Part shown: in pieces, positions 1 through 64,000 of the stretch | Layout: the number at the start of each line of letters is the position of its first letter | How positions within the stretch are numbered: position 1 is the stretch's first letter | NCBI GenBank assembly: GCA_950097015.1 | Contig: CATNEN010000028.1 | Location: forward strand, 496,001-560,000 | Origin: Macrostomum hystrix | Lineage: Eukaryota; Animalia; Platyhelminthes | DNA: 64,000 bases | Reading direction: 5' to 3' | Notes under the pieces: model-generated | What the model was told of the DNA's origin: nothing | Databases searched by the model: none | Seen by the model: the letters and a program-made list of their open reading frames with translations, nothing else | Made by a program: the position numbers and the translations under genes

Positions 1-468
1 TTGACAGACGGATAAGGATTGGCTGGTGGGGCGACTGCGTACATTGACAGACGGATAAGGATTGGCTGGTGGGGCGACTGCGTACATTGACAGACGGATA
101 AGGATTGGTTGGTGGGGCGACTGCGTACATTGATAATCGGATAAGGATTGGCTGGTGGGGCGACTGCGTACATTGACAGCCGGATAAGGGTTGGCTGGTG
201 GGGCGACTGCGTACATTGACAGACGGATAAGGATTGGCTGGTGGGGCGACTGCGTACATTGACAGACGGATAAGGATTGGTTGGTGGGGCGACTGCGTAC
301 ATTGATAATCGGATAAGGATTGGCTGGTGGGGCGACTGCGTACATTGACAGCCGGATAAGGGTTGGCTGGTGGGGCGACTGTGTACATTGACAGCCGGAT
401 AAGGGTTGGCTGGTGGGGCGACTGCGTACATTGACAGACGGATAAGGATTGGCTGGTGGGGCGACTGT
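1..468. repeat. 43-bp minisatellite (TTGACAGACGGATAAGGATTGGCTGGTGGGGCGACTGCGTACA), ~11 copies, runs off the window start; lies in intron 1 of the minus-strand gene whose exon is 499-795
   Basis: Direct 43-bp periodicity, no spacers; begins ~30 nt inside the GTGAGT donor at 498. Confidence 0.95.
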
Positions 469-498
469 GCCCATTAAAGTGTCAGGCTTTGCACTCAC

Positions 499-795
499 CA
501 CCAGGCGCTGCTGAGCCAGTCGAGTGAGCTCAGTCTGAGTCTCCAGGTATCGTCGGCAGTCCGTGGCGGCGGCTTCCAATTCTCGCTGTTGCTGTTGCAC
601 CAGACGGGTTAAAAAATTGCGCCAGCAGTTCAGCTCCGCTACCGAACCGGCACTGTCATTGTCAACGGCAGTCTTCGAGACAGTCTTGTTGCCATAGCGA
701 TACGAGTGCTCATCTAGCAGGCCCTCATCGTCATCTTGTGCGATGACCAAATAGTCTTCTTCATCAGATGCTGATATTAAAGATCTGGCAGCCAT
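499..795 (-). CDS. First coding exon (99 codons) of a gene continuing off the window; acidic N-terminus then coiled coil, possibly URI1/prefoldin-alpha-like
   Basis: ATG at 795 (TTGTTAG-CGGC-ATG) opens MAARSLISASDEEDYLVIAQDDDEG...QQQQRELEAAATDCRRYLETQTELTRLAQQRLV and ends at a phase-0 GTGAGT donor (498). GC-rich like other exons. Resemblance to the URI N-terminal helix is weak and from memory. Confidence 0.65.
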
Positions 796-952
796 GCCGC
801 TAACAATTTTTGCACCGTTTCGCTCAATATTCCAATATACTAAAAATGAAAACTATCTATATTTAACTCAAGATCTGCTAGTGCAGCTGCAATTTGAGGA
901 TGAGGCTGAAAATTCAGACAGAAATTATTCATTAGGAGAAACTGGACCTCGA

Positions 953-2308
953 TCTGATAAACACACCTTGACTTCGGCACCTGAAACTGCCCCAACACAA
1001 TCTGATAAACACACCTTGACTTCGGCACCTGAAACTGCCCCAACACAATCTGATAAACACACCTTGACTTCGGCACCTGAAACTGTCCCAACACAATCTG
1101 ATAAACACAACTTGACTTCGGCACCTGAAACTGCCCCAACACAATCTGATAAACACACCTTGACTTCGGCACCTGAAACTGTCCCAACACAATCTGATAA
1201 ACACAACTTGACTTCGGCACCTGAAACTGCCCCAACACAATCTGATAAACACACCTTGACTTCGGCACCTGAAACTGCACCAACACAATCTGATAAACAC
1301 AACTTGACTTCGGCACCTGAAACTGCCCCAACACAATCTGATAAACACACCTTGACTTCGGCACCTGAAACTGCACCAACACAATCTGATAAACACAACT
1401 TGACTTCGGCACCTGAAACTGCACCAACACAATCTGATAAACACACCTTGACTTCGGCACCTGAAACTGCACCAACACAATCTGATAAACACAACTTGAC
1501 TTCGGCACCTGAAACTGCACCAACACAATCTGATAAACACAACTTGACTTCGGCACCTGAAACTGCCCCAACACAATCTGATAAACACACCTTGACTTCG
1601 GCACCTGAAACTGCCCCAACACAATCTGATAAACACACCTTGACTTCGGCACCTGAAACTGCACCAACACAATCTGATAAACACACCTTGACTTCGGCAC
1701 CTGAAACTGCACCAACACAATCTGATAAACACACCTTGACTTCGGCACCTGAAACTGCCCAACACAATCTGATAAACACACCTTGACTTCGGCACCTGAA
1801 ACTGCCCCAACACAATCTGATAAACACACCTTGACTTCGGCACCTGAAACTGTCCCAACACAATCTGATAAACACAACTTGACTTCGGCACCTGAAACTG
1901 CCCCAACACAATCTGATAAACACACCTTGACTTCGGCACCTGAAACTGCACCAACACAATCTGATAAACACAACTTGACTTCGGCACCTGAAACTGCACC
2001 AACACAATCTGATAAACACACCTTGACTTCGGCACCTGAAACTGCACCAACACAATCTGATAAACACACATTGACTTCGGCACCTGAAACTGCCCCAACA
2101 CAATCTGATAAACACACATTGACTTCGGCACCTGAAACTGCACCAACACAATCTGATAAACACACATTGACTTCGGCACCTGAAACTGCCCCAACACAAT
2201 CTGATAAACACACATTGACTTCGGCACCTGAAACTGCCCCAACACAATCTGATAAACACACATTGACTTCGGCACCTGAAACTGCACCAACACAATCTGA
2301 TAAACACT
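953..2308. repeat. 48-bp minisatellite (TCTGATAAACACACCTTGACTTCGGCACCTGAAACTGCCCCAACACAA), ~28 copies
   Basis: 48-bp periodicity with a 1-bp deletion near 1760; explains the SAPETAPTQSDKHTLT-type ORFs on both strands. Confidence 0.95.
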
Positions 2309-3147
2309 TATTTTACTAGGCAATCTAAAATAAAATAACACAGAAAGCTGTTAAGAAATTTCAGTGCTTAAAACAAATTCCATTTTTTTCAATTAAACAA
2401 AGAACAGCTTGCCCGTTAAACAGAAATGAATGTCGACTGTGCAAGGAGAATAGAAAAAATAAATTTGAATATAAAATAATATTAGGGAAGTTACAAAAAG
2501 CAAGGTGCTTAGAAGAATATGAAATCAGGGGACTTCGCGAGGCGATATATGAACACAATGTCAGACACCATAGTAAGTGAGCAATTTAAATGCCATTTCT
2601 ATAATTATATTTTATAAACTAATTCAAACTAAGGTAGTGAGAACGCTTCTTTTGCTGATTTAGTCAGTTTTTAAGATGAAGAAATTATGACAATGATGAA
2701 ATTGACAAACAAAAAGTTCAATATTTAACAATGCGACTTAACCAAGTGGCCAATATGAAACAATAGGCACAGTATGTCAGACTGAATAAACCGAAATGAA
2801 TAATAATGACTCGTCACTGGGATAAAACTGTAAGAATTTAAATACACTTGCAGTCCAGACTTTGTCGGCGATTAAGAAAACGGAATTTAGAATGCGAAAA
2901 AGACGAGAAACTTACAATGGCCTTAAACATCAAATTATGGGGGATGTCATTCTTCTGTCTTTACAATGCAAGCCAGTCGAGATATAAACGCGCATTACTC
3001 GCTACTAACTGGGACAAAATCGATGAGTAGCGAGTAGAGCGCATGAAAAGACAAAATGACAAACAAAAAAGTGATTAAATATTCAAATGAAACTTAAATA
3101 ATAGCTTTTTTTTACATTTTTCAAAAACTGAATTGTGTATCTCGGCT

Positions 3148-6100
3148 TTAGCAACCAAGAGCGTCGTCATTAACGCCGTTCTTAGCGACCACCGGGCGCG
3201 CCAACGCTGACTCGAATAGTCGAGTGCCGCTGAAGCCGACTTCCAATTCGGCCGGCTCCGTTGAATTGGCGACAGCGGCTTCCATTGAGGCTGCCGTTGC
3301 TCGGCGAAGCGGGCCGCCAACAGCTCCGCTGCCGCCGACGACAGCCGCAGATGCGGCATCTTCGGCGCCGGGCGGCAAGTCAAACGCCGCGTCCACAACA
3401 GAGTAGGGTGTGAGGCCGAGCTGCATCAGCTGAGCTTTGGCGGGCTCGAGCTCGCGACCCTCAATCAGTAGGTGCTGATCGTAGGGCGCCACCCCGTAGG
3501 CTTCCATGAGGAGAAGCTTCAAATCTTGGACAGTGGCATCCGACGCGACGTCAAAGCGACGATCTGTTGGTTTGCGACGAATTCGTGCGGAGCGCCAAGG
3601 CTGCTGCTGCTGGTGCTGGTGCTCACCCTTTGCACACTTCGCCGGCGGCGACTTTATTTCATCATTAATGTCATCATTCTTATTAGAATCTGCGTCACCG
3701 GAGTCGGCGGCAGCGGCTGACTCCGACGTCGACGATGCTGACGCAGCAGCGGCGCGTTTCCGACTACCGCCGACGCTTGACCGGGTGCCAAAGGCGGCCC
3801 CGACTAGCCTGGCAGACGAGCTATCATCGGCAACTCGAACGTAGATGGTCATCTTGAAGACGTTGTCTGCGCCGGCAGTTGCCGGCGCGGCAGCGGCGTC
3901 GTCATTGTCAGCGTCGGTGGTGGAGGCCCCGCTGCCGTTGTTGCAGCACTCTTTGCAGACATCCGGCTGGCAGGTGTCGTCCTCTAGGCGATAGATTTCA
4001 ACGCCGTCGCTCTTGTAGGCCTCAACCAGGGCCAGCCATTCGCTGGGTGCCAACGCCACTAAGCCGGAGTCCACGGAGTCTGGCCGGCATTGAAGTCCGC
4101 CGTGCTGGCACAGGTGATGAGAGTTCGGCACAGGACCTTCCGGCGGCTCAGCTAACGGAGTAGTTGTCGACTCCTCCTCGGCGGCGGAAGCGGCAGCCGC
4201 TGATGCCACAAAGCGACGCCAGAGAGCAAGAAAGTCGACGTCTGCATAGTAGATCCTGCCGCCGCAGTCGGTAACGCTTAACTGTCGGTGAGGGCCGCCT
4301 CCGCCAGGCCGGTGCCGTTTGAGATGGGCGGACAGGTGAAACAGGGCGTCGGATTCGGCCTTGGCCCGGCTCGCCAGGCGACTCCGCTGCTCCGAGCAAG
4401 TCGGGCAGGGCTGGGCATCGTGCCAGTAGGTCGGGCAGCCAGGAAAATAGGCGGCCAAGCGCTGCCAGACCTCCTCGTTAAGGAGGCGCCGGCGGCCGGT
4501 TTCGCAGCAGAGATTGCCATGCTGGCAGAGCAGGTCTTCGTTAAAGGCGAAATTGACAGTCGAAACGGCGGTAGCGCCGTTGGAGAGAGAAGATTGTACC
4601 AAATTACTGCCAGATAATTGGCCGCCTGCTTTTTTAAATGCAAGTTAAGTAAAGTAAAAGACAATAATAAATTTAGTATTTTATAACTGCCCCTGAGAAT
4701 TGAGTGGCAGAGCGGTTCAACCCGTTCGCCTTTCGCACAAATGTCCCTGAGCTTGATTCTTTTGACGCGCAGCCGCGAAGAGAAGGCTTGGGGGCTCGTC
4801 GTACAATTTACGCCATTGAGGGCCAACCTCCAAGGCACAGTGAGAGTACACTGCCTGACGATGAGAAAGTCAAGTCAGATGTACACACCCGTGTTCGTGT
4901 GTGCTCAGGAGTCAGCAGAATGGACAGAATTGCCTCTCCAGTTGTTCTACCTGTCCCCAATCGGGTCAGATGTGCAGTCGACAGCACAGCCGAAGCTATT
5001 GCGCGGCGCATTTGAAGGCTACATATGGCTTTTCATTCCATGAACTCCGGTCCATGGATGACAAGTGTCTTGCTAAATGGCGAAAATTGTTCCAATGGAG
5101 TCAAGAATCGAACCTCCGACCGTGAAATCGTTAGTCCGACGTTTTAAACACATGGCAACAACCCTTTCTACATGCTTCCACATTAAAAAAGGCTTAGCAA
5201 GATAAGATTACTTATTTCCATAAACAGTTTGTTAACGAGTCTACGAGTTGTAAAATGTCTTTGTTACAGACACATATTTAGGGGGTCGATGGCAGAGCGG
5301 TTATCGCGTTTGCCTCTCGCACCAAGGTCCCCATGTTCGATTCCGCGGCGAGGCCACATTTATTTGGGGCGCAGCCGCGGAGAGAAAGCTTGGGGAGCTT
5401 GTCGTGCAATCTACACCCCTAAGGGCCAACCTCCAAGGCACAGTGAGAGTGTACACTGCCTGACGATGAGAAAGTCAGGGCAGATGTACACACCTGTGTG
5501 AGTGTGTGCCTGAGTACAGTATCTGTATATCTGAGCGCGTGTGCTCAGTAGTCAGCGGAATGGACAGAATTGCTCGTCGCTTGCTGCAGGTTTAGAGTCA
5601 CCAAATAATGTGCCATTGCCCGCAGCCCTCCAGAAAACATATTTGCCACTCACTTGACGAAACTCCGTCTGTTGGCAACGTTGAGCCGTCATCAATATTA
5701 GTGTTGTCATCTTCGCCTGCGGCTGAGATAGAATCGGATCGAGTTGGAATCGAGGTTGGACCAGAAGTGGACTCGGAATACTCCTGCTGCTGCTGCTGCT
5801 GCTGCTGGTGTTGCTGGTGTTGCTGCTGCAGCTGCTGGCGGGCGATGTTCTTCCAAGAGCGCAAAGATTTTGTGCCAACCCAGGCCGAACGAGTGCTGGA
5901 ATCTTGGCCAGCCTGCTTTTAGAGAGATGAGTAGAGAGGGTAGACAATAGCTGTGTTACCTGTTAGACAATGGTAGTGTCTAGTTAGACAATGGTAGTGT
6001 CTAGTTAGACAATGGTAGCGTCTAGTTAGACAATGGTAGCGTCTAGTTAGACTATGGTAGTGTCTAACTGTTAGACGATGGTAGTGTCTACCTGTTAGAC

Positions 6101-9100
6101 AATGGTAGTGTCTAACTGTTAGTCAATGGTAGTGTCTACCTGTTAGACAATGGTAGTGTCTAGTTAGACAATGGTAGTGTCTAGTTAGACAATGGTAGCG
6201 TCTAGTTAGACAATGGTAGCGTCTAGTTAGACAATGGTAGTGTCTACCTGTTAGACAAGGGCAGTAGTGTCTACCTGTTTGTCTAGGTAACCTAGTTACC
6301 CTAAGTAAAAGCCTTAAATCATAGGGGATTCGAACTAAGGACCCCCGAAGAGTACGAAAAATCCAATCCGAAAATTACCGCATGATGATATTCGGGCCTC
6401 TTCTTAGCCGCCTTATCAATGATCTTGGCGTCGGCAGTCAGTCTGGCATCCAATCGAATCCTGGCACATCGCTGACGCACGCAGGCCAGGCAGAGAGCGG
6501 ATTCGCCAGCTAAGAATGGCGCCGGAACAGGCGTCACAATCGAGTCAATTGAGGCAACATCGTCTTCTCTGTCCTTATCGTCAGTGGGTGCGGACGCGTT
6601 GTTATTAGTGACGTCATTACTAGCGACAGTTGGGACAGACAAGAAGTCGAACATTTCCCTGCTGACAGCTTTGATGTGGGGCCCAACGCTGTCCGGCAAT
6701 AGGCAGCTGTGCGGACACAAGTACTGAGTGTAGGAGCAAGATTCCAGGCTGCGCTGAAAGTAGGTGGCAGAGTCGCTGGATTCGCCCAGATCGCTGGCCG
6801 CGCTGTTGAAGATGGTCTGCGAAATCACGGGTTTGATTGATTGATAGGTTGATTGATTTCGATGCTCCGAAAGCAGATAACCGATCCTAAAGTGGATCGC
6901 CGATCTTAACGCGGATCGTATGATATCCTAAATTGCATCGCCAGTATCCTAAATAGGATCGTATGATATCCTAAATGGGATCGTATGATATCCTAAATGG
7001 GATCGTATGATATCCTAAATGGGATCGTATGATATCCTAAATGGGATCGTATGATATCCTAAATGGGATCGTATGATATCCTAAATGGGATCGTATGATA
7101 TCCTAAATGGGATCGTATGATATCCAAACCCTGTAAAAAATTCGGCTGCTTCTTCGGCGGGTTTTTTGTGCAAAATAGGAGTGGAAACTACCAAAATCCC
7201 CCCTATCTCGCAAGAGTTAAAGAAACCACCCAGGAAGCAGCCGATGTAACCGTAAATTGTGCGGAAACCGCCGAAGAATCACCCGAACCAGTGGCCCATG
7301 GGACAACTAGAGAATTATTTACGGGCGATTCCTCGGCGGTTTCTGAGCATGGAATCTTCCGAACTGGAGGATTTTTTGGGTGATTCCATTTCGCCACCAA
7401 GAAGCACCGAGAAAACGCCCAGTCGGGTAGATTCTAAGCATGGAATCATCCGATTGGTATGTTTCCAGCGTTCAGCTGTTTCTTTTTCTGGAAACACCGC
7501 AGATTCCAACTGGAATCAGCCAAAGAAACATCCCTATATTTAGCGGGAAATGGGATCGTATGTTATCCTAAATTGGGTCCTATGATATAAAGTGGATTGT
7601 TCCTAAAGTTCCCCTAGACAATGGGAACAATAAACCTGTTATGACAATGGAAAGAACTAAAAAACAATGCCAAAAGGAATAATCCAGGTGTTAAACAGAC
7701 AGCCAGAGCTCACCTGCAGCCAAGTGGAAGGCACAAAAGCGTGACAATCAACCCGCTGCAGATGCGGCAATATCCGGCTAGCCAATCCGCCGAGGAAGTC
7801 GCGATGTCGACGCTCTCGACGAGCCTCGGCGCTAATCAGCCTAGCCCTGGCGGCGTTCTCAGCCAGAACCTGGTTGGCTAAGCCGGCTGGCACACTGGCC
7901 AGACTGGGCGGACTAGACCGATGCGATTCGAACACGCTGCGCCTCTCGTAGACTAGAATGTAGGCATTCTGAGACAGGTGCCAGTCTTTACCAGGCAGGC
8001 CGACTGATGCCTTCTCAGTCAGGCGGCTAGCTGAATAGCCCATAGACTGTTCCAGTTTTTCCTCCTGACGCTTTAATAGTTTGTGCTTCACCCGATAGAC
8101 TTGACTGTCGTTGCAGACTATCCAGCCGCGTGTGTAGTCGCGTACTAGAGCCACATAGTGACCGCCAGTAGCCTGATCAGCACATGCGAGCAGTTTATGG
8201 CGAGAAGTTAATCTGTTGTTGTGTTTCGTTTTAAAGAGAAAAATGGAAGAAAAGGAAAGAGAAGAGAACGAAGGGTGAGGGAAGGAGAGAGAGAAAGTAG
8301 GGAGGGATTAGAGAGAAGAGAAGGGAGAAAGGGGGGAGAAGGAAGAAAGGAGAGAAGGGAGAGAGTGGAGAAGAGAGAGTAGAGAAGGGAGAGAATAGAG
8401 AAAGGAGATGAGAGAAGGGAGAGAGTAGAGAAGGGAGAGAGTAGAGAAGGGAGATGAGAGAAGAGAGAGAGTAGAGAAGGGAGAGAATAGAGAAAGGAGA
8501 TGAGAGAAGGGAGAGAGTAGAGAAGGGAGAGAGTAGAGAAGAGAGAATAGAGAAGGGAGAGAGCACAACAGCACATGCCCCGAAACCTCTAAAGATCAGA
8601 AGTATATTTATTATTATTTTGCGAAGCTGCGCGAAGCACATAATTTAAACAGATAACAATTAGCGACTCACCTGCGGTCCGATGTGAATGAGCACTGCCT
8701 TGAGAATGTATGGCTCGGAGCCGGGTAGAAACTCGGCCATATCAAGCAGCTCCGGATAGACAATGGGTAGCTTGACCTTCTTCTTGCGCAGAGTGCGCAT
8801 ATCGAAGTCGAATCGCATCAGCTGCAGGCAGAGCTCTTCTGGTAGGGACAGCAGTTCGACTCCAATGCTGGCGTCACTGGGCGCCTGGCACACTGGGCAG
8901 TTGTACTGATTCTCACCCGACAGATTCTGGTGAGAGAGGAACTCGCGAAGGCACTCTGTGAGCTGGGGACTGGTCAGGTTTAAGCACAATTCGTGAAAGC
9001 TCGACTCCTGCTCCGACTGATACTGGCAGGTCTGGCAGCGAGTGACGTATCTGCGAATTTGTAAATTTGTTTTATGGTTAACGGAACTTAAGTTCTAGTG

Positions 9101-10305
9101 AATTAATATATATATATAGATAGATAGTTTTGAATTTTAGTATAGGGATTTCATATTAGCGGAAGCTAAAATAACGAATTTCATATTAGCGGAAGCTGAA
9201 TCAACGAATTTCATATTAGCGGAAGCTGAATCAACGAATTTCATATTAGCGGAAGCTGAATTAACGAATTTCATATTAGCAGAAGCTGAGTTAAAGAATT
9301 TTATTTTAGCGGATGCTGAATTAACGAATTTTTAATAATCCGATGCTAAATTAGCGACTTTCCGACTAGCCGATGCTGCATTAACGAATTTCAGATTAGA
9401 GGATACTACATGAACAGAATTTAGATTTAACATCTTCGCTTTCAGATAAGAGTAGGTTGAATAAATGGATTATGAATTCAGAGGTTGAATTAACTGATTT
9501 TCCGATGAAAGAAGATAAAATAAACAAAATTAAATTAATTATTTATGAAAACTTTCAATCGACAGATTGATCGACAGCCAGTAAAAACTGAAAATAACTG
9601 ATGATAATTGGCTCATTACCTGTAAGATCCCGTGAAAGTCTTCATAACATTGTCGCCGCACTGGTCAAATCTTCGCTCCAAAAGCTGGCGGAATAGAACC
9701 CTGAACTCGCTGGCGTCCTGTTGAATTGACTTGTCCAAATTTAGCGCCTCAATAAATGCCAGCGGCTCGCAGACGGCGCCGTGCTGCAATTGCAGGCGAG
9801 CGAAGATGCTCTGCAGCTCCCTGATGATGGCGTCGTCCTCCGATGGCAGACGATAGACGGCCTGCACCAGCTCCGGACTGCGCAGGTAGAGCTGCAGCAG
9901 AGAGTTCAGATAGCAGGTGTTGCCGTAGTTAGTAAGGCCGATAGGGCCATCGTCGGACTGCGCAGCGTCGGCGGCCTCGTCAGCCGCGGCGTCGTCATTG
10001 TCGGCCTTGGCATTCACGCTTTCATTATCGGCGGACGAAGATGACGAAGATTTGGCAGCAGCGGCGGCTGCGGCTGCCAATGAGGTGGCGGCTTCGGCTG
10101 TCTCCGCAAATTTATCGGGTCCCAGGCCGTTGAGGCAACAAGGATTCTGGCGACAATTGGCTCGACATGCTCCAAGCGGACAGGTCTCCAGCAGCAGGTT
10201 GTAGGCCTTCATCAGCTGGTGGTCGGTGATGCTGTCTGGCTCGGTCTTTTCTGTCCAAGACCAGCGCTCGTCTAGAGTTTTTGCTTTTGATTTAGCGCCG
10301 GCCAT
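3148..10305 (-). CDS. USP48: Ubiquitin carboxyl-terminal hydrolase 48 (USP48), 6 exons, ~1232 aa
   Basis: Exons 10305-9620, 9050-8672, 8172-7714, 6816-6379, 5912-5654, 4625-3148; all GT-AG and phase-compatible (3699 nt). USP48-type N-terminus (WSWTEK...CRANCRQNPCCLNGLG), Cys box GLTNYGNTCY, QDASEF, His box GGHY...CNDSQV, DUSP segments (LCPH, WVGTKSLRSW, LCQHG), C-terminal Ubl (DATVQDLKLLLMEAYGVAPYDQHL) and EVGFSGTRL tail. Confidence 0.93.
4700..4940 (+). mobile_element. tRNA-derived SINE family 1, diverged 3'-incomplete copy in USP48 intron 5
   Basis: A-box TGGCAGAGCGG, shared body CAGCCGCGAAGAGAAGGCTTGGGGG...CTGCCTGACGATGAGAAAGTCA. Confidence 0.8.
4985..5160 (-). mobile_element. tRNA-derived SINE family 2 copy
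   Basis: Minus strand has a tRNA-like head with B-box GGTTCGATTC; its 3' end (ACAGCCGAAGCTATTGCGCGGCGCAT on +) recurs at ~33992. Confidence 0.65.
5280..5636 (+). mobile_element. tRNA-derived SINE family 1, full-length copy with 8-bp TSD
   Basis: A-box TGGCAGAGCGG, B-box TGTTCGATTCC; TSD ACATATTT at 5272-5279 and 5637-5644. Confidence 0.88.
5950..6275. repeat. ~21-25-bp minisatellite (AGTTAGACAATGGTAGTGTCT) in USP48 intron 4
   Basis: Direct periodicity. Confidence 0.9.
6890..7600. repeat. 22-bp minisatellite (AAATGGGATCGTATGATATCCT) in USP48 intron 3, interrupted by a 419-bp insertion
   Basis: Units at 6890-7128 resume at 7548. Confidence 0.9.
7129..7547. mobile_element. Putative non-autonomous DNA transposon with CCC...GGG termini (CMC/EnSpm-like?)
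   Basis: Splits one minisatellite unit; flanked by AAA on both sides; ends CCCTGTAAAAAA and TATTTAGCGGG (weak TIR); internal CATGGAATC/GATTCCA motifs in both orientations. Confidence 0.5.
8235..8562. repeat. Polypurine (A/G) degenerate repeat in USP48 intron 2
   Basis: Almost pure AG tract, ~18-20-bp units AGAGTAGAGAAGGGAGAG. Confidence 0.9.
9148..9420. repeat. 30-bp minisatellite (AATTTCATATTAGCGGAAGCTGAATCAACG), ~9 copies, USP48 intron 1
   Basis: Direct periodicity decaying to the right. Confidence 0.88.
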
Positions 10306-10484
10306 GCCGCCCGCGGCTGCAGAGTGTCAGTTTGATTTCATTTTAGCTACATTCAATAATTGCAGGTGCTTTACTAGGGACATAGGCACTCTTTTGTGCC
10401 TTTGTGTCTTTCATTGTTTTATTGCCCCACCGTAAACTTTTTATTTCTGTTGCCTCACTCCAAATATTTCTTTCCCTTCAGTAG

Positions 10485-10630
10485 CCCCACCCCAAATCTT
10501 TCTATCCCTCTAGATGCCCCACCCCAAATCTTTCTATCCCTCTAGTTGCCCCACCCCAAATCTTTCTATCCCTCTAGTTGCCCCACCCCAAATCTTTCTA
10601 TCCCTCTAGTTGCCCCACCTCATATCTTTC
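10485..10630. repeat. 32-bp minisatellite (TCTATCCCTCTAGTTGCCCCACCCCAAATCTT), ~4 copies, between NSRP1 and USP48
   Basis: Same unit family as 11788-12500. Confidence 0.85.
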
Positions 10631-11000
10631 TATCCCTCTAGTATCCCTATGGACTTTCTATCTCTCCGATTGCTCCACCCAAATCATTCTATCCATTTAG
10701 CTTTCCCACCATCTTTCTGTCCCTCAATTTGCTCCAAAGTTTCTCCCCCTGATTGCCACAACAAGCCATCAATAGTATTTGTATATCTTTCCAGTAGCTT
10801 AACACACCAAAATTAGATTTTAATATTCTACCCACCCATACACTTTACTACACTTCACTACATTACACTTTAAAATTAAATTAAGAGTAACATTATTTTT
10901 ACAACAGATTGGCAGTCACTATTATTGTAAGCAGTTTGAAAAAATGCATAAAATTTACACATACATTATAGACACTAAAAAAGGTACACAAATAAATTAA

Positions 11001-13132
11001 TTAAGCGTCATCTTCGTCGCTATCCGGCACAATGGGCGGCGCGGCAGCCGCCGAAGCGACGCCTTTGCGCTGCAGGTAGCGCTGCCTGGCGTCCGACACG
11101 GCGTCGGCATTGTTGCGTCGTCGGAGCTTCACAAGCAGGAGAGGATCTAGCACTGCGTCGCCGGCTTTAGACGACGATGTCGCCGCAGCCGCGTTGTCGG
11201 ACGATGTCGAACTAGACCTTGACCTTGACCTCGACCTACCACGACGTCGTCTCTGAGAATGCCGATCTTGATGACGATTTTTATATCGATCTCGACTGTC
11301 TTCGTTGATGGACTTCGATGAAGCTGACGATGGCTTGGCCAGCGGCTGAGGCTGAGCTGCTGCAGGAGCCGGCTCCTCCGGCTGACGCTTGCGACCGTGG
11401 TCGAGCAGATTGCGATAGAAGCCAGTCAGATCGTGCTGCTTCGCTGCGTCTTGCCTGAAAGATTAATATTGTTTTAAAATAATAGGTTGTGTTTGGTAAT
11501 GCTTGATTCTCATCCTTACTCCAAATGGCTTTGAATTTATCTTTCTGCTAATACGAGCTAAAACAAAAAACATGCAACTAAAACAAAAGCTCCAACACAT
11601 CTGCCAAATCATAATCTTTCCATTTTATAAAACCTGCCTAAACCATTAAGTCCCATTAAAAAATCAACTTGCAAAATGTTGAAAAATTGAATCTCTATTC
11701 TAAGAAATAATTCAAGCTTTCTTTTCTTTAGAAGATGGCAAATCTCCATACAACTTTCCTTCCGTAGAAATGTGAGATTTTAAAAATGTCTATCCACCAA
11801 GTTGCCCCACCCCAAATCTTTCTATCAACCCAGTTGCCCTACCCCAAATCTTTCTATCCACCCAGTTGCCCTACCCCAAATCTTTCTATCCACCCAGTTG
11901 CCCCACCCCAAATCTTTCTATCCACCAAGTTGCCCCACCCCAAATCTTTCTATCCACCAAGTTGCCCCACCCCAAATATTTCTATCAACACAGTTGCCCT
12001 ACCCCAAATCTTTCTATCCACCCAGTTGCCCTACCCCAAATCTTTCTATCCACCAAGTTGCCCTACCCCTAATCTTTCTGTCCACCCAGTTGCCCCACCC
12101 CAAATATTTCTGTCCACCCAGTTGCCCCACCCCAAATATTTCTGTCCACCCAGTTGCCCTACCCCAAATCTTTCTATCCACCCAGTTGCCCTACCCCAAA
12201 TCTTTCTGTCCACCCAGTTGCCCTACCCCTAATCTTTCTGTCCACCCAGTTGCCCCACCCCAAATATTTCTGTCCACCCAGTTGCCCTACCCCAAATCTT
12301 TCTATCCACCCAGTTGCCCTACCCCAAATCTTTCTGTCCACCCAGTTGCCCTACCCCTAATCTTTCTGTCCACCCAGTTGCCCCACCCCAAATATTTCTG
12401 TCCACCCAGTTGCCCCACCCCAAATCTTTTCATCCACCCAGTTGCCCCACCCCAAATATTTCTGTCCACCCAGTTGCCCCACCCCAAATCTATCTGTCCA
12501 CTTAGATTGTTTGTTTCTTTAAAACATCCCAACCGAGAAAGATTCAATTACCTAGCATCCTTGGCCTCCTGCAGTTTGTGCTGCCGTTCAAGCTCGGTGA
12601 ATTCCGCTAGCTTCTTCTTATAAGCCGAAGTGACAAAGGCCTCTTTATCGGCGTAGAGCTCGCCTTCGGCTTCGCGTTCCGCTTGAACCTTTCGCTCCCT
12701 CTGGTATTCACGCTCCATTTGGCGTTCGCCGGCCGACCGCATCAGGCCGCCGATGTACTTCGGTGCCCGATCGCTCACAGTCTTGACGGCGCCAGTGTCG
12801 CGCGGTCGCCGCTCTGTTATCTGATCATAGATTGAGTCGTATTCGAATATACTCGGATCTTCGGCCAGGCATTTGTCGATGTCGACCCGGGTGGAGCTCT
12901 TCAATCGGCTGTGGCCGGCCGCCTCCAGGGCAGCCCGGCGGGGGTCGAATTTCTTGGCGAATTTCGCATCGAATTTGGCCTCAGCCTCCCCATCGGAATC
13001 GCTCTCGTCGAATATCGACGGTCGGGCTAGTTGCTGCGTTTGCTTCTGCTGCTGCTGTTGCAATTTTTTTGCCCTTTCTTCGCCGGGAATAATCAAGCCG
13101 TAGGATTTGTTTTTGTCGCCAGTTCGTGACAT
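11001..13132 (-). CDS. NSRP1: Nuclear speckle splicing regulatory protein 1 (NSRP1/CCDC55, DUF2040), 2 exons, ~344 aa
   Basis: Exons 13132-12552 and 11454-11001, phase 2, GT-AG. Motifs KSYGLI, EDPSIFEYDSIYD, PKYIGGLMRSA, DKEAFVTSAYKKKL, KQHDLTGFYRNLL, C-terminal AVSDARQRYLQRK. Confidence 0.92.
11788..12500. repeat. 32-bp minisatellite (TCTATCCACCCAGTTGCCCTACCCCAAATCTT), ~22 copies, NSRP1 intron
   Basis: Direct periodicity; explains the PSCPTPN-type ORFs. Confidence 0.95.
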
Positions 13133-13545
13133 TGCTTAAGACTGCAAATGTTTGACATTTGCCTTTTTTAACTGGTATAAAATATATAAATGTTTTAAGT
13201 CAACGAAGGCATGCACTCACACAGATACTTATATGTACATCTACCCTGACTCTGAGCCATGGTACGCTCTCATTGTGCCTATATCAACTGCACGACAAGC
13301 ACCCAAGCCTTGTCTCCACTGAGACCCTGGGGGTATAACTGGCTAGTCGTATATACTAAAAATGCTATTGCTTATTTAATTGCTTGCTTGCGACTAGGAT
13401 ATAAAGTCACGAGATGAACGAAAACACACTTTTAACCAGGTAAAAATTCGCAAATGAATGCAAAAAATGCTGATAAAATATATTTAAATGTCGAATTTTT
13501 TACAAACTTGCACAAACATAACAATAGAAATAAATGCTTGATTCT

Positions 13546-15676
13546 TCAATCATCAGCCAGTAGATCTCGCACAGACTCCAATCGCATTCCGTACAACGAT
13601 CGAAACGCCATTCCAGGCACCGGACCGTCGGGATCGTCGCCGGCTTCGCTGTCCAGGAAGCGTTCCGGCAGTTCGCGAGCAGCCACTGGCCAAGCGCCGC
13701 CTGTGTCTGCCAGCCTAATTTAAATGCACGAAATAAGACAAAACTGACCACATTACTATTAGTAGGGTAATGAGAAATGCACCATTTCTACAGAAATAGT
13801 TCTTAAACACCCCACCTTAATAGTAGACGCATCAGCGGACCAATTGGCAAGTCTGGCAGGCCAGTGACCAAGCCGCGAGCGCCGCTGCGACAGCGTTCAA
13901 CCAATGGCAGTCTAGCGTGCCGCAGGCCCAGTTGTTCAGCCCTGGCAGCCGACAAACGATTGGTTACATCGCCAGACGAACTGACACCTATGATCAAGGC
14001 TAGAGGCGGCGTTGGCGATTTTCTAGCCGAGCTAGATGAAGAAGGCGAGAGTGAGACAGGTCGGAACAGGCGTTCAGCTGAGGGGGCCTCGACGCGCGAG
14101 AAAGCGGACAGGTATAACAGACGATCGCGGCCGTACCTTAAAATGATTAAGAACAGCAGTGGACAGTGACAGCGAGTAGTCGGGGTCTCGATATACCGCA
14201 AAATACTTTGTCTTCCTATCTTACTGCCAGACCGCCATAAAAATTTTAAGTACAAAGTAACAAAGCACTAACTCCTGGAAGACTCTCTCCTGGCTCGTTG
14301 TACATAATATTCTCGTGTAGACCTTGTGATTAATTGGCTAATTTCCGAAAATAGGCCACCTGTATACATCGGGAAATATCAAATCTAGAGTGGCAGTCTA
14401 TCTAGACTGCATTGAGCAAACGGTTAATGTACACAGGCACACGCAAGCAAACAGGGTGAATATCTACTCGCATCTACCACTTATCTGTCTACCTACAATA
14501 CAATATCTAGTATTGGTCTACTAAATTGGTTTAAATTTTACGAAAAGCCCCCCCAAGCCTTCTCTCCGCGTCTGTGCCCCATATTAATGTCGCTACAACG
14601 CAGATTCGAACTCGCGAACTTCTATGAAAAAAAGTCGAATTCTCACCTACCAATAGCCGATTGCAAGCTATCCACAGTGTCCAATGGCAGTTCTAGGAAG
14701 CTCAAACCGTTAGTTTCGCAACGGAAATAATAATGAAATGCACAGTTTGGTCGAAGACCGCAAACTACCAGATGAAACGGTCTATCAGATGCGTAATTAG
14801 CCTGCAGGCAGAGCAGCACCTGGCGAGCCAGATTGCGCCACTCCAGGTGCCCATTGGCGTAGCCGGAGAAATCTAATATCAGCGGCTGTTTGTCAGCGCT
14901 AGACAAGCCGGACTCCACAGCCAAGCTGGCCAGGCTGCGAGCCAGTTGAGCCGATTGGCCCGGCTGTCTGGCCAGCCAATCGTCCTGCGACTGATGCAGC
15001 TGCATTCTGTGCATATTGTAGTAGGCAATAAGGCGATCGGCCTGTAATCAATAGGATAGGGCATTGCGGTTGCAAGGTGGAAATGGAATTCTACAATTCA
15101 TTAAATAACCAAAGCTCTGGTGGTAGATCTATTCTGTATGGTGAAAATATAAACTACAAAATACGACTTCGAGCCGCGGAGAGAACTCTTAGGGACTTGC
15201 CGTGCATTTCACGCCCTTCACGACGAGAAAGTCAGGGCAGATGAACACCCCGTGTGAGTTTCTGCTCAATTGGTTCCATTTTTCAAACTAACCGGATCTC
15301 GATGCCGCGCCAGATGCAACAGCTCCTCGATCTTCAATGGACCAGGCGGCAGGCAGACAGCAAATGGTGTTGAACTGAGCAGTAATACCTCAGCCTGGAG
15401 GCCGGCAACATCGTTGGGTGATAGGAGTCGATCGAGTAGGGCCTCAGCAGGCACTGAGTCGTCTAGTAGGTTGGTAAGGCCGTCACATGTTGGGAGAGGG
15501 TGCATGCAATCCAGCAGATCCTCTAGGCGGCATTCAACCAGACTGCCAAGTGCCCAGTTGCGCAAGCGATCAACACTGCGCAATGCCGAGTGCTGAGGCC
15601 GCGACTGCGACTGTTTAGCTACAGCAGCAACAGCGCTGCTCAAACTGCTGCAGCAGCGCTGAATGCACCGAAATGA
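13546..15676 (-). CDS. TRMT10-family SPOUT tRNA m1G9/m1A9 methyltransferase (possibly mitochondrial TRMT10C/MRPP1-like), at least 4 exons; no ATG at the start of the first visible exon
   Basis: Exons 15676-15293, 15041-14647, 14136-13816, 13714-13546, GT-AG and phase-compatible. TRM10-type motifs PLILDFS, NLARQVLLCLQANYASDRPFHLVVCGL, LLYLS, ALIIG, AARAEQLGLRHARLPL, LMRLLLRLADTGGAW. Confidence 0.8.
14545..14625 (-). mobile_element. SINE family 1 fragment (TRMT10 intron)
   Basis: Reverse complement reads AGTTCGAATCTGCG...GGGGCACAGACGCGGAGAGAAGGCTTGGGGGGC. Confidence 0.65.
15165..15262 (+). mobile_element. SINE family 1 internal fragment (TRMT10 intron)
   Basis: GCCGCGGAGAGAA...GACGAGAAAGTCAGGGCAGATGAACAC. 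Confidence 0.65.
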
Positions 15677-16831
15677 CTGCAGAGAAGTTAAGTTTATTAT
15701 ACAGTTTATCTGCTGGTTCTCTTAATCCCTGACACCCCTACTATTTCAAGCAATTTTATTTTCTAAAGTTTTCTTTTTTGTGTGAACTGTACAAATTCAT
15801 ACTGCAAAATAAACAGAAAACTATTAAAACCTGTCATACATTCCTATTACATTAGTTTTAAGGTTAACACAAACATGTAACCTTAATTAATAATTAATAA
15901 GGTATCAGTACAAAAATGTTAAATGCTAAATTTTAAAAAATATTTAACAGCTCAATTAGAAGTCTAACATATTTATAAAAAGCACTTGTATTTAATTACT
16001 ACAAGAATGAACAGTTTTCTATATTCTATCAGTTAGTTAGAACAGAACTCTTAAATTATAAAAACATGAGGGCATGTGAGGGAAAAAGAAAAGTATATGA
16101 AAACATAAAGGCATCAGAAAAATAGTCCATATAAAACATACACCCTGCCGACCCGGCTGAACCGGCCGGGTGAAACGAGGGCCAACAAGGTAAGTCGCAA
16201 AAACCAATTGACCAAGCACAAAGAAATCAAAGGGGGGACCAAGGGACAAAAAAGGAAGGCGTGAAGAAAAGAAAAAGGGGAGAGAAAAGGAGAGCAAATG
16301 AGAGCAAACTAAGTCGTAAATAGAGCAATGAAATAAACTAAGTCGAAAATGAGAGCAAACTAAGTTGCATGGCCGGCTAAGATTTGGGAGGTTGCGCATG
16401 TATGATATAAAAGATAAGGAAATAAAGTCCATGGCCATACATAATATATATTAGTAAATATATTTGTAGCAAGAAGCTAAATAATTTTTTTGAAAACTGT
16501 TTACACTTAACTTTTGAGACAATCAAGAGATAAAAAAAATTCCCATATAAGAAAACTGGCAATACAAAAAATTCACATTGTCTTATATACCCAACTAGCT
16601 TTTTTTGCCCGTTGTTTTTGGGGCAGAAATTTAAAGCAAAGCAGTAAGCAATTCACGTCTCTGTATTAACTTTATAGTGAAGGTCACCATTTATTTATTT
16701 ACTGCATTAATGAAAAGTGAAGAGTTTGTTTAAGGGCGTTTTAAGTAAAAAATAAGTGAAAAGTTTGTCCAAACAGCCCCCTCTTGATTACTTCTTTAGA
16801 AACATGTCTCTTAGCCACTCCTCTATACAGT

Positions 16832-17104
16832 CAGTGGCAGATCCAGGAATTTTGTTTTGGGGCGGTCTGTCAGGGGAGCGCCATGAGAATCACAGAGGGG
16901 GTGCCAGCGGCCGAAAAAGGGCGCCAGGAGCCAAGAAAGGGCGCCAGCGGCTGAAAAACGGGAGCCAGCGGCTGAAAAAGGGGCGCCAGCGGCCGAAAAG
17001 GGGCGCCAGTGCTGCGACTGGCGCCCCTGGTGGGGGCATCTTATTCCCATGATTAAAATTTAGGGGGGCAACTGCCCCCCCTTCCCCCCCTAAATCTGCC
17101 TCTG
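16832..17104. mobile_element. hAT-type MITE (273 bp) nested in the Helitron 3' region
   Basis: TIRs CAGTGGCAGATCCAGG / CCTAAATCTGCCTCTG; perfect 8-bp TSD TATACAGT at 16824-16831 and 17105-17112. Confidence 0.9.
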
Positions 17105-17256
17105 TATACAGTATGCATGTGCACGCGTATACATAAGGAAAATAGCCATGGCATAACAATAACAATGTCAAAGAAACAAAATTAAACTGTTTCAGAGTTC
17201 AGAGTTAGACAGGTCAAGGTCAATTCGTGACTACTTTTCTATTAATTGCTTGCGAG

Positions 17257-19830
17257 TCACCTCAAGGCCTGGGGATACACCACATTCTTCGTTCTTCCCC
17301 TTGGTGCGAAAATGAATAGGCCAGCTGGATTTCCAACACGGGAGCAGGCGACATAAAGCTGCCCATGCGAGAAGCAAGGAGTCTCCAGGTTGATGCCAGC
17401 CACCTTCAGCGACTGTCCCTGAGCCTTGTTAATAGTCATCGCAAAGCACACTCTCACAGGGAACTGCAGTCGCTTGAACTGAAATGGCAGGTCCGTGGGG
17501 ATAATTGGAATCCGGGGAACGAACACAGACTCTCCTCTGCCAGATCCAGTCATTATCGTGGCCTCAATCACGTATGGGAAGAGCCGCCTGACTATCAGTC
17601 TGGTGCCGTTACACAGCCTTGGCGCATTCAGGTTGCGGAGGAGCATAATTGGTGCCCCAACTTTCAGCTGCAAGTTGTGCGATGGAGTTCCAGGAGGATC
17701 TAGAGAGTTCAGAAACTCAACAGGATACTCCACAGCGGTGTCATCAGTCAACGTTGTATCAATTGACTTGTAGGTGAAAACTGCACCTGGCAACTCCTGA
17801 AGCAGTTGGTAGTTAATTTCGTTGGCGGCATCATTTCTAGGACACAGAATTGCCCTCTCTGACAGCCAGTCAACGTCAGCATATCGAACCATCAGGTTCG
17901 GGTAAACTTTTGCCTTGAGCTCCTGCACTGACTGCACAATGGTTCCGATTGTAGCGATCGATGACTGCCCATCCTCGGTGCTAATCTCCAGCAGACCATT
18001 GCCGATTCGCAATAGATTGGCAGAGAACTCATGAGCTGTTTCGTCTCCTTGAATTGTAGCTCTCATGTTTGTTCGTACAGGTGCAACTTCACAACCGATG
18101 GCCACAGGTGAGATTATTTTAGGCAAGCATTAATCTCATCAGCAGGAGTGCCACGCGGAATCACAGGCAGCGTCTGTCTAAAGTCTCCAGACAGCAACAG
18201 AGTGACACCACCCATCAGTTGATTGCTGTTGCGCAGGTCTTTCAAAGTTAAGTTGAGTGCTTCAAATGCCAGTTTGTGGGACATGGTACACTCATCCCAG
18301 ACGATGAGCTTGCAAGCCTGAAGCACTCTGGCAGTGCCTGTGTTTTTCTTGATGTTGCACAGCGGATTCTCCGCTCGAGACAGATCAAGCGGCAACTTCA
18401 GTGCTGAGTGGGCAGTGCGACCGCCTGGCAGCAAGGTGGCTGCAATTCCAGAGGAAGCTACAGCAATGGCAACGTCGCCTCGTTGCCTGACCTTTGCCAG
18501 AAGGAGGTTGATTAGAAATGTTTTTCCTGTGCCACCTGGAGCATCAAGAAAAACCATGCCACCAACGTTGTTGTTGACTCTGCGCAATAGCTCGCGGTAC
18601 GCCTCTAGCTGCTCAGGCATGAGTCGGGGCTCATTCTCCTCTATGAACTGTACCAGCTGCTCCTGGTCATAGCCTCTTTCTCGCAGCATCTCCCTGCACA
18701 GGTTGTCCTGTTGTCCTGTCCTGTTTGCTTTTGGGAGTCCAAAACAATCTAGATAGCGATCGGTCAACTCCAGCACCTTGTCCTCAATGCGCAGCAGGGC
18801 CTCGTTAAACACTGCTTCTGTGAATGGCAACTCTGGCTCCTGAGCCACGAATCGCGCCCGGAAGAGAATGTCTTCGGCCATGGGTTCTTTGAATGTTTCC
18901 CAAAGCTGAAGTGGATCAGAGAGACCACAGGTGGCAACCATGATGGCAAAGAGATCTCGCAGGTGACTTGGTGAGCGCACCGTTGCCGCTTCCTCCAATG
19001 TCGCTCTCCATTGAGCATCATCTTCCAGCAGTCCCAGTCGCTTACATGCTTCATAAAAAGTTGGGCAGGTATGGCCTTCCACCGTTCTAATGTGTCTAAA
19101 TGACGTCGGACCAATCACGGTGTGTAGCAATATACGCAGGTAGTAGCATTCACGGTGGTTTGGGTGCACCGTGTACACTCTGGCTAATGCATCAGTCTGT
19201 CGTATTTCAGGATGGCCCGGAACTGCAGCGCCTTGAACCCGCCGCTTCCATCCTTTTGAAGAGGCGTTCCATGTGTAATAGGCAGGCACCTGGTGGTACA
19301 GCAAAGTCCTGGCAAAGGGGTCTTCAGCGCACAACTTGAAGAAAGCAGTAAGAGTAGTGTCCTGTGGCCTTTGAGCACGCTGCTGGATGTTCTCCTCCGT
19401 AAAGTATACTCTCTGACCGTTTTCCAGGTGCACACTGAGGTGCATGACAGTTGGGTGGCGTTCATGAATAGAGAATCCGAAGATTCGCCACATTGCCTCG
19501 TTGGAGCTGATATACCTTCCGCTCTTGAAGCGATTGACTTCGTCAAATTCGTTTACTATGCCTCCAGGTCCCTCAATGTTGAACACTGCTTGGTCGCTAC
19601 CCTTGTTCACGTACTTGCAAATGTACTTGATTGATTTAACAGAGTTGCAGTACTCAACGTTGATGTGTGCATTGAACACCTTGGACAGTAGCGGGCAGTA
19701 GGGAACGACCCATCTGTTGTCCAGATCGATCTCTTCATTCCCATGGCTGCGTAGAATAATGCGAGTGGTAAAGCCGCCATCCTCACGTGATCTCCGTCGA
19801 TACAGCGGATAACCGTCTTGTATTTTAGCA
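17257..19830 (-). pseudogene. Helitron RepHel remnant: end of Rep domain plus PIF1-like helicase, interrupted near 18115
   Basis: DGYPLYRRR, NRWVVPY, SVKSIKYICKYVNKG, DAPGGTGKTF, IVWDECTM, GDFRQTLPVI, LRNLNAPRLCNGTRL, MTINKAQGQSL, HGQLYVACSRV. Stop after NACLK plus a frameshift before RTNMRA; no Rep HUH motif seen. Confidence 0.9.
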
Positions 19831-22800
19831 AAGCACTGTACGCCAGCCTCTCTCTTTCTTCTATCCCAGGCTGGCTGGAGAGAAATATCGACCGGAGAGC
19901 CCTGCGCACTGGGACGCCACCGCACTCACCGCACTCAGTCTCAGTGCTGCTTGGGGGCCAGTAGACAGTAGGGGTTTGGGCTGTGTACATTCACGGCTTG
20001 AAATACAATGTACAGTCTGGGGCTTCGGCGCCCGGGGAAGGGAGGGGGTGGCTGTAATAAAATTTGGCCCGCAGAGTGGCGGAGGGGAGTTGGGGTGGCT
20101 GTCCTCGGAAAACAAAAAGTGACTCACTTTGAGATGATGCAGCTTTGCTCTGGATTGAGTAGAGATGTTCAAAATTGACAGCATTGTTGGAAAACATGTA
20201 AAGTGTAAGTGGATCAAATTTGGAGAAAATCTGACAAAGTGGGGCGACGATATGTCGAATTGAGTGATTTTTTGACGATTTTTGAGCAGTTTTTTGCACT
20301 TTTGAGCAGGAAGGAAATGATTTTTCGGGAATTTGAGTAGCCTATTGCACTCAACATAGGTGGTTTTAGGTATGTGCAAAGTTTGGTGCGATTTGGTTGA
20401 GCGGTTTTGGCGTCTATAAAGACAAAAGGTTGCACACACACACACACAGACAGAGTTTTCACTTTTATATATATCGATTTTACTTTCTTTGATTTTAACT
20501 AAACAAGATTAATTATCATAATTTTTGCTCTTACGAATAATTAAGTTATTTATATATACATAGTAAAATGCTTAATTTTTTTACTTCATTTTTGAGACCA
20601 AAAATTATCCAATAGAAGACTATGATTTCTCTCATATGACAGTACAAAATTATGCAATCAAAATTAACATAAAATATTAAAACTTTATCAGTAGCATATC
20701 TAAGTGGGTTGGGGATATATTTCCTCCCTCGGAACAATAATACATCCCTCGGTATAAAGCATTTGTTAATCTTTTTTACTGCAAATTTCTGAAGCGTGAT
20801 TGAAATATAGTAGGAAAGCCAAGGTATAGGGCCAAAACAAATTTGAAACATTTTATACACCCCCTGAAACAATGTTTCTATAAAATCAGTTTTATATCAT
20901 GATATTTTCAATGTAAATTCTCCTACATAAATTAGGATAGAATATTGTGAACTACTAGCTTTTTCTAGAGACACTAGAAAATTTGGTAGAGAAACTACCA
21001 ATTTTTGGCAAACATTGGGCAGCCAGTTCAAAAGCTAATCTTTACTATGCTTCAGTTTTATCTAATCGCTTCTTTGTAGGCATCAGTCCTTAGAGTATTT
21101 ATCTGTAAGATGCTAGAGCATGCTTCCATTTGACAATTGGACTTATTTGTACTATTATTTGAATTTGGATCACTCAACTTACTGTTGTTTATGCAGTATA
21201 CAGAATACATCCCAAATAGTTGAACTTTCGGAAGCATTTGCAGGCTTTGACATGCTTACTAATTTAAACTTAAATCAAGAACTTAAAGAATAAAAATGTT
21301 GTTCACAACATAATATATAAAGTCACAATCTGGCAATTATTGTCAAGGTCAAGGACAAGGGCAATCTCCTAGTTTGTGGTATTTAATTTTACGTTTTGTA
21401 AAAAAGGATACTTATAGATACAAAAAAAATTGGTACGTGTTGGGTCAGATTATGTTTATAATCTTTTGTCACTATTCACTGGTCAGTAGGGCCTAACAAA
21501 TAATGCTGCAACCAATCCACAAAGTAGCTAAAATATTTCTCTGTTAGGAGTCAGAACCATAAATATTTGTTTAGATGGCCTCAAATGTCAAACAGAGCAC
21601 CAGAAGTGCAGTACATGGCCTTGAATTTGTCCTTGACATGGGCCAAATACTGCTTTGGCTTTGGTGGTTTTTAGGTCTTTAACGATCCATTGAATTCTAT
21701 AAAAAGACTCTTAATCTCAACCTGTCCCATTGTTCTGATGTATTGCTCCTATGTATATCCCAAAAGCCTATTTTATCAACATTTAAGCAAACTTTGTCTA
21801 CAGGATCTAGTTCGAATTCGAGGTTGAGATTAAGTGTTTTTACTTCGGCTAGTTTTGCAGACGGCACTTCGATTACTAATGTCGATTGTATTTCCTTGAA
21901 AACACTAAATTTTAAATAGTAAATCAAACTCACTCTACCGGGTCCCGTTATTTTAAGGTTTTTACTTTAGCACGAGACGAATGAAAGCATCAATGTTCTA
22001 TTTTGACGACTAACTTTGTATTTAAAATGACGAGCTGATTTATTCTCTTAATCCAATTCTGACAACACAGCGTCGCGATTAAGACGGAATTCTAGTTTTT
22101 CATGACGGCCTGCTTCTTCCTGCTTTGTAATGAAGTATTTAGATCGTACATAGGTTTCCAAACATGGGCCCCGTAATGCAAAAAACATTGTATTTTCTTT
22201 TGATGCTGCGCGCTGATGTACTCGTACATATTATTAATTTCGGCTCTTATGATAAGTTTTACAACAAATCCCAGTGCAGAGTTCACTTAAGGCCAAAATC
22301 TCTAAATGAATTGGTCTCGCTGCATGTTTAAGCCCGATGACATTCCTGGGACTTTCTGTGACATTTTTAATAGGCACGCAATCCTATACATTTATTGAGT
22401 TACGATCCGTGGTGGCGGCCGCTTCACTTTATTATTATGTTAAATTCATGAGATGCGAATGCAAGTAACAACCTGGGCTTGTCTAGAGCCAATGGTTCAT
22501 TTTAATACGAAGGGAATTATAATCAAGCGAATATATATGCTCAGATGTGACGGCAACTGTTATAATATCCAGACACGCAGACGCACACACACACAAACAC
22601 CAGCCAGCAGTTGTAGGAGGCCCACTTATGTTGTACTCAACTTGAAAAATTTTAAAATGCTCAGCATCATGGCTAAGTGTTTCGTCTAATTCTAATTTAA
22701 ATCTTGTAACTTCTTTTAAGCTAGCTATTCTGCATGCCTTTTGAATAGAGAACATTATATTTTATTTCTCTCTCTCTCTCTCGATCGTCTCTTTGTGACA

Positions 22801-23504
22801 TAGAGAGGCGCCGACGAAAGGGCATGCTGTTTACAGCCAACTTAAGCGATATGCAACGTACCCTATCCATGAGAAAGCAGCCACAGATGCCTATTCATTT
22901 TAAATATACGATGGAGTCAACTGGAATCTAGCTAACTGGAGCTATATGCACGTTCAAGCTTGGATTGCTATAGCATTGTTTGAGAATTGAAGTGACGAAA
23001 AGCAGAACAAATTCAAGATAGCTTGCCAACGGCAGCTGAAAGTTTCTTTTCAAATTACTAACTGTTTAAGCAAAAGCCGCTTTTATGAGCAAACTTTTAC
23101 AATCTTTTTATGACGGCGCGAAAAAAAATTTTGCGGCATTTAATTAGAACAAAGAAACGGATTTCTCGCCAAATCTAACGCTATAACTTGAAAGAAATAG
23201 GACAATAAGCTTAGAAATTCCGATTGAACAGCTGTACACAGCCTTTGAAAGGGCCGTGCAAGAGCTGCGGTATAGAGATATACGAGTAATATCCATAGAT
23301 ATATAGAAATACCGATATAGAGATATTCCACTTAATAAAAACCTGCAAAATAGGCAGTCCCAAGCAGAACTATCTTATTTTTTATTTAGAACACAATGTA
23401 CCTTGGCGCTAAGTTTATTTCAATGATGAACTTAATTTAGATTATTTTGAAATAAGATGCGCCAAGAAATCACACTTTGATCAAATCAAATACTGAAAGA
23501 CAGA

Positions 23505-26052
23505 TTCTACAAAACACTAACTTTCAATTTTTAATAATTTTTTTCGACTAGTTTAACACCAAGCACTAATCTTCGAGAGGTAGACACGCGACACTAATCT
23601 TCGAGAGGTGGACACCCGACACTAATCTTCGAGAGGTAGACACTCGACACTAATCTTCGAGAGGTAGACACCCGACACTAATCTTCAAGAGGTGGACACC
23701 CGACACTAATCTTCGAGAGGTAGACACTCGACACTAATCTTCGAGAGGTAGACACTCGACACTAATCTTCGAGAGGTGGACACCCGACACTAATCTTCGA
23801 GAGGTGGATACCCGACACTAATCTTCGAGAGGTGGATACCCGACACTAATCTTCGAGAGGTAGACACTCGACACTAATCTTCAAGAGGTGGACACCCGAC
23901 ACTAATCTTCGAGAGGTGGATACCCGACACTAATCTTCGAGAGGTGGATACCCGACACTAATCTTCGAGAGGTAGACACCCGACACTAATCTTCGAGAGG
24001 TGGACACCCGACACTAATCTTCGAGAGGTAGACACTCAACACTAATCTTCGAGAGGTAGACACCCGACACTAATCTTCGAGAGGTAGACACTCGACACTA
24101 ATCTTCGAGAGGTAGACACCCGACACTAATCTTCGAGAGGTAGACACTCGACACTAATCTTCGAGAGGCAGACACTCGACACTAATCTTCGAGAGGTAGA
24201 CACACGACACTAATCTTCAAGAGACAGACACCCGACACTAATCTTCGAGAGGTGGACACCCGACACTAATCTTCGAGAGGTAGACAACCGACACTAATCT
24301 TCGAGAGGTGGACACCCGACACTAATCTTCAAGAGGTGGACACCCGACACTAATCTTCGAGAGGTGGACACCCGACACTAATCTTCGAGAGGTAGACACC
24401 CGACACTAATCTTCGAGAGGTGGACACCCGACACTAATCTTCGAGAGGTAGACACACGACACTAATCTTCGAGAGGTAGACACCCGACACTAATCTTCGA
24501 GAGGTAGACACACGACACTAATCTTCGAGAGGTAGACACCCGACACTAATCTTCGAGAGGTGGACACACGACACTAATCTTCGAGAGGTGGACACCCGAC
24601 ACTAATCTTCGAGAGGTAGACACCCGACACTAATCTTCGAGAGGTAGACACCCGACACTAATCTTCGAGAGGTAGACACCCGACACTAGTCTTCGAGAGG
24701 TGGACACACGACACTAATCTTCGAGAGGTGGACACCCGACACTAATCTTCGAGAGGTGGACACCCGACACTAATCTTCGAGAGGTGGACACACGACACTA
24801 ATCTTCGAGAGGTAGACACCCGACACTAATCTTCGAGAGGTAGACACCCGACACTAATCTTCGAGAGGTAGACACCCGACACTAATCTTCGAGAGGTAGA
24901 CACTCGACACTAATCTTCGAGAGGTAGACACCCGACACTAATCTTCGAGAGGTAGACACCCGACACTAATCTTCGAGAGGTAGACACCCGACACTAATCT
25001 TCGAGAGGTAGACACACGACACTAATCTTCGAGAGGTGGACACCCGACACTAATCTTCGAGAGGTAGACACCCGACACTAGTCTTCGAGAGGTGGACACA
25101 CGACACTAATCTTCGAGAGGTGGACACACGACACTAATCTTCGAGAGGTAGACACCCGACACTAATCTTCGAGAGGTAGACACCCGACACTAATCTTCGA
25201 GAGGTAGACACCCGACACTAATCTTCGAGAGGTGGACACCCGACACTAATCTTCGAGAGGTAGACACACGACACTAATCTTCGAGAGGTAGACACCCGAC
25301 ACTAATCTTCGAGAGGTAGACACACGACACTAATCTTCGAGAGGTAGACACCCGACACTAATCTTCGAGAGGTGGACACACGACACTAATCTTCGAGAGG
25401 TGGACACCCGACACTAATCTTCGAGAGGTAGACACCCGACACTAATCTTCGAGAGGTAGACACCCGACACTAATCTTCGAGAGGTAGACACCCGACACTA
25501 GTCTTCGAGAGGTGGACACACGACACTAATCTTCGAGAGGTGGACACCCGACACTAATCTTCGAGAGATAGACACCCGACACTAATCTTCGAGAGGTGGA
25601 CACCCGACACTAATCTTCGAGAGGTAGACACACGACACTAATCTTCGAGAGGTAGACACCCGACACTAATCTTCGAGAGGTAGACACCCGACACTAATCT
25701 TCGAGAGGTAGACACCCGACACTAATCTTCGAGAGGTGGACACACGACACTAATCTTCGAGAGGTGGACACCCGACACTAATCTTCGAGAGGTAGACACC
25801 CGACACTAATCTTCGAGAGGTAGACACCCGACACTAATCTTCGAGAGGTAGACACCCGACACTAATCTTCGAGAGGTAGACACACGACACTAATCTTCGA
25901 GAGGTGGACACACGACACTAATCTTCGAGAGGTGGACACCCGACACTAATCTTCGAGAGGTAGACACCCGACACTAATCTTCGAGAGGTAGACACCCGAC
26001 ACTAATCTTCGAGAGGTAGACACCCGACACTAATATTCGAGAGGTAGACACC
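23505..26052. repeat. 28-bp minisatellite (GACACTAATCTTCGAGAGGTAGACACCC), ~91 copies
   Basis: Head-to-tail units, no unique spacers. Confidence 0.97.
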
Positions 26053-26458
26053 AGACAATGCAATATCTTCAATGAAAATTGGTCAACTTCAGACGAAAAT
26101 ATAGAGTTGTTCAATCGTGCCAACAATTTACACTGTTAAGTGAAACTCATAAGATCAAGAACAAGAGCAGAATGACTTGTAATGTGCAAAATAGCGAGGT
26201 TAATTTGAGGCTATATTTGTACATTGTCAACCTTTATGAATTGAATTTGCATACAGGAAGTTGAGTGCACAATATAATTATATTTGTAACTACTGTACAA
26301 TAAAATAGAGAAGAAACTAGAAATGTAAAGCGACTCTCAATGTTGAAGTATTTTGTACTAAGTACATATATAGAATGGCAAATGTTTAAGTTCAGTTTCT
26401 ACCATAGACAACCGCACAGTTCAATTTTCTAGGAAAACAGGCTACAGAGATCAGTTCC

Positions 26459-27541
26459 CTACTTCATCTGCTTGGTCATCATTATGACGAACTCTTCGTA
26501 GTCGATCTCGCCATCGCCGTTCAAGTCGGCCTCGCGGATCATTTCGTCAACCTCCTCGTCGGTGAGCTTCTCGCCCAAGTTGCACATGACAGTTTTTAGC
26601 TCTGCAGCCGAAATGCTGCCATTGCCGTCCTTGTCAAACACCTGGCAAATTAGCAAGGAATTGCCGCTATTGTATCACATGGCCATGCAAGGGACAGACA
26701 GACAGAATGACAAACAGAATAGCAGACAGAATGACAGACAGAATGACAGGGCAGAATGACAGAAAGAATGACAGGGCAGAATGACAGGGCAGAATGACAG
26801 AAAGAATGACAGGGCAGAATGACAGGACAGAATGACAGAAAGAATGACAAACAGAATGACAGACAGAATGACAGACATAATAACAGACAGAATGACAGAC
26901 ATAATGACAGACAGAAGGACAGACATAATGACAGACAGAAGGACAGACAGAATGACAAACAGAATGACAGACAGAATGACAGACATAATGACAGACAGAA
27001 TGACAGACAGAATGACAGACACAATGACAGACATAATAACAGACAGAATGACAGACAGAATGACAGTGCAGAATGACAGGGCAGAATGACAGGGCAGAAT
27101 GACAGGGCAGAATGACAGGGCAGAATGACAGGGCAGAATGACAGGGCAGAATGACAGGGCAGAATGACAGGGCAGAAGGACTTGAATTAAAGACAAACTT
27201 GAATTAAGCAATAAAGTGCTCACACGGAAGGCCTCGCGCAGCTCAGCTTCGGTGTCGGACTCCTTCATGCGCCGGCTCATGAGCACGCGAAACTCTTCAA
27301 AGTCGATGTGACCGTTGCCGTCGATGTCAATCTCGTTGATCATGTCGCGCAGCTCGGCCTCTGTCGGGTTCTGTCCGAGTGCTCGCATCACTGTGCCCAG
27401 CTCGTCAGTGGTGATGCTGCCAGAATCGTCTTTGTCGAATAGTCTGAAGACTTCCTTCATGTTCGTCAGTTCAGCCTCTGTTAACTTTTTTTCTTCTCCC
27501 TCATCTCCTACGCCAGCGTTTTGCTGCTGCTTGGTTGACAT
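26459..27541 (-). CDS. Calmodulin-like protein, 4 EF-hands, 166 aa, 2 exons
   Basis: Exons 27541-27224 and 26641-26459 (phase 0, GTGAGC...CCAG). Loops [48 protein letters not shown]; N-terminal extension; divergent from canonical calmodulin. Confidence 0.92.
26690..27180. repeat. CAGAATGACA-based 8-13-bp tandem repeats filling the calmodulin-like intron
   Basis: Direct periodicity. Confidence 0.92.
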
Positions 27542-28082
27542 CTCTAAAAGACTTGACTAAAAGTACACACGTCGGATGGCCTCCCCTTTGAAACAGGCGC
27601 GCACTCACTGTTCGGTAAGGTACTTTTTGATTTTCGCAATCTATAATGTTTCTTTAAGTAACGAAAAAGCTATGTTAACTTCGGCTCGGTGCTTGTCCGC
27701 TGGCGAGCCTCATTGGCTCTCGGGTTTCATTGGCTCGTGTAAAATTAATTCTAAATAAGCCTTGCAGATCCAGTCGGATTCACTGGGCATGTCAGCTTTC
27801 TGTCTGGAAGTGCGTCTCTTGAGAACAAAGTATTCTAACCACACCCCACCTGCTGGCAATGCTTCTCTGGGCCGCTGAGCATTTTTTCTGTTGCAGTTCT
27901 TTATCTCGATTGCTCATTTTCTGAAGAGTAAAATATCAGTTAGGCCGCCCACTGTGTTCGCTCGGATTGCTAACTGTGTTGCTTGCTGTGAAAGATATCG
28001 CAGGCGAAGATTACTGACTACAGATAGCGGTAAAATGTGAAAATTATCAGAATTCATAATTGATTGCAGTACATCATTTATT

Positions 28083-28330
28083 GGGGTCAGTGGCAGAGTG
28101 GTCTAACGCGTTTGCCTCACACCAAGGTCCCTGAGCTCGATTCCACGGCGAGGCCACATTTATTTGGGGCGCAGCCGCGGACAGAAGGCTTTGGGACTTG
28201 TCTTGCATTATGCCATCGAGGGACAACTTTCAAGGCACTGTGGGAGTGTGCACTGCCTGACGATGAGAAAATCAGTCACTAACTGTCACTAAATGATGTG
28301 CCATTGCCCACAGTCCTCCTGCAAATATTA
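28083..28330 (+). mobile_element. SINE family 1 copy with an internal deletion
   Basis: GGGGTCAGTGGCAGAGTGG head, GAGCTCGATTCC, CTGCCTGACGATGAGAAAA, 3' end GATGTGCCATTGCCCACAGTCCTCCTGCAAAT. Confidence 0.85.
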
Positions 28331-28929
28331 TAACTATCATTACTATGCATTAGCACTTTTATTTACGAGTACAGATATAGTTGATATAGATATAGATATA
28401 GATATAGATATACCGCCAACACCCCATCATGCAGGCAGACTATATGAATGAACCTCATTAGTTGCCGCTTTAGCCTATCATTCATGTTACGAGAATTAGC
28501 AGCATCATTATCTAGATTAGTGCTTTTATAGGCTTAGCTTTGCGTCTTCTTCCACCTAAAAACTAAATAAACTATTTTTGCCCATTTTGGCGACGAGAAT
28601 TACTTAAGTGTCATTCTCCATGCGACCTGTACGCAGGGCAATTCGTCTCTGTGTTTCTCTGAGTGGCTTATAAAAAAGGCGAGCCGGATTCAAGTGTCCT
28701 CTTAACCAAACGCTCTGGGAAAATAATAGACTGGAGCACTTTCAAGTGACTCACAGCTGCAAGTTGAGCCACCAACTAAAAGGACAACTTCACAATTAGA
28801 AATTGGGTGAGTGCTAACTACTTCATAGTCGAGTTTTGACAGTAGTAAGTTCATAAAATATTTTGACCTTAGAGCGAAAATTAGGTTTAAGCTATTATAC
28901 AAGGCGCGTAGCTTGTTTGAAGGGAGTCA

Positions 28930-31030
28930 CAACTAGTCTGAAGGAATTCAAAACTAGGTCTGAAGGAATTCAAAACTAGGCCTGAAGGGAGTCACAACTA
29001 GTCTGAAGGAATTCAAAACTAGGTCTGAAGGAATTCAAAACTAGGTCTGAAGGAATTCAAAACTAGGTCTGAAGGAATTCAAAACTAGGTCTGAAGGAAT
29101 TCAAAACTAGGTCTGAAGGAATTCAAACTAGGCCTGAAGGAATTCAAACTAGGTCTGAAGGAATTCAAAACTAGGTCTGAAGGAATTCAAAACTAGGTCT
29201 GAAGGAATTCAAAACTAGGTCTGAAGGAATTCAAAACTAGGTCTGAAGGAATTCAAACTAGGCCTGAAGGAATTCAAACTAGGTCTGAAGGAATTCAAAA
29301 CTAGGCCTGAAGGAATTCAAACTAGGCCTGAAGGAATTCAAAACTAGGCCTGAAGGAATTCAAACTAGGCCTGAAGGAATTCAAAACTAGGTCTGAAGGA
29401 ATTCAAAACTAGGTCTGAAGGAATTCAAAACTAGGTCTGAAGGAATTCAAAACTAGGTCTGAAGGAATTCAAAACTAGGTCTGAAGGAATTCAAAACTAG
29501 GTCTGAAGGAATTCAAAACTAGGTCTGAAGGAATTCAAAACTAGGTCTGAAGGAATTCAAAACTAGGTCTGAAGGAATTCAAACTAGGCCTGAAGGAATT
29601 CAAACTAGGTCTGAAGGAATTCAAAACTAGGCCTGAAGGAATTCAAACTAGGCCTGAAGGAATTCAAAACTAGGCCTGAAGGAATTCAAACTAGGCCTGA
29701 AGGAATTCAAAACTAGGTCTGAAGGAATTCAAAACTAGGTCTGAAGGAATTCAAAACTAGGTCTGAAGGAATTCAAAACTAGGTCTGAAAAAATTCAAAA
29801 CTAGGCCTGAAGGAATTCAAAACTAGGTCTGAAGGAATTCAAAACTAGGTCTGAAGGAATTCAAAACTAGGTCTGAAGGAATTCAAAACTATGTCTGAAG
29901 GAATTCAAAACTAGGTCTGAAGGAATTCAAAACTAGGTCTGAAGGAATTCAAAACTAGGTCTGAAGTAATTCAAAACTAGGTCTGAAGGAATCCAAACTA
30001 GGTCTGAAGGAATTCAAAACTAGGTCTGAAGGAATTCAAAACTAGGTCTGAAGGAATTCAAAATTATGTCTGAAGGAATTCAAAACTATTTCTAAAGTAA
30101 TTCAAAACTAGGTCTGAAGGAATCCAAACTAGGTCTGAAGGAATTCAAAACTAGGTCTGAAGGAATTCAAAACTAGGTCTGAAGGAATTCAAAACTATGT
30201 CTGAAGGAATTCAAAACTAGGTCTGAAGGAATTAAAAACTAGGTCTGAAGGAATTCAAAACTAGGTCTGAAGGAATTCAAAACTATGTCTAAAGTAATTC
30301 AAAACTAGGTCTGAAGGAATTCAAAACTAGGTCTGAAGGAATTCAAAACTAGGTCTGAAGGAATCCAAACTAGGTCTGAAGGAATTCAAAACTAGGTCTG
30401 AAGGAATTCAAAACTAGGTCTGAAGGAATTCAAAACTAGGCCTGAAGGAATTCAAACTAGGCCTGAAGGAATTCAAAACTAGGTCTGAAGGAATTCAAAA
30501 CTAGGCCTGAAGGAATTCAAACTAGGCCTGAAGGAATTCAAAACTAGGCCTGAAGGAATTCAAACTAGGCCTGAAGGAATTCAAACTAGGTCTGAAGGAA
30601 TTCAAAACTAGGCCTGAAGGAATTCAAACTAGGTCTGAAGGAATTCAAAACTAGGTCTGAAGGAATTCAAACTAGGTCTGAAGGAATTCAAACTATGTCT
30701 GAAGGAATTCAAAACTAGGTCTGAAGGAATTCAAAACTAGGTCTGAAGGAATTCAAAACTATGTCTGAAGGAATTCAAAACTAGGTCTGAAGGAATTCAA
30801 AACTAGGTCTGAAGGAATTCAAAACTAGGCCTGAAGGAATTCAAACTAGGCCTGAAGGAATTCAAAACTAGGCCTGAAGGAATTCAAACTAGGCCTGAAG
30901 GAATTCAAACTAGGTCTGAAGGAATTCAAAACTAGGTCTGAAGGAATTCAAACTAGGCCTGAAGGAATTCAAACTAGGTCTGAAGGAATTCAAACTAGGT
31001 CTGAAGGAATTCAAACTAGGTCTGAAGGTA
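28930..31030. repeat. 21-22-bp minisatellite (CTAGGTCTGAAGGAATTCAAAA), ~95 copies
   Basis: Head-to-tail units. Confidence 0.97.
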
Positions 31031-32194
31031 GCCAAAACACAAAAATTAGAAGATGGTTTCTGAAGGCCTAAACGTTCACAAAACGTCTTTCAACTGGCAA
31101 ATTAGGTTATTAAAGACAAATTTTTCGAAGAAAATGAGATATTTTTCAATGCTAAACAACATAATAATACAGAAAGGGAAGGTTTCCCCGCAAAGAACTG
31201 TATTTTTAATGAGAATAGACGCCGGAAAAAGTTTTAAACAATCAGACAAGTCGGCATTGTGGCTCGCAAAGCCAAGGGCAATAAATACAGCTGACAGAAA
31301 GAACAGTACAAATTAGACTTTGATGGATAGCGAATTGAAAAAATCTCAGTAAAGGAAAAACAGAAGAAAATTGGCTTCGCAAGCAACACGAATCGACGAT
31401 TAAAAAAGCAAAACAAGATGAATAGAGTTGAACATAAGCACTTGGAGGTCGTAGCTGATTCTATTGTGACAATCCATAACTCTCAGTTTGTGAGTAGCAA
31501 ATTATGCCATAAATTGAAACTTATTTGAATGTTGCAATAAAAAATGATGGCGACAATTTGACATGGAATGAAAATGCCGTCATAAACTAGTAAATGAATC
31601 ACGACTTTAAAAAGCATATCAGGAAATCATGGATGACTAGCAACATGCTTATCAGTTTTTATTTGTTACATCTAAATAACATCTCGAAACATAGATACCA
31701 ATTTTAAGTTTGAATAGGTGCGAAAGTGGCAGAACGAATCTATTAAGTAGTATAAAGTGCGCGTTGAGCGAGAACTACAAGAACATTTATTGTGACAAAT
31801 TTATGACGAAAGAATTACTAAAGTATATTTGTATCACAGGCTTTATTGTTCTAATCAATCTTATCTATAATCCTACAGTTATGTATTTTACAAACGTATC
31901 CCACTGAATTCTGTATCCCTCTAATAAAACTTACAGACTGTTGCGATCTGCAAAAATGTCTAAAAATGTAATATATGAAAAAAACTGTGACATTGCAAAA
32001 ATGTTCAAATAATAATTCAATAATTCCTCTGTTCTTCCTTCTTTCTTTTGTTCTTGAAGAGATTGCAATTAGAGAAATTCAAATTAGGTAAAGAATAAGA
32101 ACAGATAGTCATGAGACTACGAGCGTATTGCGTATGTAAACACATTTTAATGCTCCTGAATAGAACTTTAAAGTCAATACCATTGTAGCGATTA

Positions 32195-33030
32195 CAGCAT
32201 CTGCTCCTGCTACGATTCTAGCAGTGGCTCCTGCTACGATTCTAGCTGTGGCTCGTGCTACGATTCTAGCTGTGGCTCGTGCTACGATTCTAGCTGTGGC
32301 TCCTGCTACGATTCTAGCTGTGGCTCCTGCTACGATTCTAGCAGTGGCTCCTGCTACGATTCTAGCTGTGGCTCATGCTACGATTCTAGCTGTGGCTCCT
32401 GCTACGATTCTAGCTGTGGCTCATGCTACGATTCTAGCTGTGGCTCGTGCTACGATTCTAGCTGTGGCTCGTGCTACGATTCTAGCTGCGGCTCCTGCTA
32501 CGATTCTAGCTGTGGCTCCTGCTACGATTCTAGCTGTGGCTCCTGCTACGATTCTAGCTGTGGCTCATGCTACGATTCTAGCTGTGGCTCGTGCTACGAT
32601 TCTAGCTGTGGCTCGTGCTACGATTCTAGCTGCGGCTCCTGCTACGATTCTAGCTGTGGCTCCTGCTACGATTCTAGCAGTGGCTCCTGCTACGATTCTA
32701 GCTGTGGCTCATGCTACGATTCTAGCTGTGGCTCCTGCTACGATTCTAGCTGTGGCTCGTGCTACGATTCTAGCTGTGGCTCATGCTACGATTCTAGCTG
32801 TGGCTCCTGCTACGATTCTAGCAGTGGCTCCTGCTACGATTCTAGCAGTGGCTCCTGCTACGATTCTAGCAGTGGCTCCTGCTACGATTCTAGCTGTGGC
32901 TCCTGCCACAGTTCTCACAGTGGTTACTGCTACGATTCTAGCAGTAGATCATGCTAAGATTCTTGCAGTGGTTACTGCAACGTTTCTAGCAGTATATCCT
33001 GCAACGATTATCGCACTGGTCCCTGCTACT
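32195..33030. repeat. 24-bp minisatellite (CTGCTACGATTCTAGCTGTGGCTC), ~30 well-conserved copies with degenerate edges
   Basis: Direct periodicity; gives the ATILAVAP ORF. Confidence 0.95.
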
Positions 33031-33595
33031 TAATCAGAACATTTTAAACCCATACTGAGTCAGTAAAATTGCATTCATAATAAATGATTTCAACTTTCAA
33101 TGAGCAAAGAAACTAAATAAAAATCCACAACAAAAAAATGACAAAAAAGTGTCAATTGCAGGAATTCTCTAGTGAGCGACTGCGCTTGAACCGTGGAAAC
33201 ATTGAAAACAGTTTAAAAAAAGACAACAGAGAGAACCTGTTGTAAGTTGAAAACCAGCAAATAGGGGAGAGACTTAGAAAGGTATTACCAATTGGCGGGT
33301 GTGTCACTTCATTATGTTTTCATTAGAACCAAAGTAAATCAATCAGCTAATTCACAATGGTGCGGGCCATTTGTTCAAGGTATTCTAAGTGAAGGCACAA
33401 ACCACTTCTGCGTACTCGCATCCTAACATTATGCCCCTGATCCCCTGTGTTTGGTGTATATCGATATATCTACTAATAGATGTCTTAAGCAGTCGACTGC
33501 TATTTTTTTCCGATAAAAGTAAGCTAAAAATGATTTCTCTCAATCTATTTCCCTTTGCTATCCGCTCTTTATCCAAGTCCATTAGCTCGTTGTCC

Positions 33596-35045
33596 TTAGC
33601 AACAGGCTCGCCCGCCAATGGATCGACTATTTAATCGAATAGCCGCGTCGCCGGCTCGACCGCCGCTTAAAGTGTCGCCGCCGTGTCGCCGTTTCAATTC
33701 GGCGGCTAACGAGTTGAAAACCTTGTCAATGTTGCTATTCTCCTTGGCCGATGTCTCCAAACTGGCTAACATGCCAAGCCTAGTTACCAATTCGGCCGCC
33801 TCATCTTGGCGAACCTCGCGCAGATGCTTCAAATCCTGCTTGCAGCCGACTAGCAACTGCACTATGCCAGTGCCAGCGTACCGACCGACATCGTCGATCC
33901 AGCGGGGCAGAGAGTCGAAAGATTCCTGGCGGATTTGCACCAGGCGTCAATTGTGAACTCTGTGAACTATCGTTAGCTAATCACTTTGATTACAGCCGAA
34001 GCTATTGCGCGGCGCATCTGAAGGCTGCGTACGACTGTTCAGTCCATGGACTGGGGGGAAGGCGCACCCGCCCGCGATCAACTCAGCTAATGCTGGCATC
34101 AATCAAATTAGTGAACTTAGGAATCAAACCCCCGACCTTCAAGTCGTGACTCCAACACTCCCCCTAGGTTGCAACTGCTATGGCTTCAGGCCCTATTAAA
34201 AAAATCTGGGGTTCTGAATTTCGTATTCTACGAGTATTCTGCATCTTTTTTCCACCCCTACCGCTAACAGGTAACTGTAACTGTACTGTAACACGTCGCT
34301 TCCTTAAGCTCAGATTCGAAGCTTCCTTAAGCTTAAGCTTAAAATCCTGACCTATCTCATCATGAGTCCCAAGCTATAACCCCTGGGCAGTGGCAGAGCG
34401 GTTTAACTCATTTGACTCTCGCACCAAGGTTCCTGAGCTCGATTCCGCGGCGAGGCCGCATTCATTTGGGGCGCAGCCGCGAAGAGATGGCTTGGGGGGC
34501 TTGTCGTGAAATTTACGACCTTGATGGCCAACCTTCAAGGCACAGTGAAAGTGTACTTCACTGCCTGACGATGAAAAAGTCAGGGCAGATGTACACACCT
34601 GTGTGAGCGTCACTGTCAGTCACTACACTGGCGTCGCAAGCGGGATGTACATTGGGCACGCGTAAATTGATGATACAATAATAATGGTTATAGAGAGCGA
34701 GAACGAAAATACATGATTGGTGAGTACATTGGTGAGACATTATCAAACCCAGCAGCTTACCCTCTTGGTGATGTCGTAAGCCAAAATCACAGCATTAGCC
34801 GATCGATAATAAGACTGGGTAATGGTTCGAAATCTTTCTTGCCCGGCGGTGTCCCAGACTTGCAGTTTAATTCTGCAACCGTCCAGTAGCAGCGTCTTCA
34901 TGGTGAAATCTACGCCAATGGTGCTGCCATGTTTTTCCAGAAAGTTGCCAGATTTGAAGCGTTGCACAACGCAAGACTTGCCCACACCGGCGTCGCCAAC
35001 CAGCACAATTTTGAATAGAAAGTCAAACTGCTCATCTGCCTCCAT
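33596..35045 (-). CDS. RAB43: Rab GTPase of the Rab43/Rab19 subfamily, 204 aa, 2 exons
   Basis: Exons 35045-34761 and 33925-33596 (phase 0). [49 protein letters not shown]-terminal CC prenylation motif. Confidence 0.9.
33990..34175 (-). mobile_element. SINE family 2 copy in the RAB43 intron
   Basis: Shares its 3' end with 4985-5160; B-box-like GGTTTGATTCC on the minus strand. Confidence 0.6.
34383..34610 (+). mobile_element. SINE family 1, 3'-truncated copy in the RAB43 intron
   Basis: TGGCAGAGCGG, GAGCTCGATTCCGCGGCGAGGCC, CTGCCTGACGATGAAAAAGTCAGGGCAG. Confidence 0.85.
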
Positions 35046-38000
35046 GGCTGGCCTGGCTGCAATTAGACTGCTTTCAGAATACAAGCTGAGCTATTTTAGT
35101 CAGTCAGGCTGGGAATCTGACTGGAAGAAAGTATGGTTTGGAATAACTAAATATTCAAAACCAAGTTAGTCTAGAACTTTGTTAAACTACCTATATATAG
35201 TTAATAAACACTTTTTTTCTGAAAATGTGTGTAGGATTTGTAAATTGATGGCAAAGGGATTGTAGCCTAGTGCTTAGAGCATTGGCTACATTACATTGGC
35301 TTAGAAAATTGTTTTTTTGGAAGTTACACATATAATTAAAAGGTTTTTATAGCTACTTATATAACTAATATTTATGTTAGCTACCCATCAAAAAAGAATA
35401 ACCCATCATTAGAGGATAAATAAAATTGAAATCCTAAAACCTAGGATATCAAACATACATTTGCATATTGTGTAGATATATTGCATAGTGCATAAGACTT
35501 GTTAAAGACTATAATTTTTTCTTTTACTTAATCTCAAATCCCAAAAACCTAGGATCTTAACATAAAAAGCATACTATCTAGACATAGTGCCTAAGACAGA
35601 TTTTTTTATTGAATAGAAAAAAATCTTACTTTTTTCAGTTTTTTTCTTTGAATGTGCCAATATATTAATATAGCTATAGCGCATAATCCAATGTGAATTA
35701 AAGTGGAATGCAAATGTCAATGATGACTGCAGTCTTCAATATAGTTGCTGTTTGGCTTCTTTGGCTTCACTAAATAACAATTGTCAATATAAGACGCAAT
35801 AAATAAAAAATATCTAACCAAAGCATCAAACAAAAGTAAAACAAACCAATGTTTACAAAGTTTAGGAAATCTGTTTCATGTTATGTCTTATTATAATTTT
35901 AGTGCAGTTCACAGATTTGAACTTTTGCATTAAGAACTTCCACAATATTTTCACATTTTCTTATTGAGCTTGAGCAGAATAGATTCAGTATATTGAATTT
36001 ATAGGGGAATGGGAAACATGTTGGTTAAAACTGACTGGTTGAATTTATACCTATTTTCACAGGTCTTGGTAAAGTGGTTAGTTAGATTATAAAACAAATA
36101 GCTATATCTATATAATATACAATGTGCTTTAAAAAGGTTTTTGACTTGTCATATTAATTTATTTTTTACTGAATTGAGAATTTGAGTCATAGCTATGATT
36201 AATACTTAATGCTTATGACTTTATTGTCATAGTCAGTCAGTTTAGTCAGTCAGTTTAGTCAGTTTAGATCTAATTAATTAGTTATGTATTACACTCATAA
36301 ATAACAATAGCTCAAGCCTCAAGCTATAAATAGTAAGTATATAATTTGCAGATAGGTTATAGTAAATAGCGACTCCTACCAGAGAATAGCAGCATATAAC
36401 CACAGAATAATCTAAAGTAAAGACATTTAGCTAAAAAACTAACCAATTCATTCAGAGCAATATGAATTCTGAGCCTATGTTCTGATCGATCCAGTCAGAC
36501 CTGTAGGGTTAGTGTGTAATGAAATAATTAATCTATTTGAAATTGTTATTAAAGTCAAAATAGTTATTGTGTACTGTTATTACAACAAAACTATGCTTAA
36601 TCGTCTCATATAACCGGTATTATCGTATGGATGTTTTGTATTAATTATGTATTTATTATTTGTTTAAACTACGCCTGACAAGTTAAATATAAAGTAACAC
36701 CAGTTGCAACCGGTTTCTAATTTCTAATTAGCGTAACAGAGAAGTAGGCCATATCACTAATTATATTACAAATTATATTATATTAAGCTGCAGACTTCAA
36801 AACGACTTACTCTTTCATTACAAATGGCGACCACCCACCAATATTTTCATGACAAGAGCGATAAATAAAATTATTTGATCAGACTTTTCTAGGAAAAATA
36901 GATCTATTATTATTTGAGCTAAACGTTAACCTCAAACTAAAAAGGATAAATATTTATTAATTTGCACAGCCCAATGAGGATTAAAGCTAGAATGAAATTT
37001 ATATGTATAATAGTTTGTTACTCTGATTCTATTGATAACAGAAATTTGATTGAGAATTTAAAAGCAACGATAATAAAAATATTTATTACGGGTTAAAATA
37101 TCGCGTTCGTGCTTACAGTCTCTCTCTGAAAGTAGTTTTTTATGTTTAACAGAGGTTTTTCGCTGCGGAGGTTGAATGTTAGTCTTTGGCATTAAAGTGT
37201 AGGTTTATTATGAGGCATTAATCAACGTGCATATGTGTAAATTCGTGCATTTCTAGGAACTACGGAAATGATTATTTGTTTTTAGTAAATAAACCCTTTT
37301 TGAGTTAGGATGAAGCGCTAAAAATCAACCACTTGATTCCTTTTGTGTCAATGGAAAATACGTTTCTTATAATTATATTATGATTTCTTTGATGTGTTCA
37401 TGAAGCATTTGAATCTCTGGTTCGATAAGTCAGCTTGTTCTCTTGTTCGCTTGTTCTTAGTACTTTTTTATGCTTTTACCATGTTGGTAATATTTATGTG
37501 ACTTTATCTAACTAAATTATCGAAGAAGAGTAAGGTTTAATCTAAGTTTGTACAAATTTACATTTTTACTGTAATATTGACAGATACAAAAGAGTCTGGC
37601 TGCTAATAAAATATGCTTGACTATGTCTATAGCTCATATATGTATCTTCATTATATGAATTGAGCCATAGTCATTGCAAGAAGATACAAATATATATAAT
37701 TGTATGCAGTGTCTGTATGCATAATACAATCATAATACAATCAATGCATATGCATTATGCATAATACAAGCAATACAATATCAATACAAGTGCACTTTTA
37801 TAATTCGCACTTTACTCTTTGTAAATGGTAATATTCGAAATTCGGTTATTAATTTAATAAATTACCTGAATGAGCTTGGCTCTAGTTTTGCAGGCAGTTG
37901 AAATATATTTTTTCTTTTTAATAATTTGCTCTAAAAATTGATAGCTATGCTTATTACTTGATTTTTCTAAATTAATAGAATTTTTAACTTAATAATGTTT

Positions 38001-38366
38001 TAACTTAACTTATTGTCATTTCTATAATGACAGTACCTTGAAAAAAGAGGGTGGCTAATAGCGAATTTAAGGGCTAAAAATAAGTAAAAATGTTAAAAGT
38101 TTTGTAAAGTTTTCAGGCTATACTTACCATGGTTATTATTATTACATTCACAGAACGTTAAGACAAAAGATAGCAAAAAATGTCTAGACAATCAGACAAA
38201 AATAAAACAATTGAACAATTACAGATATGTTTGCCATGTGAAATTGGACTTACCAGAGTATGGGTCACTAACAACAGCTATTAGCAGCTTATAAGGTTTG
38301 GGCAGTGATCGCGTGGGAATCGGACAATCAGGCAAGCAGTGAGCAACTGGTTTCTCAGAATCAGAC

Positions 38367-41300
38367 ATGCATAGCCGGGCCGCTGGCAGCGTTGGCGACG
38401 GCAGCGCCAGTCGAAATCCCTACCTGGCAGCGCAGAGTAGAGCTATGCTACTAGCGCGAGAGCCTAGCTTAGAAAACCTACATTTTCCCTCGTCGTCAAT
38501 GTCTGCCGCTGTTGTTGCGGCTCCGCCTCGCCCAGCATCGGCTAGGCCGTTTGAGTACTCCGGCAGTGGACTAAGCAGTGGCTACGACTCACTGGGCCCC
38601 AACTCTGCTGGCTTGTCTTTAAAGCGAGAAAATCCGCTCTACAGGTGAGATCTAAGATCCTCCCAGGTCAGGCTATCATTCTCCAAGATCCTCTCGGGAT
38701 TCGCCATCAATCTCGAAGATCCTCTCGGGATTTTCTGATAATCTGCAAGATCCTCTCGGGATTTGCCATCAATCTCGAAGATCCTCTCGGGATTTTCTGA
38801 TAATCTGCAAGATCCTCTCGGGATTTGTCATCAATCTCCAAGATCCTCTCGGGATTTTCTGATAATCTACAAGATCCTCTCGGGATTCGTCATCAATCTC
38901 CAAGATCCTCTTGGGATTCGCCATCAATCTCCAAGATCCTCTCGGGATTTTCTGATAATCTACAAGATCCTCTCGGGATTCGTCATCAATCTCCAAGATC
39001 CTCTCGGGATTCGCCATCAATCTCCAAGATCCTCTCGGGATTTTCTGATAATCTACAAGATCCTCTCGGGATTCGTCATCAATCTCCAAGATCCTCTCGG
39101 GATTTATCATCAATCTCCAAGATCCTCTCGGGATTCGCCATCAATCTCCAAGATCCTCTCGGGATTTTCTGATAATCTCCAAGATCCTCTCGGGATTTTC
39201 TGATAATCTACAAGATCCTCTCGGGATTCGTCATCAATCTCCAAGATCCTCTCGGGATTTATCATCAATCTCCAAGATCCTCTCGGGATTCGCCATCAAT
39301 CTCCAAGATCCTCTCGGGATTTGCCATCAATCTCCAAGATCCTCTCGGGATTTTCTGATAATCTACAAGATCCTCTCGGGATTCGTCATCAATCTCCAAG
39401 ATCCTCTCGGGATTTATCATCAATCTCCAAGATCCTCTCGGGATTCGCCATCAATCTCCAAGATCCTCTCGGGATTTGCCATCAATCTCCAAGATCCTCA
39501 CGGGATTTTCTGATAATCTACAAGATCCTCTCGGGATTTATCATCAATCTCCAAGATCCTCTCGGGATTCGCCATTAATCTCCAAGATCCTCTCGGGATT
39601 TTCTGATAATCTCCAAGATCCTCTCGGGATTCGTCATCAATCTCCAAGATCCTCTCGGGATTCGCCATTAATCTCCAAGATCCTCTCGGGATTTTCTGAT
39701 AATCTACAAGATCCTCTCGGGATTCGTCATCAATCTCCAAGATCCTCTCGGGATTCGCCATCAATCTCCAAGATCCTCTCGGGATTTGCCATCAATCTCT
39801 AAGATCCTCTCGGGATTTTCTGATAATCTACAAGATCCTCTCGGGATTTGTCATCAATCTCCAAGATCCTCTCGGGATTCACCATTAATCTCGAAGATCC
39901 TCTCGGGATTTTCTGATAATCTACAAGATCCTCTCGGGATTTGTCATCAATCTCCAAGATCCTCTCGGGATTTTCTGATAATCTACAAGATCCTCTCGGG
40001 ATTCGCCATCAATCTCCAAGATCCTCTCGGGATTCGCCATCAATCTCCAAGATCCTCTCGGGATTTGCCATCAATCTCCAAGATCCTCTCGGGATTTGCC
40101 ATCAATCTCTAAGATACTCTCGGGATTTTCCATCAATCTCCAATATCCTCTCGGGATTCGCCATCAATCTCCAAGATCCTCTCGGGATTCGCCATCAATC
40201 TCCAAGATCCTCTCGGGATTCGCCATCAATCTCCAAGATCCTCTCGGGATTTGCCATCAATCTCCAAGATCCTCTCGGGATTCGCCATCAATCTCCAAGA
40301 TCCTCTCGGGATTTGCCATCAATCTCCAAGATCCTCTCGGGATTTTCTGATAATCTACAAGATCCTCTCGGGATTTGTCATCAATCTCCAAGATCCTTTC
40401 GGGATTCGCCATCAATCTCCAAGATCCTCTCGGGATTCGCCATCAATCTCCAAGATCCTCTCGGGATTTGCCATCAATCTCCAAGATCCTCTCGGGATTT
40501 GCCATCAATCTCCAAGATCCTCTCGGGATTTTCTGATAATCTACAAGATCCTCTCGGGATTTGTCATCAATCTCCAAGATCCTCTCGGGATTCGCCATCA
40601 ATCTCCAAGATCCTCTCGGGATTTGCCATCAATCTCCAAGATCCTCTCGGGATTTGCCATCAATCTCCAAGATCCTCTCGGGATTTGCCATCAATCTTCA
40701 AGATCCTCTCGGGATTTGCCATCAATCTCCAAGATCCTCTCGGGATTTTCTGATAATCTACAAGATCCTCTCGGGATTTGTCATCAATCTCCAAGATCCT
40801 CTCGGGATTCGCCATCAATCTCCAAGATCCTCTCGGGATTTGCCATCAATCTCCAAGATCCTCTCGGGATTTGCCATCAATCTCCAAGATCCTCTCGGGA
40901 TTTGCCATCAATCTCCAAGATCCTCTCGGGATTTGCCATCAATCTTCAAGATCCTCTCGGGATTTTCTGATAATCTACAAGATCCTCTCGGGATTTGTCA
41001 TCAATCTCCAAGATCCTCTCGGGATTCGCCATCAATCTCCAAGATCCTCTCGGGATTCGCCATCAATCTCCAAGATCCTCTCGGGATTCGCCATCAATCT
41101 CCAAGATCCTCTCGGGATTTGCCATCAATCTCCAAGATCCTCTCGGGATTCGCCATCAATCTCCAAGATCCTCTCGGGATTCGCCATTAATCTCCAAGAT
41201 CCTTTTGGGATTTGCCATCAATCTCGAAGATCCTCTCGGGATTTGCCATCAATCTCCAAGATCCTCTCGGGATTCGCCATCAATCTCCAAGATCCTCTCG

Positions 41301-44300
41301 GGATTCGCCATTAATCTACAAATTTCCAGAGAATGCTGAGCAGATTGTTTTTCAAGCAGATTCAACATCGCTAAAGTGCATTCAACAGAGTCCCAATTAA
41401 TCAATGTCTAGTTAAAGTACATGTGCGTCTGCATCCGTGTATTGAGGTTGTGCTGAGATAGTTCAGATCTATGAGTCTCCGCCCACTCCTCATCTTTCTT
41501 CGGCAGCCTTCACTTTAGCTGGCAGATCTCGGCTGAGAAAATGAACCACACCATCTATTTCTGCCTCTCTGCCCCATATTCCGGCCCGTAGCCGGGGTCC
41601 AGATCCTCAAATCCCGTCCAGTATTAGCTGGCAGTCACAGCCTTCGAGTTTTTTCTCTCTTTTTTCCCAGCCGATTTTCGATGGCCAGAGTGCGGGGTTG
41701 GCCGTTCCACAGCCGGGAGACGAAATGGAAAATGTATCAGGAAGAGAGTTTCAAGTTTAACTTTCTGGAACTTTCTGCTCAAATATATATATAGCTCTGT
41801 ATGTATGTTCGTATATGTGCATAATTGGACTGCTTCTAGAACGAGCGGCTGTTTGAGCTGTCAAGCTTTATTATAACTTTTCGGACGCACCACAATGTCT
41901 GACCATGCGGAAAAGGCAAACTGTACGGTTGACTTGCGAAATTAATTAGGCGGACTAAAAAACAGGCTTTGAAAACAGCATAATTGATCAAATTCTTCGT
42001 CATCGATAATCGGCCAAGTGTCAAAGCTGACAAAAAACTGACAGCTTCACTGGATCGAAGGAGAAATTACATTCTGGAATGATAATTAATAATTTAAGCT
42101 CACTTCCACTTCAATAGAAGGACATGCCACAGAGAAATGGGATCCCCAAGATCGGTAGACAAACTCGAAATTCGCTTCCAATAACCGCATCTCGTTCTCG
42201 CCATGTTTATCGAGCAGCAGCGCCAGAGGCCCCTCGGCGCATCGCCAGCAGATGCTGTACGACTCGCCAGCGACAGCGGCAACTGTCGTAGCCTCGATCG
42301 CGCCATCCTCTGCTGTGGCTTTGCCAGTTCAGCAGGACTCCAGCGGAATCTACGGAGGCAGCGTGTTATACGCGCCGAAGGCTGTCTGGCCGGGACAGAA
42401 CGATGCGGCTGTTTCACCTGGAATGACTAATCATAATCCTTATCAGCAGCAGCATTCTAAGCGGCTGGCCGGCGGCAGCTCGGTGCATCATTCAGCGGCC
42501 AGGATTTCAGACCAGCTGCAGGCGTTGCAGTGGGAGAAGCAGGTGAGCGACTTGTTAAATTAGGTGAGGTAGCAGAAGAGAGAGGTGCGCGTAGTAAAGT
42601 GGAGGCACGGGGTGAGGTTGATTCTCGGAGTGAGGTTGATGCGCGGAGTGAGGTTGATGCGCGGAGTGAGGTTGATGTGCGGAGTGAGGTTGATGCGCGG
42701 AGTGAGGTTGATGCGCGGAGTCAGGTTGATATGCGTAAATACGCACAGAAGTGCAAAAAAAGCGTCATACTCTCCCCCAGGACCTGGAGAAGTCTGTTAA
42801 AGAGATTGGCCTGATGAAGCGCGACTACGAGCTGCTGCGCGGCGAGTCGCGCCATCTGGCTACGCTGCAGACCCTGCTAGACGGCAAGGATCAGCGCATC
42901 GGCGCCCTTGAGGCCGAGATCCAGATGCTTGAGGAAGGCCTGGCCCGCATTCGCGACGAGGGCATGCGGACGCCAACGGCGGCCCTCCTGGAGCAGCAGC
43001 TGCAGCTGCAGCAGCTCCAGCAGCTGGAGTCGGAGCGGCAACTCATCGGGCAGCTGCGCAGCGCGGAACGGGCTCTGAAGGCCCGCTCGGACTACCTGGC
43101 CCAGGAGCTGGCCAACCGGGACACCGAGTGCGCCGCGCTGCAGTCTCGCTTAGAGACTTGCGAACGACAGCAGAGCGACTGCGCGCATCACATTAGCGCC
43201 CTGAAGGAACAGCTGAAGGCCAAAGAGCACAAGATTCAGATGCTCAGTGAGTTCATTTTCTTTTTTTATTTTTTTATCTGTGAAAAGGTAAGTGGACTGA
43301 TAAAGGGGCTGTTGAAGCAAGCTTTTGTTAATCCGATGCCTACAGTGCAACTCTATACATTTGACCATTTTTCGCTACATATCGGCTAGTGACCGATTTT
43401 TAGAGAGCCATGAAATCCTTTTTGGCAAAAATCCTTGCTCCACTGCCCCTAAATATTTGGAACATAAGCTTTAAAAAATTGAATACCTAATGTTTACTAT
43501 GAAATACTACCAGCAGCATCAGATGATCTCCTGTTGCACACGTCAAGTATAGCTCTGAACTACGAGTATATATGGAGTCTTGGCTTCTCAGTGTTGTAGT
43601 GCCAAGCTTCTTACCTGCGTGGGCGTAGAAAATCTACCTGTATTCGATTTGAGTAGAACTGCAATTAGGGTACTGGTATGCTACCAGTCTGTGCCATAGA
43701 CAGTTTTCAGAGCGATTGCTGCTGCATGGCTGCACCAATGAACGAGTATGATTAAAAGCAAGACTATCAAGTCATTAAATCCCCCTATCTGACAATTACC
43801 TTTGCTGCACCCGAGCAGAGCAATGCAAGAATACGAAACTCAAGAACAAGGGCAATACAAGGGCAAAATAATAATAAAAATAAATTATAATTATAATTGT
43901 AGGCGGGCTGCGGGCAATATGGCACATCATTTCGTGACACTAGACCCGCAGCCAGCGAGGAGGCAATTCTGCCTTATTTCACTGACTCCTGAGCACACAC
44001 GCACACAGATACTGTACGCAGGCACATGCTCACACGTGTGTGAATCTGCCCTGACTTTCTCATCGTCAGGCAGTCTACATTTCACTATGCCTTGGAGGTT
44101 GGCCCTCGAGGGCGTAAATTGCACGACAAGCCCCCAAAGCCTTCTCTCCGCGACTGCGCCCCAAGTAAATGTGGCCTCGCCGTGGAATCGAACTTAAGGA
44201 CCGTGGTGTGAGAGGCGAAGGCGTTAAGCGCTCTGCCACCGACCCCCCCCTAAGAACAAGGGCCAACTTTTTGTTGCGCATCTTCTGAAACAATAATCAA

Positions 44301-47300
44301 GTCCAGCAGCTCCTTCTAAAGGTCAGTGACCACCGAAGTCGGAGATTATGCAGGCACATTCGGGTGACGTGCTGATAAAGTTTGAAGGCCTGACAAGGCC
44401 GCACTGAGGCGCAGTGCGAATTTTTGTAAAGGGGTGCATGAAATACACTATATCTTATTGGAGACATCAGAACTTCGGCCAGAACTGAATATCTCGACGG
44501 TCTGAAGGGCTGGTGACTTGATTCTTATTTCAGAGGACACGCAACAAAAATTTAGCCCGTGTTCTTGAGTTTCGTGTGCTTGCGCTGTTCCGTTCGGGTG
44601 CAGCACAAAAAATTTTCAGGGGGAAAAATCCCCCCTTGTTAGTTCTACTGTTAAATTAAGAGCTCGCGGAATCGTCTTGGCTGCAAAATTCTATATCTAT
44701 TGGGATATCAACTAAAACTTCAATGCTTACGAGCCAAGCGCAATACAATGCATCGAGTCTCTCATTTTCGGACCCAAAGGGGGACGAACAGCTTTGCCAG
44801 TTCTTTAGTATAGTTTAAGTCGCCACACAATCAGTACAAACAGCTGAATTGTGTGGCGTTTGTTCTCGGCCGAAAGCCTAAATCTTACACCTCGCAATCC
44901 CTTAAAAATATTGGGGCACTTTCCCTTGACTAGAAAGACACAGCATTTCTGGCAGAAAAAAGCTAATTTAACAATTGTCCGCCTAATAGTCTAGAAATGC
45001 GAAAATCGGATTGCTCAAATACACTGCATGGCCATCGGCAGTTAGCAGACCTGACTGGGGGGGAACTCCGCTTTTAACATTGGTCAATTTGTCAAGCTCA
45101 TGCAAAATTCATCATGGGCTAGACGGGGCGAACAGAAGGCTGGAGTGAATGAGAGACGACCGAGTGAAAGGCCTCGCAGTTTGAAATTCTCTGAGAGTCA
45201 TTTCAGAGCGGTTACTCTCTGAGAGTCATTTCAGAGCGGTTACTCTCTGAGAGTCATTTCAGAACCGTTACTGTCTGAGAGTCATTTCAGAACCTTTACT
45301 TTCTTAGAGTCATTTCAGAGCGGTTACTCTCAGAGAGTCATTTCAGACCGGTGACTCTCTGAGAGTCATTTCAGAGCGGTTACTCTCAGAGAGTCATTTC
45401 AGACCGGTGACTCTCTGGGAGTCATTTCAGAACCGTTACTCTCTGGGAGTCATTTCAGAGCGGTTATTCTCTGAGAGTCATTTCAGAACCGTTACTCTCT
45501 GAGAGTCATTTCAGAGCGGTGACTCTCTGAGAGTCATTTCAGAACCGTTACTCTCTGAGAGTCATTTCAGAACCGTTACTCTCAGAGAGTCATTTCAGAA
45601 CCGTTACTCTCTGAGAGTCATTTCAGAACCGTTACTCTCTGAGAGTCATTTCAGAACCGTTACTCTCTGGGAGTCATTTCAGAACCGTTACTCTCAGAGA
45701 GTCATTTCAGACCGGTGACTCTCTGAGAGTCATTTCAGACCGGTTACTCTCTGAGAGTCATTTCAGAACCGTTACTCTCTGGGAGTCATTTCAGACCGGT
45801 TACTCTCTGAGAGTCATTTCAGAACCGTTACTCTCTGGGAGTCATTTCAGAGCGGTGACTCTCTGAGAGTCATTTCAGAGCGGTTACTCTCAGAGAGTCA
45901 TTTCAGAGCGGTTACTCTCTGGGAGTCATTTCAGAACCGTTACTCTCTGAGAGTCATTTCAGAGCGGTTATTCTCTGAGAGTCATTTCAGAACCGTTACT
46001 CTCTGAGAGTCATTTCAGAGCGGTGACTCTCTGAGAGTCATTTCAGACCGGTTACTCTCAGAGAGTCATTTCAGAGCGGTTACTCTCTGAGAGTCATTTC
46101 AGAGCGGTTACTCTCTGAGAGTCATTTCAGAACCGTTACTCTCTGAGAGTCATTTCAGAGCGGTGACTCTCTGAGAGTCATTTCAGACCGGTTACTCTCA
46201 GAGAGTCATTTCAGAACCGTTACTCTCAAAGAGTCATTTCAGAGCGGTTACTCTCTGGGAGTCATTTCAGAACCGTTACTCTCTGAGAGTCATTTCAGAG
46301 CGGTTACTCTCTGAGAGTCATTTCAGAACCGTTACTCTCTGAGAGTCATTTCAGAACCGTTACTCTCTGAGAGTCATTTCAGAGCGGTGACTCTCTGAGA
46401 GTCATTTCAGAGCGGTTACTCTCTGGGAGTCATTTCAGAGCGGTTACTCTCAGAGAGTCATTTCAGAACCGTTACTCTCTGGGAGTCATTTCAGAACCGT
46501 TACTCTCTGAGAGTCATTTCAGAGCCGTTACTCTCTGGGAGTCATTTCAGAGCGGTTACTCTCTGGGAGTCATTTCAGAACCGTTACTCTCTGGGAGTCA
46601 TTTCAGAGCGGTTACTCTCTGGGAGTCATTTCAGAGCGGTTACTCTCTGAGAGTCATTTCAGACCGGTGACTCTCTGAGAGTCATTTCAGACCGGTTACT
46701 CTCTGAGAGTCATTTCAGAGCGGTTACTCTCTGAGAGTCATTTCAGAGCCGTTACTCTCTGGGAGTCATTTCAGAGCGGTTACTCTCTGGGAGTCATTTC
46801 AGAACCGTTACTCTCTGGGAGTCATTTCAGAGCGGTTACTCTCTGGGAGTCATTTCAGAGCGGTTACTCTCTGAGAGTCATTTCAGACCGGTGACTCTCT
46901 GAGAGTCATTTCAGACCGGTTACTCTCTGAGAGTCATTTCAGAGCGGTGACTCTCTGAGAGTCATTTCAGAGCGGTGACTCTCTGAGAGTCATTTCAGAC
47001 CGGTTACTCTCTGAGAGTCATTTCAGACCGGTTACTCTCTGAGAGTCATTTCAGAGCGGTGACTCTCTGAGAGTCATTTCAGAGCGGTGACTCTCAGAGA
47101 GTCATTTCAGAGCGGTTACTCTCTGAGAGTCATTTCAGAGCGGTTACTCTCAGAGAGTCATTTCAGAGCGGTTACTCTCAGAGAGTCATTTCAGAGCGGT
47201 TACTCTCTGAGAGTCATTTCAGAGCGGTTACTCTCAGAGAGTCATTTCAGAGCGGTTACTCTCTGAGAGTCATTTCAGAGCGGTTACTCTCTGAGAGTCA

Positions 47301-50300
47301 TTTCAGACCGGTTACTCTCTGAGAGTCATTTCAGAGCGGTTACTCTCTGAGAGTCATTTCAGAGCGGTTACTCTCAGAGAGTCATTTCAGAGCGGTTACT
47401 CTCTGAGAGTCATTTCAGAGCGGTTACTCTCTGAGAGTCATTTCAGAGCGGTTACTCTCTGAGAGTCATTTCAGAACCGTTACTCTCTGGGAGTCATTTC
47501 AAAGCGGTTACTCTCAGAGAGTCATTTCAGAACCGTTACTCTGAGAGTCATTTCAGAGCGGTTACTCTCTGAGAGTCATTTCAGAGCGGTTACTCTCTGA
47601 GAGTCATTTCAGAGCGGTGACTCTCTGAGATTCATTTCAGAGCGGTTACTCTCAGAGAGTCATTTCAGAACCGTTACTCTCTGGGAGTCATTTTTCTAGG
47701 ATTTTCTTTTTCTAAGAAAAGTTCTAGGATTCATACTCGATCGCATCAGACAAGAAAAATACTATCTGTTGTCCGAAAACCGATGCGAACTCTATCCTGG
47801 CCCTGTTGTCTTTTCTATCAGCCAAAGTCTCACAGTCTTCTCCAGTGCAAGCAGCAAGCAAATTACTAGAAGGAAAGTGATGAGAATAGCGTTGGGAAAC
47901 GAACCACCGGGGGGATATCTTGCCGGGGGAAGAGGGAGAATGGGAAGAGAAATTAATGCATGAGAACAAGAACCAGTTGCAGAGGAGCGGACTAAATTGC
48001 TAGTAGCGCGGCCGCGGCAGCTGGGCGCTCATTTCCTCGCACAGTTTAGTTCCAATTTCAGGCAGATCCGGGCTAAACCCGTGTTTGTTCTCCGATGTCT
48101 TCTCCTGAATTTCATCTCTCTCTCTCTCTGACTTTCTCGCCGCAGTAGCGGCGTTTATAAGCGCAAAATCTAGAGATAGATAGACGCGATAACGCAGTGC
48201 AGTGTCTGTGTGTCTGTCTGTCTCGAACCCTCGTCATATAGCTTTCCTCTCTAGAGATGGGAAGATCGAATTGTGTTGCGTACACACAATCTTGGAGAGA
48301 GAGAGAGAGCAAGTACTTTTACAGCTTTTCCCAACGTCCGTCTGTCCATTACCAACAATTTTAACAAATGGAATGGCTTGGAATGGAATGGATTGGCATA
48401 GAATTGGAAGCATTGGCATGGGATGGGATGGATTGGCATGGGGTGGATTGGCTTGGGATGGGATGGCTTGGCTTGGGATGGATTGGCTTTGAATGGGAAG
48501 GATTGGCATGGCTTGGGATGGATTGGCATGGCTTGGGATGGATTGGCTTTGAATGGGAAGGATTGGCATTGCTTGGGATGGATTGGCATGGCTTGGGATG
48601 GATTGGCTTTGAATGGGAAGGATTGGCATGGCTTGGGAAGGATTGGCTTGGGATGGATTGGCTTGGGATGGATTGGTTTGGGATGGATTGGCTAGGGATG
48701 GATTGGCTTGGGATGGATTGGCATGGCTTGGGATGGATTGGCTTTGAATGGGAAGGATTGGCATGGCTTGGGAAGGATTGGCTTGGGATGGATTGGCTTG
48801 GGATGGATTGGCTTGGGATGGATTGGCTTGGGATGGATTGGCTTGGGATGGATTGGCTTGGGATGGATTGGCTTGGGATGGATTGGCTTGGGATGGATTG
48901 GCTTGGGATGGATTGGCTTGGGATGGATTGGCTTGGGATGGATTGGCTTGGGATGGATTGGCTTGGGTTGGATTGGCATGGCTTGGGATGGATTGGCATG
49001 GCTTGGGAAGGATTGGCTTGGGATGGATTGGCTTGGGATGGATTGGCTTGGGATGGATTGGCTTGGGATGGATTGGCTTGGGATGGATTGGCTTGGGATG
49101 GATTGGCTTGGGATGGATTGGCTAGGGATGGATTGGCTTGGGATGGATTGGCTTGGGTTGGATTGGCATGGCTTGGGATGGATTGGCATGGCTTGGGATG
49201 GATTGGCTTGGGATGGATTGGCTTGGGATGGATTGGCTTGGGATGGATTGGCTTGGAATGGGAAGGATTGTGATGGGATGAGAAGGATTGAAAGGATCGG
49301 GAAGAATTATAATGATTGATAACTTTTGGAGCAATTGAAAGCGATTAAAGAGATCTCGAGCGATGCCAGAAATGCACTACTAATCCCCTCATTGTCCCCT
49401 CTAGACAGCGACCTAGAAGATCTGCGCAAGCGACTCAAAGAGAAAGAGACCCTGCTGGACAAGAAGAACAAGGCGCTGAGCACGGCACTAAGCGAGAAGC
49501 GCTCACTGGAGCTTCAACTAACCGAAGCCAAAGACAGCTTGGACCTCAAAGAGCGCAAAGTGTCTGTACTGCAGCGCAAAGTAGACAATCTCGAGGCCTT
49601 ACTAAGTGACAAAGAGTCTCAGCAGCAGCACGGTGGCGGCGGGGCGTCCGAGAGCTCCGAGTTGGAAAAACAGCTGGAGCGTCTGCGCGCTCAGAAGGAC
49701 CGGCTAGAGCAGGAGAACGAACAGGAGGCCGCCGGTCATCGAAGGTTAACTGGTGAGCTTAAAGCCCGGCTGTTCACACTGCAGCGCGACCTGGATGAGA
49801 AGGCCGAGTGTCTAACCGAGCTCAGAGATCAGGCCGCCGAGCTGCGCGCGGACAAGGCCAGGCTGGAGTCCAACTTGGCTGCTCTGCAGGCTGAGCTGTC
49901 AAGTGAGTATCAGCGGCTAAGATTCAACACGAAGAAAACATTTAAGTTGAGGGGATTATATTCAAGTTGAGGGGATAACATTCAAGTTGAGGGGATAACA
50001 TTCAAGTTGAGGGGATAACATTCAAGTTGAGGGGATAACATTCAAGTTGAGGGGATAACATTCAAGTTGAGAGGATGAAAAGTTAAGGGATTTTTTTCGT
50101 CGTTTGCAGCATCCCAGCTGGAGGTGCAAATGTCGCACGAAGGTGCGCAGCAGTTGTCGCCCCGTCTGCAGACCGGACGGCCCAGCGCCAGCATCGGCGC
50201 GGCGGGTTTGCGCGCCTCGGCCGCTCTGGTTGAGCAGCTGCGTCAACAGTTGCGCGACTCCGAGACGCAACGGCAGGCTAAGGAGGCCGAACTGCAAGCG

Positions 50301-53300
50301 ATGGACGAACGGTTGGCTGATCTCGAACTGCAGCTGGCTACAGCGATTGCTCAGCCATCGCCTCCACAGCAGCAACAGCAGCGACTGCCACCGGCCGGTT
50401 CAATAGACACGGCTAGACAAGTTCGCGAGCTGAATGGCGCCCTTCGTGACATGTCGCATCGAGTTGCGCAGATGCAACAGCAGCATCAACGAGATGGCAG
50501 TCAGCAAGGCGGCTGTGACGATAGCGGAGCTCTGCTTCTACAGAGGACCGGTCAGGAGCTGACGGCCCGCCTCTCTGAGATGCAAGCCATTGTTGGAAGC
50601 CTCAGTGGTGGAGCCGTCGGCGAAATAAGCTTTCCATCGTCCACCGCATCGGCGTTCACAGCAGTGGCCGCCAGCGAGCACAACGAGGCGCTGAGCGAGC
50701 TTCGCCGACAGTTGGGCGATCGGGAGAGGCAGCTGGCCAGACTGCGGGAGGAGCTGAGCTCGGCTAGGATTCAGTGCGACCAGCTCGAGGTGGAGAAGAC
50801 CCAACTGGCGGCGAGGGTAATAATATTAATAATAATAATTGCAGGAGGGCTGCGGGCAATGGCACATCATTGGGTGACACTTGACCCGCAGCCAGCGGTG
50901 AGGCAGTTCTGCCCATTTCGCTGACTCCTGAGCACACACGCACACAGATACTGTACGCAGGCACACACTCAACACAGATGTGTACATCTGCCCTGACTTT
51001 CTCATCGTCAGGGCAGGGCGTAAATTGCACGACAAGCCACCAAGCCTTCTCTCCGCGGCTGCCCCCTAAATGAATGTGGCCCCGCCGCGGAATCGAGCTC
51101 AGAGACCTTGGTGCGAGAGGCAATCGCGTTAACCACCCTCCGGCGGCGAGGGTAGGCCACTAAATGAATTATTAAATGCTGTTCTTTTGTCAATAGTAAT
51201 AGTTAATGATGTATTTAGTTGGACACTTAAGGTTCTCAACACGAATCGAGTTCCGTCAGAATTGTACTCCAAGCTCCGCTAATATCTTTGGGTTCCACCA
51301 TTCTCACGCCCACCCAGATGAGCCGCCAGCTGGCAACCGCCGAGGCCAGCCTAGCCAAAGACCTGGAGAATCAGCTGAGCGCTGCCAAGCTTCGCTTAGC
51401 CGATCGCGACGAGCGCGTTCGCCAATTGGAAAGGGAGGCCGCTCAAACACGCGACCTGCAATCGGAGCTGGACTTCCGCATCAAAGCCGTTGGCGATTTA
51501 CAGGCGTCCGTTGGCGCCAAAGACTCTCAGATTGCAATTCTTAACAAAGATCTTGAACGATTCAAGGCTGAACGCGCTTCTCTCAATCGCAGCCTGCAAG
51601 ATTTGCAGACGGAAGTGAAATGCAAGCTGGAGCGAATCAGCGATCTGGAGGCCTCGGTGCATTCGCTGCGGGACGAGCTAGCGACAGTCAGGAAGCAGCT
51701 GTTGCAGGCTGAGAGCGAAAGTAAAAACACTCGAGAAGAGCTCGGTTTCAAAGAGGAGCGCTTGCGTCACATAAATGCATCGCATGTGAGCATTCTGGAA
51801 ATAGCTTTGAGACATTGGGGTGTTCTAATGACGCCGGGGCAAAACTGTATATTGGATGTCGAGACATTCATGTGAATTTTTTTGTTTAAGATAAAAATAT
51901 GGTGCGTGTTACGATCTTAGACCTCAAATTCTTAAGACATCTCTCAAGCTACTTTATAACTCTGTTCCCGGGATGCTCCAGATGTGATGTTGTGATGTTT
52001 CCTCTGGACGCTCATGATATTTTCTCTGGCGCTCATTGTGTTTTTTTTGACGCTCTAGATGGTTTCTCTTGATCCTCAGGATGGTTTCTTTTGACTCTCA
52101 GGATGGTTTCTCTTGACGCTGTGGATGGTTTCTCTTGACGCTCTGGATGGATTCTCTTGACTCTCAGGATGGTTTCTCTTGACTCTCAGGATGGTTTCTC
52201 TTGACTCTCAGGATGGTTTCTCTTGACTCTCAGGATGGTTTCTCTTGACTCTCAGGATCGTTTCTCTTGACGCTCTGGATGGATTCGCTTGACTCTCAAG
52301 ATGGTTTCTCTTGACTCTCAGGATGGTTTCTCTTGACTCTCAGGATGGTTTCTCTTGATCCTCAGGATGGTTTCTCTTGACGCTCTGGATGATTTCGCTT
52401 GACTCTGTGGATGGTTTCTCTTGACTCTCAAGATGGTTTCTCTTGACGCTGTGGATGGTTTCTCTTGACTCTCAGAATGATTTCTGTTGACGCTCTGGAT
52501 GGTTTCTCTTGACGCTCTGGATGGTTTCGCTTGACTCTCAAGATGGTTTCTCTTGACGCTGTGGGTGGTTTCTCTTGACGCTCTGGATGGTTTCTCTTAA
52601 AGCTGGGGATGTTTTTTCTTGACGCTCAGGATGATTTCTCTTGAAGCTGGGGATGTTTTTTCTTGACGCTCTGGATGGTTTCTCTTGACGCTCTGGACGG
52701 TTACTCTTGACGCTCTGGATGGTTACTCTTGACGCTCTGGATGGTTTCTCTGGACTCTCAGGATGATTTCTCTTGAGGCTCTGGATGGTTTCTCTTGACG
52801 CTCTGGATGGTTTCTCTTGACGCTCTGGATGGTTTCTCTTGACGCTGTGAATGGTTTCTCTTGACGCTCTGGATGGTTTCTCTTGACGCTCTGGATGGTT
52901 ACTCTTGACGCTCTGGATGGTTACTCTGGACGCTCTGGATGGTTTCTCTTGACGCTCTGGATGGTTTCTCTTGACGCTCTGGATGGTTTCTCTTGACGCT
53001 CTGGATGGTTTCTCTTGACGCTCTGGATGGTTTCTCTTGACGCTCTGGATGGTTTCTCTTGACGCTGTGAATGGTTTCTCTTGACGCTCTGGATGGTTTC
53101 TCTTGACGCTCTGGATGGTTTCTCTTGACGCTCTGGATGGTTACTCTTGACGCTCTGGATGGTTACTCTGGACGCTCTGGATGGTTTCTCTGGACTCTCA
53201 GGAAGATTTTTCTTGACGCTCTGGATGGTTTCTCTTGACGCTCTAGATGGTTTCTCTTGACGCTTTAGATGGTTTCTCTTGACGCTCTGGATGGTTTCTC

Positions 53301-56300
53301 TTGACGCTCTGGATGGTTTCTCTGGACGCTCATGATGTTTTCCCCGGACACTCATAATGTTTCTCTAGACGCTCAGGAGGTTTTCTCGGGACACGAGCAA
53401 TGGATGAACGGCTCGCTAGGATAATGTACTGTAGGAGTGGTAGCGATGCATTTTCAAAATAGTTTTCCGAATTTGGCTTTCAAGACAATTAAGAAATATC
53501 TTTCCTACCCTTTTTAATCCTAGGCCGAAGAGGTGAACAGACTACGGAGTGCCAACACGGAGGCCAATGATCACGTTAATCAATTGAAGATAAAGCTCGA
53601 CTCAAAAGATCAGGAGATTAAAAAATGGAGTGCCGATCAGGTATAATTTAAGATGTGTCTATAGTAATAAAACTTTTTCATCTGAACTGAAATAATTCAT
53701 GAACTAACTTAGCAAATACTTTCTCTCAGGATAAGCTTCGAGGAGAACTCGAGGCCTGTCGGAAGCAGCTTCTCGAAGCGGAAAAGTTCGCCACCCATTT
53801 GCAAGCTGAGCTGGAGGATAAGATTACTAAACTAAAGCGACTCGATATGGAGGTGGTAAGGCTTTTGCACAGTTCAAAAACAATTCTGTAGTAGAGAATG
53901 GCTCTGAGTGCAACAATGCTCTGAGCATGCAGCGAGACATGATTAGTGCACGCTCCAAACGTCTCGGCAGCTTAACAAAACAAATACTCTCGTATAGAAA
54001 GTGTGTGTGTGTTAACCTTGGCTCGGCGGGCCAGGGCCAGTACCTGCTCCTGGGAAAAGCTCGGCGAAGAAGCCCCAGACGGTCTTGGGCTGGGACCAGA
54101 GATCCCGCGGGACGAGCGAGGTGGGAAGAGCCGGGCAGGCGAACAGATGCGTGACCGACTCTTCCTCGCCGTGGCAACGCAGGCAGGTGGCAGGCGACTG
54201 CTGATCGAGGCGGTGCTTAAAACTGGCCAGGTGAAGGCAGAAACCCGACCGGAGTTGGGCTAGCGTGGCCCGGGCGGAGCGCGGCAACTGCGTCTCGGAG
54301 GCGTCGATCACAGGCGGTGGCGCGCCGAGGACCCGATTAGGTTGCCGGTCCAGCAGGCGTTTCTGGAAGGAACGTTTCTGACAGTATAGGAACCAAACTG
54401 CAGCCGCGTCTCCGTCGCGGTTCCACCCACCAAGGTGGCAAAGAGCTGCAGATCCTCCTTCAAGGCCCGCTTGGCCACTACCTTCGTATAGAAAGTCGTG
54501 GTCATAGAAAGACGTTCAAGGCGTGCAAAAACTGGCCTTCATTCGTAGACCCTAAATTACACCTTCAAATCGATACAGTGGTACAAGTTTTCTGTTTTCA
54601 GTGCCGCACCCAGGCCCAAGAAATCGACAGGCTGCAGAAGACCATAGACGATTATCAGAATCGGCTGACCCAGACGCAGACCCGCTTGGAGGAACGGGAA
54701 CTGCGAATGCGCCGATTGGAACAGGAGAATGTGAGCTTCTTGGATGAGCTGATGATATTGGCACCATTTTTTTCGTCAAACCGTAATTCGCGCCCTGATT
54801 TGGTATCATGTGCAGCCAATTATAGTGCTGTGTACACGGCTTGATGATTAGAAAGTGTTGACAGACGTACGTGGTCGTGTGAGCATTATGTGCTGAAGGG
54901 ACAAAGCCAGCTTTGGCAATGTTGATTAAGAAAGTAATAAAAAGTAATGTTCTTTTTGAGAAATTGTTTGCTACATTTTTTGTATTTTATTTTTAGACTG
55001 ACCTGCTAGATGAAATTCATGAACTGCGCAAAAAGACTTACGAACTGGAGGGTCAGTGTGACACTCTTCGCGGCCAGCTGATGGAGCGGGGTCACAGCAG
55101 CATGGACCATCATCATCATCAAATGGTTGGCGGTGGCTTAGTCAGCGTCGGCGGAGGCGGAGGCGGAGTTGGCAGCAGCCAGACTCAGATGCATCGGATG
55201 CACAGCGAGATTAGCGAACTTCGAAACAGGTGCAAAGTGCTCAGTGAAGAGAGAGACAGGTTCCAACGAGAGCTCAAAGCACAGGTATGTTTATAATGTC
55301 CTATTGCTATACATAGTCTGTATAGTAAATAAATGCCAGTGCAGTATGTTTGACAGTAGCTGCTTAGCTGCTTTTTGACAGTGCTTGTGAGCCTTTTGCC
55401 AAAGCGAAACTTTTCCTGACACAACCTCTTAATAACATCCAGGAGAACCAGATAAGCAGTTTGCAGCAGAGCTCTCTCAGCCTGATGAACTCAAATCACG
55501 AGGTGCAGCGGCTGCAGCGCGAGTTGGCAGGGCGGCAGGCTCACGCGGAGAAGCTCCAGCTGGAGCTGCAACGGCTGAGCCAGGCGGCCAATCAGGGAAC
55601 GCACGAGCTACGCCGTCAGCTAGCTGAAACTGAGCAGCGTCTCAAGCAGCGCGAAGAGGAGTGCAAAACCAAGGAGAAGCACCTTGTAGACTGGAACGCC
55701 CACTGGGATCGGCATCAGCGCGAGTGTCAGGCTAAAGATGCGCAGGTGAAACAACTGACGCAACAATTGGAAAGAGCAGTCGCTCAGCAGAGCGCCAGCA
55801 GCCAGGAGCAATTGAAGTCGGCGACGGAGCAGCGGACTCGCGCAGAAGCCGAGCTAGCCAAAAGGGAGAAGGCCATGCAGGATCTGGCGGTAGAGCTGGG
55901 CAAGCGAGACAAAGCGCTGCAGGATCTAGCTGCTGAGCTAGGCAAGAGGGACAAGGCGCTGCAGGAGCTGGGCCGCGAGCTGCAGGCGGCGGAGCGGCTG
56001 GCAGGTGAGCCGGTTTCTGTAAAGCAATCTCCAGATTCTTTGAAGCTTAGCTGAGCTCAAAGTCAACGCTGTATTTATTTTTATTCGAGTATATTATTTT
56101 TATGGCTGTTTGTTACCAATCCTCCGCTGTGTTTAACATTTATACGATTGTCTTGAATCCCGTAATCCGCTTTGGTCACCGGTCGATCACTTCCTCTCCG
56201 TCTGTCCTATCCCAGCTGAAATGCACGAGAAGGACGCCCATCTGAAAGAGGTGTCTCGCGAGCTCAAACAATGCCAGCTGGAGCTGCAGAGTCAGAATGA

Positions 56301-58243
56301 CGAGCTGCGCGACAAAGAGCGTCGGCTATTCTCTATGCAACAAGAGCTAGACTGTCGGGCGCGTGGCGATGGTCGAGGCGGCGACAGGCGGCTATACGAG
56401 AGAAACAAGGAGCTGGAGGAGGAAATAGGTGAGGCGAACAAGGTAGAGTAGATTACAGAAAAGTATAGTAGAATCCCACAGACCAATGGTTTCTGAGGCT
56501 AATTAGAAATGGAGTTTTACAATATTTCTATGCTTAAAGAAGGAAGATAAATAATCGTGATGAGGCAATCGTGCGTTACCTTACAGGCAAGCTTCGGCGC
56601 CTTATACAAGAGAAGGAGCATCGAATTCACGTGCTGGAGACGGAGTGCTTCCAGAATCAGGCTGAGGAGATCGATAGGCTCCGTCGCGAGTTGCAGCAGG
56701 GCGCCGCCTCAGCCGCCGGCGGAGCCAATCCAGCCGGAATGGCCTCCAGTCGTAAGGAGGCGGAGCTGAACAGCGCACTGAGCGAGCTACAAAATCTGCG
56801 CGCTGACATTGCCGGCCTGAAGCGTGAGATTCAACAGCGCGAGGATACTATATCGAGACTGCAAAGGGAATGCAACGAGCGACACGGAGTCAGGCCGGGA
56901 CAGCAGCCGCCTCAGCAGCAGCCGCCTACATCTTCGCAACAACAGCAGCAACAGCAGCAGCAGCAACAGCAGCAGCAACAGCTGCAACAACTTAGCAGCG
57001 ATTATGAGCGACTGCGAGACGAACACTCTCGATGCGGACAGACCATCGGGGAGCTCAGGCGGTGAGTAGGCCTGTTGGATCGCAGGCAGTTTTCATTATT
57101 CGAGCACAGAGTCGGCCTGTTTAGAGTCTGATAGGGTTCATCTTTACTTTTTTTCAATCACGCATGCAGCGAGTTGGAGAAGCGCGAACGAGAGCTTCAC
57201 ACCCTGGAGCAGCAGCTGGATCGTCAGGTGCTTGAGCTGTTGGAATCTCGCGAGGAAGCATTGATGTCCGCCGTGTGCGAGAAGGACGCCAACATCGCCC
57301 TGCTGGAGCTGAGTTCGCAGGGTCGCGGCGGTGCAGGCAACCAGCAGATTCAGAATCAGATACGCAAATTCTGCGACGAGAAGGCGAAACTGCAGAGCCA
57401 ACTGCAACAACTCGTTAGTCTCACTTGTGTTTTTTGTTCTTTAGTTCCAAAACTATTCCTAGAGCTATATTTAGAACCCCATGCGTATAGTGCATTTCGA
57501 TTCGCTAAGGATCTAGAGCTGTATACTTATTTTCAGCACTTCTGTCCCTACAAATTTTATCACTAACCAGTGGCCAAGATCTGTACTTTCAGTTCAGAGA
57601 CCAGCTTCTCTGGGCGTCCCAGTGGGGTAACAGCGTTTGATTGCCCGCGCTTGGCGCTGGACAACCCCCTGAGACCAATAAACCAACCTGTTTAGTTCTA
57701 GACCAGCCTTCCCTAAATACCACCCGACTCCGAGAGATGTGTCCTCTGCTGTCGCATCATTATATACACAATGTACCAGTCGCAGTATTTCCGATTGAGT
57801 TTATTGGACTCATTTTCTGTATATCAGTTTACCATTCCATGACGCTTTTTTGGATTAGGCATCACGTTTCGTCACTGAGAAGATGCTGTTATATAAAACG
57901 AGCTTGTCCGTATGCTCTTATTGAAATGATCACTTTCGATTCAGATAATATGGCTGAGTGATTTTCATTTTTAGCTATACAAACGGTAAAATCCCTTCAT
58001 TATATTTTTGTCACAGAATAATTTCAATATCTAGCATTTTATCAACTTTCTATAAAACCTTTCTTCACAACTCCAACACTAATGCAGACAAACTCAAAGG
58101 TCAAGCTGAAAGAGCAGCAACAGAAGCGACTGAGCGGCGTTGTTGGACCTCAGCAGCAGCTTCATCATCCGTCAGTATCAACTGCAACAAATAGTCAGCA
58201 ACAACAGAAGCCAACGATGACTATGAGCAACATAAGGCGATAG
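38367..58243 (+). CDS. ERC1: ERC1/ELKS (CAST/Bruchpilot-like) active-zone coiled-coil protein, ~15 exons, ~1680 aa
   Basis: Exons 38367-38644, ~42218-42542 (acceptor uncertain), 42781-43246, 49405-49902, 50110-50816, 51318-51785, 53524-53640, 53730-53855, 54602-54730, 54997-55284, 55443-56004, 56216-56428, 56587-57061, 57170-57413, 58088-58243; phases compatible. ELKS motifs KDQRIGALEAEIQML, LDLKERKVSVLQRKVDNL, EEALMSAVCEKDANIALLELS, LQQLTNSKVKL. Confidence 0.85.
38670..41320. repeat. 31-bp minisatellite (CAAGATCCTCTCGGGATTCGCCATCAATCTC), ~85 copies, ERC1 intron 1
   Basis: Direct periodicity with variant subtypes; starts ~30 nt after the donor. Confidence 0.97.
42608..42735. repeat. 18-bp minisatellite (GAGGTTGATGCGCGGAGT), ~7 copies, ERC1 intron
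   Basis: Direct periodicity. Confidence 0.9.
43854..44251 (-). mobile_element. SINE family 1, full-length copy with 12-bp TSD, ERC1 intron
   Basis: TSD AAGAACAAGGGC at 43842-43853 and 44252-44263; AT-rich tail; tRNA-like head GGTGGCAGAGCGCTTAACG...GTTCGATTCC. Confidence 0.9.
45190..47692. repeat. 28-bp minisatellite (TCTCTGAGAGTCATTTCAGAGCGGTTAC), ~89 copies, ERC1 intron
   Basis: Head-to-tail units. Confidence 0.97.
48365..49275. repeat. Pentamer-based repeat (GGCTT-GGGAT-GGATT, 15-bp unit), ERC1 intron
   Basis: Direct periodicity; explains the GMDWL/AWDGL/GWIGL ORFs. Confidence 0.95.
49945..50070. repeat. 20-bp minisatellite (TTCAAGTTGAGGGGATAACA), ~6 copies, ERC1 intron
   Basis: Direct periodicity. 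Confidence 0.9.
50820..51141 (-). mobile_element. SINE family 1 copy with a 13-bp TSD that spans an exon/intron junction
   Basis: TSD GGCGGCGAGGGTA at 50807-50819 and 51142-51154; (ATT)n tail abuts the left TSD. Confidence 0.9.
52040..53390. repeat. 22-bp minisatellite (GGATGGTTTCTCTTGACGCTCT), ~60 copies, ERC1 intron
   Basis: Direct periodicity. Confidence 0.96.
54003..54483 (-). mobile_element. 5'-truncated non-LTR retrotransposon (3' end of ORF2 with zinc knuckle; I-group/Ingi-like), ERC1 intron
   Basis: LPRSARATLAQLRSGFCLHLASFKHRL...CLRCHGEEESVTHLFACP; (CA)n tail; 13-bp TSD TCGTATAGAAAGT at 53990-54002 and 54484-54496. Confidence 0.85.
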
Positions 58244-58772
58244 TGGCTATGTGCGACTGTTCAACAGATCAGAGTGCTATATTCGACGCTATAAATGCCG
58301 TGCATTATTAATTTTGATTGAATTGTTTACTTGTAGCGATCGTAGCGACTCGTATTAAATAGACGATTAAATGTAATTTTTCAAACAAAAATAGTGCTTT
58401 AACATTGTACAAGTAGTCTAGTAGTAAAATATAATTTATCTACAGGTACAGCATAATGATTTCTTATCACCTGTCTCACATTTCATTAGATGATAATAGT
58501 GGCTTTCTCTGCGCTCCTTTAGTTCACCTATTTTTTGCATGCTATAGTCGAATTTGCTGCTTATTAACAAATAACCGTTGTCTCTAGTCATTTATAGTCA
58601 TTTGTTTGTATTTTTCTGTACATGCGCTTCTCCTTTAGACCAGGCTATTCTATTTTTCATTCCAAAGAATTTTTCCTTTTCTTTAAGATATCACACAGAT
58701 AGCATCGAACATATTGAAAAGATGAAAATCAAATCCTATATACACATGATAACCAATGATGTTTTTGTTTTA

Positions 58773-59075
58773 TCGGGGTCAGTGGCAGCATCGTTATAAC
58801 GCGATTACCTATCGCACCAAAATCCAAGAGCTCGATTCCGCAACGTTGGCGGCTTGTCCTGCCATTTACGCCCTTAAGAGACAACCTCCTAGGAGCAGTG
58901 AGAGTGTACACACACACTTATGAGTGTGTTCCAACGTGCGGCATCTGTGCATGCTTAGGAGTCAGCTAAATGAGGCAGAATTGCCTCCTCGCTGGCTGCG
59001 GGTCTAATGTCAAACCAATAGTGCGCTGTTGGCCTGTTGGCCCGCTACCCTCCTGCAATTGTTAATATTGTTATG
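58773..59075 (+). mobile_element. SINE family 1 copy with an internal deletion, downstream of ERC1
   Basis: GGGGTCAGTGGCAGCATCG head, GAGCTCGATTCC, GAGGCAGAATTGCCTCCTCGCTGGCTGCGGG, AT tail; TTTGTTTTA on both flanks. Confidence 0.8.
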
Positions 59076-60458
59076 TATTTGTTTTACTTTTTTAAGCTAC
59101 ATATATTAAATAAATGTAGTTTGCTTTATTTAAATGTTCTTTCCAAAACATTTTCTCAAATGATTTTTACAGATTAGGATTAATTTTAATAATCAGTCTG
59201 CTTATATTATATCCTTATTTTTATAACCTAAAATATTGTAATACTTTTTTTGTTATTCTAATAAAATTTCAAAGCATCACCTTTAAGTATTGATCAATAT
59301 ACTTTGCAGAGTAGTTGTATATTAGTTTTTTATCTTGTGCTCATTTATGTATTCGTTATAAAATTGTTTCTAAAAAACTTGCATTCTGCCTTGAATAATC
59401 AAGAGCTCACAATCTGAATTATTTTCACGTTTTACTAGTTTTATTTACAGATTATGAAAACATTCAAATCAGCGCTCACATTCGATTTTTATCTATAATC
59501 ATGAAGCATAATTAATTACTTTAATATTACATTAACGTTTAGCTAGCAAAAATGACATACAGCAAGTTATCGCTAAACTTTTGTTTTCGTTTCTTTTTTT
59601 CTTTTTACCTATTTTTTATAACTTTAATAAAGTTAAAGTAAAATAAAGTTATCTATTTACCTAGCCACTGAACGTTCTTATACACTTTCTGCATAATATT
59701 CACTGCATACTACTCATAGCGTAGCAGCTTGAAACGCGACGAATGTTCTGTTGAGTCTACAATTTCTTGCACCGCGATCTTGCATTGCATCTAGTCCATT
59801 AATTGCTTTTCCTTCCTCAATAGTTGCACTTTTTTCGATTACTCATTCCCTCAAACAATTTACATATATTCCTTTATTTTCCATTCTTGCTAATGCCGTT
59901 TGTACACCGCCTAGTAGTTCGGTTAACCTATTGATTAATAAACTAAGCTTTAATGCTTTCTGTTTTATAAAATTCATATCGACAGAACTTGTCTAAACAG
60001 TTTTTTCTATCTCTACAAATTAAAGAGAGCTAAATAACGGCCTGCATAGTTGAGAAGCAGCCTTCAAACTTTGATTGGCTTACGATAAGTTAGTTGACTT
60101 AATTAGTTGCTATTTTTAGAGTTTTGTCAAGTAAATATTTTTTGCGGGGCAGCAAATTGGTATGCACCGTATTTTTTTAAACGAATATAATTTTTTTGTT
60201 ATCTTCGCACGTACGAAACTTTTCGAACGTTTCCATTTGACCTTTATTTTAATGTATTTTGAAATGAATTTTTTACGTTGAAGGGGCGAAGTGAAAATAT
60301 GTTGGTCTCGATCTGTAGACCTCATAAGCCATTTTCTATAAGCAACTACTTCTTTAAAAGATTGAAAAAAGAAGAATAATATAATAAAAGTATAAGTAAT
60401 GTAAATAATATAAATATAATATAACATATTTACTTATATAATAATATAATAATATAAA

Positions 60459-61343
60459 TTGTGTCTCATCTCTCTGGTGTCTCATTTCTTCTGTCTCATC
60501 TCTCTGGTGTCTCATCTCTCTGGTGTCTCATCTCTCTGGTGTCTCATTTCTTCTGTGTCTCATCTCTCTGGTGTCTCATCTCTCTGGTGTCTCATCTCTC
60601 TGGTGTCTCATCTCTCTGGTGTCTCATTTCTTCTTTGTCTCATCTCTCTGGTGTCTCATCTCTCTGGTGTCTCATCTCTCTGGTGTCTCATTTCTTCTTT
60701 GTCTCATCTCTCTGGTGTCTCATCTCTCTGGTGTCTCATCTCTCTGGTGTCTCATCTCTCTGGTGTCTCATTTCTTCTGGTGTCTCATCTCTCTGTTGTC
60801 TCATCTCTCTGGTGTCTCATTTCTTCTGTGTCTCATCTCTCTGGTGTCTCATGTCTCTGGTGTCTCATTTCTTCTGTGTCTCATTTCTTCTGTGTCTCAT
60901 CTCTCTGGTGTCTCATTTCTTCTGTGTCTCATCTCTCTGGTGTCTCATCTCTCTGGTGTCTCATTTCTTCTTTGTCTCATCTCTCTGGTGTCTCATCTCT
61001 CTGGTGTCTCATCTCTCTGGTGTCTCATCTCTCTGGTGTCTCATCTCTCTGGTGTCTCATCTCTCTGGTGTCTCATCTCTCTGGTGTCTCATCTCTCTGG
61101 TGTCTCATCTCTCTGGTGTCTCATCTCTCTGGTGTCTCATCTCTCTGGTGTCTCATCTCTCTGGTGTCTCATCTCTCTGGTGTCTCATCTCTCTGGTGTC
61201 TCATCTCTCTGGTGTCTCATTTCTTCTGGTGTCTCATCTCTCTGGTGTCTCATCTCTCTGGTGTCTCATTTCTTCTGGTGTCTCATCTCTCTGGTGTCTC
61301 ATCTCTCTGGTGTCTTCATTTCTACTTTGTCTCATCTCTCTGG
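60459..61343. repeat. 16-bp minisatellite (TGTCTCATCTCTCTGG), ~55 copies
   Basis: Direct periodicity. Confidence 0.96.
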
Positions 61344-63074
61344 TAAAAAAAAAGTTTCTTGCCAAGCTGCATACGGAGAGACAATTGGAGAGAAAGCCTG
61401 TAAAATGGCGTGCTACAGAAATTTCTAAAACTAGTAAATTGGCGCCACAGTGCCTAGCCACAACTTTTACATCAATTATTAACCACGGATCTAATCAGCT
61501 TCTTTTCCTGTGACTATTCATACAGAGCCAGGAAAATATCAGTTCAGATTATGCTTATTCAAGTCCAGTAAAATATGAGCGCGATTACTTTGAAACAGAT
61601 TTTAGTTTTCAAATTATTTATGAGAGGAGAGAATTTTAAGGAATTTTACGATTGCATCTCATTTTTTACTATTTAGAGAATAATGGATTCATCTAGCAAA
61701 AAACAAGGCAGTGGCAATTGTAATTAGGATAATAAAGATGTTCTTTGGGAATCTTGCGGTGACTTTGAAGAAGGAAAAAATAATCAACCCATCTTAGTTA
61801 TTCAGGAACTGAGAAATGCCGTCAAGAATGACATTCTTTTTAAACAGCCGCTGTTTGCAGCACTTGTTTAAAAAATACAATTAAAACGAACTTTGGCCGG
61901 AACAAACCGGTTGCTTTCCTTCTAGAGATTCTTTTAGACGGAAGCACTCCTGCCAAAGCACTCCTGCCAACAGCTGCGCAAACCTTGCCGATGGAGACGC
62001 CAAGCTGAGTTTCCATGCCGACGAGAATTAGGCATTAATTATTAGCCAAGAACAGTTGAAGAGCCACTGCGCAACGGGGCAATTTCTCGGCTCCCCCTTG
62101 AGTCGCTCAGTACAATTCTAGGATAGGATTGGCTTTTTCGTGTTAGAGCGTTAAAGTTCCACTTTAAGCCTCCAGCCGACAGCCGGAGGTCGCTTGTTAA
62201 CAATGGCTAGCCAACAAGCAACAGTATAACCAAACACAGAAGCGCAAGGCAAGATGACAATGAATCGCGAACTACAAAATAAATTATACCATCTTTTTGA
62301 GCTGTGAGTGCGAGCGAGAAAATACGTAGGCCTCCCTCCACACGGTCGTAGCTTCGATATGTATATTTTCTGATCGCCACTAAGTCAGTTAAGGTGCAAA
62401 GTTGAATAGTGTACATTGTTAGTACACATTTATAACACATGATGACATATTACACATTATAGGAAGCTGATGTCCCTGTAGGTTAGCCTGCTTAAGCGTG
62501 CGCAATGTTGGGCGTATGCAGGACAAGCTCTAAGCCTTCTCTTTGTGAACCGCTGAGGTACAAATTGCGTTGCGTAAGTCGGACAGCTTCACGGTCAACA
62601 TCACACTGAACACTTAAGGCACTTAAAGCAAGTGGAATGAGCTGGCTTGATGAAAGGAACAATGCAAAAAGAAATACAGGAGGGAGAGAAACTGAGAAAT
62701 ACAAAAATATTGTCTGCTTTGGAGACCATGGGAGATATGTGGCAAGGGCGAGATGTCTGGACTCACGGTGGATGAATTATAAAATAGAATCCCTCTGGTG
62801 AGAATTTAAAGATCTAATAGCACACTTTGTTAGTACAGTGAGTTTGTCACTCACTGTCAAATACTTGAATTCCAGCGGCTCCTCAAACCACCAGCCAATG
62901 CGTCCAAATAATGGACCAATCAAATTCTGTGAGTCTAACCACCACCTCTAGAAATAAAAAATATTTGATACAAAAGTTACAAAGAATGAGAGACGTCTGT
63001 CAGGATTTTTAAACACATGAAGAAGGAAGGGAATAACTCATGACGTTCGATTAGAAACTAAACTTGCTAAAAAG

Positions 63075-64000
63075 ATGAACGATCAGACTGTGGATCATCA
63101 TCAGCAGCAGCAAAACAGGAGAGAAGAAGAGAAACAGAACAGGATTAGAAACACGCTGGTAGCATTCGCGGGCAACACCTCGGCTCATGGCTTTGGCAAG
63201 CTGATCTCTCCACTCTGGTATATCCAAATTCTATGGCTAGTGCTTATCGTTGGAGCCTTGAGTTGTCTGGCCTACCACATGAGCACAATGATCGGCAAGT
63301 TTCTCCAGGAGCCAGTCTCCACCTCAATCACCCTGCGTGGAGTTGACTTTGTCTATCCTGGAGTCACAGTGTGCAACAAGAAGTTCCTGGCAGTCAGCGT
63401 CATGGCTGAGAAGGTGAGATCCACCTCTCCAGGCCCACCAGGACCGTCTAGCGTTGCTGATGAAGTCTGGCAGTGGAAACCGCGGTCTCAAGGATTTTTC
63501 AACAACTTAGAAAGCTTGGCTAACCTGACAGGGGAGATTGGAGTCGCCTACCTGCAGAATGTTAGTCGAGATACTTCGCTCACCTCGTCGGACTACCTAA
63601 TGAAATATGAAGACAACAAAGTCAACCTAGCTCCACTATTGATTCGAGACACTAACGGCATCGGCAACTTTGCCGAGTTCAGCCTGCACCCTGAGAAGCT
63701 GCTCATCCGTTGTCGATTCGGACCTTACGCCTGCGACATCTCTGATTTCACTATTGGGCAGATGCATGACAATCCATTTTGTATGACGCTTGACGTGAAA
63801 GGTTTTCAGGAGAAGTATCATCTCACTGTCAGCGACGTCAATTCTTACGGCCTGGAGCTGTACTTCTACTCTGACTCGAGCCAATTCAATACTCAGAACT
63901 TGATAGCAAACATGAAGAAGGCATCGGATTCTTTCTTCCGTATGAACAGTAACGGAGGCGCTGATGTGTACATTCACCAGCCGGGCGCGTATCCGGCGAC
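63075..64000 (+). CDS. DEG/ENaC (amiloride-sensitive sodium channel family) subunit, 5' part; runs off the window
   Basis: Open from ATG 63075 to the window end (absent from the ORF track, probably because no stop falls in the window). FAGNTSAHG pre-TM1 motif, TM1 QILWLVLIVGALSCLAY, post-TM1 YPGVTVCN, LLIRCRFGPYAC, YGLELYF, VYIHQPG. Confidence 0.88.
   Translation, partial: MNDQTVDHHQQQQNRREEEKQNRIRNTLVAFAGNTSAHGFGKLISPLWYIQILWLVLIVGALSCLAYHMSTMIGKFLQEPVSTSITLRGVDFVYPGVTVCNKKFLAVSVMAEKVRSTSPGPPGPSSVADEVWQWKPRSQGFFNNLESLANLTGEIGVAYLQNVSRDTSLTSSDYLMKYEDNKVNLAPLLIRDTNGIGNFAEFSLHPEKLLIRCRFGPYACDISDFTIGQMHDNPFCMTLDVKGFQEKYHLTVSDVNSYGLELYFYSDSSQFNTQNLIANMKKASDSFFRMNSNGGADVYIHQPGAYPA

What the first reader, a model, noticed from the sequence alone, without database searches (positions are those of the whole stretch)
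15293..15720. TRMT10-like gene has no start codon of its own: candidate for a spliced-leader-donated AUG
Seen: the first recognisable exon starts at a clean acceptor (AACTTAACTTCTCTGCAG|TCA TTT CGG TGC, 15676) and is exactly 128 codons, phase 0 at both ends. There is an in-frame TAA a short way upstream and no ATG until about 55 codons in. Adding one AUG gives M-SFRCIQRCCSSLSSAVAAVAK, an Arg/Ser/Ala-rich stretch without acidic residues, like a mitochondrial presequence. Established: flatworm spliced leaders end in AUG, and this AUG can initiate translation (shown in Schistosoma). Inference: trans-splicing would supply the initiator Met and so create the targeting peptide of an MRPP1/TRMT10C-type enzyme.
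Basis: partly seen in the sequence, partly recalled or inferred. Interest (0 to 1): 0.7.

Follow-up and report, generated by a model that had tools for sequence, protein, structure and literature searches.

The report
Spliced leader supplies a start codon
A flatworm (Macrostomum) gene for a TRM10-type, probably mitochondrial, tRNA methyltransferase has no start codon of its own and almost certainly takes it from the AUG that ends the trans-spliced leader; this mechanism is already known in flatworms, so this is one more example.

Summary
On the minus strand a 384-nt, phase-0 exon (15676-15293) opens directly after a CTGCAG acceptor. An in-frame TAA lies 16 codons upstream. No ATG occurs in any frame for 143 nt, and the first in-frame ATG is codon 58.

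RNA contigs confirm all three introns. In two runs the contig ends 24 non-genomic letters beyond the acceptor, and nothing covers the DNA upstream. Those letters were not printed. At the neighbouring gene the printed loose end matches the 3' end of the published Macrostomum lignano leader, which ends in ATG. Codons 21-57, upstream of the first genomic ATG, are under purifying selection against M. lignano (pN 0.25, pS 0.65), so translation must start further upstream.

The enzyme assignment is weaker. Pfam finds nothing and AlphaFold failed. UniRef names the M. lignano orthologue a TRM10-type methyltransferase, and the only solved relatives are TRMT10C/MRPP1, at E about 0.05-0.1. The first 35 residues have no acidic residue and a net positive charge, which fits a mitochondrial presequence but does not prove one.

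This scan already found leader-donated start codons in other genes of this genome, and the mechanism was published in 2006. Verdict: real, a new member of a known kind.

One extra point: the M. lignano orthologue has a genomic in-frame ATG at the equivalent N-terminus.

The parts
15677..15682 (-). Trans-splice acceptor CTGCAG at the end of a pyrimidine-rich tract
   Evidence: Sequence read. It fits the [T/C]TNCAG motif enriched at M. lignano trans-splice acceptors (PMC8629364). RNA contigs stop matching the genome at 15677.
15722..15724 (-). In-frame TAA in the outron, 16 codons upstream of exon 1
15293..15676 (-). Exon 1: 128 codons, phase 0 at both ends, no ATG of its own before codon 58
   Evidence: Contigs X3 record 10 and X5 record 21 cover it completely, and the joint 15292/15040 confirms the donor.
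15572..15676 (-). Presequence-like head: 35 codons with no D/E, 5 R/K, 1 H and 14 S/A/T
   Evidence: P about 0.013 for no acidic residue, given 11.7% D/E in the rest of the protein. The helical hydrophobic moment is not above shuffles (274 of 2000).
15503..15505 (-). First genomic in-frame ATG (codon 58), preceded by an out-of-frame ATG at 15533-15531
14647..15041 (-). Exon 2 (395 nt), which holds the start of the TRM10-type SPOUT domain (PLILDFSGY...DRPFH)
   Evidence: Joints in three runs. Aligns to the M. lignano orthologue at 69% identity. This region gives the TRMT10C matches in the PDB.
13816..14136 (-). Exon 3 (321 nt), the core of the SPOUT domain
   Evidence: Joints. ESM Atlas look-alikes are all TRM10 clusters (score 0.87, 177 shared features). 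73% identical to M. lignano TRM10-type proteins.
13546..13714 (-). Exon 4 with the TGA stop at 13548-13546; contigs end at 13497 (3' UTR about 50 nt)
12551..13147 (-). Neighbouring NSRP1-like gene: acceptor TTGCAG (13147-13142), exon from 13141, own ATG at 13132. It served as the positive control for the leader.
   Evidence: Pfam NSRP1_N, E 1.2e-33. The X1 loose end at 13142 reads TATTGCAT plus G on the minus strand, which is the leader's 3' end. X3, X4 and X5 contigs carry 22 extra 5' letters.

Best explanation
The gene is transcribed with an outron that is removed by spliced-leader trans-splicing at the CTGCAG acceptor. The leader's last three bases, AUG, come to lie directly before the codon TCA at 15676. 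They are in frame with a 422-codon reading frame spread over four exons. That AUG is the first and only AUG upstream of codon 48 in the mature mRNA, so it acts as the initiator, giving a 423-residue protein. The product is a very divergent TRM10-type SPOUT methyltransferase. Its layout (about 180 residues before the catalytic domain) and its only solved relatives point to the mitochondrial TRMT10C/MRPP1 type. The basic, acid-free, Ser/Ala-rich first 35 residues would then serve as the import signal.

Shown here: the exon structure, the absence of a genomic ATG, the 5' end of the mRNA at the acceptor with a short non-genomic extension, the AUG-ending leader in this host, and protein-level constraint on the codons before the first genomic ATG.

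Inferred: that the extension is the leader, that ribosomes start at its AUG, that the enzyme is a TRMT10C orthologue, and that it is imported into mitochondria.
For: - **No genomic start.** The acceptor, phase, upstream TAA and lack of ATG are as described.
- **mRNA 5' end at the acceptor.** Contigs X3 record 10 and X5 record 21 lie on 15677-15292 from their 25th letter, so 24 letters at the 5' end do not match anywhere in 12450-18400. No contig covers 15678-16031, and no joint enters 15676 from upstream. All three introns are confirmed in three runs.
- **Extension length fits a shared leader.** A 24-25-letter extension is what a 31-mer assembler keeps of a sequence shared by thousands of mRNAs. 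The control gene keeps 22-23 letters.
- **The host's leader ends in AUG.** The loose end at the neighbour's acceptor reads TATTGCAT plus G, identical to the 3' end of the 35-nt M. lignano leader (PMC8629364). The G3 2023 paper notes that the Macrostomum leader probably contains the final ATG as a translation start (PMC10468722).
- **The upstream codons are translated.** Codons 21-57 against M. lignano give pN 0.25 and pS 0.65.
- **The orthologue is also unmodelled at its start.** NCBI files the M. lignano orthologue PAA50197.1 as 5'-partial, without a Met.
- **Enzyme family.** UniRef names the orthologues TRM10-type. The PDB top hits are all TRMT10C/MRPP1, at E 0.05-0.6, with two collinear segments. 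Atlas look-alikes of exon 3 are all TRM10.
- **Head composition.** The same acid-free property holds over 59 residues in M. lignano.
Against: - The 24 extra letters at 15677 were not printed (53 loose ends were left out), so the leader is not read directly at this junction.
- The runs are contigs, not raw reads, and are not on record as RNA.
- Pfam finds no domain in any exon or in the full M. lignano orthologue.
- The PDB matches are above conventional significance.
- Two AlphaFold attempts gave pLDDT 33-35, so the fold could not be tested.
- The amphipathic moment of the head is not above shuffles, and no trained targeting predictor was available.
- There is no translation data.
Confidence: 0.8

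Rival explanations
1. A short cis-spliced 5' exon, lying outside 12450-18400 or missing from the assembly, is joined to 15676 and carries the real ATG or is an untranslated leader.
For: The 24 letters were not displayed, so their identity is inferred. A Helitron-like insertion lies upstream and could have separated a first exon from the gene.
Against: - Two independent runs stop after exactly 24 letters. That is the length expected when a 31-mer graph branches inside a shared leader. A unique exon would be assembled further.
- The acceptor fits the trans-splice motif.
- The neighbouring gene, 355 nt downstream, is demonstrably leader-spliced.
- No joint to any upstream place was reported, although joints with sides of 24-29 letters were reported elsewhere.
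Confidence: 0.07
2. The leader is added, but its AUG is skipped. Translation starts at the conserved genomic Met (codon 58) or at a near-cognate codon, and the upstream part is 5' UTR.
For: The Met in ...CMHPL... is conserved between the two species. The leader AUG has a weak context, with a pyrimidine at -3, as seen in the leader sequence.
Against: - Codons 21-57 show pN well below pS (0.25 against 0.65), so they are translated.
- A scanning ribosome that skipped the leader AUG would first meet the out-of-frame ATG at 15533.
- In S. mansoni the leader AUG was shown to initiate (Cheng et al. 2006, as cited in PMC9851317 and PMC12582326).
Confidence: 0.07
3. The start-codon mechanism is right, but the protein is not a TRMT10C orthologue and is not mitochondrial. 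It would be a divergent Macrostomum-specific TRM10-type paralogue, or an inactive relative, with another location.
For: No Pfam hit. Apart from the two M. lignano protein clusters, the billion-scale searches returned only one weak hit, which was not examined. PDB E-values are only 0.05-0.6. The motif around the presumed catalytic Asp carries an insertion (GVSSSGD), seen in exon 3. The amphipathicity test is not significant.
Against: - The only solved relatives found are TRMT10C; no TRMT10A, TRMT10B or yeast Trm10 chain appears.
- The SPOUT match starts at residue 196 of the orthologue, against about 186 of the 408-residue TRMT10C chain, so the architecture is the same.
- The acid-free basic head is kept in both species although its sequence and length differ.
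Confidence: 0.25

Closest known systems
Flatworm mRNAs that use the spliced leader's 3'-terminal AUG as initiator (Cheng, Cohen, Ndegwa and Davis, J Biol Chem 2006; slORFs of PMC9851317)
   Same: The leader ends in AUG. The acceptor sits at phase 0 directly before codon 2. No genomic ATG is available, and the reading frame is open from the junction.
   Different: The host is a free-living macrostomid, not a schistosome. Initiation is not shown experimentally here. The gene is one not listed before, as far as the papers read here show.
Human TRMT10C / MRPP1 (PDB 5NFJ, 7ONU, 8CBK and others)
   Same: It is the best and only solved relative. The N-terminal region before the SPOUT domain has a similar length, and two collinear matching segments include QPL..D and PFH. 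An N-terminal presequence is expected.
   Different: Identity is very low (about 15 bits). Pfam does not recognise the domain. There is an insertion near the presumed catalytic Asp. The human gene has its own ATG.
Macrostomum lignano orthologue PAA50197.1 (BOX15_Mlig034004g1) and UniRef A0A1I8JGX6
   Same: Identity is 61-78% per exon. The neighbour is the same (NSRP1-like gene downstream), and the acid-free N-terminal head is shared.
   Different: The M. lignano genome has an in-frame ATG (L001 5974-5976) where the window species has ATT just inside exon 1. It has CTT where the window has the CAG acceptor. Its head is about 23 residues longer.
Other leader-donated start codons noted by this scan in the same genome (PIPOX paralogues, CHMP6, mitochondrial tyrosyl-tRNA synthetase)
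   Same: Same genome, same leader, same anatomy of an ATG-less first exon at a phase-0 acceptor.
   Different: A different gene. Here a comparison with a congener shows that the start codon is genomic in one species and absent in the other.

Membership tests
Leader-AUG-initiated flatworm mRNAs | The host's spliced leader ends in AUG | tested here: met
   The loose end at 13142 in run X1 reads TATTGCAT plus G, identical to the end of the published M. lignano leader.
Leader-AUG-initiated flatworm mRNAs | The leader is joined at the acceptor directly before the reading frame | tested here: inconclusive
   Two runs have contigs with 24 non-genomic letters 5' of 15677, with no coverage and no joint upstream. 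The letters themselves were not printed.
Leader-AUG-initiated flatworm mRNAs | The leader AUG is in frame, with no stop before the conserved protein and no earlier genomic AUG | tested here: met
Leader-AUG-initiated flatworm mRNAs | Translation actually starts at the leader AUG | not testable with these tools
   Only indirect evidence: codons 21-57 show pN 0.25 against pS 0.65.
TRM10-type SPOUT methyltransferases | Significant match to a curated TRM10 domain model | tested here: not met
   Pfam gives no hit for any exon, for P0001 or for P0004, even at E up to 10. UniRef's name for the orthologues says 'TRM10-type domain'. That is the source's own annotation and was not re-run here.
TRM10-type SPOUT methyltransferases | Sequence similarity to solved TRM10 family members | tested here: inconclusive
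   The six best PDB hits are all TRMT10C, at E 0.05-0.6, with a second collinear segment. Atlas features of exon 3 point to TRM10 clusters.
TRM10-type SPOUT methyltransferases | SPOUT trefoil-knot fold | tested here: inconclusive
   AlphaFold2 on the orthologue, whole and as the domain alone, gave pLDDT 33 and 35. No fold search was made.
TRMT10C / MRPP1 subfamily | Long N-terminal domain before the SPOUT domain | tested here: met
   The SPOUT match starts at profile position 196, against residue 186 of the 408-residue TRMT10C chain.
TRMT10C / MRPP1 subfamily | Cleavable mitochondrial presequence | tested here: inconclusive
   The head has no acidic residue in 35 positions and a net charge of +5. 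Amphipathicity is not above shuffles. No TargetP or MitoFates was available.
TRMT10C / MRPP1 subfamily | Groups with TRMT10C and not with TRMT10A/B in a tree | not tested
   No family members beyond Macrostomum could be retrieved.

The most novel reading that the evidence does not exclude
Start-codon turnover between congeners. In M. lignano the orthologue keeps a genomic in-frame ATG at the homologous N-terminus. In the window species that ATG has become ATT, and a CAG acceptor created 5 nt upstream lets the leader's AUG take over, in a frame restored by two small indels. If so, a gene can hand its start codon to the leader, or take it back, within one genus, and a mitochondrial import signal then depends on trans-splicing in one species but not in the other.
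Probability: 0.35. Interest if true: 0.45.

Novelty: new member of a known kind. Interest (0 to 1): 0.3.

Why it matters
- **Annotation.** Gene finders that require a genomic ATG will truncate or mislabel such genes. NCBI files the M. lignano orthologue as 'partial', and UniRef holds fragments and a fusion with the neighbouring gene.
- **Biology.** The case adds a probable mitochondrial tRNA-processing enzyme to the proteins whose N-terminus, and probably whose import, exists only after trans-splicing.
- **Evolution.** The two-species comparison offers a simple, testable example of how a start codon can move between the genome and the leader.
- **Limits.** The mechanism is not new and it answers no open question.

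Tried and rejected
- **Domain and structure searches of single exons.** Pfam on single exons found nothing. PDB phmmer on exons 2 and 3 alone found nothing useful.
- **Search for transcript-derived proteins.** The stop-to-stop frame around exon 1 (15269-15721) found no protein of 84-266 residues, so the RNA contigs could not be fetched by that route.
- **Further homologue searches.** Searches with the M. lignano orthologue and its domain returned only the two M. lignano clusters.
- **Fetching the orthologue's DNA.** The look-up of encoding contigs found nothing for P0001. The second M. lignano copy (L002) lacks exon 1 because of an assembly gap and an inverted duplicate.
- **Structure prediction.** AlphaFold2 was run twice with shallow alignments and was unusable both times, so no fold search was run.
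- **Other searches of the window.** The leader sequence does not occur in the window. Rfam and tRNA scans of the upstream region found nothing real.
- **First DNA alignment.** A MAFFT alignment of the two species' 5' regions was unreliable. A local alignment was used instead.
- **Similarity of the extreme N-termini.** It is only suggestive: 25 of 2000 shuffles reach the score, and a wrong frame scores about as well.
Full report
**What is in the sequence**

The gene lies on the minus strand. The stretch ...AACTTAACTTCTCTGCAG is followed at 15676 by TCA TTT CGG TGC. From there the frame stays open for 128 codons, up to a GTTAGT donor after 15293. An in-frame TAA lies at 15724-15722. The first 143 nt of the exon hold no ATG in any frame. 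The first ATG (15533) is out of frame and opens a 16-codon ORF. The first in-frame ATG is codon 58, at 15505.

**Gene model and RNA evidence**

One search for sequencing runs found four small runs from one study that hold about half of the words of the gene region. That share is what exons alone would give. It also found a run of another study with a smaller share.

Laying three of the four runs plus the other-study run on 12450-18400 gave three joints, each in three runs, all with GT..AG ends on the minus strand. They fix the exons at 15676-15293, 15041-14647, 14136-13816 and 13714-13546 (TGA at 13548-13546). That is 1269 nt, or 422 codons plus the stop. Contigs end at 13497.

At the 5' end, contig X3 record 10 (777 nt) and contig X5 record 21 (1017 nt) both lie on 15677-15292 from their 25th letter. 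Each therefore carries 24 letters that fit nowhere in the 5.9 kb laid. The match runs one base past the exon, into the G of CAG, as expected if the preceding sequence ends in G. No contig covers 15678-16031 in any run, and no joint enters 15676 from upstream. 

**Is the extension the spliced leader?**

Three indirect arguments say yes.

- **The host's leader ends in AUG.** The neighbouring gene on the same strand is an NSRP1 homologue (Pfam E 1.2e-33). Its acceptor is TTGCAG, its exon starts at 13141, and its own ATG is at 13132. It served as a control. The X1 contig there ends in a loose TATTGCAT, followed by the G at 13142. That is the 3' end of the 35-nt M. lignano leader, which ends ...TTATTGCATG (PMC8629364).
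- **The length fits a shared sequence.** In X3, X4 and X5 the control gene carries 22 extra letters, and the gene under study carries 24. A 31-mer assembler can follow a sequence shared by thousands of mRNAs only until the gene-specific part of the word becomes too short to be unique. That leaves 22-25 letters of leader. A unique cis exon would have been assembled further, and would not stop at the same letter in two runs.
- **The acceptor fits the motif.** CTGCAG fits the [T/C]TNCAG motif reported for M. lignano trans-splice acceptors.

Earlier notes of this scan report the same leader joined before codon 2 of other ATG-less genes of this genome. I treat those as leads only.

**Is the leader's AUG the start?**

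It would be the first AUG of the mRNA, and it is in frame. The M. lignano orthologue (locus L001) allows a test. For codons 21-57, all upstream of the first genomic ATG, pN is 0.25 and pS is 0.65, with 22 of 37 residues identical. This is close to codons 58-128 (pN 0.17, pS 0.72). The stretch is therefore translated, and translation must begin upstream of it, where the genome offers no ATG.

That the flatworm leader AUG can initiate was shown in Schistosoma (Cheng et al. 2006). I know that work only through papers that cite it. One of them says the AUG is in frame in 28% of trans-spliced S. mansoni transcripts and that more than 40 cDNAs need it. [quoted passage not shown]

**What the protein is**

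- **Direct searches.** Pfam and the PDB see nothing in single exons. Language-model look-alikes of exon 3 are all TRM10 clusters (score 0.87, 177 shared features).
- **Orthologues.** An exhaustive search with exon 3 found two M. lignano protein clusters at 73% identity, plus one weak hit to an 1863-residue protein that I did not examine. UniRef names the two M. lignano clusters 'SAM-dependent MTase TRM10-type domain-containing protein'. One cluster member is PAA50197.1, 438 residues, filed as partial and beginning SSIGNAAAV... without a Met. It aligns to the four exons at 61, 69, 74 and 78% identity.
- **Stand-in searches.** Used as a stand-in, the orthologue gets no Pfam hit. Its six best PDB hits are all TRMT10C/MRPP1, at E 0.05-0.23 as a single sequence and 0.11-0.59 as a profile. 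The match starts at residue 196, against 186 of the 408-residue chain, and a second collinear segment lies near the C-terminus. No TRMT10A, TRMT10B or yeast Trm10 chain appears.
- **Structure.** Two AlphaFold2 runs failed (pLDDT 33 and 35).

I conclude that this is a very divergent TRM10-type enzyme, most like TRMT10C, with moderate confidence.

**The presequence**

The 35 residues after the donated Met contain no Asp or Glu, 5 Arg/Lys, 1 His and 14 Ser/Ala/Thr. Given 11.7% acidic residues in the rest of the protein, the chance of none in 35 positions is about 0.013. In M. lignano the corresponding head is longer and different in sequence, but it is acid-free for 59 residues. The helical hydrophobic moment is not above shuffles (274 of 2000). 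The head fits a mitochondrial import signal but is not shown to be one.

**Comparison with M. lignano**

The synonymous divergence (pS 0.65-0.72, dS above 1) shows that the window comes from another Macrostomum species, not from a recent duplicate.

In L001 an in-frame ATG lies at 5974-5976, 27 nt upstream of the annotated partial start, and gives MSLSLCRCYSSIGN.... A local DNA alignment (score reached by 0 of 1000 shuffles) pairs the window's TCTCTGCAG TCATTTCGGT with M. lignano's TCTCTGCTT TCATGTCGCT. So the M. lignano ATG corresponds to ATT at 15674-15672 in the window, and the window's CAG acceptor corresponds to CTT in M. lignano. Two single-base indels further on bring the frames together at CGC TGC TGC AGC AG / CGC TGT TAC AGC AG.

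This suggests that the start codon is genomic in one species and leader-donated in the other.

One thing is unexplained. The NCBI model of M. lignano starts at 6001, next to a TTACAG (5997-6002) that fits the trans-splice motif, yet a leader joined there would put its AUG out of frame. Without M. lignano RNA reads I cannot say which 5' end is real. The second M. lignano copy (L002) lacks exon 1 because of an assembly gap.

**Surroundings**

The TRM10-type gene ends at 13497, and the leader-spliced NSRP1-like gene starts at 13141, so they are 355 nt apart on the same strand. That is inside the 1-kb limit used to call operons in M. lignano. A UniRef model in M. lignano even fuses the two genes (P0002). 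Upstream lie AT-rich DNA, repeats with very high RNA depth (16032-16430), and Pif1-helicase ORFs of a Helitron-like element (17257-19925). None of these is joined to the gene.

**Verdict**

The start-codon reading is well supported, at about 0.8 including use of the AUG. The enzyme and targeting part is plausible but not shown. The mechanism has been known since 2006, has been remarked upon for Macrostomum, and was found by this scan in several other genes of the same genome. This is a new member of a known kind. The cross-species swap of the start codon is the only part with some novelty, and it needs M. lignano RNA data.

Noticed in passing
L001:5940-6010 (M. lignano NIVC01003696.1): The orthologue has an in-frame genomic ATG at 5974-5976, but NCBI's model starts at 6001 as 'partial'. 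A TTACAG at 5997-6002 fits the trans-splice motif, yet a leader joined there would put its AUG out of frame. Which 5' end is real is open.
   Followed up: partly
window 13132-13147 (minus strand): At the NSRP1-like neighbour the leader is joined 9 nt before the gene's own ATG. The leader AUG is followed by UCU UAA, a two-codon mini-ORF that ends 3 nt before the real start. In M. lignano the arrangement differs: the acceptor is CTCCAG and is followed by 11 nt before the ATG (L001 10630-10660).
   Followed up: partly
window 13141-13497: Only 355 nt separate the 3' end of the TRM10-type gene from the leader acceptor of the NSRP1-like gene, which is operon-like spacing. A UniRef model of M. lignano (P0002) reads through from one gene into the other.
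   Followed up: partly
window 17257-19925 (minus strand): Two adjoining ORFs carry PIF1 helicase and Pif1 2B domains (a Helitron-like element). RNA contig depth here is 90-240, far above the neighbouring genes.
   Followed up: partly
window 16032-16430: This stretch, with short direct repeats (GACTTAGTTTGCTCTCATTT-like), has contig depth up to about 1200 in all three runs and many loose ends. It is probably a dispersed, expressed repeat and is not joined to the gene.
   Followed up: no
window 14440-14638 and 15037-15434: Part of intron 2 has depth 220-380 with loose ends at 14578-14590, so it is a repeat inside the intron. Intron 1 and the adjoining part of exon 1 have about 60-80 extra depth in runs X3 and X4 but not in X5. 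This is unexplained.
   Followed up: no
window 16899-17009: A tandem array of a 20-nt unit (GGGCGCCAGCGGCCGAAAAA, 5.4 copies) lies between the gene and the Helitron-like element.
   Followed up: no
L001:9940-10340: A long (GACA)n-type microsatellite fills much of the intergenic space between the two M. lignano genes. It is absent from the window species.
   Followed up: no
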